Shown in pieces: positions 1 to 64,000 of a stretch of DNA of 64,000 nt. The first letter of the stretch is position 1, and each line of letters begins with the position of its first letter. The stretch is from NCBI GenBank assembly GCA_041937175.2, contig CP166615.1, positions 4,448,001 to 4,512,000 on the forward strand, given 5' to 3'. This DNA is from Limnothrix sp. BL-A-16 (GTDB lineage: Bacteria; Cyanobacteriota; Cyanobacteriia; CACIAM-69d). Below the pieces are notes generated by a model, which saw nothing but the letters and a program-made list of their open reading frames with translations, searched no databases and was not told the DNA's origin. The position numbers and the translations under genes are program-made.

Positions 1-3000
1 GCATCAACACCGCCGAGGGAGTGGAAACCCTGGAACGGCTGTTGCGCTGGGAAGTGCGCCAATGTTTGCCCATGCTGGTCGCGCCGGAAATTTTGGCCCA
101 GTTGCAGCTAACGGGCTGGACCACGGAACCGGCAGGGGCGATCGCCTCGCCCATGCTCCCGGCGGCGGCGGCCCAGGCCATGGCTCGGTTTGTGCAGGAA
201 CGCCCGATCTCGCCTGAGTCGATCGAGGCTTTCCAACAGCTTGAGGCCTATGCCCATGGGCGACTGCTGGCCACCCTGCGCCAACTGGGGTTGCTGCGAT
301 CGGCCGCCGATCGCTGGTCCGTGCGATCGGTGATGACGCAACTGGCGGTGCAGCCCCGTTATGAGCGCCTGATTTGGGCCTTGGGTGATTTGCTGACCCG
401 AGCCGGATTCTTGGCGGAACAGGGCGATGGGCTGGGGTTAACGCCCCTGTGCCTCACGCCGGAAATGGATCGCCGGATTGCCAACAGCCCCGCCGAGGCC
501 GATCGACTGCGATCGCGCTATGTAGGCATTGATCCTTGCTTAACCCTGCTCGATCGCTGCTTAGAACGCTATGGCGATATTTTGCGCGGGGCCTGCGATC
601 CCCTAGAGATCCTCTTTCCTCGGGGATCTGCTGCCCAGGTGGAAGGGATCTATCGTGGCAATCCCCTGATGGATTACTACAACGACTTGACCGCCGCCAC
701 GGTGGCCGCAGCGGTGGTGGCCGCCCAACCCACACCCCAACAGCCCTTCCGAATTTTGGAGATTGGTGGCGGCACGGGGGGAACCAGTTTTGCGGTGCTG
801 AAAGCCTTGGATGCCTATGCAGCCAGCGTTCATTACACCTTCACTGATATTTCGCCCACCCTGGTATACCAAGCCCAGCAGACCTTGGATCAAGGCCGCT
901 CCTTCTGTGAATTTCGGGTGTTGAACATTGCCCAAGATGTGGCGGCCCAGTCCTTTGCGCCCGGTAGCTATGACCTGGTGTTGGCGGCCAATGTGCTCCA
1001 TGCCACGGAGAGTGTGACCGCTTCCGTGCGCGAGGCGAAACGGCTCCTGAAGCGCCACGGCCTGTTGGTGCTCAACGAAGGAACCCGGGTTCAGGACTTT
1101 GCCACCCTGACCTTTGGACTCACGGAGGGATGGTGGCTGTTTGGGGATGGGGATTGGCGCTTGCCCCATGCGCCGCTCCTGAGTCCCGCCCAGTGGGAAG
1201 CTCTGTTCCGGGCGGCCGGGTTCCAATCCATTCACCTGGCGAGTCCTGCCCGGCCCGATGCGGGATTCCCGATCGAGACGATCATTCTGGGGGCGAGCGA
1301 TGGTTGGATTGAGTGCCCCACGGCGGCGGCTCCCCAAGGGGCCCCTGTTGTGCCCGATCGGCCGGTTTCTCCATCCGCTCCATCCGCTGCATCCTCATCG
1401 TCGGCGGCTCCGGCCCTGGCTGAAGGGGATTCCCGAGCGGTGGTACTGGCCCATTTACGGCAGGTGTTTGGGCAAGTGTTGCGCCTGGAGGGAACAACCC
1501 TATCGCGCCAAGCCAACTTCGAGACCTACGGGGTGGACTCGTTGGTGACCTTGGAATTGATTCGCGCCTTAGAGCAAACCTTTGGCCTGCTGCCCCAAAC
1601 GCTGCTGTTCCAATGCCCTTCGCTGGATGCGCTGACCCAATGGCTGGAGGCGAATAAGCCTGAGGCGATCGCTGCTTTGGTGGCGGCGGCTCGTTCGGCG
1701 GTTCCGTCGGCTGTGGTTGCCCCTGCGTCTTCTGGGGAACTGTCACCGCCCTCCCCGGGGTTGCCGCCCGCACCGGTTCCCGCACCGCTCCCATCACCGC
1801 TGACATCTGCGCCCCGATCGACCACTTCAGCCTCAACAACCTCGCTTATTCCCACAACATCCGTACCGGAATTGGCGGGCGGTGGCCAGCCGGTTGCGGA
1901 GCCGATCGCCCCAGTTCCCACGGGCCAATCGAGCCAGGGCCCCAGCCCAGCTCGATCGATCGCCCCGACGAACCAGGTTGTGGAGGATGGGGCGATCGCC
2001 ATTGTGGGGTTAGCGGGTCGCTACCCGGGCGGTGCGGACTTGGCGGCCTTTTGGGAAACCCTGATCACCGGGCGTGATGTGATTAGTGAACCGCCGTCCG
2101 GTCGTCAATTTGAGTCCCCTGAATTTGAATTGGCCGAGCATCCCACGGCGCGGCGGGCGGGCTGGTTAGGGGCGATCGATACCTTTGACCCACGCTTTTT
2201 CGGCATTTCGCCCGTGGAAGCAACGGGGATTGATCCCCAAGAGCGGCTGTTTATGGAAGTGGCCTGGGCGGCGCTGGAAGATGCGGGCTTAACCCCCAAT
2301 ACCCTGGTGCGATCGCCCGATCCGGCCGCCAAGCGAGCCGTTGGGGTGTTTGCGGGGGTGATGTACGGCGAATATCAGCTCCTGGCCGCCGAGGCTGCGC
2401 TGCAAGGCGATTTTGTGCTGACCGGTGCTTCTCCTTCCTCGATCGCCAATCGCTTGTCCTATTTTTGCAACTTCCAAGGCCCTAGCTTGGCGGTGGATAC
2501 GGCTTGCTCTTCCTCCCTGGTGGCCATTCATCTGGCGGTGCAAAGTCTGCGGCGGGGAGAATGTCGAGCGGCCTTGGCCGGTGGGGTGAATCTGATTTTG
2601 CATCCTCGGCATTTGCTGGCCCTGCATCGGCTGAAGATGTTGGCGAACGATGGGGTTTGCCGGCCCTTTGGGGCCGGGGCCTCGGGTATGGTTCCCGGCG
2701 AAGGGGTGGGCGTGGTGGTGCTCAAACCCTTGGCCGACGCAGAGCGGGATGGCGATCGAATCTGGGGAGTCATTCGCGGTTCGGCGGTCAACAGTGGCGG
2801 CAAGGTGTCGGGCTACACCGTGCCCAACCCCACGGCCCAGGCGGCGGTGATTCGATCGGCCCTTCAGGATGCGATGGTGGATCCGCACAGCTTGTCCTAC
2901 ATCGAAGCCCACGGCACGGGCACGACGTTGGGAGACCCGATCGAGGTGGCGGGGCTAACCGAAGCCCTCGGTGTCCATGACCAGCCCTACTGTGCGATCG

Positions 3001-6000
3001 GGTCGTTGAAGGCGAACATCGGCCACCTGGAGGCGGCGGCGGGCATTGCGGGACTCACCAAAGTGCTCCTGCAAATGCGCCATGGCCAGTTGGCTCCCTC
3101 GTTGTATGCCGCCGATCCCAATCCGCACATTGCCTTTGACCAAGCCCCGGTGCGGGTGCAAACCCAGGCCATGCCCTGGCAAACCCGGCCCGGTGTGCCT
3201 CGGCGGGCGGGCATCAGTTCCTTTGGGGCGGGCGGGGTGAATGCGCACCTGATTGTGGAGGAATATCGATCGGAGTCGGGGCGATCGGGACTTGATCCCG
3301 ACCCGGCCAGGGCCCAAACCCCTTGGGATCGCCCAGGGATCGATCGCAACGGATCGAGTGCGGGAGACCTACATCCCGGGGGGACTGAACGCAACGGCTT
3401 CGATCGCCTCGTGCTTGATCCGGCGGCAGCCCCGGTCATAGCGGGCGAGCTGATGGTGTCGGAGGGGGAATACGTAGTGCCCGTTTCGGCCCTCGATCGG
3501 GAACGACTCCAAGTTTGGGTGCGCCAACTGCGATCGGTGCTGATCCAACCCCAAAATTCCCCCCAGTCAGACCCCAACCCAGCCCCAGGAATCTTTGCAA
3601 CGGAAGCCCCGATCGATTGGGTGGCACTGGTTTGGACATTGCAAACCGGGCGCGTTGCCCTGCCCTATCGCTTGGCCGTGGTGGCTAAAAATCTCAATGA
3701 CCTGTTGAGCCAATGGGAGGCCTTTTTAGCCGACGGGCCGATCGCCCAAGGATTGGTGGGGCGTTGTGGGCCAGACGATCGGGTGATTCGCACCCGGCCC
3801 GATTCCCCCATGGCCCTGGCCACCGCCTGGGTTCAAGGGGCCGAGGTGGATTGGGAAGCCCTGTGGCTGGGGCCCAAACCATCCCGCGTCACCCTGCCGT
3901 CCTATCCGTTTGAGTTGCGCCCCTGTTGGTTTCCCCGGCCGGCCCAACCCGTGACCGCCTCGATCAACACCGGCCGAGCGGAGCCGCTCCCGGCGAGTTC
4001 CCCAGCCAGTTCTCCCGATTTACCCTCGGCAAAAAAGCCGCCCTCGTCCCCGGGAGCGGTAGGGGTTTTGATTCCCGATTGGCAAGCGATCGCCCCTGAA
4101 GCCGCTTCGGGAGCTGCGGTCGATCCTGTGGTAGGTGAGGTGCTCCTCTGGATTGGCCCCGAAGCCGAGGGAGCGACCATGGCCGCAGCGGTGCAAGCCC
4201 ATCCCGATTGCTGCCGGTTCCGGCGGGTGATTCAGGTGATCCCGGGCCTGGCCTTTGAACCGCTACCGGGCGATCGCTACCGATTGAACAACTCGCGGGA
4301 ATCGGATTTTGGCGAACTGCTGGCTCACCTCGCTGGTCAAGGTCTCGCACCCACCCACGTGCTCTTTCGGAGCCTGGCAACGGCGGCCCCGGATGATGCA
4401 CCGCCGCAGGCGATCCGCCAGGGACTGACCCAAACGCTCTATCCCCTGTTCTATGGATTGCGGGCCCTGTTGCGATCGCCCGCCATCAGCCCTAGCCCGG
4501 TGTCCTGGATTTATTTGGGAGAAGACCCGGCCACTCCCTGGACGGCGGCGGCGGCGGCCTTCTGTACCGCCGTGGGCCAGGAGAGCACCCGATTGCGGCC
4601 GGCGGTGCTGTCGGGGGTGACGGAGCTGAACCAACCTTCCCGAGAGCTGTTGCGGGCGATCGCCCTGCTGTGGCAGCGTCCAGAGCTGAACCATCTTCAG
4701 TTCCAAGCAACGGGATCCCGGGTGCGTACCTGGCAGTTGTTGGATCCCGCGATCGACCCAGGAAACCCGGCCCCGTCCGGTCTCTGGCAAGGGGGCGGCT
4801 GCTATATCCTCACCGGCGGTTTGGGGGCCATTGGCCAACAGTTGGTGGAAAACGCGATCGGCTCGGCTCCGGTGTCGTTGGTGCTGGTGGGTCGATCGCC
4901 CCTAGATGATCGCAAAACCGCGCGTCTGGAAGCCTGGCGGGCCCAAGGGGCCCAAATCACCTACGTGGCGGCCGATGTGGGCGACTGGGACGGGGCGATC
5001 GCCGTGGTCAACGCCGCCCGCCAAACGGGCCGGCCCCTGCGCGGCGTGATCCATGCCGCCGGCCTGATTGAAGACGCGCTGCTGATCCACAAAGACCGGC
5101 CCACCTTCGGGCGAGTCTTGCGGCCCAAGGTGCAAGGAACCGTTTATCTCGATTACCTCACGCGCCAGGATCCGCTGGACTTTTTCCTGTGCCTGTCTTC
5201 CCTCAGCGCCCTGATGGGGGCCCCGGGCCAGGGCGATTATGCCGCCGCCAATGCTTTCTTGGATGCTTGGATTCAGCAACGGGAAACCCAGCGGCAACGT
5301 CAGCAGCGATCGGGCGTGAGCCGCACCCTGAATTTGCCCTTCTGGCAAGGGGGCGGCATGGCCTTGACGGAGGTTTCCCAGGCTTGGATGGCGGACATGG
5401 CGGGACTGCAACCCCTAACCCCCGCCCAGGGACTGGAACTGATCCATTGGGCCATTCGCCAATCCCATCCCCAAGTGGCGATCGCCCCGGGAGAGCCGGA
5501 AAAATTCCAAGCATTTCTTCAGGGCCGCTTTCAAGGCCACTCCGCAACGTCCGCTCAGTCGGATCGACCCTTGGCCGCCAATCCGATGCCTGCGGCTCCT
5601 GTGGCTGCTCAGGCCACGGCTTCGGATACCCTGCCCGTTTTGCGATCGATCATTTCCGACCTGCTGGGTTTGCGGCCCGAAGAAATTGACCCCCAAGCCC
5701 GACTGGGAGAATTAGGGTTTGATTCGTTGCAATTGGCGCGCCTGGGTGAAGCCATTCAAAAACAGCCCTCGGATCGGGCTTTCAACTCAGCCCTGCTGTT
5801 TGAAAATCCCACCGTGGCCGCCCTGACTCCGTATTTGCGATCGGATCAACCGGCGGAACCCCCAGAACCGGCCCCCCAACCAATCGGTTCTCCGGTGTCC
5901 CCCTTGGGGCTGACGGCAGTTCCTGGGGGGCAATCCCTCGGGGCTGAAGCTCCGATGGGGGAACCAACCTTCGCCCCATCCATGCCCGATCGCCCGGGAG

Positions 6001-9000
6001 AGTTAGCCCAAATCACCCGATCGCGCCGCTTCAACCCCCAGGAACCGATCGCCATCATTGGCATGGCCGGACGCTTCCCCGGAGCCAACACCCTGGAGGA
6101 CTTTTGGGACAACCTGGCGGCGGGCGCAGATTGCATTACCGAAGTGCCCGCCAGCCGCTGGAATCCTGACCAATACGCCAGCCAATGCGTCTGCCGTTGG
6201 GGGGGCTTTCTGGATGGGGTTGATCAATTTGATCCCCTGTTTTTCCGGATTTCCCCCCGGGAAGCGGTTTCCATGGATCCCCAAGAGCGGCTGTTTCTGC
6301 AAACCGCCTGGCACACCCTGGAAAATGCGGGCTACACCCCCGATCGCCTGCGTCAAGCGGCCGATGGCTCCCCGCGTCGGGTGGGCGTTTTTGTGGGCAT
6401 CACCTGGGGCAGTTATCAGTTGCTCTCGGCCCAAGAATGGTTGCGGAGTAACCAAATTCTCGGATCCTCATCCTATTGGTCCGTGGCCAACCGGGTGTCC
6501 TGGTTTTTAGACTGCAAGGGCCCCAGTTTGGCGGTGGATACGGCCTGCTCCTCGTCCTTGGCGGCCATTCACTTGGCTGTGCAGTCCTTGCGGCGGGGTG
6601 AATGTGCCGTTGCGATCGCGGGCGGAGTGAACCTGCTGTTGCATCCTTGCAAATACGTCGCCCTGAGCGGTTTGGGCTTCCTGGCGGCCGATGGTCGCTG
6701 CCATAGCTTTGGCCAGGGGGCCAATGGGTTTGTGCCCGGTGAAGGGGTGGGCGCGGTGTTGCTGAAGCCCCTGTCGTTGGCGGAGGCCGACGGCGATCGA
6801 ATTGAGGCGGTGATCCTCGGCAGCGCCATCAATCAAGATGGCCTGACCACGGGCTACACGGTTCCCAATCCCGAGGCCCAAGCGGAGCTGATTGAGCTGG
6901 CCCTCCAGGATGCGGGCATTTCTCCGGCCACCTTGAGCTATGTGGAAGCCCATGGTACGGGAACGACCGTGGGAGACCCTTTGGAGTTGCGGGGGCTAGA
7001 CAAGGCCTTTCGCCGCTACACGGATCAATCGCACTTCTGTGCGCTGGGATCGGTGAAGTCCAACATTGGCCATTTGGAAGCCGCTGCGGGGGTGGCGGGG
7101 GTGATCAAAGTGGCGTTGCAGATGCGTCACCAAACCCTCGTGCCCACGCTCCATTGCACACCGCCTAACCCAGTCCTGGATTTCAGCCACAGTCCCTTTG
7201 TGTTGCAAACGGCGCGATCGCCCTGGGTGGGCGAGCGTCGGGCGGGGATCAGTTCCTTTGGAGCGGGGGGCACGAATGTGCATGTGATTTTGGCCAGTTA
7301 CGAGCCAACCCCCGCCGCCGTGGCCCCGGCCTCGGGCGATCGGCCCCAGGTTCCCTTGCTGTTGCCCCTGTCGGCTCGTCATCCCGCTGCCTTGGAACGG
7401 CAAGTGCGGAACCTGGCTCAGTATCTGGAAACCCATGGCGCAACGTTGGCCTTGACGGATGTGGCGGCCACGCTCCACCGGGGCCGTGTGCCCATGGAGT
7501 GCCGAGCGGCGGTCATGGCCGATTCGGTGCCAGCGGCAATCCAGGCCCTGAAGCGCTGGTCGATCGGTGCGCTGGCCAATGCCCTGCCCGCCGCTGCCCA
7601 AGCTTGGTTGGCGGGTGGCCCGCTGCCCCCTTGGGCGGGATCTGGATCCCCCGTTCCCCTACCGGGCTATTCCTTCGAGCCGGAGCGCTACTGGTTGGCT
7701 CTCACGTCGGAGCCGACCACCGCGCCCTTGCCCCCGCTGCCCCCCCGGTTCTATCCCATTTGGCGATCGGCTCCCCTGGAACGTTGTGTCTCGGCGGCGG
7801 CGGTGCTGTTCTTTGCCCCCAATCTAGAGGTGTTGCAGACGGTGCGCGATCGCCTGGCTCCCCGACTGGTGATTGGGGTGTTGCCAGGGACAGGATCTTT
7901 TGAGCTGTTGGCTGCCGACCCATTGCCCATGGATTTTCGGATCGATCCCCATGCGGCCGAGCACTATAGCCGGCTGTTGGCGGCCTGTCCGCCCGTGCAA
8001 TGCCTGATCCAAGCCTGGGATCTAACGGAGTTGGCCGCGGACTCCCGATCGAACCGGGATTTACAGCAAACTCCGTTGCACCGCATGTTTTTGCTCAGTC
8101 AGGCCCTACTGCAAACCCAATCTGAACCCTTGGATATTCACTATGTGTTTTCCGGGGCGGGGGGCGATGTGCCGGGCCGCGTGGCGGTGGCTGGTTTCCG
8201 GCGATCGCTCACGGCCGCCTGTGCTCGCCTGCGGTTGCGCACCATTCGGGTGGAAGCGGAGGCTAAGGCTTGGGCCGGGATTCTGACCGATGAGGTGCAG
8301 ACCCCTTGGATGGATGCGGATATTCTCTATCGCCTGGGAAAACGCTACGGCGAAGACTGGGTGGCCTGGGAGGCTGCCGCTGCGCCTGCGGTGACCTTGC
8401 GCCCCCGCAGCGTCATTTTGGTGACCGGCGGGGCCGGGGCCTTGGGATCTCAGGTGGCGCTGTATTTAGCCAGACACCATCAGGCGCGGTTGGTGCTGAC
8501 CGGGCGATCGCCCCTGTCTCCGGCGATCGAGGCGCAGTTGGCCGCCATTCGTCGAACCGGCGGTGAAGCACGCTACTACGCGGTGGATCTCACGGATCGG
8601 ATCAGCATGGAAGTGATGGTGGCCCATGTGACCACGGAATGGGGGGCGATCGAGGGCTTAGTTCACTGTGCGGGTCTTCAAGGGCAGGCGGCCTTGGGAT
8701 CCCTCAGTTGGTCGGAGTTTGCGGCGGTGCTGCGTCCCAAAATTTTGGGTGTTCAGGTGCTCCAAACCGTTTTGGATTGGTCGTCGCTTTCGTTGCGAAT
8801 CCTGTTTTCATCCCTGGCAGCCGTAGCGGGAGACTTGGGCAGTTGTAACTATGCCTGTGCCAATCGCTATCTTGATGCAGTCGCCGAGGCCAGCGGCGGC
8901 GTGGCGATCGCCTGGCCCCTTTGGGCCGAAGGGGGCATGTCTCTGGATGCCCAGGCCCAAGATCTTTACCTCGCGGCCACGGGGCTGCGGCTCCTGCAAA

Positions 9001-12000
9001 CATCCGCTGCCCTGCAAGTCTTGGCGGGGTTATTTGCCTCGGAACATGCCCGAGTGGTGATTTGCGATGGGGAGCCGCCCGCCCTGGAACGGTTGTTGCG
9101 CCCTTGGCTTTCCGGAGCGGTTCCGGCGGCCACCACCCCACCCCCGATCGCGGCGACGATCCCCGAGCAGACCGCCCCGGCGATCGCTCCACCCATCGCC
9201 GCCCGGCTCACCCGTGATTTAACCAACCCACTAACCACCGACCCATTAACCACCGAGCAATTAACCAACGCATTGGCCGAGATGGCGGGAGCCGTGTTGG
9301 CGATCGCCCCCCACAAACTCCAGCCCCAGACTCCCTTCAGTGAATACGGGTTTGACTCGATGTTGCTGCGCGAATTTGCCACGCGCATTAACCGGCGCTA
9401 TGCGATCGATCTGAGTCCTGCCCTCTTCTTCCGGGTGGGAACCTTGGCCGCCCTGGCTGAACATCTGCAAACGGACTATGCCAGCGCGATCGCGGCGGTT
9501 TTGGTTCCCCCTGCGGTCGATGGGGCGGAGCTGAATGATGGAACCGTGGTCGCCATGCCCCAATCGCCCGCCTTGCCCTTGGCTCCGGTCTGGCCCGATC
9601 AAGATTCCGGCGTGGCGATCATTGGCATCAGTGGCCTGTTTCCCGGTTCTCCCAGCCTGCAAGACTTTTGGCAAAACCTGGTAGCGGGAACGGATTTGAT
9701 TGTGGAAACCCCGCCGGAGCGGTGGGATTGGCGGGACTGCGCTGCCCAACTGGCCGGCACGGGTCGGGAAGAGGCCGCCCGCTGGGGTGGGTTCCTAACG
9801 GAGGTGGCCACCTTCGACCCGCTATTTTTCGGGATTTCCCCCCGGGAAGCGGAGCAGATGGATCCCCAACATCGGCTGTTTTTGCAGCAGGCCTGGCACG
9901 CCTTGGAAGATGCGGGCATTCGGCCCTCTTCCCTGGCCGGCAGCCGCACCGCCGTGTTTGTGGGGGTGCAGATGAATGAATACGTGGAGCGGTTTGGCCC
10001 CGACGCGGGCCCCCAGGTGGCCACGGGCAACGCCCACGCCATGATTGCCAACCGGTTGTCCTACCTGCTGGATCTGCGCGGCCCCAGCGAAATTATTGAC
10101 ACCGCTTGCTCTAGCTCCCTGGTGGCCGTCCATCGGGCGGCGCAGGCCATCCGCTCCGGCGAGGCCACCTTGGCGATCGCGGGGGGTGTGCATTTGCTCC
10201 TGTCTCCCACCGCCGTGATGATGGCGGCGCGGATGGGGGTTTTGTCGCCGGATGGCCGCTGCTACACCTTTGATTCACGGGCCAATGGTTATGTGAAGGG
10301 CGAAGGCGTGGGCGTGGTTTGCCTCAAATCCTTAGCCCAGGCCCGGGCCGATCGCGACCATATTTATGGCGTGATTCGGGCTTCTGGGGTGAACCATGGT
10401 GGCCATGGCATGTCCCTGACGGCTCCCAACCCTCAGGCCCAGGCTGACTTGATTGCCCAGGTGTATCAGCAAGCGGCGGTGGATCCGGCTTCCATTACCT
10501 TGATTGAAACCCACGGCACGGGGACGGCCCTTGGAGACCCGATCGAGGTGGATGCTCTTACGGAGGCCTTTGGTCGGCTGACGGGCCCGGCCACGCCCGA
10601 GGGAGCCGATCGACCCGCGCCTCGCCGTTGGTTGGGATCGGTCAAGACCAATATTGGCCACCTGGAGCCGGCTTCCGGTATTGCAGGTTTGCTGAAAGTG
10701 TTGCTGGCGATGCAACACCGCCAAATTCCGCCCACGCTCCATCAACAATCCCTGAATCCGTTGCTGCACCTGGAGCGGGGCGGGTTCCAAATTGCGACCA
10801 CCCCGCAGCCCTGGGAACCGGCGATCGACCTCTCCGGGCAAGCGGTGTTGCGGGCTGGGGTCAGTAGCTTTGGCTTTGGCGGCGCAAATTGCCATCTGTT
10901 GCTAGAGCGCGTCTTGGATTCGGCGGCCACCCCCGCGCCGGCCTTGGCCAAGCCGCAGCCGGAAGTGATTCCCCTGTCTGCCAAAACGCCCCAAGCCCTG
11001 CGAAGCGCCGTGGTGGCCCTGCGCGATGCCTTGCAAACCGAAGGTGAACGCTATGGTTTGGCGGATGTTGCCCATACGCTGCAAACCGGCCGGGAAGCGT
11101 TGACCCAGCGAGTTGCCTTTGTGGCCCCCGATTACCCGACCCTGTTTCAGCAGATGCAAACCTGGCTGGAACAGGGGCAATGGCCGATCGGGGAGTTGAT
11201 TGAAACATCGCCTCTCGCGCAATTGGCCCAAGCCTGGCAAGCCGGTCAGGCGGAACTCAGCACGATCGCCCAGGCCAGCGATCGCCCCATTCCTCCCCAA
11301 AAAGTCCCCCTGCCCGGCTATCCCTTTAGCCAAACCCGCCATTGGATTCCCCGATCAACCAGTGTGGTTGCGGCAACGGGGCCTGAGGCAGTTTCCGAGG
11401 CAGTTTCCGAGATGGTCTCAGCAGCGGTTTCCACGGCGGTTTCCGCTGGCCTGGTGACCCCTGCCGGTTTGGCCACGCCCGCTCCTACTGCTTCCACTGC
11501 CATGGCCACCCTTCGATCGCTCCTCAGCCAAACTCTGGGCCTAGATTCAGCGTTGCTCACCGAAGACACCGATCTGAGCACCGTGGGGGTCGATTCCTTG
11601 GTGCAAGCGGATTTGCGGCGATCCCTCGAACGCCTATGGGGGCGATCGCTGCCCGCCAATTTGTTCTTGGCGCACCCCACCCTGGCGCAACTGCAAGGGG
11701 CCCTTGGCCCCCTACCTGCGCCGGCCGCGCCCGCCGGAACCAGTCCCCTAATGGTGTTCCACGACCAAGGATCCCAGCCCGCTTCCTTCTGGATTCACGG
11801 CGCGCCGGGAGATACCAACTGGCTTCAGTCCCTCAGCCAATACCTGGGGCCAGACTTCCCCCTGATGGGCATTGAAGCCAATGAATCCGTTGCCCAAGAG
11901 AGCATCACGGCGATGGCTGAACATTACCTGTCGCTGATTGAAACCTTTCACCCCGCGATCGACTATCGCTTGGGGGGATACTCCTTCGGTGGAACGGTGG

Positions 12001-18742: not shown

Positions 18743-18849
18743 GCTGATGGCAACCTCTGGGAGATAGGCACAGATTGACTTCATTTTAGCGAGGGGCGAA
18801 GCCAGGGGCGATCGCCTTATGATGGGCAGGTTCTGCCGATCGCTTGCCC

Positions 18850-19581
18850 ATGCCCGCTGCTGCCATTGATCTTGACCGTTTGACCCCGACCGATCGCCAG
18901 GCTTTGATCGATCATCTCTGCACCTTTGTCACGCCCGATCGCTGGGGGCGAATTCAGTCGGTCATTGCCCAGCGCACCCGCCAAATTACCGTGGTGCTGG
19001 AGGATCTTTATCAACCTCACAACGCCAGCGCTGTGCTGCGCAGTTGCGATGGCTTTGGCATTCAAGACGTGCATGTGATTGAAACGCGCAATCAGTTCGC
19101 ACCGAACCGGGGGGTGAGCATTGGGGCCGATCGCTGGTTAACCCTGCGGCACTACCGAGAAGCCGCGCCAACGCCTGGCTCCTCGAACACAGCCCGCTGT
19201 TTACAGGATCTCAAAGCCAGGGGCTATACCCTGGTGGCCACCACACCCCACGAACGCAGCACCACCATTCAGGCCGTGCCCATCGATCGCCCCCTGGCCA
19301 TTTTGTTTGGCACAGAGCTAACGGGCCTCACGCCGGAAGCCTTGGAACTGGCGGATCACTACGCGGTGATTCCGATGTTTGGCTTCAGCGAAAGTTTCAA
19401 TATTTCCGTGAGTGTGGCCCTGTGCCTCTATGACCTGACCACACGGTTGCGGGCCGATCGCCCTGACTGGGCCTTGGATGCGGCAGCCCAGGCCCAATTA
19501 CAACTGGATTGGCTCGTGAAGTCCCTGAAGGCGGGCGATCAATTGGTGATGCAATTTGGGCGCGATCGGGGATGGATTTAG
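18850..19581 (+). CDS. SpoU/TrmH-family RNA methyltransferase (tRNA Gm18-like)
   Basis: VLEDLYQPHNASAVLRSCD, LFGTE, IPMFGFSESFNISV motifs. Confidence 0.88.
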   Translation: MPAAAIDLDRLTPTDRQALIDHLCTFVTPDRWGRIQSVIAQRTRQITVVLEDLYQPHNASAVLRSCDGFGIQDVHVIETRNQFAPNRGVSIGADRWLTLRHYREAAPTPGSSNTARCLQDLKARGYTLVATTPHERSTTIQAVPIDRPLAILFGTELTGLTPEALELADHYAVIPMFGFSESFNISVSVALCLYDLTTRLRADRPDWALDAAAQAQLQLDWLVKSLKAGDQLVMQFGRDRGWI

Positions 19582-19714
19582 GGGAGGTTGATCGGTTGTG
19601 GCCAATCTTGCTCCTGTACCATTGACGATCGAGCGGGGCGGTGACCCCAAGACCACCCGCAACGCCACTCGATTCAATATTTTCCCAATCCGCAAGCTTT
19701 TCCAGAGTTTTTCC

Positions 19715-19891
19715 ATGGCTCCCGAAACCGAAACGCCCCCCAACCTTTCCCCCTCAGAACCACCGCCCAGCTACGTGAAGTTGGCCATGCGGAACATGGT
19801 GCGCAAGGGGAGCAAATCCCTCCAGCACTTTGCCCTCACCACGGTCGTCCTGCTGGGGGCGTTGGTGGGCTTGGCTTATCTCACCCGTTAG
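19715..19891 (+). CDS. DUF3285 family small membrane protein
   Basis: PPPSYVKLAMRNMVRKG..SL.HF.LT signature, in its usual position upstream of ybeY. Confidence 0.85.
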   Translation: MAPETETPPNLSPSEPPPSYVKLAMRNMVRKGSKSLQHFALTTVVLLGALVGLAYLTR

Positions 19892-19917
19892 GATCCGCTC
19901 TCCCGAGGCCCAAAACC

Positions 19918-20553
19918 ATGCGCGAATTTGAAATGGAGCTGGCGGAAGTGGACGAGGACACACCGATCTATGTCTGTGTGCAGGATCAGCCAACGGGCTA
20001 CAGTCCCCTAACCGTGGCGATCGCGGATAGCACTTGGCAAGGTTGGTTTGAAACCTGGTTGGCTCAGTTGGATGCCCGATCGCCCCAGGACATGCCCTAT
20101 CTGGCGGATCAGGCGGATGAGGCAGGCCAACTGCCGCCGCTGGAATTGAGCTTGCGGCTAACGGGCGATCGGGAAATCCATCAACTGAATTCCGAGTTTC
20201 GCCAGGTCGATCGGCCCACGGATGTGCTGGCCTTTGCGGCCCTGGAGTGGGAAGCGCCCGAAGTGGATTTCGCCGATCTCGAAGAGGTAGACGACGCGGA
20301 ATTGGGAGACTGGGCGATCGAGCTGGGCGATGTGGTGATTTCCGTGGAAACGGCCCAACGCCAAGCCACCGAAGCGGGCCATGACCTGACCACGGAGTTA
20401 GCCTGGTTGGCGGCCCATGGATTCTTGCACCTGTTGGGTTGGGATCACCCCACGGAAACGGAACTCAACCAAATGCTCGATCGGCAAGCGGCCCTGCTCC
20501 AGGCAGTTGGATTGACCCCACAGGTCGATCGCGCCAAGCTATTGGCCGGATAA
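19918..20553 (+). CDS. ybeY: rRNA maturation endoribonuclease YbeY
   Basis: LNSEFRQVDRPTDVLAF, LGDVVISVETA, HGFLHLLGWDH zinc motif. Confidence 0.95.
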   Translation: MREFEMELAEVDEDTPIYVCVQDQPTGYSPLTVAIADSTWQGWFETWLAQLDARSPQDMPYLADQADEAGQLPPLELSLRLTGDREIHQLNSEFRQVDRPTDVLAFAALEWEAPEVDFADLEEVDDAELGDWAIELGDVVISVETAQRQATEAGHDLTTELAWLAAHGFLHLLGWDHPTETELNQMLDRQAALLQAVGLTPQVDRAKLLAG

Positions 20554-20744
20554 AAACCTATGCGTCGAGGCCCGGACGGATTGTGCCGCCGGATTGGCCG
20601 CTGGGTTGATCACCGCCCGGTTGATCTTTTTAATTTTTGATGTTGTTGAGATTCCGCCGACTCCTGTTGTCTGTCTTCCGCCGCGCCGCCTTGGATGTTC
20701 CGCCGCGTGCCCGTCGGTTTCCCCGTCATCCGTCGTCAGCTTTG

Positions 20745-21188
20745 ATGAACGATTCACAGAAACCCCAAAAACCTTCACCATCCGCCACCCGCCGCGACCA
20801 AGCTTGGAAAATTGCCCCCAATTTGCTAATTAGCTTTCGCTATGCCGGTGCGGGGTTGGTGCATACGTTTTTGACCCAACGCAATTTCCGCCTCCATACG
20901 GTGGTGGCGGTGGTGGCGATCGGGCTGGGAGTGGGGTTGCAGCGGCCCCCGGTTGAGCTGGCCTTAGTGGGTTTAACGATCGGGCTGGTGTTGGCGCTGG
21001 AGTTGTTGAATACGGCGATCGAGTCGGTGGTGGATCTGACGGTGGGCAAGAACTACCACGACCTGGCCAAGGTCGCCAAGGACTGTGCAGCGGCGGCCGT
21101 GTTGATGGCGGCGATTGTGGCGGTGTTGGTGGGGGTGGTGTTGCTGGTGCCGCCGCTGCTGGTCACCTTGGGCTGGTGGGGAGTCTGA
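20745..21188 (+). CDS. dgkA: Diacylglycerol/undecaprenol kinase family protein
   Basis: SFRYA..G, QRNFRLH, ELLNTAIESVVDL, AKVAKDCAAAAV; follows ybeY; start uncertain. Confidence 0.9.
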   Translation: MNDSQKPQKPSPSATRRDQAWKIAPNLLISFRYAGAGLVHTFLTQRNFRLHTVVAVVAIGLGVGLQRPPVELALVGLTIGLVLALELLNTAIESVVDLTVGKNYHDLAKVAKDCAAAAVLMAAIVAVLVGVVLLVPPLLVTLGWWGV

Positions 21189-21298
21189 AAACAAGTCTCA
21201 CGCTCAAAGCGCCACGATCAGACTCTGAAATTCAGACTCTGAATTCCCAAAACCAGTAATTCCCACAATCAGCGGCTAACCAATCGCTGGCCGAACAA

Positions 21299-21592
21299 CT
21301 AACAATCGGCCGCCGCCAGCAGTGCATCCACATGGTCGATCGAGAGGCCCTGATCTAGATAGCGCGGCTCCGTGGGCTTGAAAGGGGCCATGGCCCGATC
21401 GACCGCTGTAATCGTGGCATCGGGCGGCAAAACCGGCACATCCGGATCAAAGGCCGTGGGACGCATCAGCGAGCTGGAAAAGCCCTTAAACACCATCACC
21501 TGATCCGGCTCGCCATCCACGATCGCATGGACAATCCAAACTTCGGTCGATCGCCCTTGGGTGTAGCGTTCCAGTCGTTGCAACAGGGTCAT
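21299..21592 (-). CDS. Conserved cyanobacterial/plastid hypothetical protein
   Basis: VFKGFSSSLMRPTAFDPDVPVLP motif; GGAGA RBS before MTLLQRLE. Confidence 0.75.
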   Translation of the reverse strand: MTLLQRLERYTQGRSTEVWIVHAIVDGEPDQVMVFKGFSSSLMRPTAFDPDVPVLPPDATITAVDRAMAPFKPTEPRYLDQGLSIDHVDALLAAADC

Positions 21593-21731
21593 AGGGGGGT
21601 CTCCTGGGGATGGATCTTCTGGAGAAGCATTTCGAGACCGGCAACCAGTATCAGCAATCAGCAATCAATGAATTGCTTGTGAAGTGCTCGAACCCATGAA
21701 GTTTTGAGATTGGGAAGTTTTGAGATTGGCC

Positions 21732-23243
21732 CTAGCCGCCAATGCCCAACCGCCCGGCCAGGCTGGGGGTGAGGGGCAACAGGGTCGCCACCATCAAAAA
21801 CAACATCAACAGCCCCAACGCCGCGCGGGCATCGTCCGGCTCCGACAGTTCTTCCAGGGCGGGCCGCTCCAAGTCGCGTACCAAAAAGGCAATCACCAAG
21901 GCCCAATAGAGCGCCAACGGCGTGGCCAAAGAAGCCAAAGCCAACACCACCACTGTCCCGATCGTGGTGCGGCGAGCGGTTTTACGGCCGTAGATGGCCT
22001 GGACAATGCGGCCCCCGTCCAATTGACCGGCGGGCATCAGGTTAATGGCCGTAATCACCAACCCTAACCACCCGATCGCCACGAGGGGGTGAATATCCAC
22101 CAAGGAAGCCTGGAGCTTGGTGCCCAGCACCAATTTGGCCAGGGTTCCCACCAAAATGGAGCCTTGGAAAAATTCCGAGGGAATTTGGAAGGGGCTGCCC
22201 GGCCCCGACAGCTCCAACCCCACCAACAACAGCAACAGGGACAGGGCCCCACCCGCCACTGGCCCCGCCAAGGCAATATCACAAAGGCTTTGGCGGTTGG
22301 GCAGCAAAGATTCAAACCGGTTAAAGGCCCCAAAGGAGCCAATCTGCCAAACGGGGAGAAAGTAGGGCAAGCTGAGTTTGACGTTTAGTTTGCGGGCCAG
22401 GATTTGGTGACCCAGTTCATGAACGCCCAAAATTGACAGCAGCCCCAGGGCGATCGGGAGGCTATCCATCACCCGATCGGGCGTAGAGAACAGGTCAAAT
22501 CCTTGCAGCAACCCGGCCGATTCCAAACAGGTGGCGATCGTGGCGATCATCAGGGCCACGGCAAACAGCTTTTGCCCCAGGGAAGCGGGTTTAGGATCCG
22601 TGCTGCTGGGTAACACCACAAAGGTTGGCCGCTCGTCGGGCCCTTCCACCAAAAACAGCCGGTAGCGATCGCCCAGGCGCTCTTCCAGTTTTTGGCGCAA
22701 GTTGGCATGGACTTTCGCCGGTTCCCCGCGTAGGTTGCCCTTCAGGATTGCGCCTTCCTGGTAGGGCACGGTTTCAGTGATGAAAAATGTGTCAATGCCA
22801 AAGATGCCTTGAATGGTTTTCAGGTCTTCAGCGGGGATGGGAACCACTTCCGGCATTCCGGGCAGGGGTGGTGCGGGTGGTTTGGGGGCGGCGGCCCCTT
22901 CGATCGCGGCCGATTCCGCATCGGGGGTGGTTTCCGGATGGGCCAAGGCCGATCGGTTCGGGGGCGGCAACTCCTTCGCCGCGGCCCGCAGTCGGTTGCC
23001 CAGGAAGATATATAACCCCGTGGACAGGGCCAACACCAGCAAAATGCCCGCCAGGTTGAGATAAACGCCGGCCGCAAACAACGCAAAGAAGGCCAACCAG
23101 GGCAACATCAGCGCCACCGATTGCAGCCAAGCCAGAATGCCCAGTTTGCCGAAGGGGCGGGCTCGGTAAAGCCCCCAGCCGAGAATGACAAGGGCGGCGA
23201 GGGCGATCGCGCTGGTTGCCAAATTTTCGGAGGCAAGGGGCAT
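21732..23243 (-). CDS. Site-2 protease (M50, EGY-like) intramembrane metalloprotease
   Basis: HELGH and NLMPAGQLDGG motifs, FGIDTFF/GNLRG segment, multiple TM helices. Confidence 0.93.
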   Translation of the reverse strand: MPLASENLATSAIALAALVILGWGLYRARPFGKLGILAWLQSVALMLPWLAFFALFAAGVYLNLAGILLVLALSTGLYIFLGNRLRAAAKELPPPNRSALAHPETTPDAESAAIEGAAAPKPPAPPLPGMPEVVPIPAEDLKTIQGIFGIDTFFITETVPYQEGAILKGNLRGEPAKVHANLRQKLEERLGDRYRLFLVEGPDERPTFVVLPSSTDPKPASLGQKLFAVALMIATIATCLESAGLLQGFDLFSTPDRVMDSLPIALGLLSILGVHELGHQILARKLNVKLSLPYFLPVWQIGSFGAFNRFESLLPNRQSLCDIALAGPVAGGALSLLLLLVGLELSGPGSPFQIPSEFFQGSILVGTLAKLVLGTKLQASLVDIHPLVAIGWLGLVITAINLMPAGQLDGGRIVQAIYGRKTARRTTIGTVVVLALASLATPLALYWALVIAFLVRDLERPALEELSEPDDARAALGLLMLFLMVATLLPLTPSLAGRLGIGG

Positions 23244-23328
23244 GGCGGTTTCCGGTCTCAGTTCAGGAATGCAGTACGCCCCATCCTATCGCAGTTGCTT
23301 GGCCGGGGCGATCGGGATTGCCGAACCG

Positions 23329-24270
23329 TTACGCGGGGCTGCTGGCGCTTTGGGCTAAGGTCAAGGCCTGCCGCAGTTGGCCGCCCCCTTGGGCTAGGAG
23401 CTGTTCTGCCTGGGGGCGATCGACTTCGGCCCAATGCATCAACAGGGCGGTTTTGACGCGGTTGCCCGATCGATCCAGCAGGTCTTCTGCTTCGGTGCGG
23501 CTCAAGTTCGCCAAGTCGCGCACCATGCGCACCGCCCGATCGCGGAGCTTGCTGTTGGTGACGGATACATCCACCATCCGATTGCCATAGACCTTGCCCA
23601 GCTTGACCATCACTCCGGTAGAGAGGATATTCAGGGCCATTTTGGTTACGGTTCCCGATTTCAGCCGGGTGGAGCCGGCCAGGATTTCCGGCCCCACCAG
23701 CAATCGCAAATCCACATCCACCGAACCACCGGGCGGCGGCACTTGGTCGATCGGGACGCAGGCTAAAAAGACTGTTTTCGCCCCTCGGCGGGCCGCCTCG
23801 ATCAACGCGCCTTGGACGTAGGGGGTTGTGCCGCCGGCCGTGATGCCCACCACCAAATCCCGATCGCCCACCGATCGCTCGGCCATGGCCGCGGCTCCAT
23901 CTTCTGCCCGATCTTCCAAGGCTTCGGAACTGCGCAACAGGGCTGGCGGCCCCCCGGCAATGATGCCCTGCACCAATTCAGGATCTGTGCAAAAGGTGGG
24001 TGGACATTCCGACGCATCCAGCACTCCCAGCCGGCCGCTGGTGCCTGCGCCGATATAAAACAGCCGCCCGCCCTGGGCCAAGGCCGCCGCCCCCAGGTCG
24101 ATCGCCCGGGCCAGGGGTTCCCGCGCTTGGGCGATCGCCGCCAGGGTTTTGGCATCTTCCTGATTAAACAAATCCACCAGTTCCAGGGAAGACAGTTGAT
24201 CCAGTGCCTCGCTGTTGGGGTTGGCCTGTTCCGTCAGCAAATGGCCTCGGTCGATCGCAGCAGCACACAT
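23329..24270 (-). CDS. murQ: N-acetylmuramic acid 6-phosphate etherase
   Basis: LLTEQANP, GAGTSGRLGVLDASECPPTF, GPEILAGSTRLKSGT, KVYGNRMVDV. Confidence 0.97.
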   Translation of the reverse strand: MCAAAIDRGHLLTEQANPNSEALDQLSSLELVDLFNQEDAKTLAAIAQAREPLARAIDLGAAALAQGGRLFYIGAGTSGRLGVLDASECPPTFCTDPELVQGIIAGGPPALLRSSEALEDRAEDGAAAMAERSVGDRDLVVGITAGGTTPYVQGALIEAARRGAKTVFLACVPIDQVPPPGGSVDVDLRLLVGPEILAGSTRLKSGTVTKMALNILSTGVMVKLGKVYGNRMVDVSVTNSKLRDRAVRMVRDLANLSRTEAEDLLDRSGNRVKTALLMHWAEVDRPQAEQLLAQGGGQLRQALTLAQSASSPA

Positions 24271-24343
24271 GGCAAATTTCCACCCAAGTCTAGATATCCC
24301 GCAATGATATGAAGCGAGCGACCCAGCGGGGAATGATCAGGGG

Positions 24344-25153
24344 TTAATCAACGGCTGAGGGGGCCAGCTCATGGGCGATCGTTTCGCCCCAAGCATTCAC
24401 AATCGCCAGGGCCGCCAACGGAGCCGTCACGGCCCGCAAAACCCGCCCACCCAAGGAAACCACCTGCCAACCGGCCGCTAAGGCCTGGTCTACCTCCGCT
24501 GGAGTCCAGCCCCCTTCTGGCCCCACCGCCAGGGCGATCGCCCGTGGAGACTGGGATTGAGCTGAAGTGGAGGCTGAAGTTGGGCTGGGCACAGAATCAG
24601 CCAGCAATTGCAAAGCCTGCCAAAGGTGCGGAGCCGATTGCCTGGCCACACAAATAAACCGCCCGTCATGGCCGGCCACCTGGGTGATCGCGGCGGGCCA
24701 AGCCAGTGGATCGGTCACCGTGGGGATGGTGGCCCGTTCGGATTGCTCGGCGGCTTCCCGGGCAATGCGTCGCCACCGCTCCAGCCGGTTGCCATTGGGC
24801 TGCATCAGGGTACGATCGCTCAACACTGGCACAATCTCCGTTACGCCCAACTCCGTCGCCTGTCGCACCACCTCATCAAACCCCGATCCCTTGGGCAAAG
24901 CTGCCAACAGCGTGAGGGTTTGGATCGGCTCGATCGGCTCCGGCAAGGGTTTCAGGGCCGTCGCTCCCGTGGGCCCAAGACCAACCAACCACCAGCGGCT
25001 TTCCCCGATCGGCTCCGGCAGCAGGGCCACCAGTCGATCGCCCGGTTCCAACCGCAACACCCGCCGCAGATAGCGGTCTTGGTCGGCGGTGAACTGAATT
25101 TCGCCCTCATGCCATTGGGCCGGGTCGATCGCCAAGCGTTGGAGTTCCTTCAT
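24344..25153 (-). CDS. rsmE: 16S rRNA (uracil1498-N3)-methyltransferase
   Basis: YLRRVLRL, QATELGV, EAAEQSER, VGPEGGW, SLGGRVLRAVTA. Confidence 0.95.
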   Translation of the reverse strand: MKELQRLAIDPAQWHEGEIQFTADQDRYLRRVLRLEPGDRLVALLPEPIGESRWWLVGLGPTGATALKPLPEPIEPIQTLTLLAALPKGSGFDEVVRQATELGVTEIVPVLSDRTLMQPNGNRLERWRRIAREAAEQSERATIPTVTDPLAWPAAITQVAGHDGRFICVARQSAPHLWQALQLLADSVPSPTSASTSAQSQSPRAIALAVGPEGGWTPAEVDQALAAGWQVVSLGGRVLRAVTAPLAALAIVNAWGETIAHELAPSAVD

Positions 25154-25475
25154 GCTGAAAAGGGGTTGATTGGGCGTTGATTGGGTGTTGGTTGAACGTT
25201 GATTGTGCGTCGGTTGGATCTTGGTTGTCAGGGAATTGAAAAGAGATTGAATTACCAGAAAATGCTTGAAAAGGAGTTCATTAAAAAGGGATCGATCAAA
25301 AAGGGATTGAAAATGATTTGCGACGCAACCTTGGCCTGACCCCAGCGGCCGATCGGGGAACGGTTATGGCTCAACTCGTCGCGCTATTATGCCCAACATC
25401 GCCTCAACCCACTGTCTGATCCAGCTAGAACTGTCCCGCTAAGATTTCCTGTTGGTCTTTTAAGGAGTAGCAACC

Positions 25476-27389
25476 GTGTGCGGTATTGTCGGCTATATCG
25501 GAACCCAACCTGCGGTCAGCATTCTGCTTGAAGGGCTGCGCAAACTGGAATATCGCGGCTACGATTCGGCGGGAATTGCCACCGTTTGGGAAGGGCAACT
25601 ACACACCGTTCGGGCCCAGGGCAAACTCTACAACCTCCAGGCCAAGCTTGAGGGCTGGGAAATGCCCGCCCGCTTGGGCATTGGGCACACCCGCTGGGCC
25701 ACCCATGGCAAGCCCGAAGAGCGCAACGCCCATCCGCACATGGATCCGACCCAAACCATTGCGGTGGTGCAGAACGGAATTATTGAAAACTACCGTGAAC
25801 TGCAAGAGTTGCTGATTGCCGAAGGGGCCAGCTTCAGTTCCGAGACGGACACGGAAGTGGTTCCCCATCTGATCGCCCGTTGTTGGCGGGAGTTGGCCCA
25901 GGAGTCGGCCAGTGGTTGGTTGAGTGGGTCGCGCCTGATGGAGGCTACTCGTCGGGCGATCGGGCAGTTGAAAGGGGCTTTTGCGCTGGCGATCGTGGCG
26001 GCCGATGCGCCCGATGAGTTGATTGTGGTGCGGCAACAGGCTCCCATCTCGATCGGGTTTGGGCAGGGGGAATTTTTCTGTGCATCGGATACCCCGGCGA
26101 TCGTGCCCTACACCCGCGCTGTGTTGCATTTGGACAATGGCGAAATTGCCCGCTTGACTCCGCTGGGGGTTGAAATTTACGGCTTTGAGGGCGATCGCCG
26201 GGTGAAATATCCCCATTTGCTCAACTGGAGTTCCACCCAAGTCGAAAAAGGCGGCTATCGCCACTACATGCTCAAGGAAATCTTTGAGCAACCGGGCGTG
26301 GTCCGCGATTGTCTCGCGGCTTATTTTGGCGGTATTACTCCCACCCCGAACTGTTCCGCCGACGGGTCGCCGGTCACCTTGGGGCTGCCCGCAGAATGGC
26401 TTCAGGATGTGCAGCAAATTCAAATCCTGGCCTGTGGCACCAGTTGGCACGCCAGCTTGGTGGGTAAGTATCTGTTGGAAGGGTTGGCCGGTGTGCCCAC
26501 CTCGGTGCAATATGCCTCGGAGTTTCGATCAGCCCCATCCCCAGCGGGCCCTTGCACCCTGACGATCGGGGTGACCCAATCGGGCGAAACGGCCGACACC
26601 TTGGCAGCCCTAGAGGTCGATCGCGAGCGTCGGGCCCCGTTGGCCCCAGAATTCCAGGCGCGATTGATTGGGATCAGCAACCGACCGGAAAACACGATCG
26701 GGCGGATTGCCGATTACGTAATCCCAACCCACGCGGGCATTGAAATCGGTGTGGCCGCCACCAAAACCTTTGTTACGCAGTTGCTCGCCTTCTATGCCCT
26801 GGCCATTGATTTAGGCGTTCGGCGAGGAACCCTGACCCTCGATCGCGCCAATACCCTCATCGAAGGACTGCACCAACTGCCCCGCCATATTGAACATATC
26901 CTGGACAAACAAAACGCCAAAATTGAAGCCCTGGCCCACGAATTCAGCGAAACCCGCGACTTTATCTTCATTGGGCGCGGTCTCAACTTCCCGATCGCCC
27001 TGGAAGGGGCCCTCAAGCTCAAGGAAATCAGTTATATCCACGCGGAAGGCTACCCGGCCGGCGAGCTGAAACACGGCCCGATCGCCCTGTTGGATGACAA
27101 AGTGCCCGTCGTGGCGATCGCCACCCCCGGCAAGGTTTACGACAAAGTGATATCCAACGCCCAAGAGGCCCGGGCCCGCGATGCTCGGCTCATTGGCGTG
27201 GTGGCGGAAGGGGATGCCCTCGGGGCCGATCTGTTCAACCCAGCCATCTCAGTTCCCGTCACCGATGAGTGGCTGTTCCCGGTCTTAAACGTTGTGCCCC
27301 TGCAACTGTTGTCCTACTACATCGCCGCCCGTCGGGGCTTGGATGTGGATCAACCGCGCAATTTGGCCAAATCCGTCACCGTGGAATAG
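25476..27389 (+). CDS. glmS: Glutamine--fructose-6-phosphate transaminase
   Basis: N-terminal CGIVG, GHTRWATHG, QSGETADT, DQPRNLAKSVTVE C-terminus; AAGGAG RBS. Confidence 0.98.
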   Translation: MCGIVGYIGTQPAVSILLEGLRKLEYRGYDSAGIATVWEGQLHTVRAQGKLYNLQAKLEGWEMPARLGIGHTRWATHGKPEERNAHPHMDPTQTIAVVQNGIIENYRELQELLIAEGASFSSETDTEVVPHLIARCWRELAQESASGWLSGSRLMEATRRAIGQLKGAFALAIVAADAPDELIVVRQQAPISIGFGQGEFFCASDTPAIVPYTRAVLHLDNGEIARLTPLGVEIYGFEGDRRVKYPHLLNWSSTQVEKGGYRHYMLKEIFEQPGVVRDCLAAYFGGITPTPNCSADGSPVTLGLPAEWLQDVQQIQILACGTSWHASLVGKYLLEGLAGVPTSVQYASEFRSAPSPAGPCTLTIGVTQSGETADTLAALEVDRERRAPLAPEFQARLIGISNRPENTIGRIADYVIPTHAGIEIGVAATKTFVTQLLAFYALAIDLGVRRGTLTLDRANTLIEGLHQLPRHIEHILDKQNAKIEALAHEFSETRDFIFIGRGLNFPIALEGALKLKEISYIHAEGYPAGELKHGPIALLDDKVPVVAIATPGKVYDKVISNAQEARARDARLIGVVAEGDALGADLFNPAISVPVTDEWLFPVLNVVPLQLLSYYIAARRGLDVDQPRNLAKSVTVE

Positions 27390-27542
27390 TCCCGATCGCC
27401 TCGTTGCCCACCCGATCGACTAATTAGCCCCCAAATCCCATCAGGGCGCATCGCCATGCGCCCTCCGGCAAGCGAGACCTCCGCAAACCAATTAATTCAT
27501 GCCCAGCGATCGACCCTGGCAGAGGGTGTCCAGCGGTCATGT

Positions 27543-27666
27543 GCTTCAACTTAACGGTTAACGTGTTCAAAATCATCCCAGTCAACATTGATCGAAACCC
27601 ATCAACTCTTGTAGGGGCGTACGGCCGTACGCCCCTACCCGGATCTTCTCGGTCTTAAGTTGAAGC
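27543..27666. repeat. MITE-like unit: 12-bp terminal inverted repeats enclosing a perfect 28-bp GTAG-type REP palindrome
   Basis: GCTTCAACTTAA (27543-27554) and TTAAGTTGAAGC (27655-27666) flank GTAGGGGCGTACGGCCGTACGCCCCTAC (27611-27638). Confidence 0.65.
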
Positions 27667-27879
27667 CAATAGTAGCGGTGCGCTCCTACCCAATTACCTG
27701 TGACGCAGATCGATGGTGCATGGAAAACAAACCAAGTGACACTCATCGAATGTAAAAACAGTCCTACAAAAAATCCTACAATTTCTGACTGATCTAAACT
27801 TCCAAATTGTTATTACGAGTTTTTACTCATTTTTCTGCATTATATCTTCCTACATGACTAGGACTGAAGGATCAAAAAC

Positions 27880-30705
27880 TTGAGCTTGCGATTGCCACTG
27901 CGAGTCATTTTAGTTGTGCCATTTGTGCTGCAAATTCTGACGGCCGTGGGACTCGTTGCTTTCTTTTCCTTTAAAAATGGTCAGCAAGCAGTACGAAACT
28001 TAGCCAGTCAGCTCATGGATAGCACCACCCAGCGAGTTGACTCAGAACTCAAGTCTTATCTGAAACTGCCTAAGCAATTGTTGGATGCCACTGCCAAAGC
28101 CGTCCTGACCAATCAATTAGATCTATCTAATCCACGAGCAAGGGAACTCTATTTTTGGCGGCAGTCCTCCGCATTTGAATCTATTAGCTATATTGGCTAC
28201 TTGTTGCCAGACGGTTCAGCGGCTGGGGCTGGAAGATGGATTAATCCCAAGGAGGTTACTCTGTATGAGTATCATGCCAAAAACAATCTATCTCAAGAAT
28301 ATAGTAGCGATCAGTATGGTCGCCGTTCTCAAGAATTGCAGCGTTATTTTGCCGACCCTCTTGATATTAATCAATCTTATGCAGAAGTTAAATATAGACG
28401 AGGATTCTCTTGGGGAACAGTTTATGAATATGCAGGAAAAAACTTGACTATTAATCCGAATTTATCTTCTGAGGTTGCTCAGGCGATCACTGATTCTAAT
28501 TATTACGTTGCTCTTGGTGCAATTTATCCACTATTTGATAAAAACAATAAAATTTCAGGGATGTTGTCAGTTGACCTGCAATTAGATCATATCAGTAAAT
28601 TTTTGCAGAATCTAAAAATCAGTCCATCTGGTTATATTTTCATTGTTGAACGCAATGGCCAATTAATTGCTAGCTCTGGTCGGCAACTGGTCTTTGCAAA
28701 ATTAGGCGATCAAAAAACACTTCGCTATAGCGTTAACAATATCCCTGACGCAACAATTCAGAACACGGCTCGAAAAGTTCAACAACAACTCGGCAACTTC
28801 CAAGAAATTCATCAGGGTCATACATTCATGACCTCAATTAATCAGCGCCAGCAATTTGTGCAAGTAACCCCCTGGCAGGATCCGGATGGCATCGATTGGC
28901 TCATCATTATCACAGTGCCAGAGTCAGATTTTATGGAGGCCATTGATGCCAACACACGCATGAGCCTATGGCTCTGTTTTGGGACGGCTGTAATCGTCAC
29001 TGTCTTGAGCATCTGCACGGCAAATTGGATCACCAACCCTGTTTTTAGCTTGCAGAGGGCAAGTAACGCGATCGCTAGTGGCAATCTTAATTTACTGATT
29101 AAGGAGAGTAATATTGTTGAGCTTCAAGGCTTGGCGAAATCTTTTAATCAAATGGCAACTCAGCTAAAGCATTCCTTTGAAGTTTTAGAGGATCGCGTGG
29201 CGGAAAGAACTGCGGAATTAGAAGCTGCAAAAATTGCGGCCGATGCAGCCAATCATGCCAAGAGTGAATTTCTGGCAAATATGAGCCATGAACTGCGAAC
29301 GCCACTGAATGGCATCTTAGGCTATGCCCAAATTTTGGCGCGATCGAAAGCGCTCACTGATAAAGATCTACATGGCATTGATGTTATTTATCAATGTGGT
29401 TCTCATTTGCTGACTCTCATTGAGGACATTCTGGATCTGGCTAAAATTGAAGCTCGAAAGCTGGAACTTGACCCAAAACCAGTTCACTTGGAAACTTTCC
29501 TCCAGGGGGTAATTGAAATTTGTCGAGTTCGTGCAGATCAAAAAAATATCGAATTTTACTATCAACCAGACCCTAATCTACCAATAGGAATTTTAGTAGA
29601 TGAAAAACGCTTAAGACAGGTACTCATTAATCTAATTGGTAATGCTATTAAATTTACTGATCATGGTTCCGTTACCTTAATGATTAATCGAGTGGTTTCT
29701 GACTCATCCCATCAGTCTCAGCTTGATTTAATCACTCAAGATCACTGCTGTTTGGAATTTAAAATTATTGATACAGGAATTGGTATTGCACCAAAAGATA
29801 TCCAGAAATTATTCCGATCCTTTGAGCAAGTGGGTGAATCAGGGCGAAAAACAGCAGGCACCGGTTTGGGCCTGGCGATTAGCCAAAAAATCGTCTCCCT
29901 GATGGGTGGAATGATTCAAATTAAGAGCCAACTGGGCGCAGGAAGTCAGTTTTTCTTTCAACTGAATGTTCCCCTGGCGACAGATTGGTTGCAGGAGTCG
30001 GTGCAATCCATGGGTGAAGTGGTGGGTTATCAAGGTCTGCAACGCTCCATTTTGATTGTTGATGACATTCCAGACAATCGAGCTGTTTTGCGGAATTTGT
30101 TGGAGCCAGTTGGCTTTGTAATCATAGAAGCGGATCAAGGACAACAGGCTTTACAGGAATTGGAACGTCAACCACCCGATTTGATCATTACGGATTTGTC
30201 AATGCCTGTAATGGATGGGTTTGAACTGATTCGACAGATCCGTCGTCATCAACAATGGGCTAGCTTAAAGGTCATTGTTTCGTCGGCCTCCGTGTCCCAG
30301 CTCGATCGACAAATGAGTTTAGATGTTGGTGGTGATGATTTTCTGGAAAAGCCCGTCAAGGCCGATCGCCTCTTTAGTCTTCTGGCTCAACATTTGGATG
30401 TGATTTGGCAACTGAAAAAGCAGGATTTAGCGCAGCCTGTGCCACTCGATAGCTCACAAAACCGAATCGCGCCCCCTCTCACGGAATTACAATCCTGGTT
30501 GTATTTGGTGCAGGTCGGTCGTCTTCAAAAGTTGGTCACTGCGGTGGAATCACTGCTGCAAAAATCTGCCACAACCCAAGATGAGCACCTGAATTCCGGT
30601 TCCTATGAGCCTTTTGCGCAAGATGTGCTGCATTTAGCTGAGCGGTTTAAATTAGAAGAGCTTGAAGAAATGATTCAGAATGCGATTGTTAATGCCCAGG
30701 ATTGA
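27880..30705 (+). CDS. Hybrid membrane sensor histidine kinase (TM-Cache-TM-HAMP-HisKA-HATPase-REC)
   Basis: Two TM segments, [15 protein letters not shown]-box, [21 protein letters not shown], receiver IVDD..TDLSMP..KP; TTG start. Confidence 0.92.
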
Positions 30706-31031
30706 TCCCCCGATCGCTACTATTCATAGGGACTAATGGGAATTTTGAACCAAGGCTTTGAAAGCCTCAAAATATCATTGATGAGTAACAATCCGTTAAT
30801 TGATCAAAAGCTTAGAGGAATTGAAGCTATGATCAATGAGCCAAAAATCCATGCATTGACATTTGATGTATCAAAGATAACGTTCAATGTCAAAAATTAT
30901 ACCTGGCTAAATGTGAGTTTGATCAAATTAAAACTTAATTAAAGAAATATAAATTGTAAATTAGGCGCAAATTGACGCTTTGATTAATTATTTTTGATTG
31001 AAAGATCACTGTTGACTGGCTGGGTTGCCTG

Positions 31032-32321
31032 ATGCGAACTATGACGGATCTTGTGTTGATTGTTGATGACACACCTACTAATTTAGATGTGTTGTCTTTG
31101 ACCTTGAGTAATTCAGGATTTGAGGTGGCGATCGCAACGAGTGGTGAACGTGCTTTGCAGCAAGTTGCCAGGTGTTTGCCCAGCCTGATTTTGCTGGATG
31201 TCATGATGCCGGGACTGGATGGATTTGAAACCTGTCGCCGGTTAAAAGAAAATCCTGAAACTGCTCAAGTGCCGGTTATTTTTATGACCGCGCTCACGGA
31301 TATTAAAAGCAAGATGCGTGGGCTGGAAGTTGGAGCCGTTGACTATATTACAAAACCGTTTCACACCAAAGAAGTACTGGCTCGAATTAGAACCCATTTA
31401 AGGCTTTATCATTTAACAGAAAAGTTAGCCCAAGAAGTTGAAAACGCGACCGCTGAGCTACGAGCCTCGCAGATGCAGCTTGTGCAGAGTGAGAAAATGT
31501 CTGCACTGGGAAGCCTCATTGCTGGTGTGGCCCATGAAATCAATAATCCTGTGGGCTGCATTCTCGGAAATATTCAGTTGGCAGAAGATGCGCTAAATGA
31601 TTTATTCAAAGTGATTAGAGGCTATCAACAGGAGCTGAAGGAACCGAGTCTTGAGCTATTGAAATTGCTGGCTCAGATCGATTTGGATTATTTACAGGAA
31701 GATTTGCCAAAGTTGCTGAATTCGATTAAAGGCAGTGGTGAAAGAATTACGACAATTAGTCGTAGTCTGCGAACTTTTTCTAGAATGGGAAGCGATCGCC
31801 CACAGCTTTTTAATGTGCATGATGGTATTGACAGTACATTGATGATTTTGCGCCATCGACTAATTTATAAGAAAGGCCGTCCGGTCATCGAAGTGGTGAC
31901 AGATTATGGCGAAATCCCAGATATTTTGTGTTTTCCAGATCAGTTAAATCAAGTTTTTATGAATATTTTAGCGAATGCCATTGACGCGCTGGATGAAATG
32001 GTCAGTGATTGGCAAGAGGCTAATTCGCTACCAGATGTACTGAAAATTACAATTAGGACTCGGGTTGATGGCGAGTTTTTGTCTATTAAGATTAGTGATA
32101 ACGGCAAGGGAATTCCAGAGAAAATTAAGCCCCGAATCTTTGAGCATTTGTTTACGACGAAGCAAATTGGCAAAGGAACGGGTTTGGGACTGGCGATCGC
32201 CCATCAAATTGTGACTGAAAAGCACCTGGGCACTTTGACGGTGGAGTCTCAAGTGGGGCAAGGTACTGAGTTTGAAATTCGCTTGCCCACTCAGCTAGAC
32301 GTTGAACCTGAGCCTGCTTAA
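31032..32321 (+). CDS. Hybrid response regulator/histidine kinase (REC-HisKA-HATPase)
   Basis: IVDDTPTN, LLDVMMP, TKPF; SEKMSALG..AHEINNP; DNGKG, FTTK..GKGTGLGL. Confidence 0.93.
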   Translation: MRTMTDLVLIVDDTPTNLDVLSLTLSNSGFEVAIATSGERALQQVARCLPSLILLDVMMPGLDGFETCRRLKENPETAQVPVIFMTALTDIKSKMRGLEVGAVDYITKPFHTKEVLARIRTHLRLYHLTEKLAQEVENATAELRASQMQLVQSEKMSALGSLIAGVAHEINNPVGCILGNIQLAEDALNDLFKVIRGYQQELKEPSLELLKLLAQIDLDYLQEDLPKLLNSIKGSGERITTISRSLRTFSRMGSDRPQLFNVHDGIDSTLMILRHRLIYKKGRPVIEVVTDYGEIPDILCFPDQLNQVFMNILANAIDALDEMVSDWQEANSLPDVLKITIRTRVDGEFLSIKISDNGKGIPEKIKPRIFEHLFTTKQIGKGTGLGLAIAHQIVTEKHLGTLTVESQVGQGTEFEIRLPTQLDVEPEPA

Positions 32322-32411
32322 TGGCTGGGCTGCTGAGAATTTGAGGGATTGTTGAGCACCAGATGCGTGGCTTGGGTGGTTCCCCCATGCATAGGCAGCC
32401 GGTGCTCAGAT

Positions 32412-33104
32412 TTAGCTTTTGGTGAGACCATGCTCCAGGGCAAAGCGGACTAATTCGGTGCGGCTGTTAGTGCCGGTTTTGCTGAATAGGCGGCTGACGT
32501 ACTTTTCCACATTGCGCACGCTGGTATCTAACCGGCGGGCAATTTCCTTGTTCATTAGCCCCTCGGCTACCAAATTCAAAACGCTTTGTTCCCGAGGGGT
32601 CAAGTCCACGGCGATCGGGGGCGGGGTGGGGGTGATGCCGCCGCGTTGGGTCAAGATGGCTTTGATTTCCGCAATTTGCCGAGCCAAATCAGCAATGTCA
32701 TGCTCACCATCGCCGGTTGGGGCGGTCACTTCGTCCCGTCGGCGCAGCAGGTTTTCGACGATCGCCACCAGTTCATCGGGGTCAAAGGGTTTGGATAAAT
32801 AGGCATCGCAACCGGCGCTATAGCCTTGGATGCGATCGCCCGTCATGCCCTTGGCGGTCAAGAAAACCACGGGAATCGATCGAAACCGGGCATCATCCCG
32901 CAACTGCTGCAAAAACTGGTAGCCATCCACCTTGGGCATCATCACATCGGAAATGACGAGATCCGGGGCAAATTGCTGCACCATTTCCCATCCTTCGGTG
33001 GCATCGCGGGCAACGCGCACCGTGAAACCACTGTCCTCTAGGTAGGCTTGCACCGCTTCCCGGAGGCTGGGTTCATCATCAACTAACAGCAATTGAGCAG
33101 ACAT
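32412..33104 (-). CDS. ycf29: NarL/LuxR-family response regulator (Ycf29/Rre1-like)
   Basis: LLVDDEP receiver plus LTPREQSVL..VAEGLMNKEIARRLDTSVRNVEKYVSRLFSKTGTNSRTELVRFAL. Confidence 0.88.
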   Translation of the reverse strand: MSAQLLLVDDEPSLREAVQAYLEDSGFTVRVARDATEGWEMVQQFAPDLVISDVMMPKVDGYQFLQQLRDDARFRSIPVVFLTAKGMTGDRIQGYSAGCDAYLSKPFDPDELVAIVENLLRRRDEVTAPTGDGEHDIADLARQIAEIKAILTQRGGITPTPPPIAVDLTPREQSVLNLVAEGLMNKEIARRLDTSVRNVEKYVSRLFSKTGTNSRTELVRFALEHGLTKS

Positions 33105-33200
33105 GGGACTGAGAAAAAAGGAAGGAGGAACGGAAAAAGCGGGACAACGGGGACAACCACTAGCCCAGGGGCCGATCGAGTCGGTTGGGAATCCTGAATC

Positions 33201-34124
33201 CTAGCCTAGCGGTTGTGGGTGCAGGGCTATCGATCGCGTGGTGGCGTTCGTGGCTGGGTTGCGCTGGGCCAGGGCGGCCCAGGTGGGCGCATCTGCCAGG
33301 CCGGTGGGGGCCAAACCCCGATCGCCCTGGAACTGATGCAGGGCGGTGGCGGTGGTTGCGTCAAAGTGGCCGGTGATGCGGTGGTCAAAGTAGCCTCGGC
33401 AGCGGAGGCGGGCTTGCAGTTCGGCCACCCAAGGCCCCCGATCGCCCGTTTGCAGGGGCCGATCGGGCCGGATCGGCGCAACGGTGGGTCTGGGGGGTGG
33501 GCTGGGCCGTTGGGGGTTGCCTTCCACCCAACGCCAAACCCTGGCATCGGCAATGCCGGTGATCGACACACCCCAGGCCCGCTGTAACTTGCGAACGGCT
33601 CGATCGGTCAAGGGGCCGTAATAACCCGGTTGATAGGGCGCGCGCAACAGGCCCTGGCGCTGGAGGGCGGCTTGCAGAATAGCCACGCGATCGCCCCGCT
33701 GACCGGGATAGAGGGTCGATCGGCTGGGGGGCGCTTGTCCTTGGGGCCAAGGGTCGGCCGGCAAAGGACGCGCGGGAGTTGCTTGCCGATCGCGGCTAAT
33801 AGTTTTGGCCAGGCGATCGACGGCGTGATTGGCGCTGGTGGGTGTTGTGTCCGGTGGCAAGGGGCGATCGTAGCCGGGCCCGTAGGCCAAGCCGCGATAT
33901 TTCAGCACCACCGATCGGGGCCAGGGCCAAGCCGCCAACCCTGCCGCCAGCATTGAGCGCCCCGCTTGCAGCACAAACTCACAGCCTCGGTATTTGCCGA
34001 AATATTGGCCGATCGTCGCGGAATCACTGACCCTAGATGGCAGCATCGAGGGGCGATCGGGTTTGTCCGGGGCAATGCTGGGGGCCGGGCGTTGATAGGC
34101 CAGACCTCGATATTTCAACTCCAT
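33201..34124 (-). CDS. DUF4278-like N-terminus fused to two peptidoglycan-binding (PG_binding_1) domains
   Basis: Three (L/G)KYRG motifs at the N-terminus; LYPGQRGDRVAILQAAL..GYYGPLTDRAVRKLQ and LQTGDRGPWVAELQARL..FDATTATALHQFQ repeats. Confidence 0.75.
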   Translation of the reverse strand: MELKYRGLAYQRPAPSIAPDKPDRPSMLPSRVSDSATIGQYFGKYRGCEFVLQAGRSMLAAGLAAWPWPRSVVLKYRGLAYGPGYDRPLPPDTTPTSANHAVDRLAKTISRDRQATPARPLPADPWPQGQAPPSRSTLYPGQRGDRVAILQAALQRQGLLRAPYQPGYYGPLTDRAVRKLQRAWGVSITGIADARVWRWVEGNPQRPSPPPRPTVAPIRPDRPLQTGDRGPWVAELQARLRCRGYFDHRITGHFDATTATALHQFQGDRGLAPTGLADAPTWAALAQRNPATNATTRSIALHPQPLG

Positions 34125-34160
34125 GCCTTGATTTAATCCGATGGCGAAACGGGATGCCAA

Positions 34161-35126
34161 TTACCGATTGGCTCCGCTGATTCCTGGCCGGCCGTACTGG
34201 CGCAAAATATCCGCCAGGGTGGGATAGGCCGTTTCCAGGCCAAAGCTGGCCGGCGACCAAACTTGGTCATAGGTAAAGTGCCGGTAGGCCATGCAGAACC
34301 GATCCCAAGGGCCCATCTGAATGTTGAACCAGTCAATTAGCCGATCGGCCAAGCCCACCGACAGGGGAATTTTTAGCCGCGCCGGTCGCCCCTTCAGCAC
34401 CGTGGAGGCAATGTCCACCAGTTCATTGGCCGTGAGGGCCGGCTGACCCAAAACAAAATGGCGCGGCCCCGGTTCCGTCGGTGGATTGAGGGCCAAATGG
34501 GCCACCACCCGGGCAATATCCGCCGCATGGACAAAGTGAAAACTACCGTCCACCTGTAGCCGCCGGATTAAGCTGATGTAGCGCAGGGCTTCCGGCAGGC
34601 CTTTGGTGGGTTCCGAGTAGGGTTTATCGCGATCGCCCCCGAGCACGATCGTCGGATAAACGGCGGTGATTCGATCGGCCAGCGCGCGATCGGTCAATTG
34701 CTGGGTGCATTCCGCCTTGCTGCGAATGTAGTCCGTGCCGAGTTGCAGGGCTTCCGAGAGCAAATGCCCGTCGCGCCCAAGCACGCTAGCCGTGGAGAAA
34801 TACAAAACCTGATCGCAGCGATCGGGAGCCAGCCCATCCATCAGCGCTTGGTTTTGACCCACGTTCACCGCAAAGGTTTCGGGCCCGCCCCAGCAGGTGG
34901 CCGCCAGAATTGCCGTTTGCACCTGTTTCAGGCGATCGGCAAAGCGATCAAGCTCCCGCAAATCCCCTGCCAGCACCTCAATTTGCGGGTGATTTTGCCA
35001 ATCAAATTGCAACTTTTCGGGACTGCGCACCAACAACCACAGGGGGCGATCGGTCAATTGCAACAGGCGATCAACCAAGTAATGGCCCACACAGCCGCTC
35101 GCCCCCGTGATCAAAATCGGCCCCAT
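34161..35126 (-). CDS. NAD(P)-dependent epimerase/dehydratase family oxidoreductase
   Basis: ILITGASGCVG Rossmann motif, YFSTAS, YIRSK catalytic YxxxK-like segment, SFHFVHAADIA. Confidence 0.9.
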   Translation of the reverse strand: MGPILITGASGCVGHYLVDRLLQLTDRPLWLLVRSPEKLQFDWQNHPQIEVLAGDLRELDRFADRLKQVQTAILAATCWGGPETFAVNVGQNQALMDGLAPDRCDQVLYFSTASVLGRDGHLLSEALQLGTDYIRSKAECTQQLTDRALADRITAVYPTIVLGGDRDKPYSEPTKGLPEALRYISLIRRLQVDGSFHFVHAADIARVVAHLALNPPTEPGPRHFVLGQPALTANELVDIASTVLKGRPARLKIPLSVGLADRLIDWFNIQMGPWDRFCMAYRHFTYDQVWSPASFGLETAYPTLADILRQYGRPGISGANR

Positions 35127-35228
35127 ATGGCTTGGTTGCTCCCCGCCCCGATCGGCTTGTGCTGAATCAGATCAAGCAATCTTAACAGACCGCTGTAAAT
35201 CCCTCACAATCGCGACGACACAAGGGCT

Positions 35229-35864
35229 TCAGCAGCCGCAGCGATCGCTCCGCTGGCCCCACCGTTGCCCGCGCCCCGAACCATGGCCCCGGCGATAGCG
35301 ACCTTGGCCACAGCCGCCACCCGCGACGGCCACCATTTCCGCCGATTCTGGCCAATGTTCGGCAGGGCTGGAAGGGGCTAGGTCGATCGTGATCCAGGCG
35401 GTTTCTGGGGTAACGGCGATCGATGGGGATGATTGAACCGGCCCACCCGAAGCCGAGCGATCGGCACAACGTTGGAAAGCCTGCAGGTGATTTTGTTGGG
35501 AAGCCCGCTGCAAATTCAAAAACACCCGCTGCACGTCGGGATAGTTGCGCGTGGCTGCCAGCAACCGCCGATACATTTCAGCATTTTCAATTTCACCTGC
35601 AACCCCCGCTTGGCAGGCCGCCGCGATCGATTCTGGGGAAGTGACCCGTTGGGGCCATTCATCCACAGGAACAGGAATGTTGTATTTCCAGAACAACGGC
35701 AGCAGGGCCCGAATATGTCGTTCTTCGGAAGCCAAAATGTTAACAAAAGGACGGATCGGGCCAAATTTCTGAATGACCAGTCGATAGGTGGCTCGGGCCT
35801 TAAATTCATCATTCAAAGCTTCAATTAATGCCGCAGCCAATACCGCTTGCATTGCAATCTCCAT
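35229..35864 (-). CDS. Ferritin-like four-helix-bundle protein with Gly/Arg/Cys-rich tail
   Basis: EALNDEFKARATY, SEERH (ExxH), GEIENAEMY, RASQQNHL di-metal-type pattern. Confidence 0.75.
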   Translation of the reverse strand: MEIAMQAVLAAALIEALNDEFKARATYRLVIQKFGPIRPFVNILASEERHIRALLPLFWKYNIPVPVDEWPQRVTSPESIAAACQAGVAGEIENAEMYRRLLAATRNYPDVQRVFLNLQRASQQNHLQAFQRCADRSASGGPVQSSPSIAVTPETAWITIDLAPSSPAEHWPESAEMVAVAGGGCGQGRYRRGHGSGRGQRWGQRSDRCGC

Positions 35865-35907
35865 TGATAAAAATTGTTAAATGAATCACCGACATTTTGT
35901 AGAAACA

Positions 35908-35932
35908 AACCTACCCAGAAACTGGGTAGGTT
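35908..35932. terminator. Perfect 11-bp stem hairpin between feoA and the ferritin-like gene
   Basis: AACCTACCCAG-AAA-CTGGGTAGGTT; T-rich continuation on the minus strand. Confidence 0.5.
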
Positions 35933-35978
35933 CAGAGGAAGGCGAATAGGAGTGGGTGCTAAAAATTAGCGATGGGAG

Positions 35979-36209
35979 TTAAGCAGTTTGTTCTGGCGTG
36001 ACAAAAATGCATTGCACCGTTTCCCGATCGAGTGCGGCCCGGGTGCGACCAATGCTGACGATATAGGACGGAAACCGCTGCTCGATCGCAATTTGATTTC
36101 CCGGCAAAATGCCCAGCGCTGTGAGTTTGCGGAGCATGGCATCATCCTGGGTTTCCAAATGGGCAATCCAATGGGGATCGCTCGATCGAATCGTGGATAA
36201 AGCATTCAT
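35979..36209 (-). CDS. feoA: Ferrous iron transport protein A
   Basis: LRKLTALGILPGNQI..QRFPSYIVSIGRTRAALD SH3-like FeoA pattern; downstream of the feoB halves. Confidence 0.9.
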   Translation of the reverse strand: MNALSTIRSSDPHWIAHLETQDDAMLRKLTALGILPGNQIAIEQRFPSYIVSIGRTRAALDRETVQCIFVTPEQTA

Positions 36210-36302
36210 GGCAATCAGTCTCCAGAGGTGAAAAACAGGTTAGGACGAATAGGATTGCTCAGGGTTGAAAAGGTTGATTTTCTATAGCCTAATCGTCCTA
36301 GA

Positions 36303-36389
36303 CAAGGGGCTTAAGCCCCTTGCTTCCCACGAGCCGCTAACGGCAGATCTAGGGCTTCGGTCTAAAGACGACAGGCCCTAAGCCCCTTG
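36303..36389. repeat. REP-like palindrome CAAGGGGCTTAAGCCCCTTG plus a degenerate second copy
   Basis: Perfect 20-bp palindrome at 36303-36322; partial copy CCTAAGCCCCTTG ending at 36389. Confidence 0.6.
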
Positions 36390-36472
36390 CCCCCCGAGAT
36401 CTTGCAATGGCAGGATGCAAGCCTCGGGGATTGGATCATAACCCCTACACCCAGCGTTCAAGCATCACTGCC

Positions 36473-37927
36473 CTAGAGCGCAATATGAAATAGGTTCAAA
36501 CCCCAATTCAAAACATAGCCAACCGCCAAAGCGAAGGGGAAAATAAACAACACCATGAGCGTTGCAGTTTTGACTCCTCGCTCCTTGATGATCATCTGCA
36601 ATTGGGCAATGCAGGGCAAAAACAGCGTCAGCACCACCGCCGAAATCAGCAGTTGATCGCCCGTGAGCTGGCCGCCTTGCTGCAAATCAAACAAACCCGC
36701 AGCACCATAATCCCGCCGGAAGAATCCATAGAGCAAAATGGGTGCGGTTGCTTTAGGCAAACCCAAGCCTAGGGCGATCGGTTCAATGCCGCTAATCAGC
36801 CAATCAAAAATCCCCGTTAAGCGACCCACCCAAATAATGACCGAAGCCCAAATAAACAGCGGCAGAACTTCCCAGAAATACCACTTCATCCGCACCCAGG
36901 TTTTGGTGATCACGTTGCGGATTTTGGGCAAGCGCAAAGGGGGCAGTTCAATATAAAACTGAGCGGCAGAACCGGGCAGGAATTTATCAATTAAAAAGCC
37001 GGCCAGCAGGAAAATACCCACAATCAACCCAGCCCAGGCGACCAAGGCCGCCGGGCGCTGGGCCAAGAGACCCAAAATCACGCCCCATTGGGCTGCGCAG
37101 GGAATGGCCAAGGACAGCAAAAAGGTGGCGATCAGTCGTTCCCGCTTGGTTTCCAGGGTGCGGGTGACAATCGTGGCCATGGTGTCGCAGCCTAGCCCCA
37201 GCACGATCGGGATCACGGCTCGGCCCGAGAGACCGATCGCCTTAAATAGTCGATCGAGCATCAGGGATAAACGAGGCAAATAGCCGCTATCTTCCAGCAA
37301 GGAAAACATTAGAAAATAGGTCGCCACCACCGGCAACACGATCGCCGTGGCATAGCGAATCCCGAGGGTAATAATCCCGTACTCATGGGCAAAGAGATCC
37401 TGCAACGCGGTCCAGGGAATCACTTGCTCCGTGACATGGTTCACAACGGGGTTGATTTGTTCCTCAAAGAAGGTTTCGATCCGATCGACCAGTTCCCCGG
37501 CTCCGAATTCCCCAACGAATTTATAAACCCCCCAATAGAGCACCAACACCAAAATGGGGAAGCCCGAAATGGGGTTCACCGTTAGCTTGTGAATCCATTC
37601 GCCCCAACGGCGCTGGCTGGGGTTCGGTTCTGCTAAGGTGTTTTGTTCGATTACCTGGGCAAATCCTTGGCGGGTCTGGGCAATTTCCAGCGAAAGCGGT
37701 CGGTTGAGTTGGGCTTGGGTTGTGGCGATTAATTGCTCTAGATCCTGTTGTCGATCGCCCGGTAATTGCTCCCACAAATTGGGGTCTTTTTGCAGCAACA
37801 ACAGGGCAAAGCTGCGGGATGACAAATGGCGATCGGCAAAGTCTTGGCCCCAGCCCGATCGCCACCAAGTTTCAATTTGGGCGATCGCCACTTCGATCGG
37901 CTCTAAATATTGGATTGTTAGACTCAT
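36473..37927 (-). CDS. feoB: FeoB membrane (gate/nucleoside-recognition) half
   Basis: LLEDSGYLPR, GLGCDTMA, IPCAAQ, ELPP.RLP, FLPCIA; many TM helices; no GTPase domain. Confidence 0.9.
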   Translation of the reverse strand: MSLTIQYLEPIEVAIAQIETWWRSGWGQDFADRHLSSRSFALLLLQKDPNLWEQLPGDRQQDLEQLIATTQAQLNRPLSLEIAQTRQGFAQVIEQNTLAEPNPSQRRWGEWIHKLTVNPISGFPILVLVLYWGVYKFVGEFGAGELVDRIETFFEEQINPVVNHVTEQVIPWTALQDLFAHEYGIITLGIRYATAIVLPVVATYFLMFSLLEDSGYLPRLSLMLDRLFKAIGLSGRAVIPIVLGLGCDTMATIVTRTLETKRERLIATFLLSLAIPCAAQWGVILGLLAQRPAALVAWAGLIVGIFLLAGFLIDKFLPGSAAQFYIELPPLRLPKIRNVITKTWVRMKWYFWEVLPLFIWASVIIWVGRLTGIFDWLISGIEPIALGLGLPKATAPILLYGFFRRDYGAAGLFDLQQGGQLTGDQLLISAVVLTLFLPCIAQLQMIIKERGVKTATLMVLFIFPFALAVGYVLNWGLNLFHIAL

Positions 37928-37995
37928 TTCTGTTTTCTATTGGCCTGCTCCTGGGCGGCCTTGATAGTTCAGCAATCGTTCAGCGATGGCACGCT

Positions 37996-38625
37996 CTAGC
38001 CCACCGCTGCCAAAACTGGGGCTGGGGCGCTGGCTAGGCGATCGGCCAGGGCTTCTCGCAATTGATCCACGCCCCAATTGCGGGCCGCCGCCATTAGCAC
38101 CACCGGCACGCCCAACTTTTCGATTAGGGCTTCCCGATCGATGGTCAGGCCCCAACGCTGGGCCTCGTCCATCATGTTCACCGCCACAATCACGGGCAGC
38201 TCTGCTTCTAGCAACTGCACCGTTAGCGCCAACATGCGCCCTAAATTCTTGGCATCCAGCACATGGACGATCGCCCCAAAGGGTTCCGACATCAGTAAGT
38301 CCCGCGCTACCCGTTCCTCTTCACTGATCGGCAGCAGGGAATACATCCCCGGCGTATCAATCACGCTGACGGCGCGATCGTCCAGGGTCATGGCCCCGCG
38401 AGTCACTTCCACCGTTGTGCCGGGATAGTTAGACACCGTGACGTAAGTGCCAGTCAGGGCATGGAACAGGACGGATTTGCCCACATTCGGCATTCCCACC
38501 AGGGCAATTTGCGGCCCGCTTGGTTCGATCGGGGGCCGGTTGAAGTTTTCACCAAAAGGCAACCACCGTAGCGATCGCTTAGATCCACAACTTCCGTTGT
38601 TTTGATGGCACTGATGACAATCCAT
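37996..38625 (-). CDS. FeoB N-terminal GTPase domain as a stand-alone protein
   Basis: G1 GMPNVGKS, G2 NYPGTT, G3 DTPG, G4 NMMDE; N-terminal CHQC..CG extension; start chosen at MDCHQC. Confidence 0.9.
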   Translation of the reverse strand: MDCHQCHQNNGSCGSKRSLRWLPFGENFNRPPIEPSGPQIALVGMPNVGKSVLFHALTGTYVTVSNYPGTTVEVTRGAMTLDDRAVSVIDTPGMYSLLPISEEERVARDLLMSEPFGAIVHVLDAKNLGRMLALTVQLLEAELPVIVAVNMMDEAQRWGLTIDREALIEKLGVPVVLMAAARNWGVDQLREALADRLASAPAPVLAAVG

Positions 38626-39108
38626 GACCCAACTCTCCCTGGCAATCTTGCCGGGCAACGTAATTTCAAGACGCTCTTTCAAGACGCTATCCCAAAGTGC
38701 TCAAACCCAAGTGCTCAAACACCTGCAAGCAGCCAATGCCAACGCCAGCCCCGGCCTGAGAGCATTCTGAGACGGTCGCTCTCATTTTAGGAGTGGCAGG
38801 ATAGCTTACTGGAAATCTGCAAGACTTTCTCAATAATCCTGATTGTAGTTCTTGAGCGATTTAGAGTCTAGAGAACTGGTGCTGGGGTGGGCCGATCTGC
38901 CCTGATCTGTGCTGAAATTTGGGGAGCGGCCGGGCCAATCTGGAAAGTGCAAACCGGAATCGACAAGCTCAAGAAATTCAGAATTTTCAATAATTGCAGC
39001 GATTGGGTGGGTATTGGAAATAGTGGAAATTTCACCCGTCGCAAACAAACCATGGGGGGGCAAATTCTGTAATTTTGGCAATTAGCCTCTGGGGAGCAAT
39101 GCCACTCT

Positions 39109-39149
39109 ATTAAGAAAAATCAGCAATTTTATTGAAAATATCCGTCTAT
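39109..39149. promoter_or_regulatory. Possible Fur-like AT-rich boxes in the divergent feo/ATPase promoter region
   Basis: ATTAAGAAAAATCAGCAAT and ATTGAAAATATCCGTCTAT loosely resemble ATTGAGAAT-N-ATTCTCAAT; another weak match at 38816-38834; degenerate. Confidence 0.25.
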
Positions 39150-39311
39150 TGCACTTACACTGCTAATGAGTTTGGACAATTCTGTCCCTCCAAAAGCTTT
39201 TCCCCTAAGATCCTTGAAGCCGCTGCGCCCCTGGGGGCTTGTCCCGCTGGGTCGTGGGCCACTGGCTGGGATTGTTTGTGCCCCCCATCCTTGTTATGGG
39301 GAACTAAAGCC

Positions 39312-40184
39312 ATGAGTCATTCCTCAAACCCCAATCGCGAGCCATCCACAACCCCTGAGCCGCAACCATTGGCTAATTCAGGGTTGGACTCGGCCGCTGA
39401 GGTCTCTCCAATCGCCCCAGCCTTCCAGGAGCAGCCCCCCGAGTCCGATCGACTGGCGATCAATACTTCCTCTGCCCCTCCTCAATCCCAACCTGTGAAC
39501 TCTGATTCTGATCTGGCCGAAACGGCAACGGGTGCTTTAGCGCAATCCACCCCATCCGGCGCGATCGAGCCGGGCCCTGATTCTGCGTTAAGCAACCTCA
39601 CCCTGTCCGCCCAACTGGGGCAATGGTTGCAGGAATACGGGGAAATTACGACGATTTTGCCGGTGTTGGCGGGCTTGTTTGTCACAACCCGGTTTCAACT
39701 GCGCGGTTCGCGGGCCCTGTTGACCAACCTGGCGATCGCGGCGGTGGTGCGCCAAGTCATTCTGTACTTCAAACAGCAGGCCAATAGCTCGGCGGGAACG
39801 TTGGCGATGGTGACTGCGGGGGCGGCTTTGGCTACGGTGGCCACAACGTCGGCCCCCAACAACCAATCCGCAGCCTCTGCCCAAACAAGTCCCATTTCCC
39901 TCACTGAACTGGGCAGTAATTTGGGCATTGGTTTGGGTTGCGAAGATTGCACGATCGTCCATTCCGTGCCAGGGCGGATCCGGTTGCGGATCGATCGCCT
40001 CCGCACCGATCGCGCCTATGGCAAGCGGCTGGAAACCTTGCTGAAGGATGAACCGATCGTGTTGGGCACGCGGATTAATCAGGCGGCGGCCTCCTTGGCG
40101 ATTCAATACGACTCCACGGGCCTCTCGGATCTGGAGTTGGGGCTGCGATTGTTGCAGGTGTTGAATCGCGCCAACCAGGATTAG
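39312..40184 (+). CDS. Membrane protein with C-terminal HMA2-like domain (FezC-like candidate)
   Basis: Disordered N-terminus, hydrophobic ILPVLAGLFV/LLTNLAIAAVV segment, IVHSVPGRIRLRI..L...RINQAAASLAIQYD HMA2-like motif. Confidence 0.75.
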   Translation: MSHSSNPNREPSTTPEPQPLANSGLDSAAEVSPIAPAFQEQPPESDRLAINTSSAPPQSQPVNSDSDLAETATGALAQSTPSGAIEPGPDSALSNLTLSAQLGQWLQEYGEITTILPVLAGLFVTTRFQLRGSRALLTNLAIAAVVRQVILYFKQQANSSAGTLAMVTAGAALATVATTSAPNNQSAASAQTSPISLTELGSNLGIGLGCEDCTIVHSVPGRIRLRIDRLRTDRAYGKRLETLLKDEPIVLGTRINQAAASLAIQYDSTGLSDLELGLRLLQVLNRANQD

Positions 40185-40212
40185 CCACCATCAGGATTTC
40201 AGCGAAAAGGGC

Positions 40213-42489
40213 ATGGCAATGGCAAACATGGGGCAGACCGTGGCGGACGATCGCACCTGGCGCTGGGAACGACCGGCGGCCTGGACCCATTGGGAATTGA
40301 TCCATTGGCAGCCGGGCCGGGTGCGGGTGCGTTGGTGGCCGGCGCGGTCTTCGGCCTTGGCGGTGGAACGGTTGGAAGCGGCCCTAGCGGCGCGATCGGA
40401 CGTGGCGGCGGTGCGGGTGGTGCGGGCGGCCGCTTCGGTGACGATTGTGTATCACGATCGCCAATTACCGATGGCCGGCCTGCGATTGCGCTTGGATGAC
40501 TGGTTGGCCCTGGCTTGGCCCGATCGGGCCCTGCTGTTGCAACCGGCCCCAGACCTGCCAGCTCCTGCCACGGTCGGGGCCCCGGCGGAAACGGCGGAGG
40601 ACGAGGACGAGGACGAGGAAGAAGCCTCCTTGCCCCAAACCCTAACGGCCTTGGCCTTGGCGGGCTTGGCCCGGTGGCGGCCCCTGTTGCCGTTGCGGGT
40701 GTTGGCGACGGTGGCCCTGTTGCGGGCCGTTTGGCCCGTGGCCCAGCGGGCCTGGCAAAGCGTGACAGTCGATCGCCGCTTGAATATTGACTGCATGGAT
40801 CTGTTGGCGATCGGCCTCAGCAGCAGCGGCGGATCCTTGGTGGTTCCGTCCATGGTGTTGACCCTGCACGCCTTGGGGGATGCGATTCGCGATCGCACCG
40901 CTCGGGCCACGGCTCTGCGAACGGCTAACCTGTCCGACGCGATCGGGCGGTTTGCTTGGGTAAAAATGAACGACGGGCCGCCCCAACGAATTCCCAGTGA
41001 CCAGCTCCAGGTGGGCGATTTGGTGGTGGTTTATCCCGGTGAGCAAATTCCCGCCGATGGGCCGGTGCTGTCTGGGGAAGCCACGATCGATGAAAAAAGC
41101 CTGACCGGGGAACCCTTGCCGGTGGCCGCCAGTGCGGGCCGTTGGGTTCATGCTTCAACGTTGGTGCGATCGGGGCAAATTTACCTGCGTGCGGAACGGG
41201 TGGGCAACCAAACTCGCGCCGCCGCCAGCTTGGCCCTGTTGGAACAGGCCCCGGTCTATGACACCCGGATGGCCAACTATGCCGAACGGCTGGCCGACCG
41301 GGCGATCGGCCCGGCCTTGATTTTGGCCCTGGTGGTGCTGATTGCCACCCGCGATCCGGCCCGGGCGGCGGCGATTCTGACCCTGGACTTTGTGACCGGC
41401 ATTCGGCTATCGATTCCCACGGCGTTCCTGGGAGCCTTGAACCACACCACCCGTCACGGTGTGTTGGTGCGCAGTGGGCGAACCCTGGAACAGTTGGCGG
41501 CGATCGATACGGTGGTGTTCGACAAAACGGGCACCCTGACCCAGGGCGACATCGTTTTAGAGCAGGTGTTGCCGGCCCAGCCGGACATCACCTCCGATCA
41601 GCTCCTGCAATTGGCCGCTTCGGCGGAGCAGCGGCTCACCCATCCGGTGGCCGAGGCGATCGTCCGGGCAGCGGCCGATCGGGGCCTGACCCTGAGCGAT
41701 CGGGGCGAATGGAACTATGAAGTGGGCTTGGGGGTGCGGGCCCAAGTGGCGGCCAGCGATGTGCTGGTGGGCAGTGCGCGGTTTTTGATTCAACAGGGTG
41801 TGACGGGGTTGGGCGAATGGCTGACCACCCTGGATCAGCAGGCCAGCAGCCAACCCTCGATCGCCCAGCCTTCAATCTATGTGGCCGTGGATGGCCGGTT
41901 CATGGGGGAATTGCGCTACACCGACCCCCTGCGACCCGAAAGCGCCGCCCTGGTGCAAACCCTGCAAACGGAATTGGGGTTGGATGTGCGGCTGTTGACC
42001 GGCGATACGCCCGCCCGCGCAGCCCAGGTGGCGCGGGCCCTGGAAATTCCCACTGATCGGGTCTATGCGGAAGCCTTTCCCGATCGCAAAGCCACGATCA
42101 TTCGCGACCTGCGGCGATCGGGGCGCACCGTGGCCTTTGTGGGCGATGGCCTCAACGACTCCGTGGCCCTGGCCTATGCGGATGTGTCCATTTCCTTTGA
42201 GCAGGGGTCGGAAATTGCCCGCGAAACCGCCGATGTGGTGTTGATGAATAACCATTTGCTGGATCTGCTGGAGGTGTTAACCATCGCCCGCCAAACCCAA
42301 GGATTGATTGAACAAAACACCGCTTTGGTGGTGCTACCCAACCTGATTGCTTTGGGCCTGGCCACCACCCGCGGCCTCAGCCCCCCGATCGCCACTGCCA
42401 TCCACAACGGCTCCGCGATCGCCGCCGGCCTCAACAGTTTGCGCCCCCTGATTCAGCACCACTTTTTTGAGCGGCCCCGCGATCGCTAG
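40213..42489 (+). CDS. Heavy-metal P1B-type ATPase, Cys-less (P1B-6/FezB-like candidate)
   Basis: LTGE, DKTGTLT, HP, LTGD, GDGLND; N-terminal HWQPGRVRVR HMA2-like domain; DFVTGIRLSIP in place of CPC; C-terminal HNGS..LNSLR. Confidence 0.9.
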   Translation: MAMANMGQTVADDRTWRWERPAAWTHWELIHWQPGRVRVRWWPARSSALAVERLEAALAARSDVAAVRVVRAAASVTIVYHDRQLPMAGLRLRLDDWLALAWPDRALLLQPAPDLPAPATVGAPAETAEDEDEDEEEASLPQTLTALALAGLARWRPLLPLRVLATVALLRAVWPVAQRAWQSVTVDRRLNIDCMDLLAIGLSSSGGSLVVPSMVLTLHALGDAIRDRTARATALRTANLSDAIGRFAWVKMNDGPPQRIPSDQLQVGDLVVVYPGEQIPADGPVLSGEATIDEKSLTGEPLPVAASAGRWVHASTLVRSGQIYLRAERVGNQTRAAASLALLEQAPVYDTRMANYAERLADRAIGPALILALVVLIATRDPARAAAILTLDFVTGIRLSIPTAFLGALNHTTRHGVLVRSGRTLEQLAAIDTVVFDKTGTLTQGDIVLEQVLPAQPDITSDQLLQLAASAEQRLTHPVAEAIVRAAADRGLTLSDRGEWNYEVGLGVRAQVAASDVLVGSARFLIQQGVTGLGEWLTTLDQQASSQPSIAQPSIYVAVDGRFMGELRYTDPLRPESAALVQTLQTELGLDVRLLTGDTPARAAQVARALEIPTDRVYAEAFPDRKATIIRDLRRSGRTVAFVGDGLNDSVALAYADVSISFEQGSEIARETADVVLMNNHLLDLLEVLTIARQTQGLIEQNTALVVLPNLIALGLATTRGLSPPIATAIHNGSAIAAGLNSLRPLIQHHFFERPRDR

Positions 42490-42584
42490 CCTTCCCTGGC
42501 TGCCCACCGCTCGCCCCTGTTCACCCCGCCGTTCACCCCGTTTTCACTGCCTCGATTTGCAAACCCCTCACCCCCTTCAGACCC

Positions 42585-42917
42585 ATGGCTTGGATTCATC
42601 TGGATAAATCCGTTGTCACCTTTCACATCAAGGAAATGATTGAGGATGGCTGTCAACAGGACTTGACTGCCTTGCTGGGGTTGGGGGCCGTGCTGGTGGG
42701 GCCCGTGGTGGCGCGATCGCTCCTGCAATCCTTGCACCAGCGCCAACGCCCGATCTCCCTGAGCGATTGGATTACCCAAGCCCAACAAACGGCCCCCGCT
42801 CCCACCTTGCGCCTGGCTCCCGCGGCCCAAAACCAACGCCCCAACCGCGCAATGGCAATTGGGGCTTCTCAGCAGGATTCAGTTCAGGGCACAGCACAAA
42901 CCAACAACGCCGCCTAG
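42585..42917 (+). CDS. Small hydrophobic protein, DUF5132-like (Gly-rich TM segment)
   Basis: ALLGLGAVLVGPVV hydrophobic patch followed by amphipathic LSDWITQAQ; directly downstream of the ATPase. Confidence 0.55.
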   Translation: MAWIHLDKSVVTFHIKEMIEDGCQQDLTALLGLGAVLVGPVVARSLLQSLHQRQRPISLSDWITQAQQTAPAPTLRLAPAAQNQRPNRAMAIGASQQDSVQGTAQTNNAA

Positions 42918-43086
42918 GAGAGCGTTAACCGCTCGATCGGACTCGGCAGGAACACCAAGGAGCTTATTTCCGGGTGTTGTATTTCTGAGCGCTCATTGAA
43001 AGTGCTCATTCTTTGATGACATCGGGACGGAATTGGGCAGTGAGTGGATCGGCTGGCGCATCCAGCCCGATCGCTCACCCTTCCCA

Positions 43087-43440
43087 TTAGACCAGCCGGT
43101 GTTCTTCTTCCGGCGAAGTTGCATTCAACGCCGGGGGCACTTCCGATCCGGGCGCGCTGGCCGTTAAACCCAACGGCACCCGGGCCTCCGCGAGGGCTTC
43201 AGCACGGGCCTCCGCCGCAATATCCGCGATCATTTCGCCGGTTTCCGCGATCGCGGCTTTTGTCTTTTCAAACAACACAACCCCAGTTTTCAACCCTGCC
43301 TTGAGCGCTGGTTTCAACAGAGGCAAAATAATCGGGGCAACCACCACCGTTGCCACACCGGCCAAGGCCACCTTAGCCGCAGGTTCTTGAGCCAAACCGA
43401 TAATGCGCGATCTCAGACGAAGTTCGCCAAGATTCATCAT
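43087..43440 (-). CDS. DUF5132-family small protein (FezA-like candidate)
   Basis: LAGVATVVVAPIILP.LKPALKAGLKTGVVLFEKTKAAIAETGE..ADIAAEARAE pattern. Confidence 0.8.
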   Translation of the reverse strand: MMNLGELRLRSRIIGLAQEPAAKVALAGVATVVVAPIILPLLKPALKAGLKTGVVLFEKTKAAIAETGEMIADIAAEARAEALAEARVPLGLTASAPGSEVPPALNATSPEEEHRLV

Positions 43441-43757
43441 GGGAGTTACTCGCCACCGACGATACATGCCCTAATTCTATCAAGTCTTTCCAAAAGGATT
43501 GGATTAAAACAATCTAGATTTCAGGACAACATCAGTCAGCTTGTTGAATATTTTTTAGAGGATTGTGATCGGAATTTTCAGCTTCAAAATAATTGAAAAA
43601 TTACCCAAAGCAGCCCTGGGATTCGTTTATGAATCCAGATTCCTATAGAGAATTTCTGTCAATTTTCATCCCAACTGATATCCCAATTGTGCTCAGAGAA
43701 CCAAATTTTTTGGCTCCGAGGAGGTTTGCAAAGCCGCAGTTTGCGTGATCAATCAAT

Positions 43758-43930
43758 AGATCTCTTGCATCAATTAAGACCCTCACCCTAAATCCCTCTC
43801 CCAAGTCGGGAGAGGGACTTGAAAATCAACAACGAAATCGCCGTAACTCCCGTTTTCTGGCTCCCCTTCGCCCCCCTTGGGAGAAGGGGTTGGGGGATGA
43901 GGGCTATTAGCTGATTCGCGCAAGAGGTCT
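43758..43930. mobile_element. 173-bp MITE (copy 2, inverted relative to copy 1) with AAT target duplication
   Basis: AAT|AGATCTCTTGC...GCAAGAGGTCT|AAT; reverse complement matches 16570..16742. Confidence 0.9.
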
Positions 43931-43966
43931 AATGGGTCTTGTTGGCTCCCGCTCGTTCTGATCATG

Positions 43967-44003
43967 AAAAAACGAGGGCGATCGATTCCCGATCGCCCTC
44001 GTT
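43967..44003 (-). terminator. Intrinsic terminator of hemE
   Basis: AACGAGGGCGATCG-ATTCC-CGATCGCCCTCGTT stem followed on the minus strand by a T-run. Confidence 0.8.
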
Positions 44004-44037
44004 ATAGCTATGCCGAATGAATGGCTGTGCCGAAGTC

Positions 44038-45102
44038 TTACCGTGCGCCCACCAGCAACTTGTCAGCATTCTTCGCCGTTTCAAAGAAGAAGGCGGCGTT
44101 TTCTTCCGGCGTGGTGGACAGGATGCCGTGACCCAGGTTCAGGACGTGGCCCTTGCGGCCAGCCTTGTTGATCGTGTCGATAATGCGATCGCGGATGAAT
44201 GCCTTGGAGCCAAACAGCACACCGGGATCAATATTCCCTTGCACCATGATGTCCGGGCCCAGGCGGCGACGCGCATCGGCCATATCCACCGTCCAATCAA
44301 CGCTGACCACATTCGCGCCCGATTGGCCCATCCGTTCCAGAATGCCGGCGCTGCCGCTGATGTAGAGCACCAGGGGCACATCGGGGTAGCGATCGCGCAC
44401 CTTCTTGAAGGCCCGTTGTTGGTAGGGCAGGGCAAAGGTGTCGTAATCCTGGGGCGACAGTTGACCCGCCCAGGAGTCAAACATTTGCACCATTTGCGCG
44501 CCGCATTCGATTTGGTGACACATGTAATCTGCCACCATGTCCGACAGCTTTTCGAGGAAAGCGTGCAGCACGGCTGGCTCCGAGAAGGCCATCCGCTTAA
44601 TCACGGCGTATTCCTTGGAGCTTTTGCCCTCGATCGCGTAGGCCGCCAACGTCCAGGGCGCACCCACAAAGCCCAATACGGCCGCTTTGTTGCCCACTTC
44701 CTGGCGAAGGGTGGTCAAGATGGTGCGGATGTAGGGCATGGCCGCATCGGGATCCAGGCGAGTCAGGGCCTGAACTTGCTCCATCGTCCGAATCGGCGAC
44801 TCAATCACGGGGCCGCGGCTTTCGATGATGTCGAAGGGGATGCCGATTCCGGTCAGGGGCGTAAGAATGTCCGAAAACATGATCACGCCATCGGGTTGGA
44901 AGGCGCGGAAGGGTTGCAGGGAAATTTCGATCGCCAAGTCAGCAATTTCCGAGCGATCGCGGAAGGACGGATATTTTTCGCGCAAATCCCGATAAACCTT
45001 CATGTAACGCCCTGCTTGGCGCATCATCCACACGGGCGGGCGAGGCAGTTCTTCGCCCCGCAGCGCTCGCAACAAGTAAGGCGTATCGTTTGCGCTGGTC
45101 AT
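44038..45102 (-). CDS. hemE: Uroporphyrinogen decarboxylase
   Basis: [42 protein letters not shown]. Confidence 0.98.
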
Positions 45103-45664
45103 CGTCGCCGCTTCCTTCTTACAAAAACCGGTTTGTTAAATCGAGTGCCTTGACAGCTTACCACCCGTGCGAGCAAGGGCGACTCTCTTACTTCGTAACG
45201 GTTTGCAACGATTTTCGAGCAGCAATTTGGGCAGCAATTTAAGCGGTCATGGGACGGAGATTTGAGCCAGGAAAAATTTCGAGACCCAAATTTCGAGACC
45301 ACTCGCATTGGATTGCTTCAAGAGTCACGCCCCACTCAAGCAATTCTCGCAATTGTGCCAATAACCTAGCCAAACTACATCCGCCCCGGTCAAATCTCAA
45401 CCGGGTAAAATAAAGATAAAACTCATTGAGCTATCTGCATGGATGGCGATCCCTTCTGGGAGGATTCTTAATCCGGATCATCGATGAACCGTGGGCAATG
45501 GGGCAAAGGCACAGGTGCATCTGCCACAAAGCCGGAAAATCTAGCGCTGAGAAAATCCAGCGCTCAAAAATGCTAGGACGGCGGGTAATCAATCCGCTAT
45601 GCTGCTGGCAATTCCCCCTCCATGCCGAGTCTGACCGTTAGCCTTATCTAACCCCCCCAAACAC

Positions 45665-45910
45665 ATGGAACCCTCCACCATGGGCGATCGCGCCGCCAGC
45701 CCCCGCCCGGAACGCGAAAAAGTTGAGCTTTCGATTCGTCTCGATCCGGACTTGCTCGATCGAGTCAATCACCTGACCGACGACCCGAGCAAAATTATCG
45801 AAGCCGCCGTGCGCCAATGGTTGCGGGGTGGCCCGGCCCGCGAGGATGATCTCTCGCGGTTGTTGCCGCGCAATCCCGTTGTGCCGCCCCGTGGGGAATG
45901 GAACGATTAG
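45665..45910 (+). CDS. Small conserved cyanobacterial protein, ribbon-helix-helix-like
   Basis: KVELSIRLD.DLL....HLTDDPSKIIEAAVRQWLRG and C-terminal PPRGEWND. Confidence 0.7.
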   Translation: MEPSTMGDRAASPRPEREKVELSIRLDPDLLDRVNHLTDDPSKIIEAAVRQWLRGGPAREDDLSRLLPRNPVVPPRGEWND

Positions 45911-45992
45911 CCGAGCGGCCTTGGATGGCGTTGCCAGTTGTGTTGAATCGCGGAAATTGTGGTGAACTGGGCCTCAGGATTGAAGCTCAGAG

Positions 45993-48185
45993 ATGTTACC
46001 ACTGAGGTTATTGAGCGGTTATGGCCCTGTAAGCGAGCGCGTAATGTCTGGATCCCCTTCGTCTTCGGATTTTTCGCCATCTACGTTGACATCCCCGGAC
46101 AACTCTGCCATGGATCCGACTGTCTTCCCGCATCGCCCTGGTGATCATCGGGATCTGACGACATATCCAGCGCCGCTTGGGTCTCTTGGTGTGGGTTCAT
46201 CTTCAGTTAGTGTTCCCCCAGAATCGATCGCCTCGGGATCGATCGCGCCGGGATCCGTCGTGTCCGGTTCTGTGCCATCTGATTCTGGGTCGCCAGGAGT
46301 GGTTGCGCCCGGATCTGGTGCGCCTGAATCTAGCCCGTCGGAGGCAACCGCGAACCCCAAGTCACCGACCGCCCCCCCCTCGCCAGGGCGATCGGGCATG
46401 ACCATTGATGAACCCCTCGCGCTGCAACACTTGGGCGCTGAGTTGGCCTATATCCAAGACAACGACGGTCATTATCGAGCGTTCCACTGGCGAGAAGCTG
46501 CCGCCGTGGGCCTCGATCCCCAACTCATTTGTGCGGCTCCGCCCGAAGAACCCCTCTTTGGGCCAATCAGTTTGCCTGAGTATTTTGAGATTTTGAATCG
46601 GGTCATCTTGCAGGGTGCTCCAGAACGTTTAACTTGTCGCCTGGCCTGGGCGAATCAGTCGCGTACTTTTGATTTAGTGCTCAGTCCGATGCTGGGGGAC
46701 GATGGGCGGGCCGATCGGGTGTTGGTCATGGGGCGATCGATTTCAACGCGATCGCACGAGCCAATGACTCCGGCAAATCTCCCTTCTGCCCTGGATGCTC
46801 ATCAAAAGCTCCTGAGCAAAATTGCCACCAGCATTCGGCGCACCCTGCCCCTCAGTTCGGCTCTCTATCAAATTCTCTTGACCAAGATTGCGCGCAACAT
46901 TCGCAAAACGCTTGATCTCGACACCATTTGGCAACAAACGGTCTGTGGCCTCGTCCAAGCCCTCAGTGTTTGTCGGGCCGTTGTTTGTGCCTACCCGGGC
47001 CCCCAGGAGGGGGTGGTGCGAGTTGTGGCGGAACATACCCGCAGCCCCAGCCCCCATCCGATGCTGGGCGCTGATCTTTCCGTGGCCCATGACACACCCA
47101 TGGGGGAGGCGCTGATTAGCCTGGAACCCGTGGTGATGGATCGGCTGAATCAGGATCCCTTTGGGAATCAGTCGGCAATTATTGTGGCGGCTCGTCACCA
47201 GGGCAAGGTGAATGGGTTGATTGCGCTCTATCAGTACGATCGCACCCGTCACTGGACGACGGCCGAAGCGGAACTGATGCGAGAGTTGGCCGACCAAGTG
47301 GGCACGGCGATCGCCCATGCCACCCTCTTTGCGGAAAGCCAAGCCCTGACCCACGAGCTGCAAGAGAAAAACATTCACCTGATTCAAAAACAGCAGGAAT
47401 TAGAGGAAGCCCGCGAACAGGCGGAAGAAGTCTCGCGGCTCAAGAGTGAATTCTTGGCCAACACGTCCCACGAAATTCGCACGCCCCTGAACGGGGTGAT
47501 TGGCTTTCTGAAGCTGATTTTGGATGGGATGGTGGACGATCCCGAAGAGCAGCAGGACTTTTTGCAGGAGGCTTACAACAGCGCCGTTCACCTGCTAAAT
47601 ATCCTGAACGACATTTTGGATATTGCCCGCATTGAGGCCGATCGCCTGGAATTGCACCTGGTGCCGGTGAACCTGCGGGAACTCTGTCGCCATGCTTCGG
47701 ATTTCACCCTAGCCCAAATGCAGCAAAAGGGCTTGCGCTATGACTTGCAGCTCCCGGATACCCATGACGATGTGTTGATGTATGGGGACGATCAACGGTT
47801 GCTTCAGGTGTTGCTGAATCTGATTGGCAATGCCATCAAATTCACCCACGAAGGCGGCATCACCGTCAGCGCCGATCTGATTTGGCAACCGGTGGTGGTG
47901 CAAAATCGTGAGCTACCGGGGTTGGTGCGAATTCGGGTGGCGGATACGGGCATTGGGGTCTCGTTGGATAAACAAGACCGGCTGTTCCAATCCTTCAGCC
48001 AGGTGGATGGGGCCCGCACCCGACGCTATGGGGGCACGGGGTTGGGTCTAGTGATTTCCCGGCGATTGGTGGAAGCGATGGGGGGGGATATGAACTTCTA
48101 CAGCCTGGGTGAAGGGTTGGGTTCCACGGTGACCTTCACGGTTCCCCTCTATCAGGAACCGGTGATGCGATTGGTGGAAACTTAG
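45993..48185 (+). CDS. Cytoplasmic sensor histidine kinase (PAS-like-GAF-HisKA-HATPase)
   Basis: [67 protein letters not shown]. True start may be 46044 or 46110. Confidence 0.9.
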   Translation: MLPLRLLSGYGPVSERVMSGSPSSSDFSPSTLTSPDNSAMDPTVFPHRPGDHRDLTTYPAPLGSLGVGSSSVSVPPESIASGSIAPGSVVSGSVPSDSGSPGVVAPGSGAPESSPSEATANPKSPTAPPSPGRSGMTIDEPLALQHLGAELAYIQDNDGHYRAFHWREAAAVGLDPQLICAAPPEEPLFGPISLPEYFEILNRVILQGAPERLTCRLAWANQSRTFDLVLSPMLGDDGRADRVLVMGRSISTRSHEPMTPANLPSALDAHQKLLSKIATSIRRTLPLSSALYQILLTKIARNIRKTLDLDTIWQQTVCGLVQALSVCRAVVCAYPGPQEGVVRVVAEHTRSPSPHPMLGADLSVAHDTPMGEALISLEPVVMDRLNQDPFGNQSAIIVAARHQGKVNGLIALYQYDRTRHWTTAEAELMRELADQVGTAIAHATLFAESQALTHELQEKNIHLIQKQQELEEAREQAEEVSRLKSEFLANTSHEIRTPLNGVIGFLKLILDGMVDDPEEQQDFLQEAYNSAVHLLNILNDILDIARIEADRLELHLVPVNLRELCRHASDFTLAQMQQKGLRYDLQLPDTHDDVLMYGDDQRLLQVLLNLIGNAIKFTHEGGITVSADLIWQPVVVQNRELPGLVRIRVADTGIGVSLDKQDRLFQSFSQVDGARTRRYGGTGLGLVISRRLVEAMGGDMNFYSLGEGLGSTVTFTVPLYQEPVMRLVET

Positions 48186-48198
48186 GGGCGATCGCCCG

Positions 48199-49722
48199 CT
48201 AGCGGCGACGGATTCGACCGAGGGTGGTGATATACAAAACCGCTTCGGCCGGGGGAATACCCAACACCTCGTTCACCTGGTTGTCAAAGAATCCGGCGAT
48301 GCCACTGGCCCCTAAACCGAGGCGGATAGCCGCCAGGTTCAACCGTTGTCCTAGGTGGCCGCTGTCTAGATGTAAGTAGCGATAGGCGCGATCGCCATAG
48401 CGCTCGATCGCCGCGTCTAGGTCTGCCGTTTGGAATACCACCGCCGCCGCATCTCGCCCCAGTTCTTGGCCCAAGCAGAGGAAGTGCAACTCTTCTCGGA
48501 AATTCTTGAAGCGAATTTGCCGCAACTCGTTGGCCTGGGGCGCGTAGTAGTAGCAACCGGCTTCGAGACCTTCCACATCGGACACGGCCACAAAACTGTT
48601 GATCAAGTAGGGGTCGAAGTAGTCTGGGTTCGGATCGAGACCCTGCTCGGCGTAGTCGCGGGTTTGGTAAGCAAAGGTCAGGATGCTGGATAGGTCACTG
48701 AGGCTGAGGCTATCACCGCTGTAGGCCCGGGTTGAGCGACGGTGCAAGATCGTGCGCTCCAACTCCTGAAGTTGCTGACCCCAATGGATCGGTGGTGCGG
48801 CGATCGGGACTTTGAGACCAAAGGGCAGATTGTACTTGTCGGCGGCGACCAAGCGGTTGTCCTGGGTGAGCAAGCTGGGATCGATCGCGGCGGATTGGGA
48901 GGTGATCCGCGTGGCCTGGTGCAGATAGCGCAGCAGTTGACCATCGGGTAAGTCAGGATAGGCGCGATCGGCCCGCGAAGGCAGGGCGCTGGGGGCTGGC
49001 AGGTGCGGGCGATCGGGCCCCGTTCCTTCGGTGAGGGCCACCACCGCCGTCACACCCTCCTGTTCTGGTTCCAGAAACAACAGCCGTTCCAGTTGTTCAT
49101 CGTCAAACCCACCGATCAGCGTGGCTTGATAGTCCACCAGGGAACAGGCCAGCGTGGCATTGGCCAACAAATGCCCCGTATCCAGACAAATGCGGCGATA
49201 GGCGCGATCGCCATAACGCCAGGCCGAGCGCTGAAAAACCGCCGTGGTCACCAAGGCCAAGGAAGCGTCGGTTAACGCAGGGTGCTGAAAGCAGGCCGCT
49301 TGCAGATCGGGCCAAAGGGCGCTGTCCCACACCTGAACCAAACCATGGGTTTTCACTTGGTAGTGATATAGCCCCGCCGCCAAGGGGCCATTGCCCGGCG
49401 ACAACAGATAAACCTCCGCTGGGTACAGCCCCCCCGCCGAAGGAGCCGAACGGAGCGCCACGCCCATTTGCGGCAACCGAGCCGTGATCCCATAGGCGCA
49501 ATAGAGCAACTTGGACAGTCGCCGCCACCAGGTCGCGATCGGGCTGTCTAAAACATCGATCGCGCTGGGCTTGAGATCCAGCACTGTGCCAAATCGATAA
49601 TCCTTGTATAGTTCCGGGCGATCGTCCCAATTCAGCGGTCGAGATTGACGCTCGATCGTTTCAGGATCATACTTAGTGCGCTCGTGATAGTACTGAGCGA
49701 TAGACAACTCTACCTCGGGCAT
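48199..49722 (-). CDS. SagB/ThcOx-family FMN-dependent dehydrogenase (tandem nitroreductase domains)
   Basis: YHERTKY, RSAPSAGGLYP, RRSTRAY, two YGDRAYR..LD.GH repeats. Confidence 0.9.
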   Translation of the reverse strand: MPEVELSIAQYYHERTKYDPETIERQSRPLNWDDRPELYKDYRFGTVLDLKPSAIDVLDSPIATWWRRLSKLLYCAYGITARLPQMGVALRSAPSAGGLYPAEVYLLSPGNGPLAAGLYHYQVKTHGLVQVWDSALWPDLQAACFQHPALTDASLALVTTAVFQRSAWRYGDRAYRRICLDTGHLLANATLACSLVDYQATLIGGFDDEQLERLLFLEPEQEGVTAVVALTEGTGPDRPHLPAPSALPSRADRAYPDLPDGQLLRYLHQATRITSQSAAIDPSLLTQDNRLVAADKYNLPFGLKVPIAAPPIHWGQQLQELERTILHRRSTRAYSGDSLSLSDLSSILTFAYQTRDYAEQGLDPNPDYFDPYLINSFVAVSDVEGLEAGCYYYAPQANELRQIRFKNFREELHFLCLGQELGRDAAAVVFQTADLDAAIERYGDRAYRYLHLDSGHLGQRLNLAAIRLGLGASGIAGFFDNQVNEVLGIPPAEAVLYITTLGRIRRR

Positions 49723-50647
49723 GGCTTCCAATTGAACGAGGAACGATCGCGCAATCAATATCCAACAACAACGGGGACAAATCAATCCACTCGCGGTAAA
49801 CATCATCCCCTAATTACACCCCCGATCGTCCCACCCCGGGAGCAAGATCAAACATCAGCGCCGTGGGTTACATCGCCCCATTCCGAATCAACGACGTGGC
49901 AACCTGGGAGAACTTTTGGAAATGGCTTAATGATGATTTTTTTAAATCAACTGATAATTATTATTGATTAATAAATTTGCCCTCCATCCAATTCTGAATC
50001 GGCTGCTGATCCCGCTTCCATCGCGAGCCTATGCAGACACTCCTGCTCCTGGGGGCGTGAATTTGGCCGGTGGCTCCAGCTCGCAATTTACACCACTGCC
50101 GGAGTTGGGATCTCTCAGAAAGCCTAGGGGTCTTCAAAGCGATCAGGGGATCGTGATGTCTATGAATTTAATTATTTTTTGGCAATTTTAAATATGTTTT
50201 CCTGGTTTGTGATTCTCTCGGTTATTTTCTGATGCAACCTCCCGATCGCCGCTGGGATTGCTGAAGAAGCAAATTCACAAACTGACAAAATTGATACCTA
50301 ATCATGGACTGGAAAGACAGTAACTCCAGAAATTGAATCTAAAAAAAATCTTAGGTCTGCAAAAATATCCGAAAAATTCTGATAGAAAACGATTGAATTT
50401 TAGAAAAATTCTGACTTCTTCCTGAGACCTACAGTCAGCCAATATTCAGCCAATATTAGTTAATTAAGCTTTCGTCGATGGTTTAGGAATGCAGCCCAAA
50501 ATTTGCCCAGTCAGTCATCACCCCAAGGGGTTACCCCGGCAGTAGAATAAGCTCCCGCCACCACTTTGGGCAGAAATTGAGCCGAAACTGACCTGTCACC
50601 GTCGCTCCCGCCGTCGCCCGGGAGCCTGTTGTATCGTCGTCGATGGT

Positions 50648-51220
50648 ATGCAAAAACTGACCGTAGCAGAGCTTCAAGCTGCATATCAGCAAGGTCAACG
50701 CAATTTTCAAAAAAGTGATCTTCAGGGAGTGGATCTGTTCGCAGCCTCATTACCAGACATTGACCTGCAACAGAGTTGTTTGGTCATGGCCTATCTGCCC
50801 TATGCCAACTTGAGCCAAGCGCAACTGACACAAGTTCAAGGACAACGGATGGAACTGGGGAACGCCCAGCTCTACCAGGCCAACTTGGCGGGTGCGAATT
50901 TGCAGGAGTCCCAATGTGTGCGCAGCAACTTTCGCTATGCCAATCTGCGATCGGCCGATTTGCGTCATGCAAACCTCTGTGGGGCAGATCTATATAGTGC
51001 CGATCTGCGGGAGGCGGATTTGCGAGGGGCCGATTTGACCAGTGCCAACCTGAAGTCAGCGCACTTGGAAGGGGCTAAACTCCAGCGGGCTAATCTGTTT
51101 CGGGCGAAGGATCCGGATCTTTCCCAAGCATTTTATGACCATACAACGCTGCTCCCCGATGGCTACCGAGCCATGGAAAACGACCGCCAATCGCCAACCG
51201 GTCAGCAGTCTTTGGATTAG
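50648..51220 (+). CDS. Pentapeptide repeat protein
   Basis: ELQAAYQQGQRNF N-cap followed by A(D/N)Lxx pentapeptide repeats. Confidence 0.92.
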   Translation: MQKLTVAELQAAYQQGQRNFQKSDLQGVDLFAASLPDIDLQQSCLVMAYLPYANLSQAQLTQVQGQRMELGNAQLYQANLAGANLQESQCVRSNFRYANLRSADLRHANLCGADLYSADLREADLRGADLTSANLKSAHLEGAKLQRANLFRAKDPDLSQAFYDHTTLLPDGYRAMENDRQSPTGQQSLD

Positions 51221-51245
51221 TTAGATTAGACAGTGCTCTGGATTG

Positions 51246-51271
51246 ACGGGGCAATTCAACTCGCCCCTACA
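51246..51271. repeat. GTAG-type REP-like imperfect palindrome
   Basis: Minus strand reads TGTAGGGGCGAGTTGAATTGCCCCGT; same family as 27611-27638 and 60376-60405. Confidence 0.5.
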
Positions 51272-51306
51272 ATGGCGGTTGATGCTCGGAAAGCGTAGAT
51301 GGGGTC

Positions 51307-51795
51307 ATGGCACAGGAACAGCGCATTGATGGAAAAGTCACGGTGACCCCAAAAGAGGGCCGATCGCCCCGAAAGCCAGCGTTGCAGTCCTGGGGCTGGC
51401 TGTCTTTGGGGGTGTTGGGCTTGGGGATGTTCGGGGCTTGGCAAGCGCAGGCCCAAACTCAGCCGTCGGGCGCTGCGGCGATCGCCCAATATGCCGATGC
51501 GGTGTTGGCGATCGAGCCGGTGCGTCAGGCTGCGGCGAGCCAACTGAAAACCGTGATGGGCGATCGGCCCTTGCCGGTGGTGATTTGCTCTCAGGGCGAT
51601 ACGGTGAAATCGCTGTCGCGGGAGGCGCGGGAAATTGCCGTTTCCTTCTGCAACCAAACCAAGGGCATTATTGAGGGAACGGGCCTCTCGATCGCCCAGT
51701 TTAATCAAATGACTCAAACCCACGCGATCGATCCTGCCCTGCGCCAACGGATCCAAGAGGAGTTGGTGAAGCTACAGGCTCCCTCGCAGCCCTAA
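51307..51795 (+). CDS. DUF4168-family exported protein
   Basis: Hydrophobic segment ending AQAQ, YADAVLAIEPVR, two Cys, GLSIAQFNQM...LRQRIQEEL. Confidence 0.75.
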   Translation: MAQEQRIDGKVTVTPKEGRSPRKPALQSWGWLSLGVLGLGMFGAWQAQAQTQPSGAAAIAQYADAVLAIEPVRQAAASQLKTVMGDRPLPVVICSQGDTVKSLSREAREIAVSFCNQTKGIIEGTGLSIAQFNQMTQTHAIDPALRQRIQEELVKLQAPSQP

Positions 51796-51818
51796 TTTTT
51801 TGCAGCACTCAGGACAAC

Positions 51819-51852
51819 AAAAAGCACCCCGCGATATGAACGCTGGGGTGCT
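51819..51852 (-). terminator. Intrinsic terminator downstream of the porin gene
   Basis: AGCACCCCGCG-ATATGAA-CGCTGGGGTGCT stem with an A-run on its left (T-run on the minus strand). Confidence 0.65.
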
Positions 51853-52017
51853 CAATTTGGTATCGGATTGAGAAAACGCTTGCAGTTGAGACTTGGCATC
51901 AAGGCAACCCATCCATATAGACCGATTGCCTTGAACCTCCCAGCCTGTCCGGATTGCAACCACGCCTGATCACGCCATCGGCAGAGCTGGCGGTGGTGGC
52001 AACGATTCCGGCCAGTT

Positions 52018-53604
52018 CTAGAACTTGAACTCGGTGCGCAGTACACCCATCACAGCCGTATCACCGTTGTCGTTGGCATCAAACACAGCCACCACACCCG
52101 GAGTCAGGTAGATGTTGTCATTGAGCGCGAACTTGTACATGGCTTCCACCAGAATCGGCGTGTTGTCGTCTTCTTCAACGCCGTCGGCATTCACCACCGT
52201 CGGCGGTTGACCCACCGTCAGTGCGCCCATGCTGCCTTCCTTGCCCAGGTCGGGGAAGGTGAAGCCCACACCCCAGGTCAGAATGTCAGCATTCGCATCA
52301 TCGTTGTTCAGGCTGTCGGCCCAGGTGTAGCCGAAGAAGCCATGCATCCCGAAGTGCTCCGAGAAGCGGTATTGGGTTTGGAAGCCAATGTTGTCGCTAT
52401 CGAAGGAGTCGCCGTTAAACAGGTTGAAGGTGTTCTTCGTGCCCGAGCCGCCCAGGACGTTGAAGGGGCGATCGACCCGAGAGTAGTAGGAGTGGGCGTA
52501 AAGCAGACCGGCCGAGAAGCGATCGTTGGAACTGGTGTAGTTCAAGCTGACGCTGGCGCTGTAGCTGCCGTCAAACAAACCACGACCTTCATCGGGGCTG
52601 GCGGAGTTGCCGGCCGAGTAGAGCGCGGCCACCGTGAAGTTGTCGCTAGCCCGCCAACGAATCCCCGCACCACCATAGGTGGGTTGGCGATAGATCGGGT
52701 TCAAGTCGGCAAAGGCGCTGATGGCTCCATTCCCGCCGCCATAGAGGGGGGTGTGAACCGGGTGGGCATCTTCGAGCAGCAAATCTTGACCCACGATCGC
52801 CGTGGCGCGATCGCTCAGGGGGAACTCATAGGCCAAGAAGGTCAGGCGGAAGTTCGTATCGGAACCGTTGCCGTAGCTGAGGTTGGTTAGCCCCGTCACA
52901 TCGTTCAGCGGGCTGCGAACGCTGTTGGATTCCAAACGGGTGAACAGCTTGTCCTTTCCGGTGAAGCTTGTGACCAACAGCAACCGCGTCCGTTGGCTGA
53001 AGGTAACGTTTTCTGCGCCGCTGTCGTCGCTGTCGTCACCCGTGAGCGTGCCACCCTGCATTCCGAAGATCACCTGACCGGACAGCTTGGTGGTGGTTGA
53101 AAACTGGTTGGCTTCCAGTTCCGAAGTGCGTGCTTCCAGGGAATCAACCCGGCCGCGCAGGGCTGCCAACTCAGCGGCAAATTCTTCTTGCAGCTTTTGC
53201 AGCTTCCGCAAATCTTCCTTGGTGGCCAGCGGGTCGGTGGCGGCCTTGATCAGGTCATTGATCCGATCGAGGCAAGCATTCAAACCAGCGGCGAACTCGT
53301 AGCGGCTGAGGGGGCGGTTGCCCTTGAAGGTGCCATCGGGATAGCCCGCAATACAGCCGTAGCGCTCCACCAGGGACTGCAATGCCTGGAAGGCCCAATC
53401 GGTGGGCTGCACATCAGACAGTTGCGAGACGGAAGTTACTTGATCCAGCGCCATTTCCGAGTCGATCGACCCGAGCAGCGTCGCTTCCGTGGAGGCGTTC
53501 ACCCCAACCGGACTTTCAGCAGCCGCGCGATCGGCCGTGCCCAACATTGCCCCACCCGAAATAGCCAAGGCGGCCATCAGGATTCCATAGCGACTTTTCA
53601 ACAC
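52018..53604 (-). CDS. Cyanobacterial SLH-OprB outer-membrane porin (SomA/iron-uptake-porin family)
   Basis: Signal peptide, QVTSVSQLSDVQPTDWAFQALQSLVERYGCIAGYPDG SLH, NQFSTTTKL, C-terminal GVLRTEFKF. Confidence 0.95.
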   Translation of the reverse strand: MLKSRYGILMAALAISGGAMLGTADRAAAESPVGVNASTEATLLGSIDSEMALDQVTSVSQLSDVQPTDWAFQALQSLVERYGCIAGYPDGTFKGNRPLSRYEFAAGLNACLDRINDLIKAATDPLATKEDLRKLQKLQEEFAAELAALRGRVDSLEARTSELEANQFSTTTKLSGQVIFGMQGGTLTGDDSDDSGAENVTFSQRTRLLLVTSFTGKDKLFTRLESNSVRSPLNDVTGLTNLSYGNGSDTNFRLTFLAYEFPLSDRATAIVGQDLLLEDAHPVHTPLYGGGNGAISAFADLNPIYRQPTYGGAGIRWRASDNFTVAALYSAGNSASPDEGRGLFDGSYSASVSLNYTSSNDRFSAGLLYAHSYYSRVDRPFNVLGGSGTKNTFNLFNGDSFDSDNIGFQTQYRFSEHFGMHGFFGYTWADSLNNDDANADILTWGVGFTFPDLGKEGSMGALTVGQPPTVVNADGVEEDDNTPILVEAMYKFALNDNIYLTPGVVAVFDANDNGDTAVMGVLRTEFKF

Positions 53605-53851
53605 GATCTATCCTCACACCAAAACTTTAGGAAATCCTCGTTCAGCTCATCACCCTTGCAAACAACGGCGAACAAGCTAATCCTGATAGTAAATAATCAG
53701 TAAGGATTTGGTTAAGTATCGGTTATAACTTTTTTTTCAAAACAGCACAACACCCAAGTTATCGAATAGCGACAATCAGAATCTGTAATGGTGGCCACCG
53801 TTGAAACTCGTCCCCATCAGGACTTTCAGAAAAACGGGAAAATTTTTTTCT

Positions 53852-53893
53852 GTATCCTCAGATACAACGACCTATATTTCAGCGCCCTAGGAT
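53852..53893 (+). promoter_or_regulatory. NtcA-activated promoter of urtA (GTA-N8-TAC-N22-TAN3T)
   Basis: GTATCCTCAGATAC at 53852-53865, exactly 22 nt before TAGGAT at 53888-53893. Confidence 0.85.
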
Positions 53894-54000
53894 GACGCTA
53901 AAATCGGGACAAGCCAGGGCTTTTTTGAGTCCTTTATCCAGGCAATAAGCGGGGTTTGTAACTGATTTTTACGCAAAGCTGAGGAGTGTAAAACAATACA

Positions 54001-55323
54001 ATGTCCGGTCAATTTAATCGCCGTAAATTTCTGTTTTACGGCTCCGCTGCCCTGAGTGCCAGTGTTTTACTCAAGGCCTGTGGCCAAGCCCCGGAAAGCG
54101 CTCCATCGCCGGGTAGCCCTAGCCCCGGGGCTAGTCCCGCCGGATCTCCCGCTGCTAGTGGTGACACGATCAAAGTCGGTGTTCTGCATTCCCAGAGCGG
54201 CACGATGGCGATCAGCGAAAAGAGCGTGATCGATGCTGAACTGCTGGCGATCGAAGAGATCAACAAGGCCGGCGGTGTCCTGGGCAAGCAAATCGAGCCG
54301 GTTGTGGAAGATGGAGCCTCTGACTGGCCCACCTTCGCAGAAAAGGCGAAAAAGCTGATCGACCAAGACAAGGTGGTCACCATTTTTGGTTGCTGGACCT
54401 CTGCCAGCCGCAAAGCAGTGCTGCCGGTCTTCGAGGAGAAGAAGCACATGCTTTGGTATCCCGTGCAGTATGAGGGGCAGGAATGTTCCCAAAACATCTT
54501 CTACACGGGCGCTGCGCCGAACCAACAGATTGAACCGGCCGTTGAGTGGCTGTTCAAAAACAAAGGTAAAGAATTCTTCCTGGTCGGTTCTGACTACGTT
54601 TTCCCGAGAACTGCCAACACGATCATCAAAGCCCAAGTGGAGAAGCTGGGCGGCAAAATCGTTGGTGAAGACTACATTCCCCTGGGCGGCACGGAAGTTA
54701 CGCCCATCATCACCAAGATTCGCAGCGCTCTGCCGAACGGTGGCGTAATCTTCAACTCCTTGAACGGCGACAGTAACGTTGCTTTCTTCAAGCAGTTGCA
54801 AGGGGCTGGTTTGGGCCCTGATAAATATCCTTCGATGTCCGTGAGTATTGCGGAAGAAGAAGTGAAGGCGATCGGGGTGGAATACCTGGAAGGTCACTAC
54901 GCCGCTTGGAACTACTTCATGTCGGTGGATTCTCCGGCGAACAAGAAATTCGTGGATGCGTTCAAGGCTAAATATGGCCCCGATCGCGTGACGAATGACC
55001 CCATGGAAGCGGCCTACATTGCCGTTTATCTGTGGAAGCAAGCCGTTGAAAAGGCGAAGACCGCCGATGATCTGGGGAAAGTGCGGGCGGCTGCCTATGG
55101 CCAAACCTTCGATGCCCCAGAAGGAATGGTGACCATGAATGCGAACCATCACCTGTCGAAGGTGGTGCGGATTGGCGAAATCGAAAAGAGCGGTCAATTC
55201 AAGGTCGTGTTTTCAACGGATAAGGCGATCGAGCCGGTGCCCTGGAACCAATTTGTGGCTGAAACCAAGGGCTTCGCTTGCGACTGGTCGGATCCGAAGA
55301 AGGGCGGCAAGTACAAGATCTAA
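54001..55323 (+). CDS. urtA: Urea ABC transporter substrate-binding lipoprotein
   Basis: RRKFL twin-Arg signal and LKAC lipobox; [34 protein letters not shown]. Confidence 0.96.
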
Positions 55324-55493
55324 GCCATTTGATCTTTGTAACCCTGATGATGCTTGGCGGGCAATAGCCACTGCATAGGCATCGGTTCTACAGCAGCCAA
55401 GGGGCAGTCGGCCAAGTCGTCACTGCCCCTTTGTTGTTGAAGGGCCATGGTAATGAGGTTTATTTCACCCGCACACTCAACCCAGTTCTTGAG

Positions 55494-56642
55494 ATGCTTG
55501 ATGCCATTTTTAGCGGAATTAGCATTGGCTCCGTGTTGCTGATTGCAGCATTAGGCCTGGCGATTGTGTTTGGGCTAATGGGTGTGATTAATATGGCCCA
55601 CGGCGAGCTGATGATGCTCGGAGCCTACACAACGTTTTTGGTTCAGAATCTGTTCAAATCCTTCGGTGAGGGGGCGTTTGAAATTTATATTTTCCCAGCG
55701 CTGATTGCTGCTTTCATTGTCACAGCGATCGCGGGGGTGATTTTGGAGCGAGGGGTGGTGCGATTTCTCTACGGTCGCCCCCTGGAAACCCTGTTGGCTA
55801 CCTGGGGGGTGAGCCTGATGTTGCAGCAATTTGTTCGCAGCATTAATTGGGTGATGGCGATCGGGCTGGTGCTGTTTTGCGCCCTCTTTTTTGGGGCTTG
55901 GGGGTTGTTGGGGAAACGGGCCAATTGGGTGGCGATCAAAACTCAGGCCTTGAGCATTTTGTTGCCGGTGTCGGCGGGGATTTCAATCGCCGTGGGCAGC
56001 CTGTTAGCTCAACAATTCAAGTTAACGGTCACCAAGCCCTGGTTCGGGGCCCAAAACGTGGATGTGACGGCTCCCCGCTGGCTGCGGGGTGGAATTCCGA
56101 TCGGGGATTCGCAACTCCCGTCCACCCGCTTATTCATCATTGCCCTGACGATTCTTTGCCTCTTTGGCCTGTATTGGTTCCTGAATCGATCGCTCTGGGG
56201 CCTGCGCATCCGTGCCGTCACCCAAAATCGCAGCATGAGCGCCTGCTTGGGCATTGCCACCAACACCGTGGATTCTTTGACCTTTGCACTGGGTTCCGGA
56301 CTGGCGGGAATTGCGGGCAGCGCGATCGCCCTGTTGGGTTCCGTGGGCCCCAACACCGGCCAAAACTACATCGTTGACACCTTCATGGTGGTGGTGGTGG
56401 GCGGCGTTGGCAAACTGGTTGGCTCGATCGTTGCCGCATTGGCCATTGGGACTGCGAGTTTCCTGATTGGTTCCGGTACTTTGGCCGCCGTGTTTGCAAC
56501 GGTTCCGCCCCTGGCGGAGTTCTTTAACTTCTTTGCCACCGCCAGCATGGCCAAGGTGATGGTTTTTGCCGCCATCATCGTCTTTTTGCAAGTGCGTCCG
56601 GGCGGTCTTTTTCCCCAAAAGGGACGGACGGTTGAGTCCTAA
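55494..56642 (+). CDS. urtB: Urea ABC transporter permease
   Basis: GLAIVFGLMGVINMAHGE, LYGRPLETLLATWG, RPGGLFPQKGR; start uncertain. Confidence 0.94.
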   Translation: MLDAIFSGISIGSVLLIAALGLAIVFGLMGVINMAHGELMMLGAYTTFLVQNLFKSFGEGAFEIYIFPALIAAFIVTAIAGVILERGVVRFLYGRPLETLLATWGVSLMLQQFVRSINWVMAIGLVLFCALFFGAWGLLGKRANWVAIKTQALSILLPVSAGISIAVGSLLAQQFKLTVTKPWFGAQNVDVTAPRWLRGGIPIGDSQLPSTRLFIIALTILCLFGLYWFLNRSLWGLRIRAVTQNRSMSACLGIATNTVDSLTFALGSGLAGIAGSAIALLGSVGPNTGQNYIVDTFMVVVVGGVGKLVGSIVAALAIGTASFLIGSGTLAAVFATVPPLAEFFNFFATASMAKVMVFAAIIVFLQVRPGGLFPQKGRTVES

Positions 56643-56787
56643 ACCGTGATCTGGAAGCCTTGTTCTAGCGTTCGGATCGCTCTAAATTGCACATCTTTCC
56701 AGTTTCGATGCTTCAGTTTCGATTCTCAAATTCCAATTCGAGAATTGCAGCAATTGCTAACGACAATCCTCATTGCGGGATGTGAGT

Positions 56788-57957
56788 ATGGGATCTTTAC
56801 CTTCAACCCGAAAACAGCGATCAATTTCCCTCAGTTCGGAGGATTGGGCAGCCATTGCTCTCCTGATTGTGGCGCTTCTGATCCCACTGTTGCTGTCGGA
56901 TTTTCGCTTGAATCTTCTGGGGCGCTATCTATCCCTGGCGATCGTGGCCCTAGGCATTGATTTAATCTGGGGCTACACGGGTCTGCTCAGTTTGGGTCAT
57001 GGGGTGTTTTTTACCCTGGGTGGCTATGCCTTGGCCATGCACCTGAAGCTGGTGCAAATTCCGCCCGATGCCACGGTGAAATTGCCGGAATTCATGTCTT
57101 TGTATGGGGTGACAGAACTGCCTTGGTTTTGGCAACCGTTTTATAACTTTCCGGTGACCTTGGTGGGCATGGTTGCTGTGCCCATGGTTGCCGCCAGTAT
57201 TCTCGGTTACCTGGTGTTTCGGAACCGGATTCGAGGTGTGTATTTCTCCATCCTGACCCAGGCGGCGACCATTGTTTTCTTCAACTTTTTCAATGGCCAG
57301 CAAAAGTTGATTAACGGTACTAATGGGCTAACCAATTTTGGGCAATTTCTGGGCTTTGATATTTCATCCCCAGGAACCCAAAAAATCATCTATTTCATCA
57401 CGCTTGGTGGATTAGTGGTTGCTTACTTAGTTTGTCGCTGGCTCATTTCCGGCCGCTTTGGGCGACTCCTGATCGCCATTCGGGATGATGAACCTCGGGT
57501 TCGTTTTTCGGGCTATAACCCCACGGGTTTTAAGGTGGTGGTGTTTGCGGTTTCAGCGGCCCTAGCGGGCTTGGCCGGGGCATTATTTACCCTGCAATCG
57601 GGAATTGTGTCGCCTAAAACCATGGATATTCCCTTCTCGATCGAGATGGTGATTTGGGTGGCCGTTGGTGGGCGTGCCACGCTCCTGGGCGCAATTGTGG
57701 GTGCGGTGTTGGTGAACTTTGCCAAGAGCCTTTTGAGCGAACAATTCTCGGCGATTTGGCTCTTTTTCCAAGGGGGCTTGTTCCTGTTGGTGGTGATGGT
57801 GTTGCCCGACGGCATTGTTGGTTGGCTCAAGACCTCCGGTATGGATTTAATCAATCGACTGATCGGTCGATCGCCCCAGCCGGTTGCCACCTATCCCAGC
57901 TTGGAAACCGATCCCGAAGTTCAATTTGAGCGCGAAGAATTGCAGGATAAATCATGA
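56788..57957 (+). CDS. urtC: Urea ABC transporter permease
   Basis: DLIWGYTGLLSLGHG, RIRGVYFSILTQA, IRDDEPRVRFSGY, SIEMVIWVAVGGR. Confidence 0.94.
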   Translation: MGSLPSTRKQRSISLSSEDWAAIALLIVALLIPLLLSDFRLNLLGRYLSLAIVALGIDLIWGYTGLLSLGHGVFFTLGGYALAMHLKLVQIPPDATVKLPEFMSLYGVTELPWFWQPFYNFPVTLVGMVAVPMVAASILGYLVFRNRIRGVYFSILTQAATIVFFNFFNGQQKLINGTNGLTNFGQFLGFDISSPGTQKIIYFITLGGLVVAYLVCRWLISGRFGRLLIAIRDDEPRVRFSGYNPTGFKVVVFAVSAALAGLAGALFTLQSGIVSPKTMDIPFSIEMVIWVAVGGRATLLGAIVGAVLVNFAKSLLSEQFSAIWLFFQGGLFLLVVMVLPDGIVGWLKTSGMDLINRLIGRSPQPVATYPSLETDPEVQFEREELQDKS

Positions 57958-58733
57958 CCCATTCTTTGGATCTGCCAACGGCGGCGGCTCAACCCATCCT
58001 CGCCATTCAAAACCTGACCGTCAACTTTGATGGATTCAAGGCCCTGAATAACCTAACCTTCAGCATGGCCCCCGGTGAATTGCGGGTGGTGATTGGCCCC
58101 AATGGTGCAGGGAAAACCACGTTTTTGGACACGATCACGGGCAAAGTGAAACCCACCCAAGGGGATGTGTTGTTCAAGGGCCGCAGCCTGAAAGGGCGTA
58201 GTGAATACGAAATTGCGCGCTTAGGCATTGGTCGCAAATTCCAAACGCCTCGGGTTTATCAAAACCTGACCGTGGCCCAAAATTTGGAACTGTCGGGCAA
58301 TCCCCAAAAAGGTGTGCTCCATAGTTTGTTTCGGAAACCCCTGCGATCGGAACGACAGTCCGTGGCCCAGCTATTGGAAACTCTGGGACTCACAAGCAAA
58401 GCCCAATTACCGGCGGCCCTGCTCTCCCATGGGGAAAAACAACGGCTAGAAATTGGCATGTTGGTGGCTCAATCGCCGGATTTGTTATTGGTGGATGAAC
58501 CGGCGGCCGGCTTAACCGATGAAGAAACCTACCAACTGGGGGAATTGTTGATTTCTTTGGCGGAAGTGCATTCCATCATTGTGATTGAGCATGATATGGA
58601 ATTTGTCCGGCAAATTGCCCGCACCGTGACGGTTTTGCATGAGGGATCATTGCTGTTTGAAGGCACGATGGATGAAGTGCAAAGCGATGAACGGGTGATC
58701 GAAGTCTATTTGGGCAAAGAAGACGAGGACTAG
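57954..58733 (+). CDS. urtD: Urea ABC transporter ATPase
   Basis: GPNGAGKT, GIGRKFQTP, LSHGEKQRLEIG, DEP. Confidence 0.95.
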   Translation: MTHSLDLPTAAAQPILAIQNLTVNFDGFKALNNLTFSMAPGELRVVIGPNGAGKTTFLDTITGKVKPTQGDVLFKGRSLKGRSEYEIARLGIGRKFQTPRVYQNLTVAQNLELSGNPQKGVLHSLFRKPLRSERQSVAQLLETLGLTSKAQLPAALLSHGEKQRLEIGMLVAQSPDLLLVDEPAAGLTDEETYQLGELLISLAEVHSIIVIEHDMEFVRQIARTVTVLHEGSLLFEGTMDEVQSDERVIEVYLGKEDED

Positions 58734-58788
58734 GGATTTGGAAATTGCCCCTAGAAAAGACCCAAGTAATTGAGATGGAGGACTAGGG

Positions 58789-64000: not shown

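Follow-up and report, generated by a model that had tools for sequence, protein, structure and literature searches.

The locus analyzed here lies in a 64,000-nucleotide stretch of the Limnothrix sp. BL-A-16 genome (hereafter the window), and all eight open reading frames (ORFs) listed in a preliminary description, made from the sequence alone, are present. On the minus strand lie feoA, a feoB divided between two ORFs, and a DUF2202 gene for a ferritin-like protein. Diverging from this Feo side are genes for a membrane protein of the CoBaHMA/HMA_2 type, for a P1B ATPase, and for a small membrane protein, with a DUF5132 gene convergent to them.

The Feo genes encode FeoA (76 aa; 35979-36209, minus strand; Pfam FeoA, 45.2 bits), the FeoB membrane half (484 aa; 36473-37927, minus strand; Pfam Gate, FeoB_C, and FeoB_Cyto; TIGR00437 positions 235-594), and, as a separate ORF, the FeoB GTPase half (228 aa; 37996-38682, minus strand; Pfam FeoB_N, 191 bits; TIGR00437 positions 1-151). 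The same split is kept in three other genomes (L040, L045, and L053), which rules out a frameshift artefact, and in these FeoA orthologues adjoin the module as well. The DUF2202 protein (211 aa; 35229-35864, minus strand; Pfam DUF2202, 23.8 bits, cut-off 22) ends in a basic Gly/Arg/His tail whose last residue is Cys, and orthologues in L036 and L039 have comparable tails. Its gene occurs in only three of the 11 loci of the pump subfamily represented in the window (subfamily A), and is missing in close relatives, since RNA-library contigs from these join position 35160/35167 to 35988.

The P1B-type ATPase (758 aa; 40213-42489, plus strand) matches Pfam E1-E2_ATPase and Hydrolase, and scores 472.6 bits against the NCBIfam heavy-metal P1B ATPase model TIGR01525 (cut-off 346) while remaining under the NCBIfam cut-offs for the Cd and Cu subfamilies. 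Every motif quoted for it in the preliminary description was found in the translation, which contains TGE, DKTGT, HP, and GDGLND, HWQPGRVRVRW at residues 31-41, a cysteine-free TM4 reading LDFVTGIRLSIP, and IHNGSA in TM6; none of the TM helices contains cysteine, and TM5 carries N710. The Arg-rich N-terminal domain noted earlier is indeed a CoBaHMA/HMA_2 head of the same kind as on FezB, whose N-termini match HMA_2 at sub-threshold level in five of the nine loci scanned, and it aligns with the CoBaHMA domain of the partner membrane protein (hhalign 99.4%, E 2.7e-21). This domain family (Pfam HMA_2) was reportedly described by Gaschignard et al. in 2024. An AF2 model of the pump (pLDDT 81.4) displays eight membrane helices, the A, P, and N domains, and the extra N-terminal strand of the CoBaHMA head. 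Its nearest solved folds in Foldseek are CopA and ZntA, and the overall fold is shared with CopA (4bbj, 3rfu, 7r0g), ZntA (4umv, 4umw), and sCoaT (7qbz) (E 1e-39 to 5e-31, 24-28% identity across the solved P1B ATPases), whereas their CPC/SPC site and CxxC metal-binding domain are absent from the window pump.

For family placement, a tree of 164 sequences was used, comprising 41 locus ORFs and 123 proteins of at least 640 aa, the latter obtained from the query and its top 150 HMMER hits (151 proteins) after leaving out 28 that were shorter. The 28 sequences of FezB type in this tree, which carry D[YF]SCA plus HNxxT, fall into a single clade (support 0.991), the sister of which (0.995) is a D-x-x-T-G clade (0.953) with the window pump nested inside. 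As had been anticipated, the pump stands apart from Cu/Zn/Co exporters, and FezB-type pumps are its nearest described relatives; it nevertheless falls outside the FezB clade, and its proposed identity as P1B-6/FezB is ruled out by the lack of D[Y/F]SCA, the motif that defines P1B-6, and by its position in the cysteine-free sister clade. Both pump types have an invariant Asp and Lys/Arg in TM4 and an N-x20-HN spacing from TM5 to TM6, but TM4 reads DFVTG in place of D[Y/F]SCA, and therefore has no cysteine, and HNGSA stands where FezB has HNxxT in TM6. The TM6 His is retained specifically by subfamily A, as it is by FezB. The ion site would be formed by hard O/N ligands, namely D392 and T395 (TM4), N710 (TM5), and H731/N732 (TM6). 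Hard ligands of this type would suit Mn2+, Mg2+, or Ca2+ as well.

The gene immediately preceding that of the pump (39312-40184, plus strand) encodes a protein that combines a membrane hairpin with a CoBaHMA (HMA_2) domain at its C-terminus. The full ORF (39132-40184) scores 33.5 bits against HMA_2 (cut-off 30) at residues 275-348, and alignment with six orthologues favors the ATG at 39312 over the TTG at 39132 as the most likely start codon. Hydrophobic segments span residues 112-130 and 135-153, hairpin and domain are conserved in the orthologue alignment apart from two insertions peculiar to the window copy, and HMA_2 is matched by all seven orthologues of the hairpin protein. A FezC-like HMA partner is thus present as far as the HMA_2 membrane protein itself is concerned, but with reversed domain order: FezC, as described in the sources on fez clusters, has an HMA domain followed by two TM helices, whereas here the hairpin precedes the CoBaHMA domain.

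Two DUF5132-like proteins had also been proposed, and this applies fully to one of them. The DUF5132 protein (43087-43467, minus strand; 126 aa if read from its first ATG), product of the sole DUF5132 gene in the genome, matches Pfam DUF5132 at 44.4 bits (cut-off 25); orthologues suggest a start near 43440, and one TM helix is followed by an amphipathic helix ending DIAAEARAE. The other, a small single-pass membrane protein (110 aa; 42585-42917, plus strand), has orthologues in five other subfamily-A loci and a conserved N-terminal pattern H-x8-H-x2-E-x2-E, but gave no Pfam match at E<=10; judged from its alignment with the TM part of the DUF5132 alignment (hhalign 89%, E 2.4e-6), it is only a distant paralogue. 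The idea of a FezA-like partner gains weak but repeated support. DUF5132 resembles the ORF directly upstream of a Desulfovibrionaceae FezB (local hmmsearch E 8.6e-4; hhalign 85%, E 6e-6), which itself scores 31 bits against Pfam DUF6110 and also matches DUF5132 at E 0.025, and a betaproteobacterial ORF upstream of FezB matches DUF5132 (E 3e-4); compared alignment against alignment, DUF5132 and FezA-position proteins reach only 43% in hhalign (E 2.5e-4). A Collinsella FezA-position protein matches DUF6110 as well as DUF1490, the family of PacL (E 4e-5, 24 bits; cut-off 28.4), and thereby bridges these two families.

The divergent control region (38683-39311) contains three Fur-box-like cores, TTYTCAATAA, at 38827-38836 and 38984-38993 on the plus strand and 39129-39138 on the minus strand. 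Genome-wide, this pattern has 25 matches (against eight for the reversed pattern, taken as control), three of which are confined to 312 bp in the divergent promoter region, and it corresponds to the central part of AAATAAATTCTCAATAAAT, the FurA consensus of Anabaena (PMC4005646). One further copy precedes a FUR-family gene by 11 nt and another precedes a CP43/IsiA-like gene by 152 nt, although 15 of the 22 matches outside the promoter fall within ORFs and five of the seven intergenic ones flank genes without an evident iron link. Scored over all 19 positions of the FurA consensus, the sites in the window reach only 13/19, a level found at nine sites in 20 kb with the top site elsewhere, whereas sites of 14-15/19 lie directly upstream of module operons in L036, L041, L053, and L054. 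At boxes 1 and 3 there are promoter-like hexamers that overlap or directly adjoin the box, but sites of this kind occur no more often than expected by chance.

In a survey of sampled genomes the module recurs across cyanobacteria, so the arrangement is not due to chance. The pump family is found in 36 of 301 genomes sampled from the phylum, and among the sampled subfamily-A loci, Feo genes lie no more than 9 kb from the pump in nine of 11, the window included; one of the other two has a FeoB_N fragment only and one has no Feo. No Feo genes were found in the 10 loci holding only other pump subfamilies, which in cyanobacteria occur with the same partners. Gene order is feoB-DUF5132-HMA2-ATPase-DUF2202-small ORF in L039 and feoBN-feoBTM-feoA-DUF5132-HMA2-ATPase-small ORF in L045, on a single strand throughout in both, and the queries of this analysis recovered each of three partners (HMA_2 protein, DUF5132, small ORF) in only six to seven of the 11 subfamily-A loci. 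Partner types and conserved Feo linkage together bear out the earlier view of a fez-like, iron-linked cluster, and a literature search found no description of such a module, or of ferrosome-type granules, in cyanobacteria.

We consider it about an even call that the locus is a Fur-controlled iron module, with parts homologous to ferrosome (fez) clusters, that removes Feo-imported Fe2+ from the cytosol. Iron limitation would activate the divergent promoters jointly; Fe2+ imported by FeoA and the split FeoB would then be moved by the cysteine-free P1B ATPase out of the cytosol, through a membrane, and into an enclosed lumen. Three partners may use the CoBaHMA domains to hold and organize the pump within the membrane, namely the FezA/PacL-like DUF5132 protein, its small paralogue of the same type, and the FezC-like hairpin-CoBaHMA protein, and the DUF2202 protein could handle iron at the pump site. 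Co-expression of importer and pump fits storage better than efflux. The favored destination, though at a rather low probability of its own, is a dedicated ferrosome-like vesicle, the main alternative being the thylakoid lumen. If correct, this would provide cyanobacterial iron storage by means so far not shown for the group.

According to Grant and Komeili (bioRxiv 10.1101/2020.01.10.902569), companions of fez clusters include DUF2202 and FeoA-domain proteins, neighboring Feo/Fur genes, and an HMA_2-type membrane protein among the partner types. Iron limitation prompts ferrosome formation (PMC13463818). With the clusters as portrayed by Grant and Komeili, the window shares a P1B pump headed by an R-rich (CoBaHMA) N-terminal domain and the TM4 and TM5/TM6 residues noted above, small single-pass hydrophobic partners, a membrane protein that bears this R-rich HMA-like domain too, a Feo neighborhood including DUF2202 and FeoA companions, and likely induction by iron limitation; the small partner, however, belongs to DUF6110 there and to DUF5132 in the window. 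Ferrosomes are linked to anaerobic growth in the former account, and their anaerobic habit runs counter to a ferrosome reading for a host that is apparently an oxygenic phototroph. CoBaHMA and DUF5132 partners are not confined to organelle systems, being found beside ccyA and cax in Microcystis, and PacL-type partners act with efflux pumps of the plasma membrane; this, too, runs counter to such a reading.

P1B ATPases are normally exporters, and the locus might instead encode an 'effluxosome'-type plasma-membrane pump with a PacL-like chaperone, expelling excess Fe2+, or else Mn2+/Zn2+/Co2+, into the periplasm and so serving Feo uptake as a safety valve, with DUF5132 stabilizing the pump by binding its N-terminal domain; we regard this as improbable. 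Its model is mycobacterial CtpC, a P1B-6-like pump partnered by PacL1, a small TM protein with a Glu/Ala-repeat helix that is reported to bind and stabilize the cysteine-free N-terminal domain of the pump (PMC13460109). The DUF5132 protein shares this build, one TM helix and then a Glu/Ala-rich cytosolic helix ending AEARAEALAEA, and the Collinsella protein links DUF6110 to DUF1490; yet the window protein itself does not match DUF1490 even at E<=10, and CtpC, as described, retains a CPC motif and is a plasma-membrane zinc exporter. The window module is tied to iron import rather than metal intoxication, no metal-sensing activator lies nearby, and the operon shared with the importer (L039 and L045) and the Fur-box-like cores point to expression under iron scarcity, which would be futile for an exporter.

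Cyanobacteria possess an internal membrane system able to receive a P1B pump, so that Fe2+ might be pumped from the cytosol into the thylakoid lumen as a buffer or store near the iron-rich photosynthetic apparatus, with no dedicated organelle. The Feo and Fur-type signals beside the module and the box core at the IsiA-like gene would agree with this, but targeting of the pump to thylakoids has to be assumed on general grounds, homologous FezB modules are described from non-photosynthetic bacteria with dedicated vesicles, and a family present in so few of the sampled genomes does not represent a core photosynthetic function; we consider this distinctly improbable.

Most improbable is a non-iron cation module (Ca2+, Mg2+, or Mn2+) for intracellular biomineral or cation homeostasis, with Feo adjacency reflecting shared regulation only, which the thiol-free ion site, the Feo-less sister subfamilies with the same partners, and the Microcystis genes below would favor, but against which stand the FezB-like TM6 His of subfamily A, the exclusive Feo linkage of that subfamily (9/11 versus 0/10 loci), and the iron-related DUF2202 and FeoA. 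In Microcystis, DUF5132 and CoBaHMA genes are reported to flank, and to be co-expressed with, ccyA and cax, a Ca2+/H+ exchanger gene (PMC8890360, bioRxiv 10.1101/2024.07.07.602159); the two accessory families are the same, whereas the neighbors there are calcyanin and the exchanger, with amorphous CaCO3 inclusions, and in the window a P1B pump alongside Feo and DUF2202. The window has HxxPGRxRxR, with the His and basic residues that are conserved in the CoBaHMA family (PMC8890360).

All eight ORFs of the preliminary description are present in 35229-43467, arranged as two divergent groups. On the reverse strand, Pfam identifies a ferritin-like DUF2202 gene (35229-35864), FeoA (35979-36209), the FeoB membrane part with Gate, FeoB_C and FeoB_Cyto domains (36473-37927), and the FeoB_N GTPase (37996-38682). 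The forward strand carries an ORF with HMA_2 in its C-terminus, hereafter the hairpin protein (39132-40184), the pump with its E1-E2 ATPase and HAD hydrolase domains (40213-42489), both matched by Pfam, and a small ORF of 110 aa (42585-42917), beyond which lies a reverse-strand DUF5132 gene (PF17195 by Pfam; 43087-43467). The Feo system is split as described, the FeoB_N GTPase and the Gate/FeoB_C membrane domains both being matched by Pfam and NCBIfam as separate ORFs. The same split was found in three other genomes in the locus comparison (L040, L045, and L053), and because it is conserved, a broken feoB can be dismissed. A 14-nt direct repeat, CCAAAGTGCTCAAA, occurs twice in tandem shortly before the start of the feoB GTPase ORF (38692-38719); its copy number differs between strains, since one RNA-library contig (X6) has an extra copy.

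In the pump, the complete set of catalytic motifs was recovered, and NCBIfam assigns it to the heavy-metal P1B family TIGR01525 (472.6 bits; cut-off, 346). By the definition of Grant and Komeili (bioRxiv 10.1101/2020.01.10.902569), FezB, the P1B-6 pump of ferrosome (fez) clusters, carries D[Y/F]SCA at TM4 and HNxxT at TM6; another source gives the P1B-6 TM6 signature alternatively as N-x-HN-x-(S/T) (PMC13460109). The suggested P1B-6/FezB membership fails at TM4, where the window pump has LDFVTGIRLSIP instead of D[Y/F]SCA; D[FL][VIM]TG occupies this position in 18/18 cyanobacterial orthologues. Its TM6 site, IHNGSA, keeps H-N-x-S with Ala where HNxxT has Thr, and N710 and H731 are as far apart as their counterparts in the FezB alignment. 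The Arg-rich N-terminal domain is also present (HWQPGRVRVRW, aa 31-41), but this motif is not FezB-specific, being reported in pumps related to FezB as well (bioRxiv 10.1101/2020.01.10.902569). The AF2 model (pLDDT 81.4) has the canonical P1B architecture, its membrane helices numbering eight and TM4 being kinked at its Asp, and its closest solved folds are CopA and ZntA (24-28% identity).

The phylogeny started from the best 150 of 67,977 HMMER matches (E ≤ 0.001) among 1.84 billion representatives, which together with the query made 151 proteins; 123 of at least 640 aa were retained and 28 dropped, and 41 ORFs from cyanobacterial and own-genome loci were added to give 164 sequences. A FastTree LG+gamma tree was rooted on a non-P1B pump from the own genome, with FezB-type sequences picked by motif and not via named references. 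The 28 sequences with D[YF]SCA and HNxxT form a single clade (support 0.991, n = 164); its sister group (0.995) is a large clade with D-x-x-T/S-G in TM4 (0.953). Here, too, placement among P1B-6/FezB was not recovered: the window pump is nested within the sister clade, where it belongs to a subclade formed by 19 cyanobacterial sequences (support 1.0), termed subfamily A, whose motifs are LD[FL]xTG[IV]R at TM4 and HNG[ST]A at TM6. Outside subfamily A, the TM6 motif of the large clade is mostly NNGS or SNGS. On motif and tree evidence, the window pump is a sister of FezB, not FezB itself. A FezB-type query against 301 genomes of the phylum found no closer match (best, 359 bits and 34% identity; none above 37% identity among the matches listed), and its 12 top positions fall on D-x-x-T-G pump loci that the survey of the pump family (below) had also recovered. 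A Cu/Zn/Co exporter is rejected, as the pump has no CPC/SPC motif, scores under the NCBIfam Cd and Cu subfamily cut-offs, and lies elsewhere in the tree.

Homologues of the pump (E ≤ 1e-80) occur in 36/301 sampled genomes and in 29/134 genera of the phylum. Twenty loci of 20 kb were fetched and searched with the proteins of the window. Among the 11 subfamily-A loci, window included, nine have a clear FeoB within 9 kb, one more has a fragment only, and one has none; a separate HMA_2 hairpin gene is found in seven, a DUF5132 gene in seven, the small ORF in six, and DUF2202 in three. Feo was found in 0/10 loci holding other pump subfamilies only. In L039 and L045, the genes from feoB through the small ORF all lie on one strand in tight order. 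Since the linkage of Feo and pump is conserved, their chance adjacency can be rejected. In the host genome (4.56 Mb, 2 contigs), DUF5132 and HMA_2 each occur once, both at the locus, and the next-best P-type ATPase match reaches 174 bits only; neither domain was found in any of 14 control genomes, Synechococcus elongatus included. Paralogous pump subfamilies with DFATG or DFGSG in TM4 and NNGS or SNGS in TM6 (L042, L044, L046, L047, L054, and L055) adjoin DUF5132 and longer CoBaHMA-hairpin-CoBaHMA partners, never Feo, and some cyanobacterial genomes hold two or three such pumps in tandem.

The ferritin-like gene is less constant. Contigs from three RNA-library sets of close relatives (X2, X4, and X5) join 35160/35167 straight to 35988, in X2 with 130 other letters between; the strains behind them lack the DUF2202 gene, which is therefore a strain-variable accessory of the module. 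Grant et al. ascribe a C-terminal GxxxG hydrophobic motif to fez-cluster DUF2202 proteins (bioRxiv 10.1101/2020.01.10.902569), whereas the orthologues in the window, L036, and L039 do not have it. All three of these (window 35229-35330; L036 12186-12677; L039 10994-11605) have a basic C-terminal tail that is rich in Gly, Arg, and His and has Cys residues at its end.

The hairpin protein had been described as an HMA2-like membrane protein, and this is confirmed by an HMA_2 match of 34 bits (cut-off 30) together with a two-helix hydrophobic hairpin. HMA_2 is matched by 7/7 of its orthologues, whose conserved core consists of the hairpin followed by a CoBaHMA domain; two low-complexity insertions are peculiar to the window copy, which probably starts at 39312. 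The first ~107 residues of the pump have no Pfam match of their own, yet share homology with the HMA_2 domain at the C-terminus of the hairpin protein (hhalign 99.4%, E 2.7e-21), and in the pump model strands 27-33 and 36-41 precede the first helix, in agreement with the additional strand reported at the N-terminus of CoBaHMA domains. Judged by a curated cut-off, a conserved His with basic residues, and the extra strand beta0, both are CoBaHMA/Pfam HMA_2 domains, the hairpin protein by profile and the pump head by hhalign and model. The hairpin protein also corresponds to the FezC-like membrane protein with an R-rich HMA-like domain in fez clusters, but its domain order is the reverse of the FezC order described in bioRxiv 10.1101/2020.01.10.902569.

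The proposal of two small DUF5132-like proteins holds for 43087-43467 (44.4 bits against a cut-off of 25) and not for the small ORF, which has no Pfam match even at E ≤ 10. Conserved in five other loci, the latter is distantly paralogous to the part of DUF5132 that spans its N-terminus and TM helix (hhalign 89%). The DUF5132 protein has one TM helix followed by a helix ending in (E/D)D(I/M)xAEA(K/R). Across the small ORF family (window 42585-42650), M1, H5, K8, V10, H14, E17, and E20 are invariant just before the TM helix, a pattern that could form a cytosolic metal-binding face. Fez clusters carry a small hydrophobic GxxxG partner (FezA-like); the DUF5132 protein and the small ORF have one TM helix each with small-residue motifs, strict GxxxG being absent in the window copy.

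For comparison with fez loci, 80 loci were fetched with an alignment of FezB-type pumps and the 17 top ones were checked. Thirteen of the 17 pass a strict TM4 filter, and a rescan of the four failures found a FezB-type TM4 and an HN-bearing TM6 in L060, L068, and L074, not in L073. As a possible FezH, with which the clade of the window pump might be identical, a second P-type ATPase was sought within ~8 kb and found in 0/20 FezB loci (L056-L075). The gene at the FezA position, just upstream of FezB, is DUF6110 in Firmicutes and Actinobacteria. Its counterpart in one Desulfovibrionaceae locus matches DUF6110 at 31 bits and also approaches DUF5132 (own profile E 8.6e-4, Pfam E 0.025, hhalign 85%). 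In a betaproteobacterium, an ORF located upstream of FezB matches DUF5132 at E 3e-4, and FeoA and FeoB follow downstream. In Collinsella, the FezA-position protein matches both DUF6110 and, under the cut-off, DUF1490, the family of the mycobacterial pump partner PacL (E 4e-5). Compared alignment against alignment, DUF5132 and FezA-position proteins are weakly similar (hhalign 43%). These matches are suggestive, though not firm, of one loose superfamily of pump partners comprising FezA/DUF6110, DUF5132, and PacL/DUF1490. In PacL, a Glu/Ala helix binds the N-terminal domain of the pump (PMC13460109); the window DUF5132 protein has no DUF1490 match at E ≤ 10, and its bridge to PacL/DUF1490 is indirect only, via the Collinsella protein. 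A predicted complex of the full pump with the DUF5132 protein scored 0.01 and 0.00, values that say nothing on binding.

The divergent region of 629 bp contains three of the 25 genome-wide copies of TTYTCAATAA, all within 312 bp; the reversed control pattern has 8 copies. TTYTCAATAA corresponds to the central part of the FurA consensus of Anabaena, AAATAAATTCTCAATAAAT (PMC4005646). The remaining 22 copies comprise 15 inside ORFs and 7 intergenic. Of the intergenic copies, one precedes the start of a FUR-family gene by 11 nt (L149, G000:C1:3644002-3647011) and another precedes a 356-aa CP43/IsiA-like PSII-family gene by 152 nt (L145, G000:C1:2437475-2440484), and both genes are candidates for the same regulon. 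The five remaining copies adjoin genes with no evident relation to iron. The presence of the CP43/IsiA-like gene is consistent with a cyanobacterial host. Sites matching 14-15/19 positions of the Anabaena FurA 19-mer consensus stand directly upstream of the module operons in L036, L041, L053, and L054, and rank first within their 20-kb locus in 3/4, while the window's own sites match 13/19 at most. Judging from these sites, Fur control of the locus is likely, and would match ferrosome formation on iron limitation (PMC13463818) and the formation of ferrosomes constitutively in a fur mutant. Sigma-70-like sites are not in excess (6 versus 4.0 ± 2.0 in shuffles). The 11-mer ATTTTCAATAA, with at most one mismatch, has 4 matches in the window versus 1.1 expected, a number reached in 4/100 shuffles and weak alone.

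Co-expression of the pump with the Feo importer under a starvation signal would speak for incoming Fe2+ being sequestered and not effluxed. The hard-ligand ion site predicted from the motifs would suit Fe2+, and also Mn2+, Mg2+, or Ca2+. A dedicated vesicle is our leading guess for the destination of Fe2+, albeit a tentative one against which the balance leans; the thylakoid lumen may receive it instead, as may the periplasm. Against an organelle stands the fact that the partner families are not organelle-specific: PacL-type proteins scaffold efflux pumps of the plasma membrane (PMC13460109), and in Microcystis, ccyA and cax have as neighbours DUF5132 and CoBaHMA genes that co-vary with them (bioRxiv 10.1101/2024.07.07.602159). 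Being necessary and sufficient for lipid-bounded Fe/P granules is what would define a fez gene cluster proper; the Shewanella fez operon has been expressed in E. coli. That some cyanobacteria build lipid-bounded, ferrosome-like iron stores via a thiol-free FezB sister, co-expressed with Feo under Fur control, is put forward as a possible but doubtful proposition.

Cyanobacterial growth is iron-limited across much of the ocean and in numerous lakes, and the known iron stores of cyanobacteria are the protein cages ferritin, Bfr, and Dps. The own genome has one ferritin/Dps-type PF00210 locus (L173, G000:C1:3700866-3701288), reported with one TAG within the matched stretch. A membrane-enclosed, pump-based store that is induced along with Feo would add a new level to the iron economy of phototrophs, would extend ferrosome biology past anaerobes and, if true, would represent the first membrane-bound iron-storage compartment of an oxygenic phototroph. 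More generally, one ancient reusable kit that loads cations into, or organises pumps on, specialised membrane domains would on this view consist of three parts: a P-type pump with a CoBaHMA head, a single-pass partner of the FezA/DUF5132/PacL type, and a hairpin protein with CoBaHMA. The locus connects three small-partner families studied apart (FezA/DUF6110, DUF5132, and PacL/DUF1490) and offers a natural experiment on the P1B ion site, with Cys changed to Thr-Gly and Asp, Arg, Asn, and His-Asn retained. No description of the module in cyanobacteria was found in the ferrosome/FezB, DUF5132, CoBaHMA, and P1B-6/P1B-7 literature or in that on ferrosomes in cyanobacteria, though Grant et al. may already include the clade among their "related R-rich P1B-ATPases".

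RNA-library contigs from four libraries of three studies (X2, X4, X5, and X6) span 22-28 of the 30 bins of 35000-43600 at 90-99% identity, a coverage that is no proof of transcription, gene ranking, or strand, given possible DNA carry-over, and in which empty bins carry no meaning. Elsewhere in the window, G+C content is low at 12001-16000 (0.49) and 28001-32000 (0.42), against mostly 0.53-0.65 in the remainder, and these two stretches may be acquired islands.
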